DNA of 64,000 nucleotides from Mobula hypostoma (lineage: Eukaryota). Position 1 is the first letter of the stretch; each line of letters begins with the position of its first letter. The position numbers and the translations under genes are program-made. This document shows positions 1-64,000 of this stretch, piece after piece. The notes beneath the pieces were generated by a model, which did no database searches, had not been told where the DNA came from, and saw nothing but the letters and a program-made list of their open reading frames with translations. Location: positions 165,294,001 to 165,358,000 of the forward strand of contig NC_086097.1 of NCBI RefSeq assembly GCF_963921235.1, written 5' to 3'.

Positions 1-59
1 ATTCTGAGGTGCTTGAAGAGTCCTATGTGGGATCCCCACATACTGTCCATTCTTGAGTG

Positions 60-1600
60 TCATTTATTTCAATGATTTGGATGTACAAAGCAAGGTTAGG
101 AAGTTTGTAGGAGATAATAAAATAGCTGTTATCTTTAACAGTGACAAGGGTTATCAGGATTTACAGAGGGGTATTGATTAGATGGGTAAGTGGGCCAAGA
201 ATTGTAAATAAAGTTTAATTTGGATCCGTGCAAGGTATTACACTTCTGTAAATGATGGGACTTGCACAGTAAGCAATAGGGCCCTGTGCAATGTTGTAGA
301 ACAGTGAACCTAAGAGTACAAGTACATGATTCCCTGAAAATTGTATCATAGGTAGAAAAAGTGATTAAGAAACTTTTTGACTTTCTGGCCTTTATCCATC
401 AGGTCACTGAGTTTAGAAGTTGAATGTTATATTGCAATTGTAGAAGACATTGGTGAGAACGCTTTGGAAGCTGGGATATTACGTTAAGATATAGATGATA
501 TCACATTTGGAATATTGTAGAACATAGAAATCTACAGCACATTACAGGCCCTTTGGCCCACAATGTTGTGCTGACCATGTAACCTACTCTAGAAACTGTC
601 TGGAATTTCCCTACCGCATAGCCCTCTATTTTTCTAAGCTCCATATACCTATGTAAGAGTCTCATAAAAGACCCTATTGTATCTACTTCCACCGCCGCTG
701 GCAGTGCATTCCATGTACCCAGCACTCTCTGCGAAAATCTTACCTCTGACATCCCCGTTGTACCTACTTCCAAGCACCTAAAATTATGCCCTCACGTATT
801 AGCCATTTCAGCCCGAGGAAAAAGCCTCTGGCTATAAACACGATCAATGCCTCTCATCATATACACCTCTATGAAGTCACCTCTCATTATGTGATGCTCC
901 AAGGAGAAAAGGCCAAGTTCTCCCAACCTATTCTCATATGGCATGCTCTCCAATTCAGGCAACATCCCTGTCATCCTGAGCAGCAGCTTTGAGTATCCTA
1001 TGGACACGGACCCCAAGGTCTCACTGATCCTGCTCACTACCAAGAGTCTTGCCTTTAATATTATATTCCATCTTCTAATTTGACCTACCAAAATGATCCA
1101 CTTCACACATCTGGGTTGAACTCCATCTGCCACTTCTCAGCCCAGTTCTGCATCCCCCAACTTCATTGTGTTTAGTTTTGGTTACTCTGTAGAAGAGATT
1201 TACGACAATGTTGCTGGGCTTTGAGGAGATGAGTTATAGAGAGAACTTGAGAAGGTATGGCCTTCTTTCCCTGGAGAGCTGGTGAATGAAAGGTGATCTT
1301 AGGTGTAAAATTATGTGGGGCAAAATAGGGTTAATGAGTACAGTCTTTCTGAGGATTGGGGAATCAGAACTAGAGGGGAGACATTTGATAGGATCTTAAG
1401 AGTCATGTTTTCACCCAGAAAGTTGTCAGTATATGAAATAAGCTGCAGAGGAAGTAGTTAAAATGTACTTGGATAGGCACACAGATAGGAAAGGTTAGAT
1501 GGATATGGGGCAAATCTATGCACATGTAACTAGATTAGATGGAAATATTGATTGGAATGGACTGGTTGGGTCAAAGGACTTGTTTCCATGCCCTGTGCTC
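60..1600 (+). mobile_element. Degenerate CR1 LINE 3' portion, interrupted by a minus-strand CR1 at about 517-1155
   Basis: Decayed INDLD/SKFADD-like RT sequence at 60-500 continues at about 1190-1600 (RRFT.ML.G...SYRE.L, 3' UTR). Confidence 0.7.
517..1155 (-). mobile_element. CR1 LINE 3' fragment
   Basis: Minus-strand ORFs YENRLGELGLFSLEHHIMRGDFIEVY and FSQRVLGTWNALP; short-repeat 3' tail (tagaacatagaa on + strand). Confidence 0.85.
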
Positions 1601-2064
1601 ATTGACTACGAACAGTGGGACAGGAAGTCCTTGACCAGATGGGTGGCTAGTATGGTGCTTCTTCTGTTTTTGTTAAGTTTCTGCACGTTCCCAACAAAGA
1701 GGTTTGATGTTCTTTGTACTTTGCTGGATGCTGCTGCTCTATTTTGATTGATAGCTAACAAGGGATTGCCAGGAGTGGGTAAGAATGATGCTCTTTTCAA
1801 AACAAGCTTTAGGAATTTTCTAAAGCATTTTCTCTATCATCCTGGTAATTATGGAGAGCTTACAATAGAGTGGACATTTCAAGAGCCCAATGCTGGTCAT
1901 ACAAACATGATTCTGATATTGGTCATACAGCCTACCCATGAGAGTTGGTTGACTTGCTCGAAATATTGGTCTGGGAAAGTTTGCTGATGAGACCAAACAA
2001 TGTGGAAAGTTTTGCAGGAACAGCTGTAGCACCATTTTATTGGCTTGATATACTCACTGTAGAT

Positions 2065-2137
2065 CAGGGGTTTCCAACCTTTATTACGCCATGGACCCCT
2101 ACCATTAACCAAGTGGACCCCAGGTTTGGAACTCCTG
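2065..2137. mobile_element. 73-bp hAT-type (Charlie-like) MITE
   Basis: TIRs CAGGGGTTTCCAACCT ... AGGTTTGGAACTCCTG; TSD degraded. Confidence 0.6.
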
Positions 2138-2180
2138 CTACAAACAGTTCATGTCTCCAGTATAGTGTCATACAGCAATA

Positions 2181-3380
2181 CAGGTTTCCCCCACCATCCG
2201 AAGGTAGAGCGTTCCTATGAAACGGTTCGTAAGCCGGAATGTCATACAGCAAAGAAGCAATTACCATTAATTTATATAGGAAAATTTTGTGAGCGTTCGC
2301 AGACCCAAAAATAACCTACCAAATCATGCCAAATAACACATAAACCTAAAATAATAGTAACATATAGTAAAAGCAGGAATGATATGATGAATAGACCGCC
2401 TATATAAAGTAGAAATATCTTTCCACAATCATTGCTGCACTGTTCTCCGTAGTGAAAATCTCACGCAAGCGCTCTCGACAGAAAATCTCACGCAAGTGCC
2501 GTCGGTAAAAACACGGCGCAAGCGCTCTCCAGTAACCTTTAAGCTATGAAGCTGCCAAATCATACCAAACAACACGTCAAAATACACAGCCTATATAAAG
2601 TAGAAATGATGTATGTACAGTGTAGTATCACTTACCGGAATCAGGAAGCCATTGAGACCACTGGTGATGATGTGTTAGGCTGAGTCATCAGAGGTTGGGG
2701 TGGTGCAGTGGCCCGATACCGGGCCACGAAGAATGCAGCGGTACAGCGGTAGCTGGAATGCACTCAGCACATCTTTAAGAGAAAAGCTGAAATAAACAAG
2801 CTAATTAAAAGTGCCGCCCGGCACCTAATTAATTAGCTTGTTTATTTCGGCTTTTTTTCTTAAAGATGTGCTGGGTGCCTCCCGGCTACCGCTGCATTCT
2901 CTGCGAATCAATATCTGCCCGGAGGTTGGGGTGGTGGGACACTGGGGTGTCATCTGTTTCCATCAGGGCAGATAGGTCATCTTCTTCTGTGTCTACCTGC
3001 CTCGATGTCGAAGGTTGAGGTTCATCGTCTGCTGTGGCTGATGTAGAAGGCTTGCTTGACTGCTAAGCCTCGTGCATTTTTAGATCATACAGTTCTTTGT
3101 AAGCACTCAAACCATCCTGCAAATATGACCTAAATCGACGTACCCTTTCAAAATTAAAGTCGTACTTTATCATTGCAGCGAAAATCTCACGCAGTTGCTT
3201 CACATTCAGTTCCTGGATAACTTCACTTTTGACCCGTTCGCTGCTGCATTCGGTTTCGATTGTTATCCTTTCCTCTTCCAATTGCATCAGCTCTTCGTCT
3301 ATCAGTTCTTGGTCATGGGATGACAAAACTTCTTCAACATCATCTTTGTCAACTTCCACAAGCCAAACTCACGTTGTCCT
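2181..3380 (-). mobile_element. Tigger/pogo non-autonomous element, copy 1 (one end missing)
   Basis: TA|CAGGTTTCCCCC end shared with 12442, 24434 and 50757; transposase C-terminal remnant EVDKDDVEEVLSSHDQELIDEELMQLEEE. Confidence 0.85.
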
Positions 3381-3531
3381 TACATCTGCCTTTGTTTCTC
3401 CCGTTTTTCTTTATAGCCCATACTTCCTCATTCCTCAAGAAATAGGAATCTCTTAATCCTGTATTAAGCTGTTGTACAACCAAAACTGAAATTTCTGCGG
3501 ATATAACAGGAGAGCAACTTTAGAAATTACT

Positions 3532-3695
3532 AACACAAGAAAGTCTGCAAATGCCGGAAGTCCAAAACAACACACACAAAATACAGGAGAAACTCAGCAG
3601 GTCAGACAGCATCAATAGAAATGATTAAATAGTCAACGTTTCAGGACTGAGAAGAAAAAGGGAAGCTGCCAGAATAAAAAGGTGGAGGGAGAGAG
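3532..3695 (-). mobile_element. Penelope pseudo-LTR fragment
   Basis: Reverse complement of the tail at 19370-19500 (cacacacaaaat...ggagaaactcagcaggtcagacagcatc...gtcaacgtttc). Confidence 0.7.
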
Positions 3696-3994
3696 CCAGT
3701 TTTACCAGCAATAATTGGGTCTAGAGCTATCCCCACCAACAAGATTAAATTAACTGCTCAGTTTAAACAGTTAATTGAAGTACTAGAGAGGCATTCAAGC
3801 AGATCACCCAGGTGCCAGACCTTGATATCATTTTGTGTTGGGGAGCAAGTAGAGAGGGTTAAGACAAAATCAGGAAACCTATGAATAGTCAGGTGAAACT
3901 AATTGTACAATTAGAAAGATGAAAAAGTGCTTGAAAAATCTCTCGTAACTAAAATTAAGGAAAATCCTAAGATGTTATATGATAACAAATAGTC

Positions 3995-4318
3995 AGTCAT
4001 TGTCATACTTTATTGATCCCGAGGGAAATTGGTTTTCATTACAGTTGCACCATAAATAATAAATAGTAATGGACCATAAATAGTTAAATGGTAATATGTA
4101 AATTATGCCCGTAAATTATGAAATAAGTCCAGGACCAGCCTATCGGCTCAGGGTGTCTAACCCTCCAAGGGAGGAGTGGTAAAGTTTGATGGCCACAGGC
4201 AGGAATGACTTCCTATGACGCCCTGTGTTGCATCTCGGAGGAATGAGTCTCTGGCTGAATGTACTCCTGTGCCCACCCAGTACATTATGTAGTGGATGGG
4301 AGACATTGACCAAGATGC
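3995..4318 (-). mobile_element. L2/Rex1-like LINE 3' end
   Basis: Minus ORF HPLH...RLIPPRCNTGRHRKSFLPVAIKLYHSS, typical fish LINE RT C-terminus, followed by 3' UTR with aataaa. Confidence 0.7.
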
Positions 4319-4619
4319 ACATAAATATATATCAGGTACTCGAGAAACAAGTATGGAAATGGAAAAGATTCAGTCGTTTTTCAATTCTCTTTAGATCCAC
4401 GCAGAATCAAGGAGACAGCTGTTAGGTACTGGTGTTTAGAAATGGAGTAAAGAATACAATTAAAAGTCACTGTGCCTAATGGATATGAAGAGGAAATTAC
4501 CAGTGAAGCAAGTCATTGAAAAATTATATAGATAATCGTTCAAAAAGGCTGTTTAATTATTAACTATCGGTATGGATTCAATCAGAGACTGTTATCAAAC
4601 TTTTTTTCCTCAGACTGAG

Positions 4620-5065
4620 GAATTTAATGCAGACGTGCGAGATGGTGTACTTTGGAAGGACCAACCAGGGTAGGTCTTAGACAGTGAGCGGTAGGTACTG
4701 AGGAGTGCAGCAGAACAAAGGAATCTGGGAATACAGGTCCATTATTCATTGAAATTACATCACAAAAAGATAGGGTTGTTGTGAAAGCTTTTGGCACTTT
4801 GGCATTCGTAGATCAAAGTACAAGAGTTGGGATATTTTGTTGAAATTGTATAAAATGTTGGTGAGGTTAAATTTGGAGTATTGTTTGCATTTTTGTTCAC
4901 CTTCTTACAGGAAAGATGTAAATAAAATTGAAAGAGTACCGAGTCAATTTACAAGAACGTTGCCGGGACTGGAGGACCTGAGTTGAATAGGTTAGAACTT
5001 TATTCCCTAGAACGTAAAAGATCAAGGGAAAATTTGATAGGGGTACACAAAATTATGAAGATAGT
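4620..5065 (+). mobile_element. CR1 LINE RT fragment
   Basis: Decayed EFNA.KCE..HFG / LYK.LVR..LEYC / SY.ERL.RL sequence. Confidence 0.75.
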
Positions 5066-5982
5066 AACAAGGGTAATTATGAGAAGGAATCTAGAATTCC
5101 TCCTACACCTTATTGGTGACTGTCCTATGTTTGCATATTGATTATTGGAAATTGTATTTCATGATGTTCTGTCTCAAAATTTTCTTACCTTTGAAAGTTA
5201 AAGTCCTTTTTTTAAAGAAAGCACCTTATCCGTTACTGTTTAAAATATAAACACTCATATCTTCAAAATGTTCAGTTCTAGTATTATAGTAAATCTTACG
5301 TGCTTTTCATAGCTCCAGTAATGCTAAAAACTGCAAGGAACTCTCCTAGATGTGTCTTTCAAAAGTACTAATTCAGCACTATTGGCATGTCCTCCTTTGA
5401 TTCCCAGCATTCAGAATTTCCAATTGTTTTATTCAACACTCTTTTTCTACTTCCACTTTGCTTAGAATTACTTGAATTTAAAATTAGTATTGTCACAGGT
5501 TCTGAGGTACAGTGAAATAGCCTATCATTGCATACAGAAGTTTAGACATTGTCTCTGTTACTTGGGGGTAAACTTATTCACTACTACTTTGTCTGTAGGA
5601 GCTGGACCAAGACTGATGGTGTTTTGGTAGAACCTAATCTAAAGGCACAAAACAAAATAAGACTTAAATTACCTTCAGCAGGAGGACCTGTAGCCTTTCT
5701 GAAGGTTTGATGATTGCTTTCATTCAGTTACAAAGCACAATTGATTGATTTTTTTGTCTCTGTTGACCAGTAAATATGTCTGAAGGCCATTTTCTCCCAC
5801 CCTTTTACTAAAATAATGCTACCAACTGGGTACTTAGTAAGATTTTCAATAAGAAATTGCATTTAAGTGATACAGAAATTAATTATAGTAACCACTCATG
5901 ACAAAAACTGTTTCACAATATCAATGGCATTTACTGTGCTGTCATGCTTTTTTAAATGCCTTGCTGTAAAAGCCTTCTTAAG

Positions 5983-7181
5983 CAGGGGTCCCCAACCTTT
6001 TTTGTATTGCGGACCGGTTTAATATTGACAATATTCTTGCGGACCCGCTGACCGGGGGGGTGGGGGCGGGGTAGGGTTGCCAACGGACAAGAGTCGCAGT
6101 CAAATACGTTGAGTTTACCCCGAGAAAGACTACAATGACCATGAAGCCTTGCGCGGGCACCAGTGCGTGTGTGTAACCTGACGATATTTTTTCCTCCTCC
6201 TACAAATGGTTTTTGGCAATTCTGCTCGGGGGGTGGGGGGGGGGTTGTTAATCACGACCGAAATATAGGTGATAAGTGGCTAATACACTCAATTTCGTTT
6301 CTAAAAGGGTTTATCTAACGAATTTAATATTAAACACACAGCGCATATTTTCCACGCATGAATATAGTGATAAGTCAATTATCAGGGGAGGACAGGGGAG
6401 CTTGAAGTAAGTGTTGAACGAACTTCCAGTAGAAGTGGCAGAAGCAGGTTCGATGTTATCATTTAAAGAAAAATTGGATAGGTATATGGACAGGAAAGGA
6501 ATGGAGGGTTATGGGCTGAGTGCAGGTCGGTGGGACTAGGTGAGAGTAGCGTTCGGCACGGACTAGAAGGACAGAGATGGCCTGTTTCCGTGCTGTAATT
6601 ATTATATGGTTATAAGTCAATAGCATCATAACATTTTAAGTAACGTTTGGATATTAAACACACAGAACATATTTTCTCCATATGAACATATAAAATCATT
6701 GCAACACACCAATATCGCTGAATCAGTGGGAGCTCTGGGCTTGTTTCCCTGCAACAAGACGGTCCTATTGAGGGGTGATAAGGAGACAGTGATACTGTAC
6801 TCGAAGGGGGTTCCTCATGTCCAGTCTATTCCGCAATTTAGTTTTCATTGCATTCATTGCAGAAAAATGTTGGAAATGAAAACAACGTTTTCAGTGCTTT
6901 CGTGGCTATCTCAGAATATTTAGCCTTGACTTTGATCCAGAATGCCAGCAGAGATGTTATGTCAAACATACTTCTCAGCCGGCCGTCATTTGCAAGCTCA
7001 AGGAGTTGATCTTCCCGCGCTGACATGGATGACGCGTGCGTAATGACCTCATGTGCGTTCAAGCTCAATACAGTAGTGCGTAACAAGGAATGAGGAAAGG
7101 TGCAGCTGAGTCATACCGCCAAATCATATCGTTTCCTCGCAGCCCGGCACAGGTCCGCGGCTCGGTGGTTGGGGACCACTG
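5983..7181 (-). mobile_element. Non-autonomous hAT (Charlie/Buster-like), copy 1, containing a CR1 3' fragment at about 6383-6612
   Basis: TIRs CAGGGGTCCCCAACC / GGTTGGGGACCACTG; perfect 8-bp TSD TTCTTAAG (5975-82, 7182-89); minus-strand hAT dimerisation-domain remnant DQLLELANDG...FWIKVKAKYSEIATKALKTL. Confidence 0.92.
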
Positions 7182-7499
7182 TTCTTAAGTATGAAACACC
7201 TTGGAAGAATCTTTTTGGCAAACCATGGAAGTTATTAGATGTATCAGAAATCACTAATTCATTAAAAGATGTGATAGAAATAGAAATTCAGATCTTCAGA
7301 ATCATTGAGTGTGGATGATGGAGATATAGGTTTCATTATAATCTCTAAATAATAGTGTTTATATGTTTAAAATAATAGCTCAACACCGATTCAGAGCTTG
7401 AAATATAAGCAGTTACTTGGCCATCTGTACAACAGAAAGGAATCGGTGGAGCGTAATGCTGGCACCATGCATTATACAGAGAGATATTTTGAGCATATT

Positions 7500-8182
7500 T
7501 TCAAAATGCAGTATCCCAAAAGGCAGCATCCTTCATTAAGGACCCTCACCATTCAGGGCATAACCTCTTCTCAGTACTCCCATAAGGAAGCTGGTACAGC
7601 AGCCTGAAGATGCACACTGAGTATTTTAGGAACAGCTTCTTTCCTCAGTCGTCAGATTTCTGAATGATGCATGAACCCAAGAATGCTACCTTATTATTTT
7701 ACAATTTTTGCACTATTTATGTACTTGTTTCTTATTGTAACTTGTACTGACTTATAGTAATTATTGTAAAGGGTGGCACAGTAACGTAACGGCTAGCATA
7801 ACGCTTTTCAGTGCCAGCGATCAGGATTCAGTGCTCACTGTTGTCTGTAAGGAGTTTGTGTGTTCTTCCCATGACAGTGTGGTTTCCTCTGGGTGCTCTG
7901 TTTTGATCTCACCTTCCAAAGACATAAGGATTAGTAAAGGTTAGTAAGTTTTGGGCATGTCATGTTGGCAGCGTAAGCATGGTGACACTTGCGGGCTGCC
8001 CCAACACACATTCGGACTGAGTAGGTTGAAGCAAACAATGCGTTTCTCCGTATGTTTCAATGTACATGTGACAATAAGTTAATATTTAAACATTTAATCT
8101 TTATTGTGTATTGCGCTGTACTACTACTGCAAATAAACAAATTTCATAATGTATGTCAGTGATAATAAACCTGATTCTGATT
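7500..8182 (+). mobile_element. L2/Rex-like LINE 3' end interrupted by a tRNA-derived V-SINE/HE1-like SINE (about 7770-8095)
   Basis: aaggcagcatcc..attaaggaccctcacc...aacagcttcttt; tail aataaacctgattctgattc; SINE head gggtggcacagta..g and core ctgtaaggagtttgt...gtttcctctgggtgctc. Confidence 0.7.
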
Positions 8183-8199
8183 CATTCCTGAGATCATCA

Positions 8200-8702
8200 G
8201 GATATCAGTAAGATTGAAAGAGTGCAGAGAAGATTTACTGGAATGTTGCCGGGTCTTCAGGAGTTGAGTTACAGGGAAAGATTGAACAGGTTAGGACTTT
8301 ATTCCTTGGAGCGTAGAAGAATGAGGGGAGATTTGATAGAGGTTTACAAAATTATGAGGGGTATAGACAGAGTAAATGTGAATAGGCTCTTTCCATTTAG
8401 ATTAAGAGAGATAAATACAAGAGGACATGGCTTTAAGGTGAAGGGGGAAAGGTTTAGGGGGAATATCAGGGGGAACTTCTTCACTCAGAGAGTGGTGGGA
8501 GTGTGGAACGAGCTGCTATCTGACGTGGTAAATGCAGGCTCACTCTTAAGCATTAAGAGTAAATTGGATAGGTACATGGATGGGAGAGGTCTGGAGGGTT
8601 ATGGATTGGATGCAGGTCAATGGGATTAGCAGAATAAAGTTCGGCACAGACTAGAAGGGCCGAACGGCCTGTTTTCTGTGCTGTAGTGTTCTGTGGTTCT
8701 AA
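8200..8702 (+). mobile_element. Young CR1 LINE 3' end
   Basis: Open ORF 8222-8629 QRRFTGMLPGL...SYRERLNRLGLYSLERRRMRGDLIEVYK...FFTQRVVGVWN plus CR1 3' UTR. Confidence 0.92.
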
Positions 8703-9162
8703 GATTGCAGGCTATATTTTAAGATGTTACCATGCTGGAATTATAATCTGCTTTCTTATTTACAAAAGTTATCTCTGCACTCAAAAAATTGCAGCAGAAT
8801 GCCATATTTAAAGGTCTCCGGGCTGGATACCAAGAAAATCGACTTCAGAATATAGAAGAAAGCTCATTGCAGAAGTGAGAAAATGAATTTGGGAACATTC
8901 CATGCAAAGCAAATCAAGACATATTTCAGCACATGCCCATCATTTGTGCTTATCAGGAATATTCAAAGCATTTGGTGATGTTAAATGGAAAAAGCATAGT
9001 GCAGTTTAATTTGGAGTCAATTCATATTTTAATATGAGCAGAGAGATTGCATCTTCCCTTTATCATATTTGCACTTATGAAATGTACCTTTCCATAACAC
9101 ATGATAAGTATTACTGTGGCTTGGTATTTTTAGGTTAATGTATATATTTTGCCTCATTTTAG

Positions 9163-9360
<198 letters not shown>

Positions 9361-9565
9361 TAGTATTTTTATAGATGATTGGAAAAAATAAGCAGTTGGT
9401 GTATTAGTAAACATGGATAAAGAATAAAATATGCAGAACTATGAAAGAAGAATTTAACTTATTTGAGCAACCCAATGCAGCCAACTTTGTTAATTATATT
9501 TTATCAGTTAATTTTCCAGCTAGATGTACATTTGCCTCTATCACATTGTGTGATGCATCCAGATT

Positions 9566-10134
9566 GAGGACGCCCTCCATTAGTCAAAGTCGACCGTGAT
9601 GTTTCTTCCTAGTTGTTTACATGATATGCAAAGCAGGGCAGCATGATAAGAAGAGCAAGCTGTTGCCCATGCAGCAGGCTCCCCTTTCCACACAACTGAT
9701 GAATCCAAAGGGACAGCAGAGACTGATAAAATTTGGCACTTGAGATGTCGCAGGAGTTGACTACGTTGAACTCGATGTAGGACCGCTTTAAGAACTCTAG
9801 CTCTGGATTCTTCCTTGATGTTTACTCCCATGAGAGGGTATAGCTGCAAGGCAGTGGAGATTTGAGATCAGACTGTTCCTTCCCTTTGATGGGCTGCCAA
9901 CCACAGCTAACGAGGCCCATCAAACTGAAGTGACTGGTGCCAGTAACATGCCTTTGCCCCTTCTCCTATCAGTAGAAACTGTACTGCTGGGCTTAGTAGC
10001 TAAGCTATATGTGAAGGTCGACTGCTGGACTTGGTTGTCGGATGCTACTTGAGATGCACACCATTGGGAGCATTTAGTAGATTGTGGAAGCTTATTCCCA
10101 CTACCTCCCCTGGTGATGACAACCTTTAGAAACC
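9566..10134 (-). mobile_element. RTE-related non-autonomous retroposon (569 bp)
   Basis: 12-bp TSD TGCATCCAGATT (9554-65, 10135-46); minus-strand motif ggcagcccatc...gaaggaacagtctgat resembles RTE 5' UTR motifs; shares blocks (tccaaagg, tttggcac, tttactccc) with 16500-17060. Confidence 0.65.
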
Positions 10135-10312
10135 TGCATCCAGATTATGCATAGTTATATACTACCCTGAAGTGAAATAATTGTGTTTAGTCGTCCATTC
10201 AGCTTCTTTCCCCTGAAACCTTTTTTTTCTCTCCCCATTGTTTTTCTCGGGCATATAGTAAATAATTTCTCCAATTATATCTTGTCAATATGGAAAATCA
10301 GGAGATCCTTTA

Positions 10313-11031
10313 AGGCCAATTTATACTTCTGTGTCAAATCGCTGCCATAGGTATGGCGAGCCGCGTACCCTATGCCTTAGCCTGACACGCACCTCCCCAA
10401 AAATGTAACTACGCGTTGCGGTGACCCAGACTGCAACAACTGCTTGGTAGCATCGCATTTCCCCCTACACTGCAGTAGCTTGCCATTGGGCAACTGAAGG
10501 GCAGGGAAGGATCTCTGGCTGCAATGCTTTCCGTAAAGCTTTACAGACCTCCAAAATTATGGAGGACCCTGCGCTTGATGCCAGTTTGTAGCTAACTGCT
10601 ACAGCCTGTTGACTTCCACCTGAAACTAAAACTCGAATGGTGATTGCCAGTCTCTGAGTATACTGTGTTTACACTGATGTGAAATAAATGGTTGGAGACG
10701 ATGAACCAAATCGTCGAATCTACCTGCCGACATCCGAAAATATTTAAAATGCATTTCCTCGTCCGTGTCTCTCAGTGGCCGGGCAAGCACAGAAAATTCA
10801 CCCTCCTTCAGTTTCAGTCGCCATTGTTTGAAATTTGAGTTTCTTCGTGTTGAGTTCCAACACAAAGAAACTCAACACAGTGGCATAGAAACCCCGCCGC
10901 CAACTAGCATTTTGGCGGTGAATTGCAGAGCAATGCAGACACACCAATGCACAAGTATAAATGCTCACAACGGCGTAAGCCACTTGCGTAGGGTACGGCG
11001 AAGGCTACTACGCAGAAGTATAAATCAGCCT
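10313..11031 (-). mobile_element. PIF/Harbinger deletion derivative
   Basis: TIRs AGGCCAATTTATACTTCTG / CAGAAGTATAAATCAGCCT with TTA TSD; minus ORF GEFSVL...[20 protein letters not shown] typical of the Harbinger transposase N-terminus. Confidence 0.85.
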
Positions 11032-11564
11032 TTAGAGATCCACAATTAAGTTTTTTAGTTGCAAATGAACAACTTCTATTGTCTTCCCACCAGATCTTGT
11101 GTCTGATGCCAAGTATGAGAATAACATTTGCTACAATGTTGCCAATGGCATTATGTTCTTCTTGCATGATGATAACCAGCCCTGCAGTCTGTATTCCATA
11201 TAGAGAAAATCCTATGCTTGGTATTACTCTCTTGATTTTAATTCCATTTACTATCACAACTAAGATCTCAGCTGCTTCTCTCACATTATGTGCAGATGGG
11301 ATCAATGATTCATCTACCAATATATCAAGATTATTTTTCTACACTGTAGGATAAGTTAATGCCTTATAAAACGGAGAGATTGCAATTTAATGCAGTTTGA
11401 AAAAAGATGAAATTACAATCATAACAATGTTACTGGGTAGTTTTCCATGTATTGGTATATATCTGCTGCAACATTTTCACTTGTATGCAGCCACAACAGA
11501 GGCCTACATCTGCAATACATTGATTTCAGTGTTGATCAAAAACCACTGTAGTTTATTATAAATA

Positions 11565-11965
11565 AAAACAAAATACTAGAAGCAGTCAGCAGGTCAGACA
11601 GAAAGGAGTCAGAGATAAGGTTTCAGATTGAAGACCCTTCATCAAAACTGGGAGAGAGGAAAAAAACTAAGTTAATTTTAAATTGCAGAGAGCTGGCTGC
11701 TGCTTTCTCCCTGGAGAGACATGGAGCTCATTTAATTTACCTTCCCACTCCCACATTACTGCCACATTAGTCATTTCGTCTCACTCTGAGATGTAATCTC
11801 TGTTCAATCTAACCCTTCCCCTCCTTCTCTGCTACTGAAAACTGACCTGTTTTCTCTCTTTCCCACTTCTGATGAAGGGTTTGAGACCTGAAGTATTAAC
11901 TATTTACTTACTACAAACTTTGACAGGCATAAGTGTTTCTAGCATCTGCAAATTTTTGATTTTCA
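11565..11965. mobile_element. Inverted pair of Penelope pseudo-LTR fragments, each with a degenerate hammerhead motif
   Basis: Minus (T)TGATGAAGGGTCTTCAATCTGAAAC at about 11619-11646 and plus CTGATGAAGGGTTTGAGACCTGAAG from 11869. Confidence 0.6.
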
Positions 11966-12441
11966 TTCGCAGTTCTAGGAAGGGGTGGATAAGATGAGGG
12001 AAATATTAGTCAAAGAGTGAGACTAGGTTGCCATTGGTCCGTCAGGCATAAAGATTGATGGGGGCAGTGGAGGATGATAATAGCGAAGGAGTATGTAATG
12101 GCTATGGTACGTGCCTAGAAGGTAAGGTTATACTAATGAAGTGAAAGAAAACTCAGATAGTGTCACGGATTGATGGCACAACAGAAATAGTCTGTTCTGA
12201 TAGAGACAGAAAAAGCAAGTAAGAAATTTTGATATTGAGCTGATGGTGAGGTGCTGTTACTCAATCTTACATTGGGCCTCAGTATAACAGTGCAGAAAGG
12301 CAAAGACTAATGGGAGTGGGTTGGGGAATTAAGGTGGCAGACAGTAGTAAACTCAGTCATTCTTACAGAATGAACATGGTTACACTGCATATCCGGAATT
12401 CGTTCCTTCCATGTAGAGCATTGTGAGCACTGAATGGAGTA

Positions 12442-14043
12442 CAGGTTTCCCCCCGCCATCCGAAGGTAGAGTGTTGGTATGAAACGGTTCGTAAGCGGAA
12501 ATGTCGTAAAGCGAAGAAGCAATTACCATTTATTTATATGGGAAAATTTTGTGAGCGTTCACAGACCCAAAAATAACCTACCAAATCATGCCAAATAACA
12601 CATAAAACCTAAAATAACAGTAACATATAGTAAAAGCAGGAATGATATGATAAATACACAGTCTATATAAAGTAGAAATACTTTTCCACAGTCAGTACTG
12701 AACTGTTCTCTGTAGCGAAAATCTCATGAAAGCGCCATCGGCAGAAAATCTCACGCAAGCGCTGTTGGCAAAAACACGCCGCAAGCGCTCTCCAGTAACC
12801 TTTAAGCTATGAAGCTGCCAAATCATACCAAATAACACGTAAAAATACACAGCCTATATAAAGTAGAAATAATGTATGTACAGTGTAGTATCACTTACCG
12901 GAATTGGGAAGACAGCGCCGAGCACACTGATGATGGTGTGTTAGACTGAGTCGGAGTTTGGGTGGTGCAGTGGCCCCCACCCTCCAGGCTGCCGACTGAT
13001 ACATTGCCGTGAAGCATGCAGGGGTACAGCGGTAGCCGGGAGGTACACGGCACATCTTTAAGAAAAAAGCCAAAACAAACATGGTAATTAATTAGGTGCC
13101 GCTGGGCACATAATTGTCGGCCCAGATCAGTGCCGATTTCCGATTGCGTCGTCTCTGATCTGGGCCGACAATTATGTGTCGGCGGCACCTAATTAATTAG
13201 CATGTTTATTTCGGCTTTTTTCTTAAAGATGTGCTGTGTGCCTCCCGGCTACTGCTGTATTCTCCGTGAATCAGTATCTGTCCGTGGCCTGGGGGTTGGG
13301 GTGGTGGGGCACTGGGGTGTTATCTCGTCGCCTGTTTCCATCAGAGCAGGCAGCTCATCTTCTCCTATGACTGCCCGCCTCAGATGTCAAAGGTCGAGGT
13401 TCGTCGTCTGCTGTGGCTGATGTGGAAGGCTTGCTTGACTGCTGAGCCTCGCGCATTTTTCTATCACACAGTTCTTTGTAAGGACTCAGACCATCCTGCA
13501 AATATCCCCTAAACCGACGTACCCTTTCAAAATTAAAGTCGTACTTTATCAATACTCATTCAGTTTCGATTGTTATCCTTTTTTCTTCCAATTGCATCAG
13601 CTCTATATCTGTCAGTTCTTGGTCATGAGATGCCAAAACCTCTTCAACATCATCTTCGTCAGCTTCCACAAACCAAACTCACTTTGTCCTTACTTCGTTC
13701 ACCATGATCGAAACACTTAATTATGTCTAGTTTTACGCTAAGTGTAACACCCTTACGACCTCTTGCTTTTCCGATACCATAGAACTCATCTTGCAAACGG
13801 CTGCTCACAGGCATGTGTTAAAGCAATGCCGGCAACAATGCAGTTCCGAATCCAGGGGAGAGCGGCTGCTCGGGGCGCGAGCTGCCTTTTATTGTGCGCT
13901 GATTTTTTATTGTGTGCTGCTTTTTTTTTGTAACAGTGAAAACACCTTCTGAAAGCGAAAACAGGGTACTAACAGGGTACTACAGGGTCTTTCGTAACAG
14001 TGAGGTTTCATAAAGCGAACGTTCGAAAAGCGGGGGACGCCTA
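12442..14043 (-). mobile_element. Tigger/pogo non-autonomous element, copy 2 (both ends)
   Basis: TA TSDs; ends CAGGTTTCCCCCGCCATCCGAA and TTCGAAAAGCGGGGGACGCCT; internal palindrome at about 13025-13255. Confidence 0.92.
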
Positions 14044-14497
14044 TATACTAGATTGGAAGAAATGCAAGTGAATCACTGTTGGGACTGTTTGGGTCCATAG
14101 ATGGTGGAAAAGGAAGAAGCGAAGGGACAGGTATTGCTTCTATTGTTTTTGCATGGGAAAATGTGATTAGGTGGAGAGCAGTTGTTGGGATCAAAAGAGT
14201 CAACCAGGTTGTCATAAAGGAAATGTTTGAAATGCTGAATTCTTGCTGGAATTGGTGGAAATTGCAAAGGATCATCAATTGGATATGAAGGCTGGTGGGA
14301 TGCAAGGTGAGGAATAAGAAGAGCAGTGAGAATGAAAGTGTAGGAAATAGATGAGATACAGTCAAGGGATCTGGCCACTATGGTTGAAGGAAAGCCATGG
14401 TTCAGCCAGAAAGACTGGCATAGCTTCAGCCCACAAGGGTTTCCATAGCGACACTTTTGATCTGGAAAATGAGAATGGAGTTGAAATTATTCAACTT

Positions 14498-16190
14498 TTT
14501 TTTATAATATAATTTTTATTGAGTTTTCAAAAAGAATACATGAAAGATAAAATCTACCCTCCCCCCCCTTAACCCTACCCCCCCCCTCCATATATAGTCC
14601 TACCTAAAAGGAAGAAGAGAAAAAAAAAAGAAGAGCCGCCTGGGTATTGGAAGGTTTCCACATGCTCCATGGGATTCAAAATAAATTTGGTATAATTATT
14701 CGTTACTTTCCCCAAGGGACCAAGATTTTTTTCGGAGCACTTAAATATGCCATCCTATCTTTTGTAAATAAGGGCGCCAAATATTCAAAAATGTTACATA
14801 TTTATCTCTTAAATTATAAGTAATTTTTTCGAGTGGAATAGAACTAGCCATTTCATTATTCCAACGATCCATACTTAAATACGAATCAGATTTCCAAGTA
14901 ACTGCTATAGTCTTCTTAGCTACTGCCAATGCAATTTTTATAAATTCTTTCTGATATTTATTCAATTTAAGTTTCGGCTTTATCCCTTCAATATCACCTA
15001 ATAGAAATAATACAGGGTTATGTGGAAGTTGAGTTCCAGTAATTTGTTCCAATAAGACTCTTAAATTTATCCAAAAGGGTTGAATTTTAAAACAAGACCA
15101 AGTAGGATGTAAAAAAGTACCAATTTCTTGATTACACTGAAAGCATTTATCGGATAGATTTGAATTTAATCTATTTATTTTTTGTGGTGTAATATATAAT
15201 TGGTGTAAAAAATTATATTCTACTAATCTAAGTCGAACATTTATTGTATTTGTCATACTGTCAAGACAAAGTCTTGACCAATTTGTTTCATCAATATTAA
15301 TATTCAGAGCTGTTTCCCATTTTTGCTTTGACTTATGGATTCCTTGTTTAATTGTCTGTTCTTGAATCAAATTATACATACAAGAAATAAATTTTTTAAT
15401 TTTCCCTTTTTGAATTAAAATTTCAATTTCATTAGGTTTTGGCAAAAACATTGTTTGACCCAGCTTACCTTTTAAGTAAGCCCTTAATTGAAGGTAACAA
15501 AAGAAAGTATTATTTGATATTTTATATTTATCCTTTAATTGTTCAAATGACATCAATATACCTCGTTCATAACAATCTCCTATAAATTTAATCCCTTTTT
15601 GGTACCAATTATATAAAAGTTGATTGTCCATTGTAAAAGGAGTAAGTCTGTTTTGGAACAAAGGTCTCCTTGCTAATAGAGATTTCTGTGTTTCATTATC
15701 AACATTTATCTTATTCCATAGATCAATCAAATGTGTTAATATTGGAGATTCTTTCTTTTCCCGTATCCATTTAGATTCCCATTTATATATAAAATCTTCA
15801 GGTCTATTTTCTCCTATCTTGTCTAATTCTATTTTAATCCATGCTGGTTTTCGATCATCGAAGAAAGATGCAATAAATCTAAGTTGATTTGCTTTATAAT
15901 AATTTTTAAAGTTTGGAAGTTGTAACCCTCCTAACCCAAATTTACATGTCAATTTTTCCAATGATATTCTTGACATATTACCTTTCCAAAGAAATTTTCT
16001 CACACATTTATTTAACTCTTGAAAAAATTTCTGTGGCAGTTGTATTGGTAATGTTTGAAACAAATACTGTAATCTAGGAAATATATTCATTTTTACAACA
16101 TTGACTCTACCTACTAATGTTATTGGTAGTATCATCCATTTGTCAAAATCTTCTTGAATTTTTTTCAATAGTGGTAAATAATTAATTTAC
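14498..16190 (-). mobile_element. Young 5'-truncated L1/Tx1-clade LINE with uninterrupted ORF2 C-terminal region (ORF 14741-16168, 475 aa)
   Basis: LPITLVGRVNVVKMNIFPRLQYLFQ, GGLQLPNF and C-terminal Cys/His motif (C-F-Q-C...H..WSC); poly-T at 14496-14503; 84-bp flanking direct repeat. Confidence 0.93.
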
Positions 16191-16499
16191 ACTGGCATAG
16201 CTTCAGCCCACAAGGGTTTCCATAGCGACACTTTTGATCTGGAAAATGAGAATGGAGTTGAAATGATTCAACTTGAAGGTGTTTTCAGCCAAGCAAGTAA
16301 GTGTGTGCATGTGTGTGTTTGAAGGGGAATTGATTGGCGCTTGTTCAAGAAGCTGGTTTTTAGACACTCTGTAGTATGGAGATGTAGGGTTGTTTATCTG
16401 CTGTGAAGGTGGGCCTTTTGGGACCAGGGAGTTGTCAAAGTGGCAGAGAACATCAGAAATAGTTGGTTGGCATCCATCTGTTTCAAAAGACAGTGGGTG

Positions 16500-17060
16500 A
16501 ATGTGATCATCATCACAAGCCTGGGCGAAAGGTATGGAGATCCTGAGATGCCCAGTTGTCAAGATCCTCCTCTCAGCCTCACCAGTGTCGTCCAAAGGAA
16601 AGCTAATGAAGCAATGTATTTGGCACCAGCTTGGCTGCAGGAGCAACTGGAAGGATGTTCAATGACATTCAGCCGCCTTAGGGACTCACTCTGGATTTGC
16701 TGTCTGGAGCAAATCCATAGCTTTTACTCCCGTGGCTTTCATCTCTCTAGAGGATGCCCACAAGACAGTGGGGCCATTTACCCATAGCTGGGGATCTGGT
16801 TTACGAGCAGCAAGGCGTGTCCACACACCGGTGGGCCTGCGTGCTCTGTGTGCAGGGACCAGACCTCCTCCCCGTCCTCTGTAGTTCAGCTTGACCAAAA
16901 GGAGTACAGTTTCTGTGTGTTGCCAGCGAGGACGAACTATATGAGGTTTGCTGTTGGAGAGGCTATGTACTGGCGGGGAGACACTTGCACATTCAGCTGT
17001 CCTTTTCGCAAGACTGCTAACCAGCGGTGGTAGGTGAAAGTAAGAGTGACGAACATTACT
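16500..17060 (-). mobile_element. RTE-related non-autonomous retroposon
   Basis: (cat)n tail at about 16508-16516; shares gtccaaagg...tttggcaccag...gcaggag...tttactccc blocks with 9566-10134; GC-rich relative to flanks. Confidence 0.5.
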
Positions 17061-18508
17061 CACTACACTACCACACTAGACGTGTCACAACAACCAATTT
17101 GATATCAGAAATGCAGTGGATATAAATGGGAAAGAGCTGAGGTCAGGTCAGAAGGCATAATTTTAATGGGCAAGAGCAGGCCAAAACAATGGGGCTGCCA
17201 GAACGGAGTCGTCTTTAGGATCTTGGGCAGACATTAGAAGTGGACTGTGCAGTGGTGGACCACAATTTATCTTGTTGTTCTCAGATTGTCTTCTAGCAAC
17301 AGAAAAACTGATTGCGTGGCAATGTGTCTGTCAACCAGTAAGCAAAGGAGACTCATTTAATACCATACGCATAGTTAAAGAAGGGAATCAACCCATGCTG
17401 CTTTCAAAATATGTAGTAACTTTCACTTTAAAATGATATGGTATTGTTTGATTATTTGTTTTGGCATCATCTGGAAGTGTAGAAACCTTTTAAGTATGAA
17501 AGTACTGGAGTTGTAAAGAACTTGCTGTTCTACTTTTGTTTTCAGACAGTTCCCATCAAAACGAAGTCTATCTCTATTCACTAGGTCACTAACTGTAATT
17601 AAATGTCATTTTCTGGAATGCAAAATAACAAGCCCTGAGAAGGGTGTGACTGCGCAGGTTATAAACATTTTCTTTCAGGCAAAACAATTGCTAATTAATT
17701 GTAAGTGTATCTTTATATTACATTGATACAAAATTCATACAGATATTTTTAAAAATCTGAATGTAATAGTTGACGGGGGGAGAGAGTGTGACTGAAAGCA
17801 AAATGTTAACATTTTTACTAACCATTCATTTTAAGCATGTACTACCACCCTATAAACTTACAATTATAGTGTGGGGTAATGTAGTTGGATAGATGACACA
17901 TATCGTTCATAATAGAAAATGTTCTATGTAATTCACAAACAGCAGCATTGAGTGCTTGTGTTCACTTTAAGACACAGTGTCTAACATAATGATGACTGCA
18001 TAAGGCAATTGCTTTGGTTTTGTTTGTACTGGAAGTAAAAGGCTGAGGCTTTTGTTAAGTATATAGAGTGACTCCTAAATGTCTTATTCACAAAATCCTA
18101 CATTGGTGACCTTGACACTGTCAGACAACTCCAGACTTGCTCAGCAACATGTCAACCAATGGAGTCACTTTGAAGCTGCCAGAGTTTTGGGAGCAGCACA
18201 CTGCTTCATGGTTTGCACAGCCAAACGCCAGTTCACACTGCAAGAAATTGCCACGGATAATATTAAATTTTGCTATGTAGTAGCATTGCTTAGAAGTTCC
18301 ATTGCAGCCAGAGTGATGAGTCTACTAGAAGATCCACCTGATTGTGATAAATATGTCACTCTGAAAACTGATCTATTACAGACTTTTGAGTCTTAGCGCG
18401 CCAGACGGTTGCTCTCCTTGCCCTGCCTGGGTGACACAAGGCCTTCAGAACTAATGGACCATATGCTATCTCCTGGGTAATCACCGTCCTCATTTACCTT
18501 AGTTACCA

Positions 18509-19500
18509 ACATAACTTCCACCACCACCAAGCACATCTTTTCCTCTCTCCCCACCCCCCCCTGCTTTCCGCAGGGATCGCTCTCTACGCGACTCCCTTGT
18601 CCATTCGTTCCCCCCTCAATCCCTTCCCACCGATCTCCCTCCTGGCACTTATCCTTGTAAGCGGAACAAGTGCTACACCTGCCCTTACATTTCCTCCCTC
18701 ACCACCATACAGGGCCCCAGACAGTCCTTCCAGGTAAGGCGACACTTCACCTGTGAGTCGGCTGGGATGATGCACTGTGTCCGGTGCTCCCGGTGTGGCC
18801 TTCTATATCTTGGTGAGACTCAATGCAGATTGGGAGACCGCTTCACTGAACACCTACGCTCTGTCCGCCAGAGGAAGCAGGATCTCTCAGTGGCCACACA
18901 TTTTAATTCCACGTCCCATTCCCATTCCGATATGTCATTCCATGGCCTGCTCTACTGTCGAGATGAAGCCACACTCAGGTTGGAGGAACAACACATTATA
19001 TTCTGTCTGGGTAGCCTCCAACCTGTTGGCATGAAGATTGATTGCTCTAACTTCCGTTAATGCCCCTCCTCCCCTTCTTACCCCATCCCCATTTCTAATT
19101 TATTATTTATTTATTTTAAAAATTTTCTCCTCTTTTCCTCTCACAATAACTCCTTGCCTGTTCTCCATCTTCTTCTGGTACTCCCCTCCCCCCTTTCTTT
19201 CTTCCAAGGCCTTCTGTCCTATGATACTCCCCCTTCCCCAGCCTTGTATCCCTTTTGCCAGTCAACTTCCCACCTCTTGGCTTCATCCCTCCCCCTCCTG
19301 TCTTCTCCTATTGTTTCGAGTCTCCCCTCCCCCTCCCACTTTCAAATCTCATACTATCACTTTTTTCTGTTAGTCCTGACAAAGGGTCTCGACCCGAAAC
19401 GTCGACTGTACTTCTTCCTATAGATGCTGCCTGGTCTGCTGCGTTCCACCAGCATTTTGTGTGTGTTGCTTGAATTTCCAGCATCTGCAGATTTTCTCAT
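18509..19500 (+). mobile_element. Penelope-like element 3' part: GIY-YIG endonuclease plus pseudo-LTR
   Basis: ORF 18767-19060 HCVRCSRCGLLYLGETQCRLGDRFTEH...VATHFN...RLEEQHIIFCLGSLQP.G; 7-bp TSD GTTACCA (18502-08, 19501-07). Confidence 0.9.
19372..19407 (+). ncRNA. Minimal type-I hammerhead ribozyme motif (one core substitution)
   Basis: AGTC-CTGACaA-A-GGGT(CTCG)ACCC-GAAAC-GTC-GACT: helix I AGTC/GACT, helix II GGGT/ACCC, palindromic helix III ACGT, GUC cleavage triplet; G8>A at a CpG. Confidence 0.7.
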
Positions 19501-21898
19501 GTTACCATCTTTATTTTATCTTTAAAGTACTCTTTATTGCAACAAATGCCTAATCAAGTTCACACAGCCATTGCTAATACACCAGTGATGGACAATAGTG
19601 AGCTTGCTAAAATGGCCAGTAGTCTACACTCAGCCAAGCAGAAGTGCATCATTTCTCCTCCTCTCTTTCTATCAGAAACCCCTATCAGCAGAGCCTCCAG
19701 CAGACTCATGCCGGTGGCTCCACACAAGATGTTTTTACCATGCACGCTTCAGCATGAACACCATGAAGTGCTGACTGCCATGCAGCTTTGACAGTGTCAG
19801 GACATCAGAGGTCTGTGAACACCATGGGTTCAGCTGCCAGAGTCATCTGTTGTTCATTTCAATCACCCTTTTAAAACGTTGCTTCCTCTGTGACATGGGC
19901 ACTCATGGGTGTGCTGCCATCATCGCCCATTGATATAAGGGAGAGAACAACAGCCCCTCAATGGAGGCTGCCACTGGCAACGGGATCTGGACTTACAGGT
20001 CATGATGGTCTACCACAGTGGAACAGCTTGGGTACAGCTGAGAGTCTGCCTCTGTCATTGGATACCCTCTGGTGAATTTATGACTTGTAATTTAAGAAAA
20101 CAATCTTCTGAGTTTAAAACTTAGCCTGACTTTTCCAAACCACCAGAAGTAACCTGCTGTAACTTGTCTTGCTTAAAATAAAATTAGATTTTTCAAGAAA
20201 CCTGCTTTAATGTGTGCAAACAATCCTGATTTATGAACTATGCAATACATTTTAAAAGGGCGTGGGAATAAAGGATTTGTTTTTATAATCTGAAAGCCTC
20301 ACTGATTTAGAATGTACCACAAATTCCTAATTGTCTGCACTAATCTCAGGTGACATTCCTGTGACTTGGGTGTGACCATTGAACAGAGAATAAAGCAGAT
20401 GTACATCAGAAAAAAAGGTTTCCACAGCATTATTTATTAGTGGCTGAGATAACACAGTATTCTGAACAAGGTGATTCTTTGCATTTGGTTAAAGTCAGTG
20501 ATTCACATACTGATAATAAAAATGCAAAAACAATAGGTGAGCTGCTGGAGGAACCCAGTGGCTCAGGAACTATCTGTGGAGGGAAACAGACAGTGTTTTG
20601 GGTCATCTGGACTGAAAGAGCAGAGAGAACATAGAAGTAAGGTAGAGGTTTGGGGCAGAGCTTGCAAGCAATCTTCCAATGTCTACAGTTTCTCTTGTCT
20701 CTATCAAAGCACAAAATGACTACATGAAGTAAGTTAAAATAACTATATGAAGGAACCTATAGAAGCAAGCCCTTCAGCCCATCTTGCCCATGCTGAACTA
20801 TTAATCTGCGTAGTCCCATCAACTGTACTTTCCATAGTTTTCTACTTCACCCTGTGATGTTCTGGTTTTGTTCTTTTTCTTAGAAATGTTTTTCTTTTAA
20901 TATTTTTATTGTTTTTTTAAATAAAGAGAGCATAGTATAAAGGAGGTTTTTGCAGTTCATAACAAATGTATCACATGTACAATTCACATTTATGAAAGAG
21001 ATGCACCCATAGTACAATCATGCTTTGGTTGCCTCCCTGCCCCTGACCCACCCCTCCTAATCCCCATCTTCAAGCTATCATTACATTAGCAAAAAGGGTT
21101 AGACAGAACCTTTGTCCCCACAGAGCTGCATTGGTATAGAGAGGGTGTATTTTCCTAATACATAGACTGTTGTATGTTTACAAGTCTGAGTCCGTAGAAT
21201 TTTACTGGGAAATGCTGGAGGTCAGGGATTTATGTGCAGAGGAAAGGAAGAAAGGATGAACCTTTAGTATGGCTGGGAATCCTGGAAATATTCAGGAAAG
21301 GGTCCCCACACCTTTTGGAACTTTATGTCCGGGTTGAGAATTGAATAATGGATGTTCTCAATGTAGACTGGACATGATGTCCCTGAGCCACTGAGCGTTG
21401 GTGGGCGGGGCAGCATCCCTCCACCTGAGCAAGACTGCACGCCTGGCCAACAGAGAGGCAAAAGACAGTGAGCGATATTTGGTCGGACTTAAGTGCGTGT
21501 CCCCCTCTCCTGAGATGCCGAAAAGAGCACTCAAAGGGTTAGGTTCCAAATTATAATTAAGTATTTGCGATAGAATTTGGAAAACACCTTTCCAGTATTT
21601 TTCCAAGCTAGGGCATGTCCAGTACATGTGAATAAGGGAAGCCTTGCCCCTTTTGCTTTTGTCGCAACAGGGATTAACATCTGGGTAAATGTGAGATAAT
21701 TTAGTTTTAGGCATATGGGCCCTGTGTACAACCTTGAACTGTAACAAGCAGTGGCGGGCACATAAAGAGGTTGAGTTAACTAACTTAAGAACTGAATCCC
21801 ATACATCGTCTGACAGTGAGATATTTAAATCTTGCTCCCAGGCAGTTTTAATTTTGTCTAGGGGGGCTCGCCTCAGGACCACTAGCTTGCCGCAAATA

Positions 21899-22743
21899 CA
21901 GGTCCACAATCCCTTATCCGAAATCCTTGGGGTCAGTTGCATTTCGGAATTCAGAATTTTTCGGATTTCAGACCCCCTCCCCACCCCGATACCAAAAAAC
22001 ACGTTTGCTCAAGTCCCTTAATTAACCTGTCTCAATGCGGTGGACTTTAAGACCCAGCGGCGCACCAAACCTATGCACATCCTCCCATTTACTTTAAAAC
22101 ATCTCTAGATTACTTATAATACCTGATACAATGTAAATGCTATGTAAATAATTGTTATGCTGTATTGTGTATGGAATAATGACAAGAAGAAATTTTATTT
22201 CCAACAAAAACATTCAATAAAACATAAAAATATACAGCTTCAAACGAACCGCATCAAACACATGGTAAATGACTTATCGGAATAAATGTAGAACTCAACG
22301 TCACTGTCACTGTCACTATAAAACTTCAGTAACTTGTCTTTCTGTTTATTTAAATCATATACAATGGTAGTTCCGACACTAATTTCTTCAGTAAGAGGCC
22401 ACACAGACACACCACGATCAGGCTTCTGCAATAACTCCACTTCCTGCGTTATTGATAAAGAAGATTCCTTCTCTTTTTCTCATTGTTACCCATAGGGGTA
22501 TCTGCAGCTCTTTTTGACATTTTCACAGTGAAATTAAACACAAAGTTAACAGTGAACACAAAATATCAGCGAACAGCAAATGCACGTGCAACCAGTATGA
22601 GCGCTGAGCCACAGACTGACGTCTGGCGTCCTCTGCTAGTGCTGCCACGTCACACCTGAGTGACGTCAGCTGTTGGCGAAAAAAAACTTGGGTTTTTGGA
22701 GCTTTTTGGATTTCAGAATTTCGGATAAAAGAATGTGCACCTG
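21899..22743 (-). mobile_element. Tigger/pogo-type (Zombi/Tigger4-like) deletion derivative
   Basis: TA TSDs; TIRs CAGGTCCACAATCCCTTATCCGAAAT / ATTTCGGATAAAAGAATGTGCACCTG; CENP-B-type HTH remnant VELLQKPDRGVSV...VGTTIVYDLNKQKDKLLKF. Confidence 0.85.
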
Positions 22744-22928
22744 TAGTAGATATTAGACCTTTGCGCAATGGATTCATGCAGAGAAACATATCAATAACAT
22801 TTGTGTCGGTTGCCTCAGGGAAGTTTGATATCAAAGGCTGATAAAATGTCTAATTTGCAAATATCTGAAGAAATGAGTGTTGGGTAGGTGAAACTTTGCA
22901 GACAGTTGTTCAAATGATGCAAAGCAGT

Positions 22929-24512
22929 GGCAGAATTCCACCCTGCAAAAACTCAGTTCAGGGAGGTGGCACCATCAATTTGCGAGAGACTCCCGGAACT
23001 TCCGGGAGAGGTGGGATGTCTGCAATTGAGTCGCTCCTTAGCAGCTAGCCAGCTAGTTTAAATAACATTAGTTATACTAATGAACGAATGACACCTGATA
23101 AACTCACCTCAACATGTCTTTTACAGTCTTAACCCACCATAAGCAATAGAAAAGTCATTGTTGCAAACAGTCCAGTGAGCAACACTGTCATTATTTTTGA
23201 CCCCTGTTAGGCAGGGGTACACTTCAGTGTAGTCTGTGGTGACGTATGTTTTATATTTACTTTTTTTTTGGAACACTCTGCCAAGGCGTGTGCTCTCTCT
23301 CAAAAAGATCGATTTCCAGGATATTGTACAGGTGTCCCCCGCTTTTCGAACGTTCGCTTTACAAAACCTCACTGTTACGAAAGACCTACATTAGTTACCT
23401 GTTTTCGCTAACAGAAGGTGTTTTCACTGTTAAGAAAAAAGGCAGCGCGCACCCTGAGCAGCCAAGCTCCTCCCCTGGAACTGCATTCGAGCCGGCATTG
23501 CTTAAACACGTGCCTGTGAGCAGCCGTTAGCAAGATGAGTTCTAAGGTATCGGAAAAGCCTAAAAGAGGTTGTAAGGTTGTTACACTTAGCGTAAAACTA
23601 AAGCATAATTAAGCGTTTTGATCGTGGTAAACGAAGTAAGGACAAAGTGAGTTTGGCTTGTGAAAGTTGACGAATATGATGTTGAAGAGGTTTTGGCATC
23701 CCATGACCAAGAACTGATAGATGAAGAGCTGATGCAATTGGAAGATGAAAGGATAACAATTGAAACCGAATGCAGTAGCGAACGGACCGAAAGTGAAGTC
23801 GTCCAGGAACTGAATGTGAAGCGACTGCATGAGATCTTCGCTGCAATGATTGCAGAAAAGTACGACTTTAATTTTGAAAGGGTACGTCGGTTTAGGGCAT
23901 GGTTTGAGTGCTTACAAAGAACTGTATGATAGAAAAATGCACGAGGCTAAGCAGTCAAGCTTACTGTCGTTTTTCAAGCCTTCCATATCAGCCACAGCAG
24001 ACGATGAACCTCGACCTTCGACATCGAGGCAGGCGGACATAGAAGATGACCTGCCTGCCCTGATGGAAACAGATGATGATGAGATGACACACCAGTGTCC
24101 CACCACCCCAACCCCCAGGCCGTGGACCGATACATTGCTGCGGAGAATGCAGCGGTAGCCAGGACGCACCCAACACCTTTGAGAAAAAAGCTGAAATAAA
24201 CAAGCTAATTAATTAGGTGCTGCCCGGCACGTAAATGTCGGCCAACATCAGAGGCAATTGCCAATTGCGTTGCGTCTGATCTGGGCCGACATTGACGTGC
24301 CAGGCATGATTTGGTGAACGCTGACAAATTTTTCCCATATCAATAAATGGCGATTGCTTCTTCACTTTACAACCTTCAGTCTTACGAACCGTTTCATAGG
24401 AACACTCTACCTTCGGATGGCGGGGGGAAACCTGTATATAATTTGCGGGCATCAGGGAGCCACTGTCAATATGCGGGAGATTCCTAGAACTTCCGGGACA
24501 GGTGGGATGTCT
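22929..24512. mobile_element. Unclassified DNA-type insertion hosting Tigger copy 3
   Basis: Cleanly interrupts the L1 (aaagcagt|...|cagttgtctataaa); carries an approximately 44-bp direct repeat tgcgrgaga.tcc..gaacttccggga.aggtgggatgtctgca near both ends (about 22981 and 24472). Confidence 0.55.
23329..24434 (+). mobile_element. Tigger/pogo non-autonomous element, copy 3 (internal deletion)
   Basis: TA|CAGGTGTCCCCCGC ... GGGGGAAACCTG|TA; same transposase remnant as the other copies; right half of the internal palindrome deleted. Confidence 0.92.
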
Positions 24513-24789
24513 GCAGTTGTCTATAAAAAGATCTTTAAAGCGCCTGATGCCTTTTCTATACCAGTCTTGAAATGTTGGATCATGTATAGAAGGCTGGAAG
24601 AGATGATTATATAGAATAGGAGTTGAAAGAGAGAAGCCATGGAGTCCACTCTGCTTTCTGAACTGAGCCCATACTCTCAGGGTGTGCTTGATATCAGGAT
24701 TAACAATTGGTTTTGGTGTAAGAAAAGGGAGTTCTGGTTTTTTTTTTAAATCTTCCTTTTTTCCTTGACTTTTGTTTCTCCTGGGCACT

Positions 24790-25340
24790 CCATCTCGGGC
24801 ATATTCATTAATTCTCTCTCAATTTGTCTGGGATAGAGAATTCCAAACTGTAACAACCCTGTGGAGAAGCATTTTCTTGTCATTTCTCTTAAATGCTCAC
24901 TCCCCTATTTTGAATCCATGTATTTCAGTTTTAGATGCCCACTCTAAGGGAACCTCCTTTCAGTATTCACCCTTGCAGAACCCTCTCTAACATTTATGTT
25001 TCAATCAGGTCTCATTTCCTTCTAAATTCCTGCACATGCAACCCAATCTGCATTGCTTGTCTTATGTCAACCCCTTTATCTCAGCAATGAACTTAGTAAA
25101 CCTTCTCTGCTATGCCTCCAGTAAAAGCATGCCTGCCTGTAAGTGATCACATTCATATATAGAATATTAGGTGTGGCCTTAGCAGCACCCTGTTAAGTTG
25201 CTTCAAAGCTTTCCTGTTTTGTATTCCATTCCCCTTCTAATGAAGACCAATATTCCATTAGCCACCTTGATTTCTTGCAGCACCTACATGCTAACATTAT
25301 ATTTCGTGCACAAGGACCCCAAAACCCCTTTATATTGCAC
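24790..25340 (-). mobile_element. Old CR1 LINE 3' fragment
   Basis: Decayed reverse complement of the CR1 3' region (gagaattccaaa...accctgtggagaag..., gtgtggcct...agcacc, ctacatgctaac). Confidence 0.6.
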
Positions 25341-25881
25341 TTTTCGTTTTGTTCTTGTTAAATAATTACTTTCTCATTCTTTTAAATGGATACTCATCTG
25401 CACCATTATTATTTTGGTCAGTTACGTTTTGAATTGCACCTTATTGTACAGTGTGGAATTCCAAATACACTGTGTGTACTGTTTCCCTATTATCTTGCCT
25501 GCTTGTTACATTCTCTATCAACTCTTTCAAAATGCTTTCCCTTTCATAAAGCCATGTTAGTTCTTGACTGGCCAGCAACTTGAACCATGAAATCTGAAGG
25601 TAAACAATGTACTTTGACCTGGAGATATTTTTCCTTTTTTATGTCAACAGGTGCAACTATAGTTATGTATTTAGCAGGACCATATTACAAATGCTGAGCC
25701 CAAGTGCTGGAGAATATTGAAAATTATCCTATAAGCCCAGAGCAACAGTGAGTCAAAAATTGTAGATAACAAATCTGATAATGCTGGTATAACAACAATA
25801 CATTGTTCTTAAATAATGTGGGAACTTTGAAGCATTTTAGCTTACTGGAATCCTTGGACATTTCAGAACTGTTCTTTAGTC

Positions 25882-27081
25882 CAACCTCCTCCCCCGCCCC
25901 CCAACCTTTTTTGCACTGCGGACCGGTTTAATATTGACAATATTCTTGTGGACTGGCCGACCCGGGGTGGGGGGGGGGTAGGGTTGCCAACAGACAAGAG
26001 TAGCAGTCCAATACGTTGAGCTTACCCCGAGAAAGACTACAAAGACCACGACGCCTTGCGCGGGCACCCGTGCGCATGCGTGTACATGCCGATTTTTTTC
26101 CACAAATCATTCTTGGTAATTCTGTTCAGGGGCGGGTGTTAATGCAACCGGAATATCGGTGATAAGTGGGTAATACACTCAATTTCCTTTCTAAAAGAGT
26201 TTAGCTAACGAATTTAATAATAAACACACAGCGCATATTTTCCTCACATGAATATAGTGATAAATCAATTATCAAGGGAGGACAGGGGAGCTTGAAATAA
26301 GTGTTGAACGAACTTCCAGTAGAAGTGGTAGAGGCAGGTTCGATATTATCATTTAAAGAAAAACTGGATAGGTATATTAGGTATATTGACAGGAAAGGAA
26401 TGGAGGGTTATGTGCTGAGTGCAGGTCGGTGGGACTAGGTGAGAGTAGCGTTCGGCACAGTCTAGAAGGGCCGAGATGGCCTGTTTCCATGCTGTAATTG
26501 TTATATGGTTATAGAAGTCACTTGTAAGCCAATAGCATCATAACATTTTAAGTAACGTTTGGATATTAAACATACAGCACATATTTGCCCCGTATGAACA
26601 TATAAAATCATTGCAACACGCCAATATTGCTGAATCAGTGGGAGCCCTTGGCTTTTTTCCCGGCAACAACACGGTCCTGGTGAGGGGAGACAGCGATACT
26701 CGAAGGGGGTTCCTTATGTCCAGTCTATTCCGCAATTTAGTTTTCGTTGCATTCATTGCAGAGATATATTGGAAATGGAAGAACGTTTTCAGTACTTTCA
26801 TGGCTATCTCAGGATATTTAGCTTTGACTTTGATCCGGAATGCCAGCAGAGATGTTGTGTCAAACATACTTTTCAGCCTACCGTCATTTCGAAGCTCGAG
26901 GAGTTGATCTCCTTCCCGCGCTGACATGGATGATATGTGGGTAATGACCTCACGTGTGTTCAAGCTCAACAGTGCGTGACAGGGAATGAGGAAAGGTGCA
27001 GCTGACTCATATCGCCAAATCATATCGTTTCCTCGCGGCCTGGTACCAAATGCTTTGCGGCCCGGTGGTTGGGGACCGCTG
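25882..27081 (-). mobile_element. Non-autonomous hAT, copy 2, with the same CR1 cargo as copy 1
   Basis: 8-bp TSD CTTTAGTC (25874-81, 27082-89); right TIR GGTTGGGGACCGCTG; left TIR tip altered; remnant AMNATKTKLRNRLDI. Confidence 0.9.
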
Positions 27082-28184
27082 CTTTAGTCTATACAGCAGT
27101 AATAATATACTTAGCGATTTAGAAAGCATTTATCCAGAGATTTGGAAATAAAATTTAAGGCCCGTAAGGTTACCCAGCTGATCTGCTAATCAAAAGCACA
27201 CATGTGTTTTGTGTGGGAATAATGACACCAGCAACTACTCAACCTCTGTCCTAAATTCTCTGCGTAGATTTTAATTACTATTACTCAGAACTAAGAGGTC
27301 AAGCAAAAGGAAATGGAGCATTGAAACAGAAATAAGTTAATTAAAGTGCTGCAATTAGCTTGAAGGCAACTTTTATAATAACTATTCATTAGCAGTTCTG
27401 ACAGGATCTTTCCCGTGTCCAAAACTGCTCATTATTCCAGGATCAATCTAGATTGTAGACAGCCCTGACTTCATATTGTGAACCAACTTCTTGCATCCTT
27501 TCACTTCAATAAATGCAAGGTATATGTGAATATTTTGTCATCAAATTCAAAATCATTAGTTACCTCTGCTGTTTCTCTCCATTCAGCACAGAATTTACAT
27601 TTCTCATGCTTTGTTATATCATCTTAACTTTCTGAGCACACATTTTCCACGAGAGCCACCTTTGCTCTATTCCCTATTCTCACTGACCTCCGATGTTAGC
27701 AGGTATTATTTACTGGTTCCTTCTCCTGTATTGTTCTCATTCACAACAGCTGCGGAAAAGCTTCTCAAAAAAATCCTCACTATTGAACCTTCAACATTCC
27801 CCAAATTTCCCTCCAAAGTGTTCACTATGCTAACACTTGTTAAATATCATGCATCTTATCCTCAGAGATCCATATTTTAATGCATCTAGTAAAACTTTCA
27901 ATCCCAACACAATATGAACATTGCTTATAAATGTGACAAAATTTTAAACTATCCCATTTTTAACTGTAGTTTTTGACCTTCAACAATGCTATTCCTTCTC
28001 GTGTTCCTCCTCCTTTAACTGCTGTTATTTCTTCTTTCTTATTGATCACTTCTATAATTGGAGAATTGACTTGTAATGTTTTTTTTCTCCCTCACCAATA
28101 CATTTAGTCTCTAAACAGGAATTGATTCCACTCCCTCCTGTTTCAGTGCAGTCTAAAGGTACAGGAGCCTCAGATTCATGAACA

Positions 28185-28770
28185 GGTGTTACAGTGTCTA
28201 ATACCAAAGGGTATGCATTGAAAGTGAGAGGGGGATAGGTTCAAAGGGGATGTGAGGGGTAAGTTTCTTTCCTGGGTTTGTGGATGCCTGGTATGGTGAT
28301 GGAGGCAAATACTTTGGAGGCTTTTAAGAGATGTTTGGATGACACATGGATGTAAGGAAGGCGGGGAGATGGACATGGTGTAGGTAGGAGAGATTAGTGT
28401 TTGAGTGTTTTTGATTTGCTTTTTAGCTAGTTTGGCAAACAATATTGGCCGAATGGCCTGTTCCCATGCTGTACTGTTCCACGTTCTATATTACCCTTCA
28501 ACCATCTGGCTGATGAACGAAAGGGGATATTTATTTTTGATATTTATTGCTTATTTATTTACAACTTATTATTATTTCTCTTGTATTTGCACAGTTTTTT
28601 GTCTTTTGCACACTGGTTGCATGCCCAAATTGGTGCTATCTTTCATTGATTATATGATATTCATTATTCTATTATGGATTTGTTGAGTATGCCTACAAGA
28701 AAATGAATCTCTGGGTTGTATATGGTGACATATATTTGTACTCTGATAATAAATTTACTTTGAACTTTCT
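28185..28770 (+). mobile_element. CR1 3' end followed by a LINE/SINE 3' tail
   Basis: aggggtaagtttc...ggccgaatggcctgttccc..gctgtactgttc; then tail ending aatctc.gggttgtatatggtgac...gataataaatttactttgaacttt. Confidence 0.6.
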
Positions 28771-29116
28771 AATGTACATGCTAACCTTTAGAAATTTCAC
28801 CTCAAAATGCAAATGTTTCTACATGTATTTTAATGACATCCAGCTCTTGTGTGACTATTGTTGGCACTTCAGTACAATGTTAAAAGAGAGAATAAAAGTA
28901 TGTGTAAGATTTTCTATATAGCAAAGTAATTCTAGCTTAAAATGCCAGCAAATCTTTGCAGTCAAGCTAGCATATAGGAAAGAAACAGTAATGCTTCAGG
29001 TCTAGCCCTTCATGGAATCTTTTAGATGTGGAGCCTATAAAAGTAATTGTTTCACTTTTCTCCAGATGCTACCTGACCTGCTGAGTTTATTCAGCATTTA
29101 GTGTTTTTATTTAAAA

Positions 29117-30321
29117 CTAGACAATGGAGTGACCTGTTGGGGCACCCTTTGAGAGAAGGGTAGTGCAGTCTGATGTGACCAGAATGAACATTAAATTTTC
29201 CTGAATGTTATTAGTATCACTTTGCTTCGGAAACTGAAGTAGAAAACCTCAGTTTATTAAAGAAGAACGACACATAGCAAAGCAATTCCTCCTCGTTTAA
29301 CGAAGGACACTTTTGATGGTATCATTTCTGGTTTATCTGCCACCCTTGTGCCTCCCTTTGTCATTCTGGAGATGTGCGGTCCTTTCATCCCGTCTCCATC
29401 TCTTCTGTTTGTTCTTTGTCTCTGATTCTGGAGACGTGCATTTCTCAGCTCCTTTGTCTCTTCCTCTCTCCTCCTCCTGTGCCTGTTTTTATCATTCTGG
29501 AAATGTGCAGCCCTTTCTTCGCCCATCTCTTCATCTCTTCTGTTTGTTGTTTGTCTCTGATCCTGGAGACATACATACCTCTCCTCCTCTTCTTCTCATC
29601 TTTTTTTGTCCTGATTCTTTGATCCTGGAGTCGTGTGGCCCTGGCCTCATCCGATTCTTGTTCTCTCCCTCTCCTTGCCACTTCCCGATGACGTTTGGTG
29701 TCATCTCTTGATCATAATATCCCCCTTCCCTTTCCACGCGGCATAATTAGGCTGGCCTTTTTTTTTACCCTAATGCTAGATAGAAGATAGGAAGCAGTAA
29801 CACCAAAGGATGCTGATTATTCTTGATGATGTGGTTGGTGCTCTCCTAAATGAACGTGATATAGTCACCGCTGTCCTTTGACTGCAGCAAAGGGTTTTAT
29901 GGGTGTCTCGAAGTATGTCATTACAATAGGATTTAATTATCTCTTATTGATGGGTGGCAGTTAGATCTGTCCCAATCCTGCACACGTTGATGGTGATTAG
30001 CAGAATGTGACCCCTCGAAATAGAGCTGCCCTGCCCTTTTGCTCCGGTAGGTGTCGCTGCTGAGGCTGGCCATGCGCATGCATCGGCTGTCGCGTCCCAA
30101 TTTCCATGATGGCGGATGGGTTGTCGGGTGAAAGTGAGCCTGTTGATTTTTGCGAATGGGCAATTTTATACGAATATGTAACTCTGAACTTTGCCTGCAT
30201 TCTGTAAGTTAGCGCATTTTAATTCGATTTAGCCCAAAAAAGTGCTGCTGTAATGCACCATTTGCACTAATTGAAGGTCACAACACAGAGAACATGAGAG
30301 TTTTAGTAGTATATAGATAGA
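29117..30321 (-). mobile_element. Complete non-autonomous Helitron (1205 bp)
   Basis: Minus strand: host A|TCTATCTATATACTACTAAAACTCTC ... imperfect hairpin GTGcCCc-AAC-AGGTCAC about 10 nt before CTAG|T host; no TSD; decayed ORF from 29744 MPRGKGRG...ARATRLQDQRIRT with repeated RLQxQRxR units as in RepHel N-termini. Confidence 0.8.
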
Positions 30322-31027
30322 TGTAGTGTTTCTGCATTTAACATACTTGGGCCACTGCCCATACTTCCAATTTCCTCCTGTTCAAAGCTGTTCAAAGACT
30401 CAGGATATTCCAAAGCTTAAGTAAGAAAAAGTGAAAGTCCAGTTTCATGGTGTAGTAAACCACTAAAAAAGTAATTCCAAATTATTTTGCGTTAACCTCT
30501 ATTACTTCTCACAGATACAATACAAATATTGCATGTTGTTATATTAGTGTTTTCCATTTAAAGCAAACATTTTCTAGTTCAACTTTACAAATGCTATTAA
30601 TATGGAAAGTCCCTTGTAATTTAGTTCTGGGTCACATGATCTGAATTTGATGTTTTTTGGTCATTCCACTTAACAGAATCACATGATTGGAAACTTTGGT
30701 TTCTGAAATGTTGGTGTGCTGAGATTTAAAAATAGACATCGCAGGAGCACGCATTTTTAAATTATTTAATTTGACCTTGGCAAAGTGAGAATTCTAAGAT
30801 GAAAAATACAGCATTAGCTTAGTTTCCATTTCTTCAGCTCGATAGACTATAATCTTTAGAGCCTTCCTTTCAACATAAAAAAAATTTTGTTGATCAATCT
30901 TGTCCAGAAATTTCCAACCAAATTTTTAGGTAGTTGTCATGTAGAATTTGGTAATTGAAATCTGTTAGATGCTCTCATAAGTTCTCTTAAAATGTTGGAA
31001 ATACTATTTTGAATAGACTGCCACTAA

Positions 31028-31198
<171 letters not shown>

Positions 31199-31610
31199 TA
31201 ATGTTATTAATATCCTTTTTTTCTCCAAATACATTATACATTATTAATATTTTGTGCTTAACATTCATTTACATTAGTCAATTATGTATAGGAAATACAA
31301 GAGAACACTTAAGATGGAAATCAGGAGGGCTAAAGAAAGCATGCGATTGCTCTAGCAGACAAGGAGATGAAGAATCCCGAAGGCTTCTACAGATATATTA
31401 AGAGCAAAAGGATAGCAAGGGACAAAAACGGTCCTCTGGAAGAACAGAGTGGTTTTCTGTGCATGGAACTGAAAGACATGGAAGAGATCTTAAATGTGTT
31501 TTTTGCATCTGTATGTAGTTGGGAGATGGACACAGTCTAGGGAAGTGAGGCAAAGCAGCAGTGAGGTCAGTAATCCTATACCGATTACAAAGGAGAAAAT
31601 GTTTCCTGTA

Positions 31611-34600
31611 TTAGACCATAGGATACAGGAGCAGAATTAGGTCATTTGGTCCATTGAGTCTGCTCCACCATTTCATCATGGCTGATCCAGATTTCCTCTT
31701 AGCCCCAATCTCCAGCCTTCTCCCTGTATCCCTTCATGCCCTGACCAATTGAGAATCTGTCAACCTCTGCCTTAAATATACTTTAAGACTTGTCCTCCAC
31801 GACTGCCTTTGGCAAAGAATTCCACAGGTTCACCACTTTCTGACTAAAGAAATTCCTCCTCATCTCCATTCTAAAAGGATGCCCCTCTATTCTGAGGCTA
31901 TGTCCTCTGTTCTTAGACTCTTAGACCATTCAAGTAGATTTCAATAAGGTCACCTGCCATTCTTCTGAAGTTCAAGTGATACAGACCCAGAGCCATCAGA
32001 TGCTCTTCACGTGATAAGCCATTCATTCCTGGAATCATTTTAGTGAACCTCGTTTGAACCTTCTCCAGTTTCAGCACATCCTTTCGAAGACATGCGACTT
32101 AAAACTGCTCACAATACTCCATTAGGTATCGCCAGTGCTTTATAAAGCCTCAACATTACATCATTAATTTTCTAATCTAGTCCTCTTGAAATGAATGCTA
32201 GCATTGCATTTGCCTTCCTCACCACAGACTCGACCTGCAAATTAACCTGCACAAGGACTCTCAAGTCCCGTTGCGCCTCAGTTTTTTGTATTTTCTCTCA
32301 TTTAGAAAATAGTCAACCCTTTCGTTTCTTTTGCCAAAGTGCATGACCGTACACTTCCCGACACTGTATTCTATCTGCCATTTCTTTGCTCCTTCTCCTA
32401 ATCTTTCTATAGACAATAGACAATAGGTGCAGGAGTAGGCCATTCAGCCCTTTGAGCCAGCACCGCCATTCTCTGTGATCATGGCTGATCATCCACAATC
32501 AGTACTTTTCCTGCCTTCTCCCCATATCCCTTGACGCCGCTATCTTTAAGAGCTCTATCTAACTCTTTCTTGAAAGAATCCAGAGAATTGGCCTCCACTG
32601 CATTCTGAGGCAAAGCATTCCATAGAGCCACAACCCTCTCTGTGAAGAAGTTCTTCCTCAACTCTGTTCTAAATGGTCTACCGTTTATTCTTTAACTGTG
32701 GCCTCTGGTTCTGGACTCCCCCAAAATTGGGAACATGTTTCCTGCCTCTAGTGTGTCCAATCCCTTAATAATCTTATATGTTTCAGTTAGATACCTTCTC
32801 ATCCTTCTAAATTCCAGTGTATACAAGCCCAGTCACCCCAATCTTTCAACATATGACAGTCCCGCCATCCCGGGAATTAACCACGTGAACCTACGCTGCA
32901 CTCCCTCAATACTAGAATGTCCTTCCTCAAATTTGGAGACCAGAACTGTACACAATACTCCAGGTGTGGTCTCACCAAGGCCCTGTACAACTACAGAAGG
33001 ACCTCTTTGCTCCTATACTCAACTCCCCTTGTTATGAAGGCCAACGTGCCATTAGCTTTCTTCACTGCCTGCTGTACCTGCATGCTTACTTTCAGTGACT
33101 GATGAACAAGGACACCTAAATTTCGTTGTACTTCCCCTTTTCCTAACTTGACACCATTCAGATAGTAATCTGCCTTCCTGTTCTTGCCACCAAAGTGAAT
33201 AACCTCATACTTACCCACATTAAGCTGCATCTGCCCACTCACCCAACCTGTCCAAGTCACCCTGCATTCTCATAACATCCTCCTGACATTTCACACTGAC
33301 ACCCAGCTTTGTGTCATCTGCAAATTTGCTAATGTTACTTTTAATCCCTTCATCTAAATCATTAATGTATATTGTAAATAGCTGTGGTCCCAGCACCGAG
33401 CCTTGCGGTACCCCACTAGTCACTGCCTGCCATTCTGAAAAGGACCCATTAATCCCTACACTTTGTTTCCTGTCTGCCAACCAATTTTCTATCCATGTCA
33501 GTACCCTACCCCCAATACCATTTGCTCTAATTTTGCCCACTAACCTACTATGTGGGACCTTATCAAAGGCTTTCTGAAAGTCCAGGTACACTACATCCAC
33601 TGGCTTTCCCATGTCCATTTTCACAGTTACATTTTCAAAAAAATTCCAGAAGATTAGTCAAGCATGATTTCCCCTTCGTAAATCCATGCTGACTCGGACC
33701 TATCCTGCTACTGCTATCCAAATATGCCGCTATTTCATCTTTTATAACTGATTCCAGCATCTTCCCCACCACTGATGTCAGACTAACTGGTCTATAATTG
33801 CCTGTTTTCTCTCTCCTTCCTTTCCTAAAGAGTGGGATAACATTAGCTACCCTCCAATCTGCAGGAACTGATCCTGAATCTATAGAACATTGGAAAATGA
33901 TTACCAATGCATCCACGATTTCTAGAGCCACCTCCTTAAATACCCTGGGATGCAGACCATCAGGCCCTGGGGATTTATCAACCTTCAGTCCTATCAATTT
34001 ACCCAACACCATTTTCTGCCTGATGCGAATTTCCTTCAGTTCCTCTGTTACCCTAGGTCCTCTGGCCACTACTACATCTGGGAGATTGTGTCTTCCCTAG
34101 TGAAGACAGATCCAAAGTACCTGTTCAGCTCATCTGCCATTTCCTTGTTCCCCATAATAATTTCACCCGTTTCTGTCTTCAGGGGTCCAACTTTGGTCTT
34201 AACTAATTTTTTCCTCTTCACATACCAGAAGAAGCTTTTACTATCCTCCTTTATATTCTTGGCTAGCTTACCATCGTACCTCATCTTTTCCCCCCGTATT
34301 GCCTTTTTAGTTATCTTCTGTTGCTCCTTAAAAGTCTCCCAATCCTCTGGCTTCCCGCTCATCTTTGCTATGTTGTACTTCCTCTCTTTTATTTTGTCCT
34401 TGACTTCCCTTGTCATCCACGGTCGCCCCATACTCACCTTAGAATCTTTCTTCCTCTTTGGAACGAACTGATCCTGCACCTTCTGTATTATTCCCAGAAA
34501 TACCTGCCATTGTTGTTCCACTGTCATCCCTGCTAGGGTATCTTTCCAGTCAACTTTGGCCAGCTTCTCCCTCATGGGTCCATAGTCCCCTTTGTTCAAC

Positions 34601-37600
34601 TGTAATACTGACACTTCCAATCTTCCCTTCTCCCTCTCAAATTGTAGATTAAAACTTATCATATTATGGTCATTACCTCCTAATGGCTCCTTTACCTCAA
34701 GTTCCCTTATCAAATCTGGCTCATTACACAACACTAAATCCAGAATTGCCTTCTCCCTGGTAGGCTCTAATACAGGCTGCTCTAAGAATCCATCTCTGAG
34801 GCATTCCACAAACTCCCTTTCTTGGGGTCCAGTACCAACCTGATTTTCCCAGTCTACCTGCATGTGGAAATCCCCCATAACAACCGTAGAATTACCTTTG
34901 CGACATGCCAGTTTTAACTCTTGATTTAGCTTGCACCCTATATCCAGCCTACTGTTTGGGGGCCTGTAGATAACTCCCATCAGGGTCTTTTTGCCCTTAC
35001 AGTTTCTCAGTTCTATCCATACTGACTCTACATCACCTGATTCTATGTCTCTCCCCCCCCCCCGCCTCGCAAGTGACTGAATTTCATTCATCATCAACAG
35101 AGCCACCCCACCTCCTCTGACAACCTGTCTGTCCTTTCGATAGGATGTGTATCCCTGAATATTCATTTCCCAGCCCTGGTCCTCTTGCAGCCGTGTCTCT
35201 GTTATTCCCACAGCATCATACTTGCCAATTTTCAACTGAGCCTCAAGCTCATCCACTTTATTTCTTATACTCCGTGCATTCATATATAATACTTTTACTC
35301 CCCTCAACTTTCACATCGATTCCTATTGCACTTGGCCATACTCTCCAATCCCTTCCTGAGCTTTCTGCCCCTTTAATTCTGTTGTCTTTCTTAACTTTTC
35401 TTATTCTCACTTTCCCTTTATCTCCATCTTTATATTTCCAGTTCGTCCCCTCCCCCCCCACTACTTAGTTTAAACACACCCGTGTAGCAGTGGCAAACCT
35501 GCCTGCCAGAACGCTGGTGCCCCACCTGTTAAGGTGCAACCCGTCCCTTCTGTAAAATTCATCCTTACCCCAAAACAGATCCCAGTGGTCCAAGAATCTA
35601 AATCCCTGCTCCCCGCACCAGCTCCTCAACCACACATTCAGATCCCCTATTTCCCTGTTCCTGCCTTCACCAGCACAAGGAACTGGAAGCAAACTGGAGA
35701 TAACCACCCTGGAGGTCTTGCTTTTCAGCCTTCTTCCGAGTTTTCTGAAGTCACGCTGCAAAATGTCTCCCTTCTTCCCCACGTCACTTGTGCCGACATG
35801 TACCACCACCTCCGGCTGATCACCTTCTCCCTTGAGGATGCCTTCTCCCTTTCTTCGCCTTTCTACTTCCTCAAAACTACCTGCCCCTCCACCTATCTTC
35901 GTATCTGCAAAATTTGCAACATAGCCATCAATTCCATTGTCCAAATCTTTGACATGTAACATTAAAAGGGATTGGACCCAACACAGACCTCTATGGAATA
36001 CCACTAGTGTCACCAGCAGCCAACCAGAAAAGGGTCCCTTTACTCCCAGTCTTCACCTCCTGCCAATCAGCCACTGTTTTATCCATGCTAGAATCTTTCC
36101 TGTAACACCATGAGCTCGTGGCTTGTTAAGCAGCCTTGTGTGGCACCTTGTCAAAGACCTTCTGAAAATCCAAGTACACAACATCAACAGATTTCTCCTT
36201 CGTCTATCCTGTTTGTTATTTCTTCAAAGAATTCCAACAGATATGTCAGGCAAGATTTTCCCTTGAAATCATACTGACTAGGGCCAATTTTACCATGTGG
36301 CTCCAAGTAACCCTGAGACCTGCTCCTTAACAATCAACTCCAGTATCTTTCCAGCCACAGAAGTCAGACTAACTGGCCTATAATTCCCTTTCTTCTACCT
36401 CTTTTCCTTCTTGAGTGGAGTGATATTTACGATTTTCCAGTCTACCAGAACCATTACAGAATCTAGCAATTCTTGAAAGATCATTACCAATGCCTCCAAG
36501 AGCTCTTCAGCCACCTCTTTCAGAACCCTGGGGTGTATACCATCTGGGTCAGAAGACTTATCTACCTTCAGACATTTCAGTTTCCCACGAACTTTCTTCT
36601 GAGTAATGGCAGCTTCACACATTTCTGACTCCTGACACTCTTGAACTTCCAGTGTACTGCTAGTGTCTTCCACAGTGAAGTAAAGTACTTATTCTGTTCA
36701 TCTGCCATTTTGGTGTTCTGCCTCTCCAGCATCATTTTCCAGCGGTCTGATATTCACTCTCGCCTCTCTTTTACATTTTATGTATCTGAAGAAGCTTTCA
36801 GTATCCTCTTTAATATTATTGGCTGGCTTACTTTCATAATCCATCTTTTCCTTCTTAACTTTTTTAGTTGTCTTCTGTTGGTTTTTAAAAGCTTCCCAAA
36901 TCCTCTAACTTTTGCTCTATTATATGCCCTCTCTTTGGCTTTTATGTTGGCTTTGACTTCTCTTGTTAGCCATGGTTGTATCATCTTGCCTTAGGAGTAC
37001 TTCTTCCTCTTTGGCGTGTGTATATCCTGTGTCTTCCGAATTGCTTACAGAAATTCCAGCCATTGCTGCTCCGCTGTCATCCCTGATGGTGTCCTTTTCC
37101 AGTCAATTCTGGCCAAATCCTCTTACGCTTCTGTAATTCCCTTTACTCCACTGTAAAAGTGATGCATCTCACTTTACACCTCCTTCTCAAAATTCAACGT
37201 GTATTCAATCATGTTATGATCACTGCCCCTAAGGGTTCTTTTACCTTAAGGTCTCTGATCAATTCTGATTCATTGCACAAGACCCAGTCCAGAACAACTG
37301 ATACCCTAGTGGGCTCAACCACAAGCTGCTCTAAAAAGCTATCTCATAGGTACTCTAGAAATTCTTCCCCCTGGGATCCAGCACCAATCTGATTTTCCCA
37401 ATCTACCTGCATATTGAAGTCCTCCTTGACCATTGTAACATTGCCCTTTTGGCGTGCATTTTCTATTTCCTGTCATAATTTGTAGGTCACATCCTTGCTA
37501 CTGTTTGGAGGTCTGTATACAACTCCCACTAGGGTATTTTTACTCTTACAGTTCTGTAGCTCTATACACAATGACTCAACACCTTCCATCCCTATGTCAC

Positions 37601-38786
37601 CTCTTTCAATTGAGTTGATTTCATTTTTTACCAACAAAGCAACGACACCCTTCTGCCTTCCTGCCTGTCTTTTCGATATAATGTGTATCTTTGGACATTA
37701 AGCTCCCAGCTATAACCTTTCAGCCATGATTCTGTGATGCCTACAACATCATAACTTGCCAGTCTGCAACTGTGCTGCAAGTTCATCTACCTTATTCCAT
37801 ATACTGTGCGCATTCAAATATAACACCCTCAGTCCTGTATTCAGCTTTTTTGATTTTGTCCACCTTTTTTTGTTGCGACTCCATCCTGTTGACTGCAACT
37901 TTGCCCTATCAACAACATCTTACTGCATATTGCCTCTGTTTGTAAACCAACTACCCCATCTTCAGCACTATTATCTGCCTTTCCTACGATATTTCTTGCA
38001 TCGAAATATATGTAGCTCAGGTCACTAGTTGCACCATGCTGAACCTTTTGATTCCTAACTTTGTGTGAGGTCTTACCAATATCTGCCTCCACAACTTTTC
38101 CACGAACTGTTCTGGCACTCTGGTTCCCATCTCCCTGCTACTCTAATTTAAACCCCACCATACAGCATTAACAAACCTTCCCACTAGGATATTAGTTTCC
38201 GTCCAGTTCAGATGCAAACCTTGGGCGCAGCTACCTCTCTGTATGTCCTATCAATCACCTCTTCAACCTCCCAAATGATCTGGTGTTCATCTAGTTCCAG
38301 CTCCAACTCCTTAACCTGGATTGTTAGAAGCTGCAGCTGGATGTACTTTTCACAGTTGTAGTCGTCAGGGGCACTGGAGGTCTCCCTGCCTTCCCACATC
38401 CTGTAAGAGGAGCATTCAGCTACCCTGCCTGGCATCTGTACTATCCTAGCTGAGCAGGTATAAAGAAGGGAAGAGGGGAAAAAAAACTTAACCTAGAGAG
38501 TTTCTTTCTTTTCTCTGACTGAAGCCTCTCTTAGTTGAAGCTTCAAAGAGTTAAAGTCTCAAAATCACCATTCTGACTCTGTCCACTCAGATGATGGCTG
38601 CTGCACTTGCCCCTGCCTTCCTTTAATTTGCTCTTGTTAATCAATTGCAAGCGGCATATGGTCGCTGGTCAAAGCTCTTTTTCACTGTACCAACTCGCTG
38701 CTGCCTGTGTACTCAGGCAGTGGATCTGCTTGAAGTCCCCTCCTCTCAAAACTTCTGATGTCAGGATTGGTCACTGACCAAAGCTC
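31611..38786 (-). mobile_element. Near full-length degenerate CR1 (element A): 5' UTR, ORF1 N-terminus, ORF2; interrupted by CR1 B
   Basis: ORF1 start MPGRVAECSSYRMWE...YNCEKYIQLQLL..VKELELELD (38435-38208); endonuclease/RT remnants 38000-35860; 3' end at 31611-32408. Confidence 0.85.
32409..35858 (-). mobile_element. Young CR1 (element B): ORF1 SGNH-esterase C-terminus plus nearly whole ORF2 with a few frameshifts
   Basis: VVVHVGTSD...DGLHLN (ORF1); YMNARSIRNKVDELE, GITET, VMGDF, DHNMI (APE endonuclease, 35307-34072); NYRPVSLTS, YLDFQKAFDKVPH, GVPQGSVLGP, FADD (RT); (agacaat)n tail. Confidence 0.95.
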
Positions 38787-39042
38787 TTAAGGCAAGTTAG
38801 GGTGGATAAATCCCCAGGGCCTGACAAGGAGTTCCATCAGACCCTGTGGGAAGCTAGTGAAGAAATTGAAGGGGCCCTAGCAGAGATATCTAAAACGTTC
38901 TTTGACATGGGTGAGGTGCTGGAAAATTGGAGAATAGCTAATGTTGTTCCATTGTTGAAAGGCTGTAAGAATAAGCCAGGAATTTATGGGCTGGTGAGTC
39001 AGACATCAGTAGTGGAAGGTATTCTAAGGGATCAGATATATA

Positions 39043-40674
39043 CAGTGGCATGCAAAAGTTTGGACATCCCTGGTCAAAATCCCTGTTACTGTGAATAGCT
39101 AAGCGTGTAAAAGATGACCTGATTTCCAAAAGGCATAAAGTTAAAGATGACACATTTCTTTAATATTTCAAGCAAGATTACTTTTTTATTTCCATCTCTT
39201 ACAGTTTCAAAATAACAAAAAAGGAAAAGGGCCCGAAGCAAAAGTTTGGGCACCCTGCATGGTCAGTACTTAGTAACACCCCCTTTGGCAAGTATCACAG
39301 CTTGTAAACACTTTCTGTAGCCAGCTAAGAGTCTTTCAATTCTTGTTTGGGGGGATTTTCGCCCATTCTTCCTTGCAAAAGGTTTCTAGTTCTGTGAGAT
39401 TCTTGGGCCATCTTGCATGCACTGCTCTTTTGCAGTCTATCCACAGATTCTCGATGATGTTTAGGTCAGGGGACTGTGAGGGCCATGGCAAAACCTTCAG
39501 CTTGCGCCTCTTGAGGTAGTCCATTGTGGATTGTGAGGTGTGTTTAGGATCATTATCCTGTTGTAGAAGCAATCCTCTTTTCATTTCATCTTCAGCTTTT
39601 TTACAGATGGTGTGATGTTTGCTTCCAGAATTTGCTGGTGTTTAATTGAATTCATTCTTCCCTCTACCAGTGAAATGTTCCCCGTGCCACTGGCTGCAAC
39701 ACAAGCCTAAAGCATGATCGATCCACCCCCGTGTGCTTAACAGTTGGAGAGGTGTTCTTTTCATGAAATTCTGCACCCTTTTTTCTCCAAACATACCTTT
39801 GCTCATTGCGGACAAAAAGTTCTATTTTAACTTCATCAGTCCACAGGACTTGTTTCCAAAATGCATCAGGCTTGTTTAGATGTTCCCTTGCAAAGTTCTG
39901 ACGCTGAATTTTGTGGTGAGGACGCAGGAAAGGTTTTCTTCTGATGACTCTTCCATAAAAGTCCTATTTGTTCAGGTGTCGCTGCACACTAGAACAGTGC
40001 ACCACCACTCCAGAGTCTGCTAAATCTTCCTGAAGATCTTTTGCAGTCAAACGGGGGTTTTGATTTGCCTTTCTAGCAATCCTACGAGCAGTTCTCTCGG
40101 AAAGTTTTCTTGGTCTTCCAGACCTCAACTTGACCTCCACCGTTCCTGTTAACTGCCATTTCTTAATGACATCACAAACTGAGGAAAGGACTACCTGAAA
40201 ACGCTTTGCTATCTTCTTATAGCCTTCTCCTGCTTTGTGGGCATCATTTATTTTAATTTTCAGAGTGCTAGACAGCTGCTTAGAGGAGCCCATGGCTGCT
40301 GATTGTTGGGACAAAGTTTGAGGAGTCAGGGTATTTATAAAGCTTTGAAATTTGCATCACCTGGCCTTTTCTAATGATGATTGTGAAAAAGCTGTAGCCT
40401 TAACAAGCTGATTAAGGTCTGAGACCTTGGTAAAAGTTATGAGAGCTCACATCTCTTGGGATGCCCAAACTTTTGCACGGTGCTCCTTTCCTTTTTTTTT
40501 TCACTCTAAAATTGTACAAAACAAAAATAATACACTAATCTTGCTTAAAATGTTGAAAAGAATGTTTCATCTTTAACTTTATGACTTTTGGAGATCAGTT
40601 CATCTTCTACTCACTTAACTATTCACAGTAACAGAAATTTTGACCAAAGATGCCCAAACTTTTGCATGCCACTG
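39043..40674 (-). mobile_element. Full-length Tc1-like transposon with long IR/DR-type TIRs; transposase inactivated
   Basis: TA|CAGTGGCATGCAAAAGTTTGG ... TTTTGCATGCCACTG|TA; HTH GEGYKKIAKRF...SGRPRKLS and catalytic LQQDNDPKHTS...WPSQSPDLNIIENLW. Confidence 0.95.
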
Positions 40675-40923
40675 TATATGTATATCTAAGGGACTGAATT
40701 GAGATGTTCAGCATGGCTTTGTGCGTGATAGGTCATGTCTAACTACTCTTAGTGAGTTTAAAGCAGTGGGTGTTGTCTACATGGATTTTATCAAGGCCTT
40801 TGACAAAGTCCTGCATGGGAGGTTGGTCAAAAAGGTTCAGTCACTTAGCATTCAAGATGAGGTAGTAAATTGGATTATACATTGGCTTTGCGGGAGAAGC
40901 AGGAGAGTGATAATAGATGCTTG

Positions 40924-41284
40924 GCAGCAGTTACAGTTGACGTTTTGAGCCGAGACCCTTCGTCAGGACTAACTGAAAGAAGAGATAGTAAGAAATTTGA
41001 AAGGGGGAGGGGGAGATCCGAAATGATAGGAGAAGACAGGAGGGGGAGGGAGGGAGCTAAGAGCTGGAAAGTTGATTGGCAAAAGGGATACGAGGCTGGA
41101 GAAGGGAGAGGATCATGGGATGGGAAGCCTAGGGAGAAAGAAAGGGGGCGGGGAGCCCAGAGGATGGAGAGCAGGCAAGGAGTTATAGTGAGAGGGACAG
41201 AGGGAGAAAAAAGAGAGAGGGAAAAGGGGGGGGGGGTAAATAAATAAGTAAGGTGCAGCATATGAAGATTTCCTCGTGTTTGCG
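40924..41284 (-). mobile_element. Penelope pseudo-LTR insertion with hammerhead motif and inverted tail
   Basis: Minus AGTC-CTGACGA-AGGGTCTCGGCTC-aAAACGTC at 40970-40939; + strand tail gcagcat.tg.agatttcctcgtgtttgc; flanking repeat TAGATGCTTG. Confidence 0.8.
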
Positions 41285-42950
41285 TAGTAGATGCTTGCCT
41301 CTCTGACTTTAGACTTGTGCCTTGTGGTGTGCCACAGGGATTGGTGCTGGTTCAGTTGTTTGTTATCTATATCAACAATCTGGATGATAATTTGTTAAAT
41401 TAGATGAGCAGATTTACCGATGACACCAAAATGGGGGGTGCAGTGGAGAGTGAGGTAGACTATCAAAGCTTGGAGCGGCATTCAGACCAGCTGGAAAAAT
41501 GGGCTGAAAAATCCAGATGAATTTTAATGCAGACAAGTGCGAGGTATTGCACTTTGGGAGGACAAACCAGGATAGGACTTAAGACGGTGAGCTGTAGGGC
41601 ACTGAGGAGGGTGGTAGAACAGAGGGATCTGGGATAATTAATTGAAAATGGTGTCACAGGTATATAGGGCCATAAAGAAAGCTTTTGGTACATTGACCTT
41701 CATAAGTTAAAGTTTTTAGTACAAAAGATGCAATGTTATGCTGAAGTCGTATAAGATGTTGCTGAGGCCTACTTGGAGTATTGTGTGCTGTTTTAGTCAC
41801 CTACCTCCAGGAAAGATGGCAATAAGATTGTATGAATGCAAAGTACATTAACAAGGATGTTTCCAGGACTTGAGGACCTGAGTTATAAGGAGAGGTTGAA
41901 TAGGTTAGGATTTTATTCTCTTGAGTATAGAAGATTGAGAGGAGATTTGATGGAGGTCTACAGAGTTATAAGAGGTTATAGATTGGACAAATGCAAGCAG
42001 GCTTTTTCCACTGAGGTTGGGTGAGATTAGAACTAGAGATTATGGGTTCAGGGTGAAAGGTTTAACTGTGTTCTTCAGCATTCCAATCAATTTTTGTAAA
42101 TTATCAGCTCCTTCCTTGGCAAATGAGTGCTATAACAACTTCTAATTGCAAGTTCTTAATACCACCTATGCAAAACAAGCTTTTCACTGTATCTTAGTAC
42201 CCTTGACAATAATAACCAACACCAATAATCTGAATGAATGACTGCTAATCCAGTTAACTGTCCAGCCTCTGCACAGAATACAGTTTTTAAACCAATTAAT
42301 TGAAACACTGAGTTGTCAAAGAGCTATGCATATCGCCGACTCTGTTCTGAGCCATTTATTTTGCTACAATCTCTTCTAAGTACCATTCCAATCCATTGAG
42401 TTCCATATTAGGCTATTGGAGAGAAGCATTATGTTCATCAAGCCTCTATTTCAACAGAAAGCATCTTTGTGAGTTCTACTAGTCATTACCATGATATGTG
42501 TCACAGCACAATCATTTTAGTAAGTTTGGTGAGTGAGACTATGATGAAAGTAAAACTATAGCAGTGAATCATTTGTTACTGGATTTTGAGCATCATAAGG
42601 TTAGAACTGTCATTGTAGCAATGTGTACCGGTTGTGTAGCTTACTGGGAAAACATCGTGATAGTATCTCAACCCACAGTAGATTTAACTGTCTGACTTTT
42701 GTTTTGACTGCATCATCCACAGAGCTGAATTTCCATTTCTTTCAGCTTAAATGACCACCACTGAATATACCACCATTCACTTAAATATTCCTCCATATTT
42801 CAGACCCAATCATCTATTCAGATTGTAATAGTCATGCATCATGGAGTAAAGACGTAGAGCATCCTTCAGTAATAATTTTACTCCTTTCAGCAATATTGCG
42901 GAAGCCTATTTATGAGCAAAAATGGGACAGTCCATTGGATGCTGTCTTTC

Positions 42951-43109
42951 CACAAATGAGAAAATCTACAGATGCCGGAAGTCCAAGCAACACACACAAA
43001 ATGCTGGAGGAACTCAACAGGCCAGGCAGCATCTATGAAAAAGAGTACAGTTGATCTTTTTGGCCGGAACTACCCAGCCTGCTGAGTTTCTCCAACATTT
43101 TGTGTGTGA
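42951..43109. mobile_element. 159-bp fold-back Penelope pseudo-LTR mini-insertion
   Basis: 13-bp TSD GATGCTGTCTTTC (42938-50, 43110-22); cacacacaaaatgctggaggaactcaacaggc is inverted against gcctgctgagtttctccaacattttgtgtgtg. Confidence 0.8.
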
Positions 43110-43259
43110 GATGCTGTCTTTCAATTATTTCAGAGATTCTAGTCTTTCATTAGCATTAAACATTTGAATGAGGGATTACAGTAACAGTAAAGAGCAAAAT
43201 TTAAAAAGACATTAACTAGGCTGCGAAGTGCAGGCTACCCAATATTAAAGTAGACTCCT

Positions 43260-43980
43260 CAAAGCCAAAAGTTGGTGGTATTATGGATAGTGTAGAAGAT
43301 TCTCAAAAGATACTGTGTGGGATATCTACCAGGTGCAGTTTAATCTGTAAAGGGAGAGTACACAGTCAAAATGCCAGGACCCTTAGGGTTGATGTACAGA
43401 GGGATCTTGGGGTCCAAGTCCATAGCTCCCTGAAAGTTGCTGCACAAATTGATAAGGTGGTAAAGAAAGCATATGGCACGCTTGTCTTATTGTGGCGCTG
43501 ACTTTGAATCAGTAACATGTTGCAGCTTTATAAAACTGGTTAAGCTATGTCTGGAGCATGAAATTCCCTTTCAATAGCCTCATATAGAAAGGATGTAGAG
43601 ACTTTGAAGAGGATATGGGTGATGTATACAGCATGTTGCTTGGATTCGAGGGCATGAGCGTGAGGTTGGACAAATTAGGGTTGTTTTCTTTGGAGCATTG
43701 GTAGCTGAGATGGCACCCCATAGAAGTTCATAAAATTATAAAAGGCATTAGCAGAGTAGGCAACCAATATCATTATTTTAGGGTCAAAATGTCAAATATT
43801 AGAGGGCATGCATTTAGTGTAAGAGGAGGAGTTTCAAAGGAAGTCTGCAGAGCAGGCTTTTAAAAAATAATAATCAGTGATGGATGTCTTGAAATCACTG
43901 CATGGGTAGTGGTGGAAGCAGATGCGATGGGCGTTTAAGAGGCACTTGGATGGGTAATTGGATATGCAAAGAATGCAGAG
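43260..43980 (+). mobile_element. Old CR1 3' fragment
   Basis: VQRDLGVQVHSSLKVAAQIDKVVKKAYG and downstream CR1 3' motifs. Confidence 0.75.
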
Positions 43981-44249
43981 ATTTAATTGAAGAACAAACT
44001 ACTGGAGGAGCTCAGCAGGTTGGGAAGCATCTGAGGAGAGGGATAGTCAATGTTTTACACAGAGACCCTACAGTCTCTTGTCTTCTCTTGGATTTTGCTG
44101 TTGTTTAGAAGTATTGCATCTAATAACGTAGGGTGTACTCCTTTTCCAACCTTACTGTTATTCTTCATCTTTTTGTAATTGGAGTATGGTGGTAAGCCTT
44201 CTGGAAAGCCCATGAAGTTCAACGTAAATTTAATATCAAAGTGCATATA

Positions 44250-45685
44250 CAGTCGCAAGAAAAAGTTTGAACTCTTCGCAGTTATCTGGTTTTCTGCATT
44301 AATTACTTGTAAAATGTGGTCTGATCTTCATCTAAGTCACAATAGTAGATGAGTGCAATCTTCCTAAATTAATAACACACAAACAATTGTACTTCTTGTC
44401 AATACTGAGTACACCATTTAAACAAACACAGTCTAGGTTCAAAAATGTATGTGAACCTCTGGGGCAATACCTTCTACAATCGCTATTTGAAGTCAGGTGT
44501 TCTAATCAATGAAATGAGATTGGACGTGTGGGTTGTAGAGGTGCCCTGCCCTCTATTTAAAAAGAAAGACACAAGTCAGGTTGCAGACAGAGCCTGTTCT
44601 TCTCAAGAAAGATCAGTTTATGTGCACCATGCCTTGATCAAAACAATTGTTAGAGGACCTTAGGAGAATTGTAGAGATGCATGAAGCTGGAAAACGCTAC
44701 AGAAGCATTTCTAAAGATCTGAGTGTTCATCAGTCTATAGCAAGAGAAACTATCTACAAAGTCAGTACTTTTGCTGATCTCCCTAGGAGTGGGCATCCTG
44801 TAAAGGTCACACCAAGAGCACAATGTGCAATGCTGAAGGAGGTGAAAAAGAAGCTAAGGATAACAGTAAAAGACCTGCAGAAATCTTTAGAACTTGCTAA
44901 AGTCTCTGTTCACGTGTCTGCTATAAGAAAAAGACTGAACAAGAGCAGTGTTCATGGAAGGACACCTCGGAGGAAACCACTGCTTTTCAAAAAAAATCCT
45001 GCACATCTCAAGTTTTCAAAAGACCACCTAGATGTTCCAGAACGCTTCTGGGACAGTGTTCTGTGGTTAGATGAGACAAAAGCTGAACTTTTTGACAGAA
45101 ACGCACACTGCTATGTTTGGAGGAAAAAGGGCACTGTTCTCCAACACCAAAGCCTCATCCCAGGTGTGAAACGTGATGGAATGAGCATCATGGTTTGGGA
45201 TTGCTTTGCTGCATCAGGGCCAGGACAGCTTCCAATCATTGAGGGAACAATAAATTCAAAATTGTATCAGAACATTTTATAGGAAAATGTCAGGGTAGTG
45301 GTCCATCACCTGAAGTTTAGTAAAATTTGGATGATTCAACAAGACTATTATCCAAAACACAAGTGTAAATCAACAATAGAATGGTTTAAAAAGAAGAAAA
45401 TTTGTGTTTTGGAATGACTAAGTCAGAGTCCGGACCTTAACCCAATTGAGATGCTGTGGAATGACCTGAAGAGGGCTGTTCGTGCAAGGTATCCCAGAAA
45501 TATTGATAAACTGAAAGAGTTTTGTATGGCGAAGTTGTCAAATATTCTTCCTCTCTGTTGTGCAAATCTGATCGGCAGCTACAGGAAATGTTATTGGTTC
45601 TATCAGTTATTAAATACAAGGGTTCACATTTATTTTCCAGCCTGGACTGTGAATGATTAAACAATGTGTTCAATAAAGATATGAA
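44250..45685 (+). mobile_element. Tc1-like transposon (second family), right end missing, transposase inactivated
   Basis: TA|CAGTCGCAAGAAAAAGTTTG; ORF 44647-45282 MHEAGKRYRSISKDL...VLWLDETKAELF...IMVWDCFAASGPG; downstream QQD..PKH and SPDLNPIEMLW. Confidence 0.9.
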
Positions 45686-46640
45686 ATAACAGAATCAATA
45701 AATGACTGCCCAAATTGGACATTTAACCAAAGTGCAGAAGACAACAAACTGTGCAAATACAAAAATAAATAAATAATAAATATTGGGAACATGAAGTGTC
45801 CTTGAAAGTGGGTCCATTGGTTGTAGGAACATTTCAATGACAGGGCAAGTGAACTTATCCCCTTTGGTTCAAGAGCTTGATGGTTGAGGGATAATAATTG
45901 TTCCTGAACCCCGTGGTATGAGTCCTGAGGCTCCTGTACCTTCTTAATGAGGGCAGCAGTGAGAAGAGAGTATGGCCTAGATGCTGGGGATATCTGGTGA
46001 TGGATACAGCATTTCGTGTAGATGTGATCAATGATGGAAAGGGTTTTACCAGTAATAGACTGGGCCATATTCATTACTTTTTGTAGGATTTCCAGTTCAA
46101 GGGAGTTGGTGTTCCTATACCAGACTCTGATGCAGCCAGTTACTATATTCTCTATTACACATCTATAGATGTTTGTCGAAGTTTAGATGTCAAGCTGAAT
46201 CTCTGCAAACTCCTAAGGAAGTAAAGGTGCTGCCATGCTTACTTTGTAATTGCATATGTGCTGGGCCCAGAACAAGTCCTCCAAAATAATAACACTGAGG
46301 AACTTAAAGTTGCTAATCACACCACTTCTGATCCTCTGATGAGGACTGGCTCATGGAACTCTGATTTCCTTCTGCTGAAGTCAATAATCAGCTCCTTGGT
46401 CTTGCTGACATTGAGTAAGAGGTTGTTGTTATGACATGTCTCCGCCAGATTTTCAGTCTCCCTCCTATATGCTCATTCATCACTACCTTTGATTTGGCCT
46501 ACTACGGTGGTATTGTCAGCAAACTTGAATATGCATTGGAGCTGTGCTTAGCCACACAGTCAAGCAAGTAGAGCAGGGGGTTAAGCACACAGCCTGTGGT
46601 GCACCTTTGCTGATGGAGAACATGGAGGAGATATTATTGC
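45686..46640 (-). mobile_element. L2/Rex1-like LINE 3' fragment
   Basis: Minus-strand GAPQ.VL.P, KFADNTTVVG, NVSKTKELIIDF-like decayed RT sequence and 3' UTR. Confidence 0.75.
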
Positions 46641-49164
46641 CGATTCTATAATGATAAATAGCTCAAGAATTCCATGGCAAGTGTGTGTGATTAGTCCTTT
46701 TGAACATTGTTCTATTTACATGAATCTATAAAAGTCATTAATTTAATGAGGTGTAGGGAAGTGAGGAAGGGACAAATGATGCGCCTAGTAACATGGGCCT
46801 AAGTTGTCCTAGTTTCTATTAGGAAGATTCACCAATCCGGTGAAATTATGACAGTCTTTCTATCTGCTGTAATATGTAAAAGATGATCTTAGAATGAATG
46901 AGAATTATTCTAAAAATAAAACGTTTGCAAATATTTTGCTGAAACAGCATAATAGAAAGACATTAAGATGTTAACCCAGATATTGCTGGCCTGGGAAATG
47001 TATATGAAACTTGTATTGTGCAGTGAGCCAATGAACTCTTCATTCTGAGGGCACACTGCCACAAAATTCTTTCATGCACGAGACCTGTGGAGAAAATGGT
47101 GAAACGCAATTAAATGATAGTGTGGGAAGGGAACTGAAACTCTTGGTTAAATTATTAGTCAGTAGTGAAGCATTGGAGCTTCAAAGATTATCAAGAACGT
47201 TTAGGATTGGGGAGAAAGGGCAGGGGAGAAATGTGGTGCTGCCATATAGGTGATCAAGTGCACAATTGACTGCTGGATGTAATGTATAGACAAGTTCAAT
47301 ATTGAGATCTGTGAACATTGGGATTATGATTAGCTGCTTGTAGAACTGGTATCAAGACAGGTTGAGTGAGTTGGGGGATTTTGGGGGAGGACCATTATCA
47401 GAGTTTTTAACTGTAAAATTTCTTTGGAAGCTGAAATTAACTTTTTTATTGTCACATGTACTGAGATATGGTGAAAAGCTTATCTTGCATGCTGTTCATA
47501 CAGATTAATTCATTACACAGTGCATTGAGTACAAGGTAGAACAACCAGAATGCATAATAAAGTGTTACAGCTGCAGAGACAGTACAGTCGGGTGACCAAT
47601 AAAGGTGCAAGATTATAACAAGGTAGATTTTGAGGTCGAGTCCATCTTAGTATACTACAGAACCGTTTAATAGTCTTACAACAGTAGGGTCAAACTGTTC
47701 TTGGACCTAGTGGTATGTGCTTTCAGGTTTTTTGTATCTTATACCTGTTGGAAGAGGGGAGAAAAGAGTATTTGGGGTGGGTGGGCAGTTTATGCTGAGT
47801 GCTTTACTGGGACAGTGAGAAGTATAGACAATGCATGAAGGGAAGGCTGGCCTCTGTGATTTACTGACACTTAATCCAGCACATAATTCTCCATAACTTC
47901 CGCCATCTCCAATGGGATCCCACCACCAAGCACATCTTTCCCTCCCCCAGTTTCTGCTTTTCGCAGGAATCGCTCCCTACGTGACTCCCTTGTCCATTCA
48001 TCTCTCTCCATTGATTTCCCTCCTGGTACTTATCCTTGCTAACAAAGCAAGTGCTACATGTGCCTCTATAGCTCCTCCCTCACTGCCATTCAAGTCCCAC
48101 AACAGTCCTTCCAGATGAGGCGACACTTTACCTGTGAGCCTGTTGGGGTCATCTATTGTATCTGGTGCTCCCAATGTGGTCTTTTGGTATATTGGTGAGA
48201 CCTGACGTAGATTGGGAGACTGCTTCGCCAAACATGTAAAAGCAGAATCTCCCAGTGACCACCCATATTAATTCCACTTTCCGTTCCCATTCCGACATGT
48301 CCATCCATTGCCTCCTCTACTGTCACAATGAGGCCACACTCAGGTTGGAGGAGCAACACCCTGTATTTCTCCAACCTGATGACATGAACATGGATTTATT
48401 GAATTTCCAGTAATCTCCCCCCGCCCCCACCTTCTCTATTCTCCATCCCCTTTCCCTCTCTCAGCTTATCTCCTGCCTGCCTATCGCATCCCTCAGGTGC
48501 TCCTCCCCCTTTTTTCTTTCCTCTGTGACCTTCTGTCCTCTCCTATTAGATTCCCCCTTCACCAGCCCTATATAGTGGCAAGCAAAAGTTTGGGCACCCC
48601 GGTCAAAATTTCTGTTACTGTGAATAGCTAAGCGAGTAAAAGATGACCTGATTTCCAAAAGACATAAAGTTAAAGATGACACATTTCTTTAATGTTTTAA
48701 GCAAGATTGCTTTTTTTATTTGCATCTTTTACAGTTTCAAAATAACAAAAAAGGAAAAGGTCCCAAAGCAAAAGTTTGGGCGCCCTGCATCGTCAGTACT
48801 TAGTAACACCCCCTTTGGCAAGTATCACAGCTTGTAAACACTTTTTGTAGCCAGCTAAGAGTCTTTCAACTCTTGTTTGGGGGACTTTCACCCATTCTTC
48901 CTTGCAAAAGGCTTCTAGTGCTGTGAGATTCTTGGGCCATCTTGCATACACTGCTTTTTTGAGGTCAATCCACAGATTCTCGATGATGTTTAGGTCAGGG
49001 CACTGTGAGGGCCATGGCAAAACCTTCAGCTTGCGCCTCTTGAGGTACTCCATTGTGGATTTTGAGGTGTATTTAGGATCATTATCCTGTTGTAGAAGCA
49101 ATCCTCTCTTCATCGTCAGCTTTTTAACAGATGGTGTGATGTTTGCTTCCAGAATTTGCTGGTA

Positions 49165-50757
49165 CAGGTGTCCCCTGCTTTTCGAACGTTCGCTTTACGA
49201 AACCTCACTGTTCCGAAAGATCTACATTAGTTACCTGTTTTCGCTAACAGAAGGTGTTTTCAGTGTTACGAAAAAAGGCAGCGCGCGCCCCGAGCAGCCA
49301 AGCTCCTCCCCCGGAACTGCATTCTAACCAGCATTGCTTAAACACGTGCCTGTGAGCAGCCGTTAGCAAGAGGAGTTCTAAGGTATCGGAAAAGCCTAAA
49401 AGAGCTCGTAAGGGTGTTACACTTAGCGTAAGACTAGACATAATTAAGTGTTCATGGTGAACGAAGTAAGGACAAAGTGAGTTTGGCTTGTGGAAGTTGA
49501 CAAAGATGATGTTGAAGAGGTTTTGGCATCCCATGACCAAGAACTGATAGATGAAGAGCTGATGCAATTGGAAGAGGAAAGGATAACAATGGAAACTGAA
49601 TGCAATAGCGAATGGACCGAAAGTGAAATCGTCCAGGAACTGAATGTGAAGCAACTGCGTGAGATTTTCGCTGCAATGATTGCAGAAAAGTATGACTTTA
49701 ATTTTGAAAGGGTACGTAGGTTTAGAGCATATTTGCAAGATGGTTTGAGTGCTTACAAAGAACTGTATGATAGAAAAATGCACAAGGCTAAGCAGTCAAG
49801 CAAGCCTTCCACATCAGCCACAGCAGACGACGAACCTCGACCTTCGACATCGAGGCAGGCAGACATAGAAGAAGATGACCTGCCTGCCCTGATGGAAACA
49901 GACGACAATGAGATGACACCCCACTGTCCCACCACCCCAAACCCCAGGCCGCGGACCAATACATTGCTGCAGAGAATGTAGCGGTAGCCGGGATGCACCC
50001 AGCACATCTTTAAGAAAAAAGCCGAAATAAACAAGCTAATTAATTAGGTGCCGTCCGGCACGTAAATGTCGGCCCAGATCAGAGGCGATTGCCGATTGCG
50101 TTGCCTCTGATCTGGGCCGATATTTACGTGCCAGGTGGCACCTAATTAATTAGCTTGTTTATTTCGGCTTTTTTCTTAAAGATGTGCTGGGTGCGTCCCA
50201 GCTACCACTGCACCACTGCATGCTGCGCAGATCGGTATCAGTCGGCGGCCTGGAGGTTGGGGACCACTGCACCACCCCAACCTCCAACGACTCAGCCTAA
50301 CACACCGTCATCAATGTGCTCGGTGCTGTCTTCCCGATTCCAGTAAGTGATACTACACTGTACATACATTATTTCTACTTTATATAGGCTGTATATTTTT
50401 ATGTATTATTTGGTATGATTTGGCAGCTTCATAGCTTAAAGGTTACTGGAGTGAGTGTTTCTGCCGAGAGCGCTTGCCTGAGATTTTGCATGAAAACAGT
50501 GCGGCAATGATTGTAGAGAAGTATTTCTACTTTATATAGGCTGTGTATTTATCATATCATTCCTGCTTTTACTATATGTTACTGTTATTTTAGGTTTTAT
50601 GTGTTATTTGACATGATTTTGTAGGTTATTTTTTGGGTCTGCGAACACTCACAAATTTTTCCCATATAAATGGTAATTGCTTCTTCACTTTATGACTTTC
50701 TGGCTTACAAACCATTTCATAGGAACGCTCTACCTTCGGATGGCAGGGGGAAACCTG
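49165..50757 (+). mobile_element. Tigger/pogo non-autonomous element, copy 4 (both ends)
   Basis: TA|CAGGTGTCCCCTGC ... GGGGGAAACCTG|TA; ORF 49490-49981 transposase C-terminal remnant; internal palindrome 49981-50209. Confidence 0.93.
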
Positions 50758-51128
50758 TATTTAATTGAATTCATCTTCCCTCTACCAGTGAAATGTTCCC
50801 CATGCCCCGGGCTGCAACACAAGCCCAAAGCATGATCGATCCACCCCCGTGCTTAACAGTTGGAGAGGGGTTCTTTTCATGAAATTCTGCACCCTTTTTT
50901 CTCCAAACATACCTTTGCTCATTGCGGTCAAAATTCAGCATCAGAAGTTTGCAAAGGAACATCTAAACAAGCCTGATGCACTTTGGAAACAAGTCCTGTG
51001 GACTGATGAAGTTAAAATAGAACTTTTTGGCCGCAATGAGCAAAGGTATGTTTGGAGAAAAGAGGGTGCAAAATTTCATGAAAAGGACACCTCTGTAAAA
51101 AAAAAAAAGCTGAGGGTGAAAAGAGGAT

Positions 51129-51507
51129 AGAAACATAGAAACATAGAAAATAGGTGCAGGAGTAGGCCATTCGGCCCTTCGAGCCTGCACCGCCATTTAT
51201 TATGATCATGGCTGATCATCCAACTCAGAACCCAGCCTTCCCTCCATACCCCCTGACCCCTGTAGCCACAAGGGCCATATCTAACTTCCTTTTAAACATA
51301 GCTAATGAACTGGCCTCAACAGTTTGCTGTGGCAGAGAATTCCACAGATTCACCACTCTCTGTGTGAAGAAGTTTTTCCTAACCTCGGTCCTAAAAGGCT
51401 TCCCCTCTATCCTCAAACTGTGACCCCTCGTTCTAGACCTCCCCAACATCGGGAACAATCTTCCTGCATCTAGCCTGTCCAATCCCTTTAGGATCTTATA
51501 CGTTTCA
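51129..51507 (-). mobile_element. Young CR1 3' fragment
   Basis: (agaaacat)n tail; ETYKILKGLDRLD...RKNFFTQRVVNLWNSLP. Confidence 0.9.
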
Positions 51508-52354
51508 AGGATAACTTGTACAACAGGACAGTGATCCAAAACACACCTCAAAATCCACAATGGACTACCTCAAGAGGTGCAAGCTGAAGGTTTTGCCAAG
51601 GCCCTCACAGTCCTCCGACCTAAATCTCGAGAATCTGTGGATAGAGCTTTATAGAGCATTGCATGCAAGACGGCCCAAGAATCTCACAGAACTAGAAACC
51701 TTTTGCAAGGAAAAATGGACAAAAATCCCCTAAACAAGAATTGAAAGACTCATAGCTGGCTACAGAAAGCGTTTACAAGCTGTGATACTTGCCAAAAGGG
51801 GTGTTACTAAGTACTGACCATGCAGGGTGCCCAAACTTTTGCCTTGGGCCCTTTTCCTTTTTTGTTATTTTGAAACTGTAAAAGATGGAAATAAAAAAAA
51901 GTGATCTTGCTTAAATCATTAAAGAAATGTGTCCTCTTTAACTTTATGCCTTTTGGAAATCAGTTCATCTTTTACTCGCTTAGATATTCACAGTAACAGA
52001 AATTTTGACTAGGGGTGCCCAGACTTTTACATGCCACTGTATCTCTTTCACCAATGAACTTCGCAACTCTTTACTTGACCCTTTCATCCCACCGCCACCG
52101 TTTCACCTGTCACCTTGAGTTTCTCCCTCCACTCCCCCACCCTCTAACTCTGACTCCTCATTTTTTTCTCTCCACTCCTGCTGAAGGATGTCAGCCCAAA
52201 ATGTTGACTGTACTCTTTTCCATAGATGCTGCCTGGCCTGCTGAGTGCCTCCAGCATTATGTGTGTGTTACTTGGATTTCCAGCAACTGCAGATTTTCTC
52301 TTTCGTTTGTGATATACTGAGCTGTGTCCACAACTCTTTCTGATCTCTTGTGGT

Positions 52355-52900
52355 TGTAGATAGATACTTTATTGATCCCAAAGGAAATTACAGTGTCACG
52401 GTAGCATTACAAGTGCACAGATATACAAATACTAGAAGAGAAGTAAAAAAGAATTAAAAAATAAGTTACTTCAGACAGTCTAATGGGGGTGGGAGGGTGG
52501 TCATCACTTCTCCGGCTATAGTTTGACACATTATAGAGCCTAATGGCCGTGGGTAAGAATGACCTCACAGCAGTTTTTGAAGCAGCACAGTTGTCTTAGT
52601 CTACTACTAAAAGCGCTTCTCTGTTCAGTCAAGGTAGCATGCAGAGGGTGAGAAACATAGTCCAGAATTGCCAGGATTTTCCATAGGGTCCTTGGGTAGA
52701 GTTGTTGCTGTACAAACTGTGGTGCATTCTGATAGGATGCTTTATATAGAGCATCACTAAGAATTGGTGAGGGCTGATGGGGATATTCCAAATTTCTTCA
52801 GGAAGTGGAAGTGTTTGTGAGCTTTCTTGGCCATGCCATGGCATCTACTTGGTTGGACCACACAGGTGACATCCACTCCCAGGAACCTGAAGATCCTCTG
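52355..52900 (-). mobile_element. L2/Rex-like LINE 3' fragments
   Basis: (atag)n plus tttattgatccc tail as at 4000; minus HPLHATL..QRSAFSSRLRQL. Confidence 0.6.
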
Positions 52901-53097
52901 GCTAGAATTTTGTCATTTGAAGTTGGGCTGGAAGTAGGTCTTACCTGTCTTGGGAAGGCCTGCTTCTACATTATCAACCACAGGTGTTAAATTATTCTGC
53001 TTTCCTGAGAGGTATCATATTTTAATACGGAAGATCCTGTTATTGTTAGATGGATAAAACTCTGCATACTTGAAACTCTGTTAGTGGAGCTGCTTCA

Positions 53098-53330
53098 GAA
53101 TGCGTAAGTTTTTTTGCACAGAGAGTGGTGAGTGCATGGAATGGGATGCTGGCGGCGGTGGTGGACGCAGAAACGATAGGGTCTTTTAAGAGACTCCTGG
53201 ATGGATACATGGAGCTTAGAAAAATAGAGGGCTATGGGTAAGCCTAGGTAGTTCTAAGGTAAGGACATGTTCGGCACGGCTTTGTCGCCCGAAGAGCCTG
53301 TATTGTGCTGTAGGTTTTTTATGTTTCTGT
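53098..53330 (+). mobile_element. CR1 3' end
   Basis: gtaagttttttt.cacagagagtggtgagtgcatggaa...gagcctgtattgtgctgtag. Confidence 0.8.
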
Positions 53331-53911
53331 GACTCCAAACAAAAATATAAAATTCACAAATCAGTCCTTTTTATGCGCGAGTTCAGTTCTGTAATTTCAT
53401 CCTTAATTATTATTTGAAATAATTAGCATTTTAGTTAAATGTAAAAAAAATTGTGAGCTGATGTTGAATATTAGCAATATTGATGCTCAGATGAAAAATT
53501 GTAAAGACTATAAACCCTCTTGCAGATCTAAAATCTAAAAAAATTATTTAAATTGTGACTAACAATATAGCATAAAGTAGTAATCTAAAATGTATATTCT
53601 AAATAATTAGTTCATAGTTCATTTAGGCTTGTTTCCTTGATAATTTAATTGTGTAACACTTTATTCGGTGGTGTACAATCTTTCCAGGTATGAAGTTCAT
53701 AATAACCATTTCCGAGTTGTTTTATACTACTCAGAAATCAAAAGTGAGTCACCTTTTCAAACTAATGTGACTCTTGCATCAGGGCAATATAGGATGTTAT
53801 TTTCTAAGCAGTGCTCTTTTTGAGCAATGCTGGGATGCATTTAGTTCATTTTTCTTCAGGTGTTGCTGGCAAGGCTAGTGTTTATTACATATCGTTAATT
53901 CCCTGTGAACT

Positions 53912-54217
53912 TGGGGACATAGCCTCAAGATTCTGGGGATTAGATTTGGGGCGGAGATGAGGAGGAACTGCTTTTCCCAGAGAGTGGTGTATCTGTGGAA
54001 TTCTCTGTCCAGTGAAGCAGTGGAGGCTACATCAGTAAATATATTTAAGACAAGGTTGGGTAGAGTTTTGCATAGTAGGGGAATTAAGGGCTATGAGGAA
54101 AAAGGCGGGTAGGTGGAGATGAATCCATGGCCAGATCAGCCATGATCTTATTGAATGGCAGAGCAGACTCAATAGGCCAGATGGCTTCCTCCTGCTCCTA
54201 TTTCTTATGTTCCTATG
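53912..54217 (+). mobile_element. CR1 3' end
   Basis: gaggaactgcttttcccagagagtggtg...cctgctcctatttcttatgttcctatg. Confidence 0.8.
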
Positions 54218-54529
54218 TAATATTGTGCTAAGCCAGGTTGCTGTTCTGACAAAGCTATTTCCATAGTGTAGGAATTCCAAGATTTAGAACAAGTGGAATG
54301 ATGGTATATTAATTTGAGGTCCTTATCCTTATTGGTAGGAGCTGTAGATTTTAGAGATGAGGGTGAATTTTGTATTTCATTCTGCAGTGTAGTGGTTTTA
54401 ATTTTCGAAAGGTTCAGGTAAGGTATCTTTGGATTGGAAAGTAGCATTGTAATCAAAGAAGTGAGATGGCCAGCAGCAAGAAACTGCCAGTGAATTAGCA
54501 TAATGGCTGTCACAGGGAAGACATTAGAA

Positions 54530-55674
54530 CAGGGGTAGGCAACCTACGGCCCGCGAGCAAATATTGAGATACTATGCTTATCTGGCCCGTGAGCGATTTT
54601 TCCTTATTCTGAGTGTTTCACGCGACTACACTGATTGACATGCATGGCGTACACTGGCCCCAGGTTCCGTTTTGTTCCAAACCAAACTCTGGTATATACG
54701 AATGATGGGAAGGCAGACTACCCTATTAACATGTATTAGATACTCTCTGTGTACGTGAAGGTTTTCAGATGGGATCTTTCAAACTTGTAAACAGAAACAG
54801 CGTCTCTGTGTTTTAACAAGAAATCCACGTTAAATATCCAGATATTTACATATGCTACGATACTTGTTGAATAACTGGCGTTTCAAAATAAAATTAAAGA
54901 AAAAAATTCCAATGGCAATGAATGCAAAACGCAGGAAGGTAGACGCTGAGTGCCGAAAAAGCAGTGAAAATGAAGGAAATACCCGTGCCAGCTACAAAGT
55001 CTTGAAATGTATTGCAGAAAAGATTAAGCGTTTTACAGATGGAGAGTTTGTGAAAGAATGTTTACTGGCAGTGGTGAATAGTGTTTGTCCTGAAAAGAAA
55101 TCTTTATTTGCATCTATCACCCTGTCAGCAAGAACGATCACACAGCGAGTTAAAGAAATGTCAGCAGATGTTAAAAGTTGTTTAAGGGATGCCTGCAACG
55201 AATTGCATTTTTTTTTCAATTGCGTTTGATGAGAGTACAGACTTGAGAGACACTGCTGAACTTGCAGTGTTTGTGCGAGGAGTGACCTCAACTTTTCAAA
55301 TTTTTGAAGAGCTTATTCAACTAATTCCTATGAAGGACACTGTTACTGGAGCAGACATTTTTGAAGCTGTGCAGAAAATGATGTCAGAAATGAAACTTAA
55401 TGTGTCAAAGCTAATTGGTATCACAACTGATGGGGTACTAGCAATGGTGGGACAGAAAAACTAAACTGAGTTCTTTGATTACTAATTGACATCCTTGGTT
55501 AAGCACAAATGATTTTCTAGCATGTGTTATTCATTAATTTGAGGCAAAACATAGCAAGATGTATTTAAATGGATAATTCCCATATTTCATGTTTTTTATG
55601 GTATTTATCTGGCCCACCATCCGCTCATTAATACGCGATCCAGCCCACAGAGGCAAAAAGGTTTCCGACCCCTG
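54530..55674 (+). mobile_element. hAT (SPIN/GTF2IRD2-like) internally deleted element
   Basis: TIRs CAGGGGTAGGCAACC / GGTTTCCGACCCCTG; perfect 8-bp TSD CATTAGAA; KRRKVDAECR, FTDGEFVKECL, IAFDESTDLRDTAELAVFVRGV, ITTDG. Confidence 0.92.
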
Positions 55675-55689
55675 CATTAGAAGCTGTTA

Positions 55690-56590
55690 TGAAAGATGGT
55701 ATACAGCAGTACATCTAGAAAAATACAACATAATCAGGAAAAATTAAGGATAGTGAGTATGGTCTTGTGAGGGGCAGATCATGCCTCACGAGCCTGATTG
55801 AAATCTGAGGATGTGACAAAGCACATGAATGAAGTTAGAGGAATGGACATGGTGTATATGGATTTTAGAAAGACATTTGTAAAGGTTTTCCATGGTAGGC
55901 TCATTTAGAAAGTCAGGAGACATGGAATCAAGGGAAATTTGACTGTAAGGAATTGGCTTGGCTTGCCCATAGAAAGCAGAGGGTGGTAGTAGATGGATTC
56001 TTCCAAGGGGTTGGTTTCAAAAGTTTCAAAGGTATACTTAATGTCAGAGAAATGTATACAATATACATCCTGAAATGCTTTTTCTTTGCAAACATCCATG
56101 AAAACAGAGGAGTGCCCCCAAAGAATGAATTACAGTTAAATGTTAGAACTTCAAAGTCCCCCCCCCCAGCTCCCCTCCCTCCCACAGTGACAGCGGTGTT
56201 TTGCAGTGATTTGTTCTGGAACCTCTGCTGTTTGTGATTTTTATAGATGATTATTCCTGAATAAAGAAAAGGTATTTTAGTAAGTTCGCAGGTGACATGA
56301 ATGTTGGTAGAATTGTGGATTATGGAGGGCTGATGTAGGTTGCAACAGTCTGAGAAGTGGTAGATGGAATTCAACCCAGAAAAGTGTGAAGCAATGCACT
56401 TTGAAAGGTTGAATTTGAAAGCAGAATAGAGCGTTAATGGCAGGATTCTTAGCAATGTGGAAGAACAGAGGGGTCTTGGAGTCTGTTTCCTAGATCCCTC
56501 AAAGTCCCTCTGTAAGTTGATAGGGTTGCCAAAAAGGCAAATGGTGTGTTAGGCTTCATTTGTCAGGGAGTTCAAAAGCCACAAGGTAAT
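55690..56590 (+). mobile_element. Old CR1 RT fragment with a short LINE/SINE tail inserted at about 56010-56180
   Basis: G.SCLT.L, VYMDF.K.F.KV.HGRL, WLAHRKQRVVVDG, MEFNP.KCE.MHF. Confidence 0.7.
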
Positions 56591-56779
56591 GTTTATCTTC
56601 ATGACCACATTCATAAGAAAACTGAACATGCCTTTCACAACTCTAGGTTCTTTGCCCATATCCAAAGCTACTTCAAATGAAGCTGGAAACGGATGAAGCT
56701 TTAGCACCAAAAGAAATACTAATTTTAGTTATTTGTGAAGCAAACACCTAGCATACGTGAAAACTGTTGAATAACCTCC

Positions 56780-57460
56780 CGGGACGGGGGAAGAAGATGG
56801 CGCGACGGCAGCGTGCGTGGCCACTTCGGTGATGATATCTGTTATCTGTCAAGTAGGGGACCATGCACAATTCTGATTTGATGGAGATAGATGTGAGAGC
56901 ACGGAGGAACATCTGGAAAATTTCTGAAATGCCCACTTCGCTGCCGCTGCTACTGTGTGGTAACCGGAATCTCTGGAGCTGAAGGCCTTGAAATCCTCGG
57001 CTTTGCATGTTTCAGCTGCCGGGGAGAGGTTGAAGGTGCTCGGCAGAGGATGGCGCTTGGGAGGCTGTATCGGAGAGGCTGGTCAGAAGCTCAAAGTCTT
57101 CGGTCGGATGGACTCAGAGTCGGCTGCTTCCAAGGTATCGGCAAGTTGACGGTGCCTGGAGGTTTATGGCAGGGAGTTTCTCCCTTTTGCCACCTGCTAT
57201 CGGGGACTCGGAGTCGATCGACTTGGGACTTTGAGACTTTTTTTTACTGTGCCCATGGTCTGTTCTTCATCAAATTATGGTATTGTTTTGCACTGCTGTA
57301 ACTATACGTTATAATTATGTGGTTCTGTCAGTGTTAGTCTTTGGTCTATCCTGTTTTCTGTGATATCACTCTGGAGGAACATTGTATCATTTCTCAATGC
57401 ATGTATGCATTTCTAAATGACAATAAAAGAGGACTGAGTGTTCTGATGATCTAAAAAAAA
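56780..57460 (+). mobile_element. Non-coding retroposon with GC-rich AAGATGGCG 5' end and AATAAA/A-rich 3' end
   Basis: gggaagaagatggcgcgacgg at the 5' end, CpG-rich body, tgacaataaaagagg...ctaaaaaaaa at the 3' end; no recognisable ORF. Confidence 0.5.
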
Positions 57461-58909
57461 CATCCTTAAATAGGTGTATTGAATGGCACTAATGCAACTC
57501 CAGAAATGAATCTTAAAGAAATGCAGCAGAAGTCCACCAGCCCACCATGCCTGCATTAGTTTGTTGAAAGAATTGAAAATCAAAAGAAGAATTGCAAGTG
57601 TTGGAAACATGAAATAAAATAAAATGCTGGAGGTTCTCAAAATCAGGACGCATTAATGGGAAGAGAAACTGAGCTGATGCTGCAGATTGAAGACCCTTGT
57701 CAGGATTGGAAAGGAGACAAGGCAAATTTAAAGGTATAGGGAGGAATTTGTTTTTTTTAAATTTTTAGGGATGCAGCACAGAGTAGGTCCTTCTGCCCCT
57801 TCCAGCAATCCCACAACCCTGATCAACACTAACATAATCATGGGACAATCTACAATGACCAATTAACCTACCCAGTACAATCTTGGACTTTGGGAGGAAA
57901 CCAAAGCATTCCACAGGAAAGACATATAAACATTCCTTACAGTGATAGCAAGGCTATTGGAAAGGATTCTTAGCTGTAGGATTTGCTCACATTTAAGAAG
58001 AATATGAAATAATTAGAGATAATCAATATGGCTTTGTGTGGAGCATGTCATGCCTTACAAAGTAAAGGAAGTGATTAAAATCATTGATGGGAGATCAGTA
58101 GATTTTGTCCACATAATATTTTACAGAGCCCCTCAGGGTAAACTAATCCAGAAGATTAAGATACGTAGACCCTGGAGAAGCATCTCGTCCCAAAACATTG
58201 ACTGTTTATTCATTTCCATTGATGCTGCCTGACCTGCTTTTTCTGTGTGTTGCTGTGGATTTCCAGCATCTGCAGACTTTCTTGTGTTTATGATTTGCTG
58301 CTCCATGATCAATTGTTAGTTTGGATTGAAGACTAGTTTGTTCATAAGACAGAGGATAATGCTGTTGAGCTGTTATACTGACTGAGGTCTGTGACCAGTG
58401 TGTTCTACAAGGATCAATGCTGAGGCCTTAGTTGTTTGTGATGGACATACATGATGTGGACGAAAATGTAAAGGGGCTGATTAGTAAGTTTGCTGATTGT
58501 GCAAACCTTGGTAAAGAAATTTGTCAAAGGATACAGCTGGATTTTGATACTCTGCAGGTATGGTAGAGAAATAGCAGATGGAGTTTAGTCTCTGCAAGTT
58601 TGAGATATTACACTTTAGAAGGTCAAATGTAAGGAGAAAGTATAGAGTTAATGGCGGGACCCTTAACACCAGGGGTCCCCAACCTTTTTTGCACCGCGGA
58701 CCGGTTTAATATTGACAATATTCTTGCGGACCGTCCAACCGGTGGACGTGTTAATCACGACCGGAATATAGGTGATAAGTCAACTATAAGTCACTTATAA
58801 GTGGCTAATACACTCAATTTGGTTTCTAAAGGGGTTTATCTAACAAATTTAATATTAAACACACAGCGCATATTTTCCTCGCATGAATATAGTGATAAGT
58901 CAATTATAA

Positions 58910-59161
58910 CAGGTCCCAAACCTCCAGGCTGCGGGCCGAGGTTAGGCTAATTGATTAGGTGCTGCCCGGCACGTAAATGCCGGCCCAGATCAGTGGTGAC
59001 GCAATCAGCAATCACCTCTGATCTGGGCCGACATTTACGTGCCAGGCGGCACCTAATTAATTAGCTTGTCTATTTCAGCTGTTTCTTAAAGATGTGCTGG
59101 GTGTGTTCCGGCGACCGCTGTACTGCTGCATTCTTCGTGGCCCGGAGGTCGGGAACCACTG
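58910..59161. mobile_element. Palindromic hAT MITE
   Basis: 8-bp TSD AATTATAA (58902-09, 59162-69); ends CAGGTCCCAAACCTCC / GGAGGTCGGGAACCACTG; internal inverted repeat. Confidence 0.88.
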
Positions 59162-59611
59162 AATTATAAGTCACTTATAGGTCAATAGCATCATGACATT
59201 TTAAGTAACGTTTGGATATTAAACACACCGCACATATTTTCCTCATATGAACATGTAAAATCATTGCTACACACCAATATCGCTGAATCAATGGGAGCCC
59301 TGGGCTTGTTTCCCTGCAACAAGACGGTCCCATCAAGGGGTGATGGGAGATAGCAATACTCGAAGGGGGTTCCTTATGTCCAGTCTATTTCACAATTTAG
59401 TTTTCGTTGCATTCATTGCAGAAAACTCCGCTTCGCAGCGATATGATGTTGGAAATGGAAACAATGTTTTCAGTGCTTTCGTGGCTATCTCAGGACATTC
59501 AACCTTGACTTTGATCCAGAATGCCGGCAGAGGTGTTATGTCAAACATACTTTTCAGCCCACTGTCATTTGTAAGCTCGAGGAGTTGATCTTTTTCCCGT
59601 GCTGACATGGA

Positions 59612-60082
59612 AGATTCACCAGAAACATTCACAAATGTGAGTCCGTCCGTGGACTCACTTTACACCGCACGTTGTCGGAGCAGTGCTGCCGGGATAATCA
59701 AGGACAAGACCCACCCAGCTAACACACTATTCGTCCCTCGTCCCTCTTCCCTCTGGGAGAAGGCTCAGGAGCTTGAAGACACGTACGGCCAGATTTGGGA
59801 ACAGCTTCTTTCCAACTGTGATAAGACTGCTGAACGGACCCTGACCCGGATCTGGGCCATACCCTCCAAATATCCGGACCTGCCTCTCAGCTTTTTTGCA
59901 CTACCTTACTTTCCATTTTTCTATTTTCTATTTATGATTTATAATTTAAATGTTTAATATTTACTACCGTTTTGTAATCCAGGGAGCGGGAAGCGCAGAA
60001 TCAAATATCGCTGTGATGATTGTACGTTCTAGTATCAATTGTTTGGCAACATTAAAGTATAAAGTATGGGTAAAGTATAAAA
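59612..60082 (+). mobile_element. Young L2/Rex1-like LINE 3' end
   Basis: SLYTARCRSSAAGIIKDKTHPANTLF; (taaagta)n tail at about 60052-60080. Confidence 0.75.
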
Positions 60083-60639
60083 TGGGTCATGGACCCATTC
60101 CTTTGCACGTGTTGGGTCATTTGCATCTTGGGTCACTGATGACCTCGAGTGTGTTAAATTTCAACAGTGGGTGTGACAGGGAATGAGGAAAGGTGCAGCT
60201 GACTCATATCGTTTCATATCGCCAAATCATAATCATTTCCTTGCGGCCCGGTAGCACATGCTTTGCAGCCACCCCGGTACCAGTCCGTGGCCCGGTGGTT
60301 GGGGACCACTGCTTAACGGCATTGATGTACAGGGGAGTCTTGGACTCAAGGCTATAACTCCCTGAAAGTGGCAATGCAAGAAGATAGAAGGGTAAAGAAA
60401 TTGCCATGGCATGCTTGTCTTCATCAGTCAGGTATTGAGTATAAGCGCAGGAAGTCACATTGCAGCTGTATAAAGCTTCAGTTAGGCTATATTTGCATGC
60501 AGTTCTGGTCAGCCAATTACAGAAAGAATGTTGAGAGAGTACAGCAGAGGTTCACCAAGAATTGATTCTGGACTTCAGAAATCTTCGTTAAGGGATTAGT
60601 AGTGGAAAGGGTAAGTTTCAAGTTTCCGGGTGTCCACAG

Positions 60640-61462
60640 CCTATGGACTTACTTTCCAGAACTCTTCATATCATGTTCTCAATATTTATTGCTTATTTAC
60701 TTATTGTTATTATTATTTTGGGGATTTTTTGTATTTGCACAGTTTTTTCTACTCTGCGGTTTTTCATTGATTGTATTGTGTTTCATAGTATTTACTGTGA
60801 AAGCCTGCAAGAACATAAATCTCAGGGTAGTATAGTATGATACTGGTGTACTTTGATAATAAATTTACTTTGAACATCTCTGAAGATCTTTTCTGGGCCC
60901 AACATATTGATGCAATTACAAAGAAGGCACAACAGCAGCTATATTTCATTAAGAGTTTGAGGAGACTTGGTAAGTCACCAAGGTCTCCTACAGATTTCTA
61001 TAGATGTACCATTCTGACTGGTTGCATTACCATCAGGTATGGAGGGGCCACTGCATAAGATCAGGGAAAAAGCTGCCGAAAGTTGCAAACTCAGCCAGCA
61101 CCATCATGGGCACTAGCCTTACCAGCATCGAGGACATCTTCAAAGTTCAATACCTCAAAAAGGTGGCATCTGCCATTAAGGACACCAGTCATCCAGGACT
61201 TGCCGTCAAGGAGGAGGTACAGGAGCCTGAAGACACACACTCAATGTCTCAGGGTCACTTCTTCCCCTCCGCCATCAGATTTCTGAATAGACAATAAACT
61301 CATGCACCCTACCTCAGTATTTTTTTCATATTTTGCTCTCTATTTGCACTATCATTTATATTGTAATTTATATTTTTAATATGTATCGCACTACACTGTT
61401 GCTGCAAAACAAATTTAATGACCTACTGTATGCCAGTGATATTAAACCTGATTCTGGTTCTG
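60640..61462 (+). mobile_element. Two tandem LINE 3' tails (L2/Rex-like)
   Basis: Tail ending gataataaatttactttgaac (60874), then KKAQQQLYFIKSLRR...FFPSAIRFLN with an attaaacctgattctg tail. Confidence 0.7.
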
Positions 61463-61471
61463 TATCATTTG

Positions 61472-62360
61472 GCTTTTGTGCCTTTTAACTTGGCTTTGGT
61501 TGGATAGTATTTTATCGTTATTTACCTGCCTTAAATTTTATTCATTATCTAAGAACCTTTATTTAAGTTGTGTGAGAATCTTCAGCCTTTCTCAGGACCA
61601 AAAGAAAAATCCACATTTCCACAACCCATTGGGAAACAGTATTAGCTATAATGAGAGGTTGAAAAAATGGATTGTTTTCTCTGGAGCATCAGAGATTAAA
61701 GCTTATAGAGATAAAACAATGAGAGCTATAGCTAGATTAGCCAGTCTTTTTCTCAAGGTAGAAATGTTAGAAACTAGAGGACATAGGTTTAAGGCGGCTG
61801 GGAAAATGTTTAAAAGAGATGTGCAGGACAGGCAACACACATAAAAGTTGCTGGTGGACGCAGCAGCGTTCCCCAGCAACTTCTTTTCCTCGTGTGAGCA
61901 GGGCAGGTTTTGTTTTAGACAGTAGTAACTGCCTGCAACATGCTGTTGGGATGTTGACAGAATTGGATATGATAGTGATGTTTAAACAAGTGAATGAGCA
62001 TATTGGAATAGAGGGATATAGATCATGTGCAAGAAATAAGTTTAATTTAACAGGTGGATGTAGAAAGAGTATTTACACTTGTTGAAAATTTAGAATTTGG
62101 AACTGACTTCCCTGTATAAACCCACGTCATCTCATTAAATTACTGCAAGAAGTTGCTAAGACAGGGACACAAAAGTGGACCACATTGTATTAAAAGCTTT
62201 TGTGCCATTTAACTTGGCTTTGGTTGGATAGTATTTTATCGTTATTTACCTGCCTTAAATTTTATTCATTATCTAAGAACCTTTATTTAAGTTGTATGAG
62301 AATCTTCAGCCTTTCTCAGGACCAAAAGAAAAATCCACATTTCCACAACCCATTGGGAAA
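61472..62360 (+). repeat. 165-bp direct repeat (61472-61636 and 62196-62360), 2 mismatches
   Basis: gcttttgtgcc[t/a]tttaacttgg...gttgt[g/a]tgagaatc...cccattgggaaa present twice. Confidence 0.95.
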
Positions 62361-62907
62361 ACTACATCCTAATTTTCTTCCAAGATGACTGAGTTATCTT
62401 AAAATTATATGCCCTCACTCTTCTTCAAAGCTAGTGATATTTAGATCCTCTCTCCCCATTGCCCTACCTCCTCTATCCCCCAACACCTCTCCCTCTCCCT
62501 GTATCATCCCTCCCCCTTTCCCTGACACTAATATAATACACATTCATGGAATTTGTCATTATGTTCATCCCATGAGCATGGTATTATTTTTAAGAAAATT
62601 TGTAGTGCATCACTCCACGTCAAAATGTTGTGAGGTGCCATAAAAACTGAGCTTCTGAATAGCATGGTGTGAAAAACTTCCTGAATTACATACAACTTTC
62701 CTCTTTGGAATGATAAGTTCCTTCCTTTTTTAACCCAGCCCTCTTGAAATGATGGTATCTTTTTGGAACTGGTGATTATTTTTCATTTGTCATGAGTGTT
62801 TTTCATTCATTGCATTTTTTTAGATCATGTATTCATAAATTTTTAATGCTGTCAAATAAGCCTTGTGTATGATGTTTTTAGGATATTACATAACTTTGCT
62901 CTTTTAA

Positions 62908-63120
<213 letters not shown>

Positions 63121-63304
63121 TAAATCTGGGCTCTTGAGCAAAATTTCTAACGAGCTTATATGTTCTATGCTTAGATAGTACAGTCAGAATGCAAAGCTAT
63201 TTTGCTTTGTATAAGCAAACATGATTTCCTATGAAAATATACGGATACTTTCAGACAGGAATTTAACTAAAAGTGATTCAAATAAGCAAATGTTTCTCTT
63301 TATT

Positions 63305-63590
63305 TATTTTTATTGAGATACAGTGCAGAATAGGTCCTTCCGGCCCTTCGAGCCGTGCCGCTCGGAACCCCTGGTTTAACCCTAGCCTAACCACGGGACA
63401 ACTTACAATGACCAATTAACCTATCAACTGGTACATCTTTGGACTATGGGAGGAAACCAGAGCATACAGAGGAAACTCACACTGTCATGGGGCAAACATA
63501 CAAACTCCTTACAGACAGTGGCGGGAATTGAACTCTGGTCACTGGTACTGTAAAGTATTGTGCCAACTACTACGCTACTGTGCTGTCCTA
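63305..63590 (-). mobile_element. tRNA-derived V-SINE/HE1-like SINE (a related truncated copy at about 57760-57940)
   Basis: Minus strand ggacagcacagtagcgtagtagtt (A-box-like) ... gagttcaattccc (B-box) ... ctgtaaggagtttgta...gtttcctccc core. Confidence 0.75.
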
Positions 63591-64000
63591 TAAAACAGTA
63601 TGCTTGCCAAATTAGATATTCTGCATGATATCCTGCGTATTAATACTGAGTATACATGTCAATGTGAATAGGAATCTTTCATGTTTGCTTTGACTTTCTA
63701 TCTAATTTTCTTCCCTTTGTTAAACTGCTTATTCTGTCATAGACATACTGTCATTAAGCAGCTGTTGCACTGGTTTGGAAATGAATTGCTAGTTGAAGTT
63801 ATTTGTCTTAACCGACTGATGAAAATTACTATGTCATATCTTAAAGTTTGAGCTATGGAATTCACACTCATAATGAATCAGCAGTTTCAATAGCTAGAAT
63901 TTAATCGATATTTTATCAACCAACCATTTTTTGTGAGAACGCTGATTTATTCCAATTACTGTATGTTTCCTGAAGTGAGATTTTATTCCTAATGTGAGCT

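Follow-up and report, generated by a model that had tools for sequence, protein, structure and literature searches.

The window (the whole stretch of 64 kb that was analysed) carries on its forward strand, at positions 19372 to 19407, a 36-base minimal type I hammerhead of Penelope-like elements (PLEs), the only mismatch of which falls at core position 8. With high confidence, we read this site as a minimal hammerhead in the pseudo-LTR of a truncated PLE, located in an intron of ANKRD12, which is likely unable to cut and likely an inert passenger, since a probable CpG-decay change at position 8 likely blocks cutting.

The motif and the element that carries it

Helix I (5' arm, 19372 to 19375; 3' arm, 19404 to 19407) comprises 4 bp, with one further U-G pair possible, and closes the motif, as is proper to the type I topology. 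The 5' box of the core contains C3 (19376), a C in position N7 (19380), an A instead of G in position 8 (19381), and A9 (19382), and is followed by an extra nucleotide (A, 19383). Helix II (19384 to 19387 with 19392 to 19395, 4 bp and a 4-nucleotide loop) includes the G10.1-C11.1 pair, formed by the G at 19384 and the C at 19395. Downstream, G12-A13-A14-A15.1 (19396 to 19399) and C15.2-G16.2-U16.1-C17 (19400 to 19403) provide the GAAA box, the palindromic positions 15.2-16.2, and the UH triplet, helix III being absent, and the predicted cleavage position lies between 19403 and 19404. This arrangement corresponds exactly to the base-by-base parse given in an earlier note on this DNA. The A at position 8 leaves a C3-A8 mismatch, that is, neither a C3-G8 nor a U3-A8 pair; lacking C3-G8, the site is filed as a degenerate family copy and not as an intact ribozyme. 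Replacement of G8 with A likely inactivates the hammerhead core.

A descriptor scan was run on both strands of the window, and the minimal-hammerhead descriptor, which was composed with this site already known, matched 19372 to 19407 as the sole site when either one or two core mismatches were allowed, while none of 40 dinucleotide shuffles matched it at up to one mismatch. With a perfect core, the descriptor found no site in the window, and the intact CUGANGA..GAAACGU pattern was likewise absent from it. The covariance-model search fared differently, as none of the 17 Rfam matches obtained in the window at an E value of up to 10 is a hammerhead, although these models may miss motifs devoid of helix III. 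The folding energy of the motif is ordinary (z of -0.48, with 59 of 200 shuffles folding equally well).

The motif belongs to a Neptune-like insertion of about 1 kb on the forward strand (18509 to 19500), the 5' limit of which is approximate, homology with another copy starting from 18521; at the 3' side, the family depth in the aligned contigs of public runs drops sharply past about 19503. A stop-to-stop frame (18515 to 19060) corresponds to the C terminus of a PLE open reading frame (ORF), with the linker zinc finger CKRNKCYTC and a degenerate GIY-YIG endonuclease with an internal CxxC. Its stop codon (19058 to 19060) lies 311 nucleotides upstream of the motif, in agreement with the earlier estimate of about 310. 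The 3' pseudo-LTR (19061 to 19500) consists of a pyrimidine-rich stretch, the hammerhead, and about 95 nucleotides of conserved sequence. An optional terminal segment (19468 to 19503) separates two classes of family 3' ends, at about 19467 to 19470 and about 19498 to 19503 (some 33 nucleotides apart), and is likely the PLE tail. A candidate 7-bp target-site duplication (18502 to 18508 and 19501 to 19507) flanks the insertion; it is weak, as 238 of 5,000 random window pairs have a 7-mer in common.

As regards the coding remnant, Pfam gave no match on the frame 18515 to 19060, GIY-YIG included, and no reverse transcriptase (RT) domain was found in it; the copy is called 5' truncated on account of the absent RT. 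The frame matched 4,837 representative proteins at an E value of up to 0.001, and it aligned with the C termini of full-length relatives of 816 to 927 amino acids with E values of 1e-26 to 1e-38. Among nine relatives scanned at an E value of up to 0.01, RVT_1 was found in five and GIY-YIG in eight, each falling to two of nine at the Pfam curated cutoffs. The C-terminal GIY-YIG of the window copy is thus recognized through its alignment to relatives that match GIY-YIG. Of 25 matches, the two with a named source came from the stingray Hypanus sabinus (70 to 71% identity, covering one third of the query), and the host is thus likely a cartilaginous fish. The CX2-5CxxC linker upstream of the endonuclease, which is CKRNKCYTC here, is common to Neptune, Nematis, and Naiad and hence not sufficient to assign the element to Neptune. 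Taken together, the endonuclease frame, the RT-bearing relatives, and the linker uphold the Penelope pseudo-LTR setting that had been proposed.

Outside the reference proteins, the endonuclease alignment gave no matches among PDB sequences, none from 73 candidates in viral contigs, and three distant loci from 130 candidate stretches of metagenomes, none of them of this PLE family; the DNA patterns of the family matched neither viral nor metagenome contigs. On one metagenome contig (L002, 1427 to 1466), a distant GIY-YIG element carries a CUGAAGA-C ... GAAA-CG-UU motif about 730 nucleotides past the stop and before another long frame, with a 3-bp helix I and an imperfect helix II; its 8-letter core by itself is at chance level. 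A broken DUF7041 (PF23055) fragment, presumably of a Gypsy-type gag, adjoins the insertion (18079 to 18500 and 19508 to 19790), and the downstream flank may continue it, although a homolog search with that flank found nothing.

The ANKRD12 exons lie on the forward strand on either side of the insertion, and the motif is therefore intronic and in sense orientation, as the earlier note had placed it in the pre-mRNA. Upstream is the coding exon at 9163 to 9309; downstream are an ANKRD12-like exon at about 31118 to 31192 (tblastn limits) and the coding exon at 62917 to 63078, for which all fully named matches are ANKRD12. The intron spans about 21.8 kb; with the middle exon left out, which is the case in the closest transcript-derived protein (P0026), its length is 53.6 kb. 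Since that exon is missing from P0026, as it is from P0036 and P0045, it is likely a conserved alternative exon; it is homologous to a segment found in some amphibian proteins. Just before the last exon, a direct repeat of 165 nucleotides (61472 to 61636 and 62196 to 62360, 99% identical and 724 nucleotides apart) represents either a recent duplication or an assembly artifact.

Family copies and CpG decay

The motif is overlapped by at least 11 family copies in the window, at least 9 of them beyond the two named in the earlier note; all except 19372 to 19407 are decayed. A second pseudo-LTR copy lies on the reverse strand (40923 to 41210), is 82% identical, and is antisense to ANKRD12; in its hammerhead (about 40935, or 40939, to 40970), G8 is retained, and both G12 and G1.1 are gone. 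The earlier note had combined this copy with that at 19372 to 19407 to restore an intact core; the copy indeed exists and supplies G8, but, being antisense, it cannot form a dimer with the other copy within the ANKRD12 transcript, and it is without G12 and G1.1. Two further sense copies are the pseudo-LTR at 52038 to 52302, with A6 and G12 lost and helix II damaged, and the copy at 58171 to 58288, with A6, G12, and the palindrome lost; position 12 is an A in both. No cis dimer partner was therefore found in the window, given the antisense orientation of one copy and the missing G12 of the other two. Sense copies amount to 3 of 11, a strand bias that is not significant (p of 0.23).

Two inverted pairs of pseudo-LTR ends were identified, at 42956 to 43066 (reverse) with 43070 to 43140 (forward) and at 28939 to 29010 (reverse) with 29057 to 29115 (forward). 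The forward members, which lack the motif, begin at points corresponding to 19427 and 19415, respectively, just past the 3' side of the hammerhead; such divergent pairs could form hairpins in the pre-mRNA. Degenerate PLE endonuclease fragments occur at 14043 to 14426 (reverse) and at 47874 to 48573 (forward), the latter replaced near 48597, before its own hammerhead, by another repeat common to 39 to 40 kb and 51 kb, which we take to be Tc1-like. The window also contains long palindromic repeats of a multicopy family (2746 to 2892, 13090 to 13194, and 49977 to 50212), whose subthreshold Rfam microRNA matches probably reflect hairpin shape only.

The family is very abundant: with 19300 to 19600 as reference and 80% likeness, 65,223, 59,649, and 29,109 contigs aligned in DNA-type public runs from three organisms and 5,481 in a fourth public run, where depth is not equal to copy number. 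Many family contig joints change strand. The two end classes, the opposite-strand joints, and the inverted pairs near 43070 and 29030, which are PLE hallmarks, indicate a tail and inverted partners at the level of the family. One contig from a second organism begins at 19476, as does one from the first, and continues into the 3' flank found here, differing at 5 of 125 nucleotides and hinting that the insertion may predate the split of the two organisms; its element side counts about 28 letters, under our 31-letter bar.

The base that is ancestral at position 8 can be approached from both sets of copies. In the window, G8 is present in four of six scorable copies, and the dinucleotide at positions 7 and 8 reads CA, TG, CG, AG, CA, and TG across the six, a pattern of decaying CpG that is in line with the earlier attribution of the change to G8>A at a CpG. 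In the public runs, G is the only alternative listed at 19381, at 32, 33, 58, and 78% of the aligned depth in four runs, values that are biased toward the reference. The minority shares of G8 (32 and 33%) speak against an ancestral G. Compared with 19392, however, only about a third of the depth remains at 19381, and the expected TG form reaches 2 to 10%; on the basis of this shortfall and of the near lack of TG, we put these shares down to clipping against the A-bearing reference. From the sequence comparison, the ancestral base of the family at position 8 was likely G, and the family ancestor with an intact core that had been postulated is likely as well. An A8 subfamily is a conceivable alternative to the loss of G8; it would not be the Schistosoma-type U3-A8 variant, since no change to U is listed at position 3. 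In a run that we guess to be RNA, G8 makes up 78% of the depth, against 32% in the DNA run of the same organism, and at other CpGs the frequency of G-to-A changes is about half that of the DNA run; the copies that are transcribed may be of younger age, or the putative RNA run may be dominated by a few of them. No accumulation of ends was listed for the contigs of this run, which in any case cannot reveal cleavage ends of RNA.

The family motif contains five CpGs, namely, N7-G8, one in loop II, C11.1-G12, C15.2-G16.2, and C17-G1.1. Over 11 copies, these sites read CG in 11 cases, TG, CA, or TA in 32, and otherwise in 6. Changed letters number 43 of 99 at CpGs and 35 of 232 elsewhere in the motif, i.e., change is about three times faster at CpGs (Fisher p of 9e-8, which is optimistic, as the sites were picked on the very copies counted and several subfamilies are mixed). 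The count leaves out the candidates at 7.5, 61.6, 62.3, and 0.2 kb, which align poorly over the motif, and the copy at 36.6 kb was carried into neither this set nor that used for covariation. The window majorities favor A at positions 12 (6:5) and 16.2 (6:4), where the mixture of CA and TG points to an ancestral CG.

Of the five CpGs, four coincide with bases that serve catalysis, dimer pairing, or the cut site, and the roles of G8 and G12 are described in PMC6155905. With needed bases on four CpGs, ordinary methylation-driven decay would disable copies quickly; nothing shows that this placement is an adaptation. The copy at 19372 to 19407 keeps four of the five CpGs, among them all those of the substrate side. 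The literature search, judged from titles or abstract openings, found no work on CpG deamination of Penelope hammerheads.

Alignment of 10 window copies (the copy at 20.6 kb, in which helix II is deleted, was omitted) placed 66% of cells in pairs, versus 22 to 46% in six slid controls. The covariation that the earlier note expected did not emerge, as the signal of helices I and II in these 10 decayed copies was not above that of shuffles (196 to 438 of 500 as high); the test is weak and uninformative here, as the copies have decayed neutrally. The only clear helix change is the one-sided U-A/U-G at 19387/19392. Since 19392 is G at 94 to 98% of the family depth, helix II is topped by a U-G pair in the family, but by a U-A pair in the copy at 19372 to 19407.

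Comparison with known hammerheads and possible mechanism

Minimal hammerheads in the pseudo-LTRs of metazoan PLEs were published in 2014 by Cervera and De la Pena (PMC4209133). The site at 19372 to 19407 shares with them the type I fold, the CUGANGA layout with an extra nucleotide, G10.1-C11.1, GAAA, the two-nucleotide palindrome, and UH, as well as a helix I of 4 to 5 bp and a U-rich upstream flank; in common, too, are the thousands of dispersed single copies and the 5'-truncated copies that carry the 3' motif only. It agrees with the consensus of their Fig. S3 at all positions except 8, so that the descriptor and the published consensus together bear out the minimal type I anatomy first proposed for it. 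The 4-bp helix II is at the short end of their range, and, different from the Schistosoma variant described there, A8 occurs here without a compensating U3. In the same figure, PLEs from many phyla retain the catalytic core, with helices that vary around it. No cartilaginous fish appears in Table S1 or Fig. S3 of that paper, and our search of the literature on Penelope hammerheads of cartilaginous fish did not find this family, a prior listing elsewhere being possible. The motif works like, and descends from, the known minimal PLE hammerhead, the type of which is therefore already known.

Among vertebrates, the Poseidon element PAc of Anolis carolinensis (Frangieh et al. 2024, PMC11167929) is likewise a PLE with a hammerhead in its pseudo-LTR and with two 3' end positions 30 to 40 nucleotides apart, downstream of the hammerhead. 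It differs in belonging to the Penelope/Poseidon clade, whereas the window element has a linker zinc finger of the Neptune/Nematis type, and in having the ORF start inside the motif, no ORF start having been located in the window element; moreover, the cleavage of PAc was assayed, while the window family is known from sequence. With the Neptune clade (Craig et al. 2021, PMC8557442), the element shares the C-terminal GIY-YIG, the internal CxxC and downstream histidines, the CX2-5CxxC linker, the pseudo-LTR, the inverted partners, and the tail. As RT is absent from the window copy, the latter is Neptune-like by its linker and endonuclease features and not by an RT tree. The same work treats the linker CX2-5CxxC as diagnostic and gives it, along with a CxxC within GIY-YIG, for Neptune and Nematis and not for Penelope/Poseidon. 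An optional tail of 30 to 40 bp and inverted partners are described for PLEs in both PMC11167929 and PMC8557442. The non-LTR retrozymes of animals (bioRxiv 10.64898/2026.07.22.740005), reported from one chondrichthyan genome, similarly have type I hammerheads from PLE pseudo-LTRs, but these are tandem noncoding units, whereas the window copy is single, with an endonuclease fragment and no adjacent unit.

Published activity does not support the step from an intact core to an active ribozyme that had been taken for this family, because the minimal hammerheads of PLEs assayed in the literature failed to cleave as monomers, cleaved weakly as dimers, or depended on the PLE protein. In particular, two minimal motifs were proposed to pair via the palindrome and so build helix III, and of the one minimal motif tested, the monomer was inactive and the dimer and trimer were weak (PMC4209133). 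For cleavage, the hammerhead of the anole PLE requires the PLE protein, and in vitro insertion does not need the hammerhead; G8C or C3G abolishes its cleavage, the double change partly rescues it, and no RNA-seq reads were seen to end at the cut site (PMC11167929). The need for C3-G8 thus established in a PLE hammerhead, together with the C3-A8 mismatch, supports the judgment that the copy at 19372 to 19407 is probably dead. Furthermore, one of nine retrozyme dimers tested cleaved (bioRxiv 10.64898/2026.07.22.740005), and Naiads proliferate without canonical hammerheads (PMC8557442).

Secondary-structure prediction, which takes no account of tertiary contacts, places the closed monomer rod of the C7-G8 form 4.0 kcal/mol below the open fold, with G5-A6-C7-G8 paired to C15.2-G16.2-U16.1-C17 and the GUC triplet buried. 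The predicted gap between closed and open folds is 1.3 kcal/mol for the natural copy, 2.2 with U7, and 0 with A7, and the hammerhead dimer is predicted to lie 1 to 9 kcal/mol above two closed monomers. In these models, the closed rod fits the need for a protein helper.

By analogy with the known systems, it is possible to hypothesize that the two motifs of a tandem parent-element transcript would join through their ACGU palindromes, with each core cleaving the opposite strand 3' of GUC, probably at a slow rate and aided by the element protein. Single copies may be kept off by the predicted C7-G8 monomer rod, which would hide the cleavage triplet. Once inserted, a copy would lose G8, G12, the palindrome, and the cut-site pair as its five CpGs became deaminated; that at 19372 to 19407 would have undergone one such change so far.

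Alternative readings and significance

The motif of the family could instead be a structural or protein-binding signal that does not cut, or a mere hitchhiker, so that even intact copies would be uncut in vivo. We take this possibility seriously without favoring it, and it is compatible with the preferred reading of the window copy as a dead hammerhead. The anole system speaks in both directions, since hammerhead mutants leave insertion in vitro unaffected and no RNA-seq reads end at the cut site, and yet the motif cleaves with the protein and responds to the C3/G8 rescue (PMC11167929). The spread of Naiads without canonical hammerheads (PMC8557442) agrees with a noncutting role, as do the predicted energies, by which the G8 form is 4.0 kcal/mol steadier closed and the dimer lies 9 kcal/mol above two closed monomers; on the other hand, the catalytic core is conserved over many phyla despite helix change (PMC4209133, Fig. 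S3), and in the window copies only 9 of 95 non-CpG core letters differ. That the resemblance to a hammerhead is due to chance we regard as the least credible reading of all: the lack of an Rfam match, the ordinary folding energy, and the absence of a covariation signal would suit it, but it is contradicted by the descriptor result, with none of 40 shuffles matching, and by the element context, as well as by an exact fit that extends beyond the catalytic boxes to the extra nucleotide, G10.1-C11.1, and the palindrome, in the expected place of a PLE pseudo-LTR.

Two further readings would give the copy a role in its host gene, and we consider each very improbable. Its core being dead and its substrate half perfect (helix I arms, palindrome, and GUC), intact family RNA might act in trans and, as a heterodimer, cleave the ANKRD12 pre-mRNA. 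Each core of the symmetric dimer fold is predicted to cleave the opposite strand, four of five CpGs are retained with the substrate side complete, and family sequence occurs in the putative RNA run with G8 at 78% of depth; the partners, however, would be held by three 4-bp helices only, with the dimer predicted below closed monomers in stability, published activity is low even in tandem (PMC4209133), the window has no intact sense partner, and the RNA label of the run is a guess. The host might also have co-opted the copy as a regulatory element of ANKRD12, with which its sense orientation, the best preservation of the motif among the window copies, and the second-organism contig running from 19476 into the 3' flank (a hint of a shared insertion, with about 28 element-side letters, under the 31-letter bar) would agree. 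Yet the sole core change strikes an essential base, the preservation fits a younger insertion, with about five majority differences from the family in 19372 to 19503, and this is one among very many copies, the sense orientation being found in only 3 of the 11 window copies (p of 0.23).

For the reading of a dead hammerhead in an inert passenger, the single copy is of little importance. Extended to the family, the very improbable idea of cutting in trans would have core-dead, substrate-intact intronic copies cut by intact family RNA as heterodimers, with the PLE protein, and CpG decay acting as the brake; we give this version just as slight a chance. If it were true, the family would amount to genome-wide latent cut sites in host pre-mRNAs, and trans cutting, once shown, would mean that host genes undergo ribozyme cleavage stemming from a repeat family, of which there is no sign here. 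Being very abundant, present in introns in both orientations, and endowed with essential bases on CpGs, the family is a handy test bed for asking if the minimal hammerheads of PLEs cleave in vivo and, if so, to what end.
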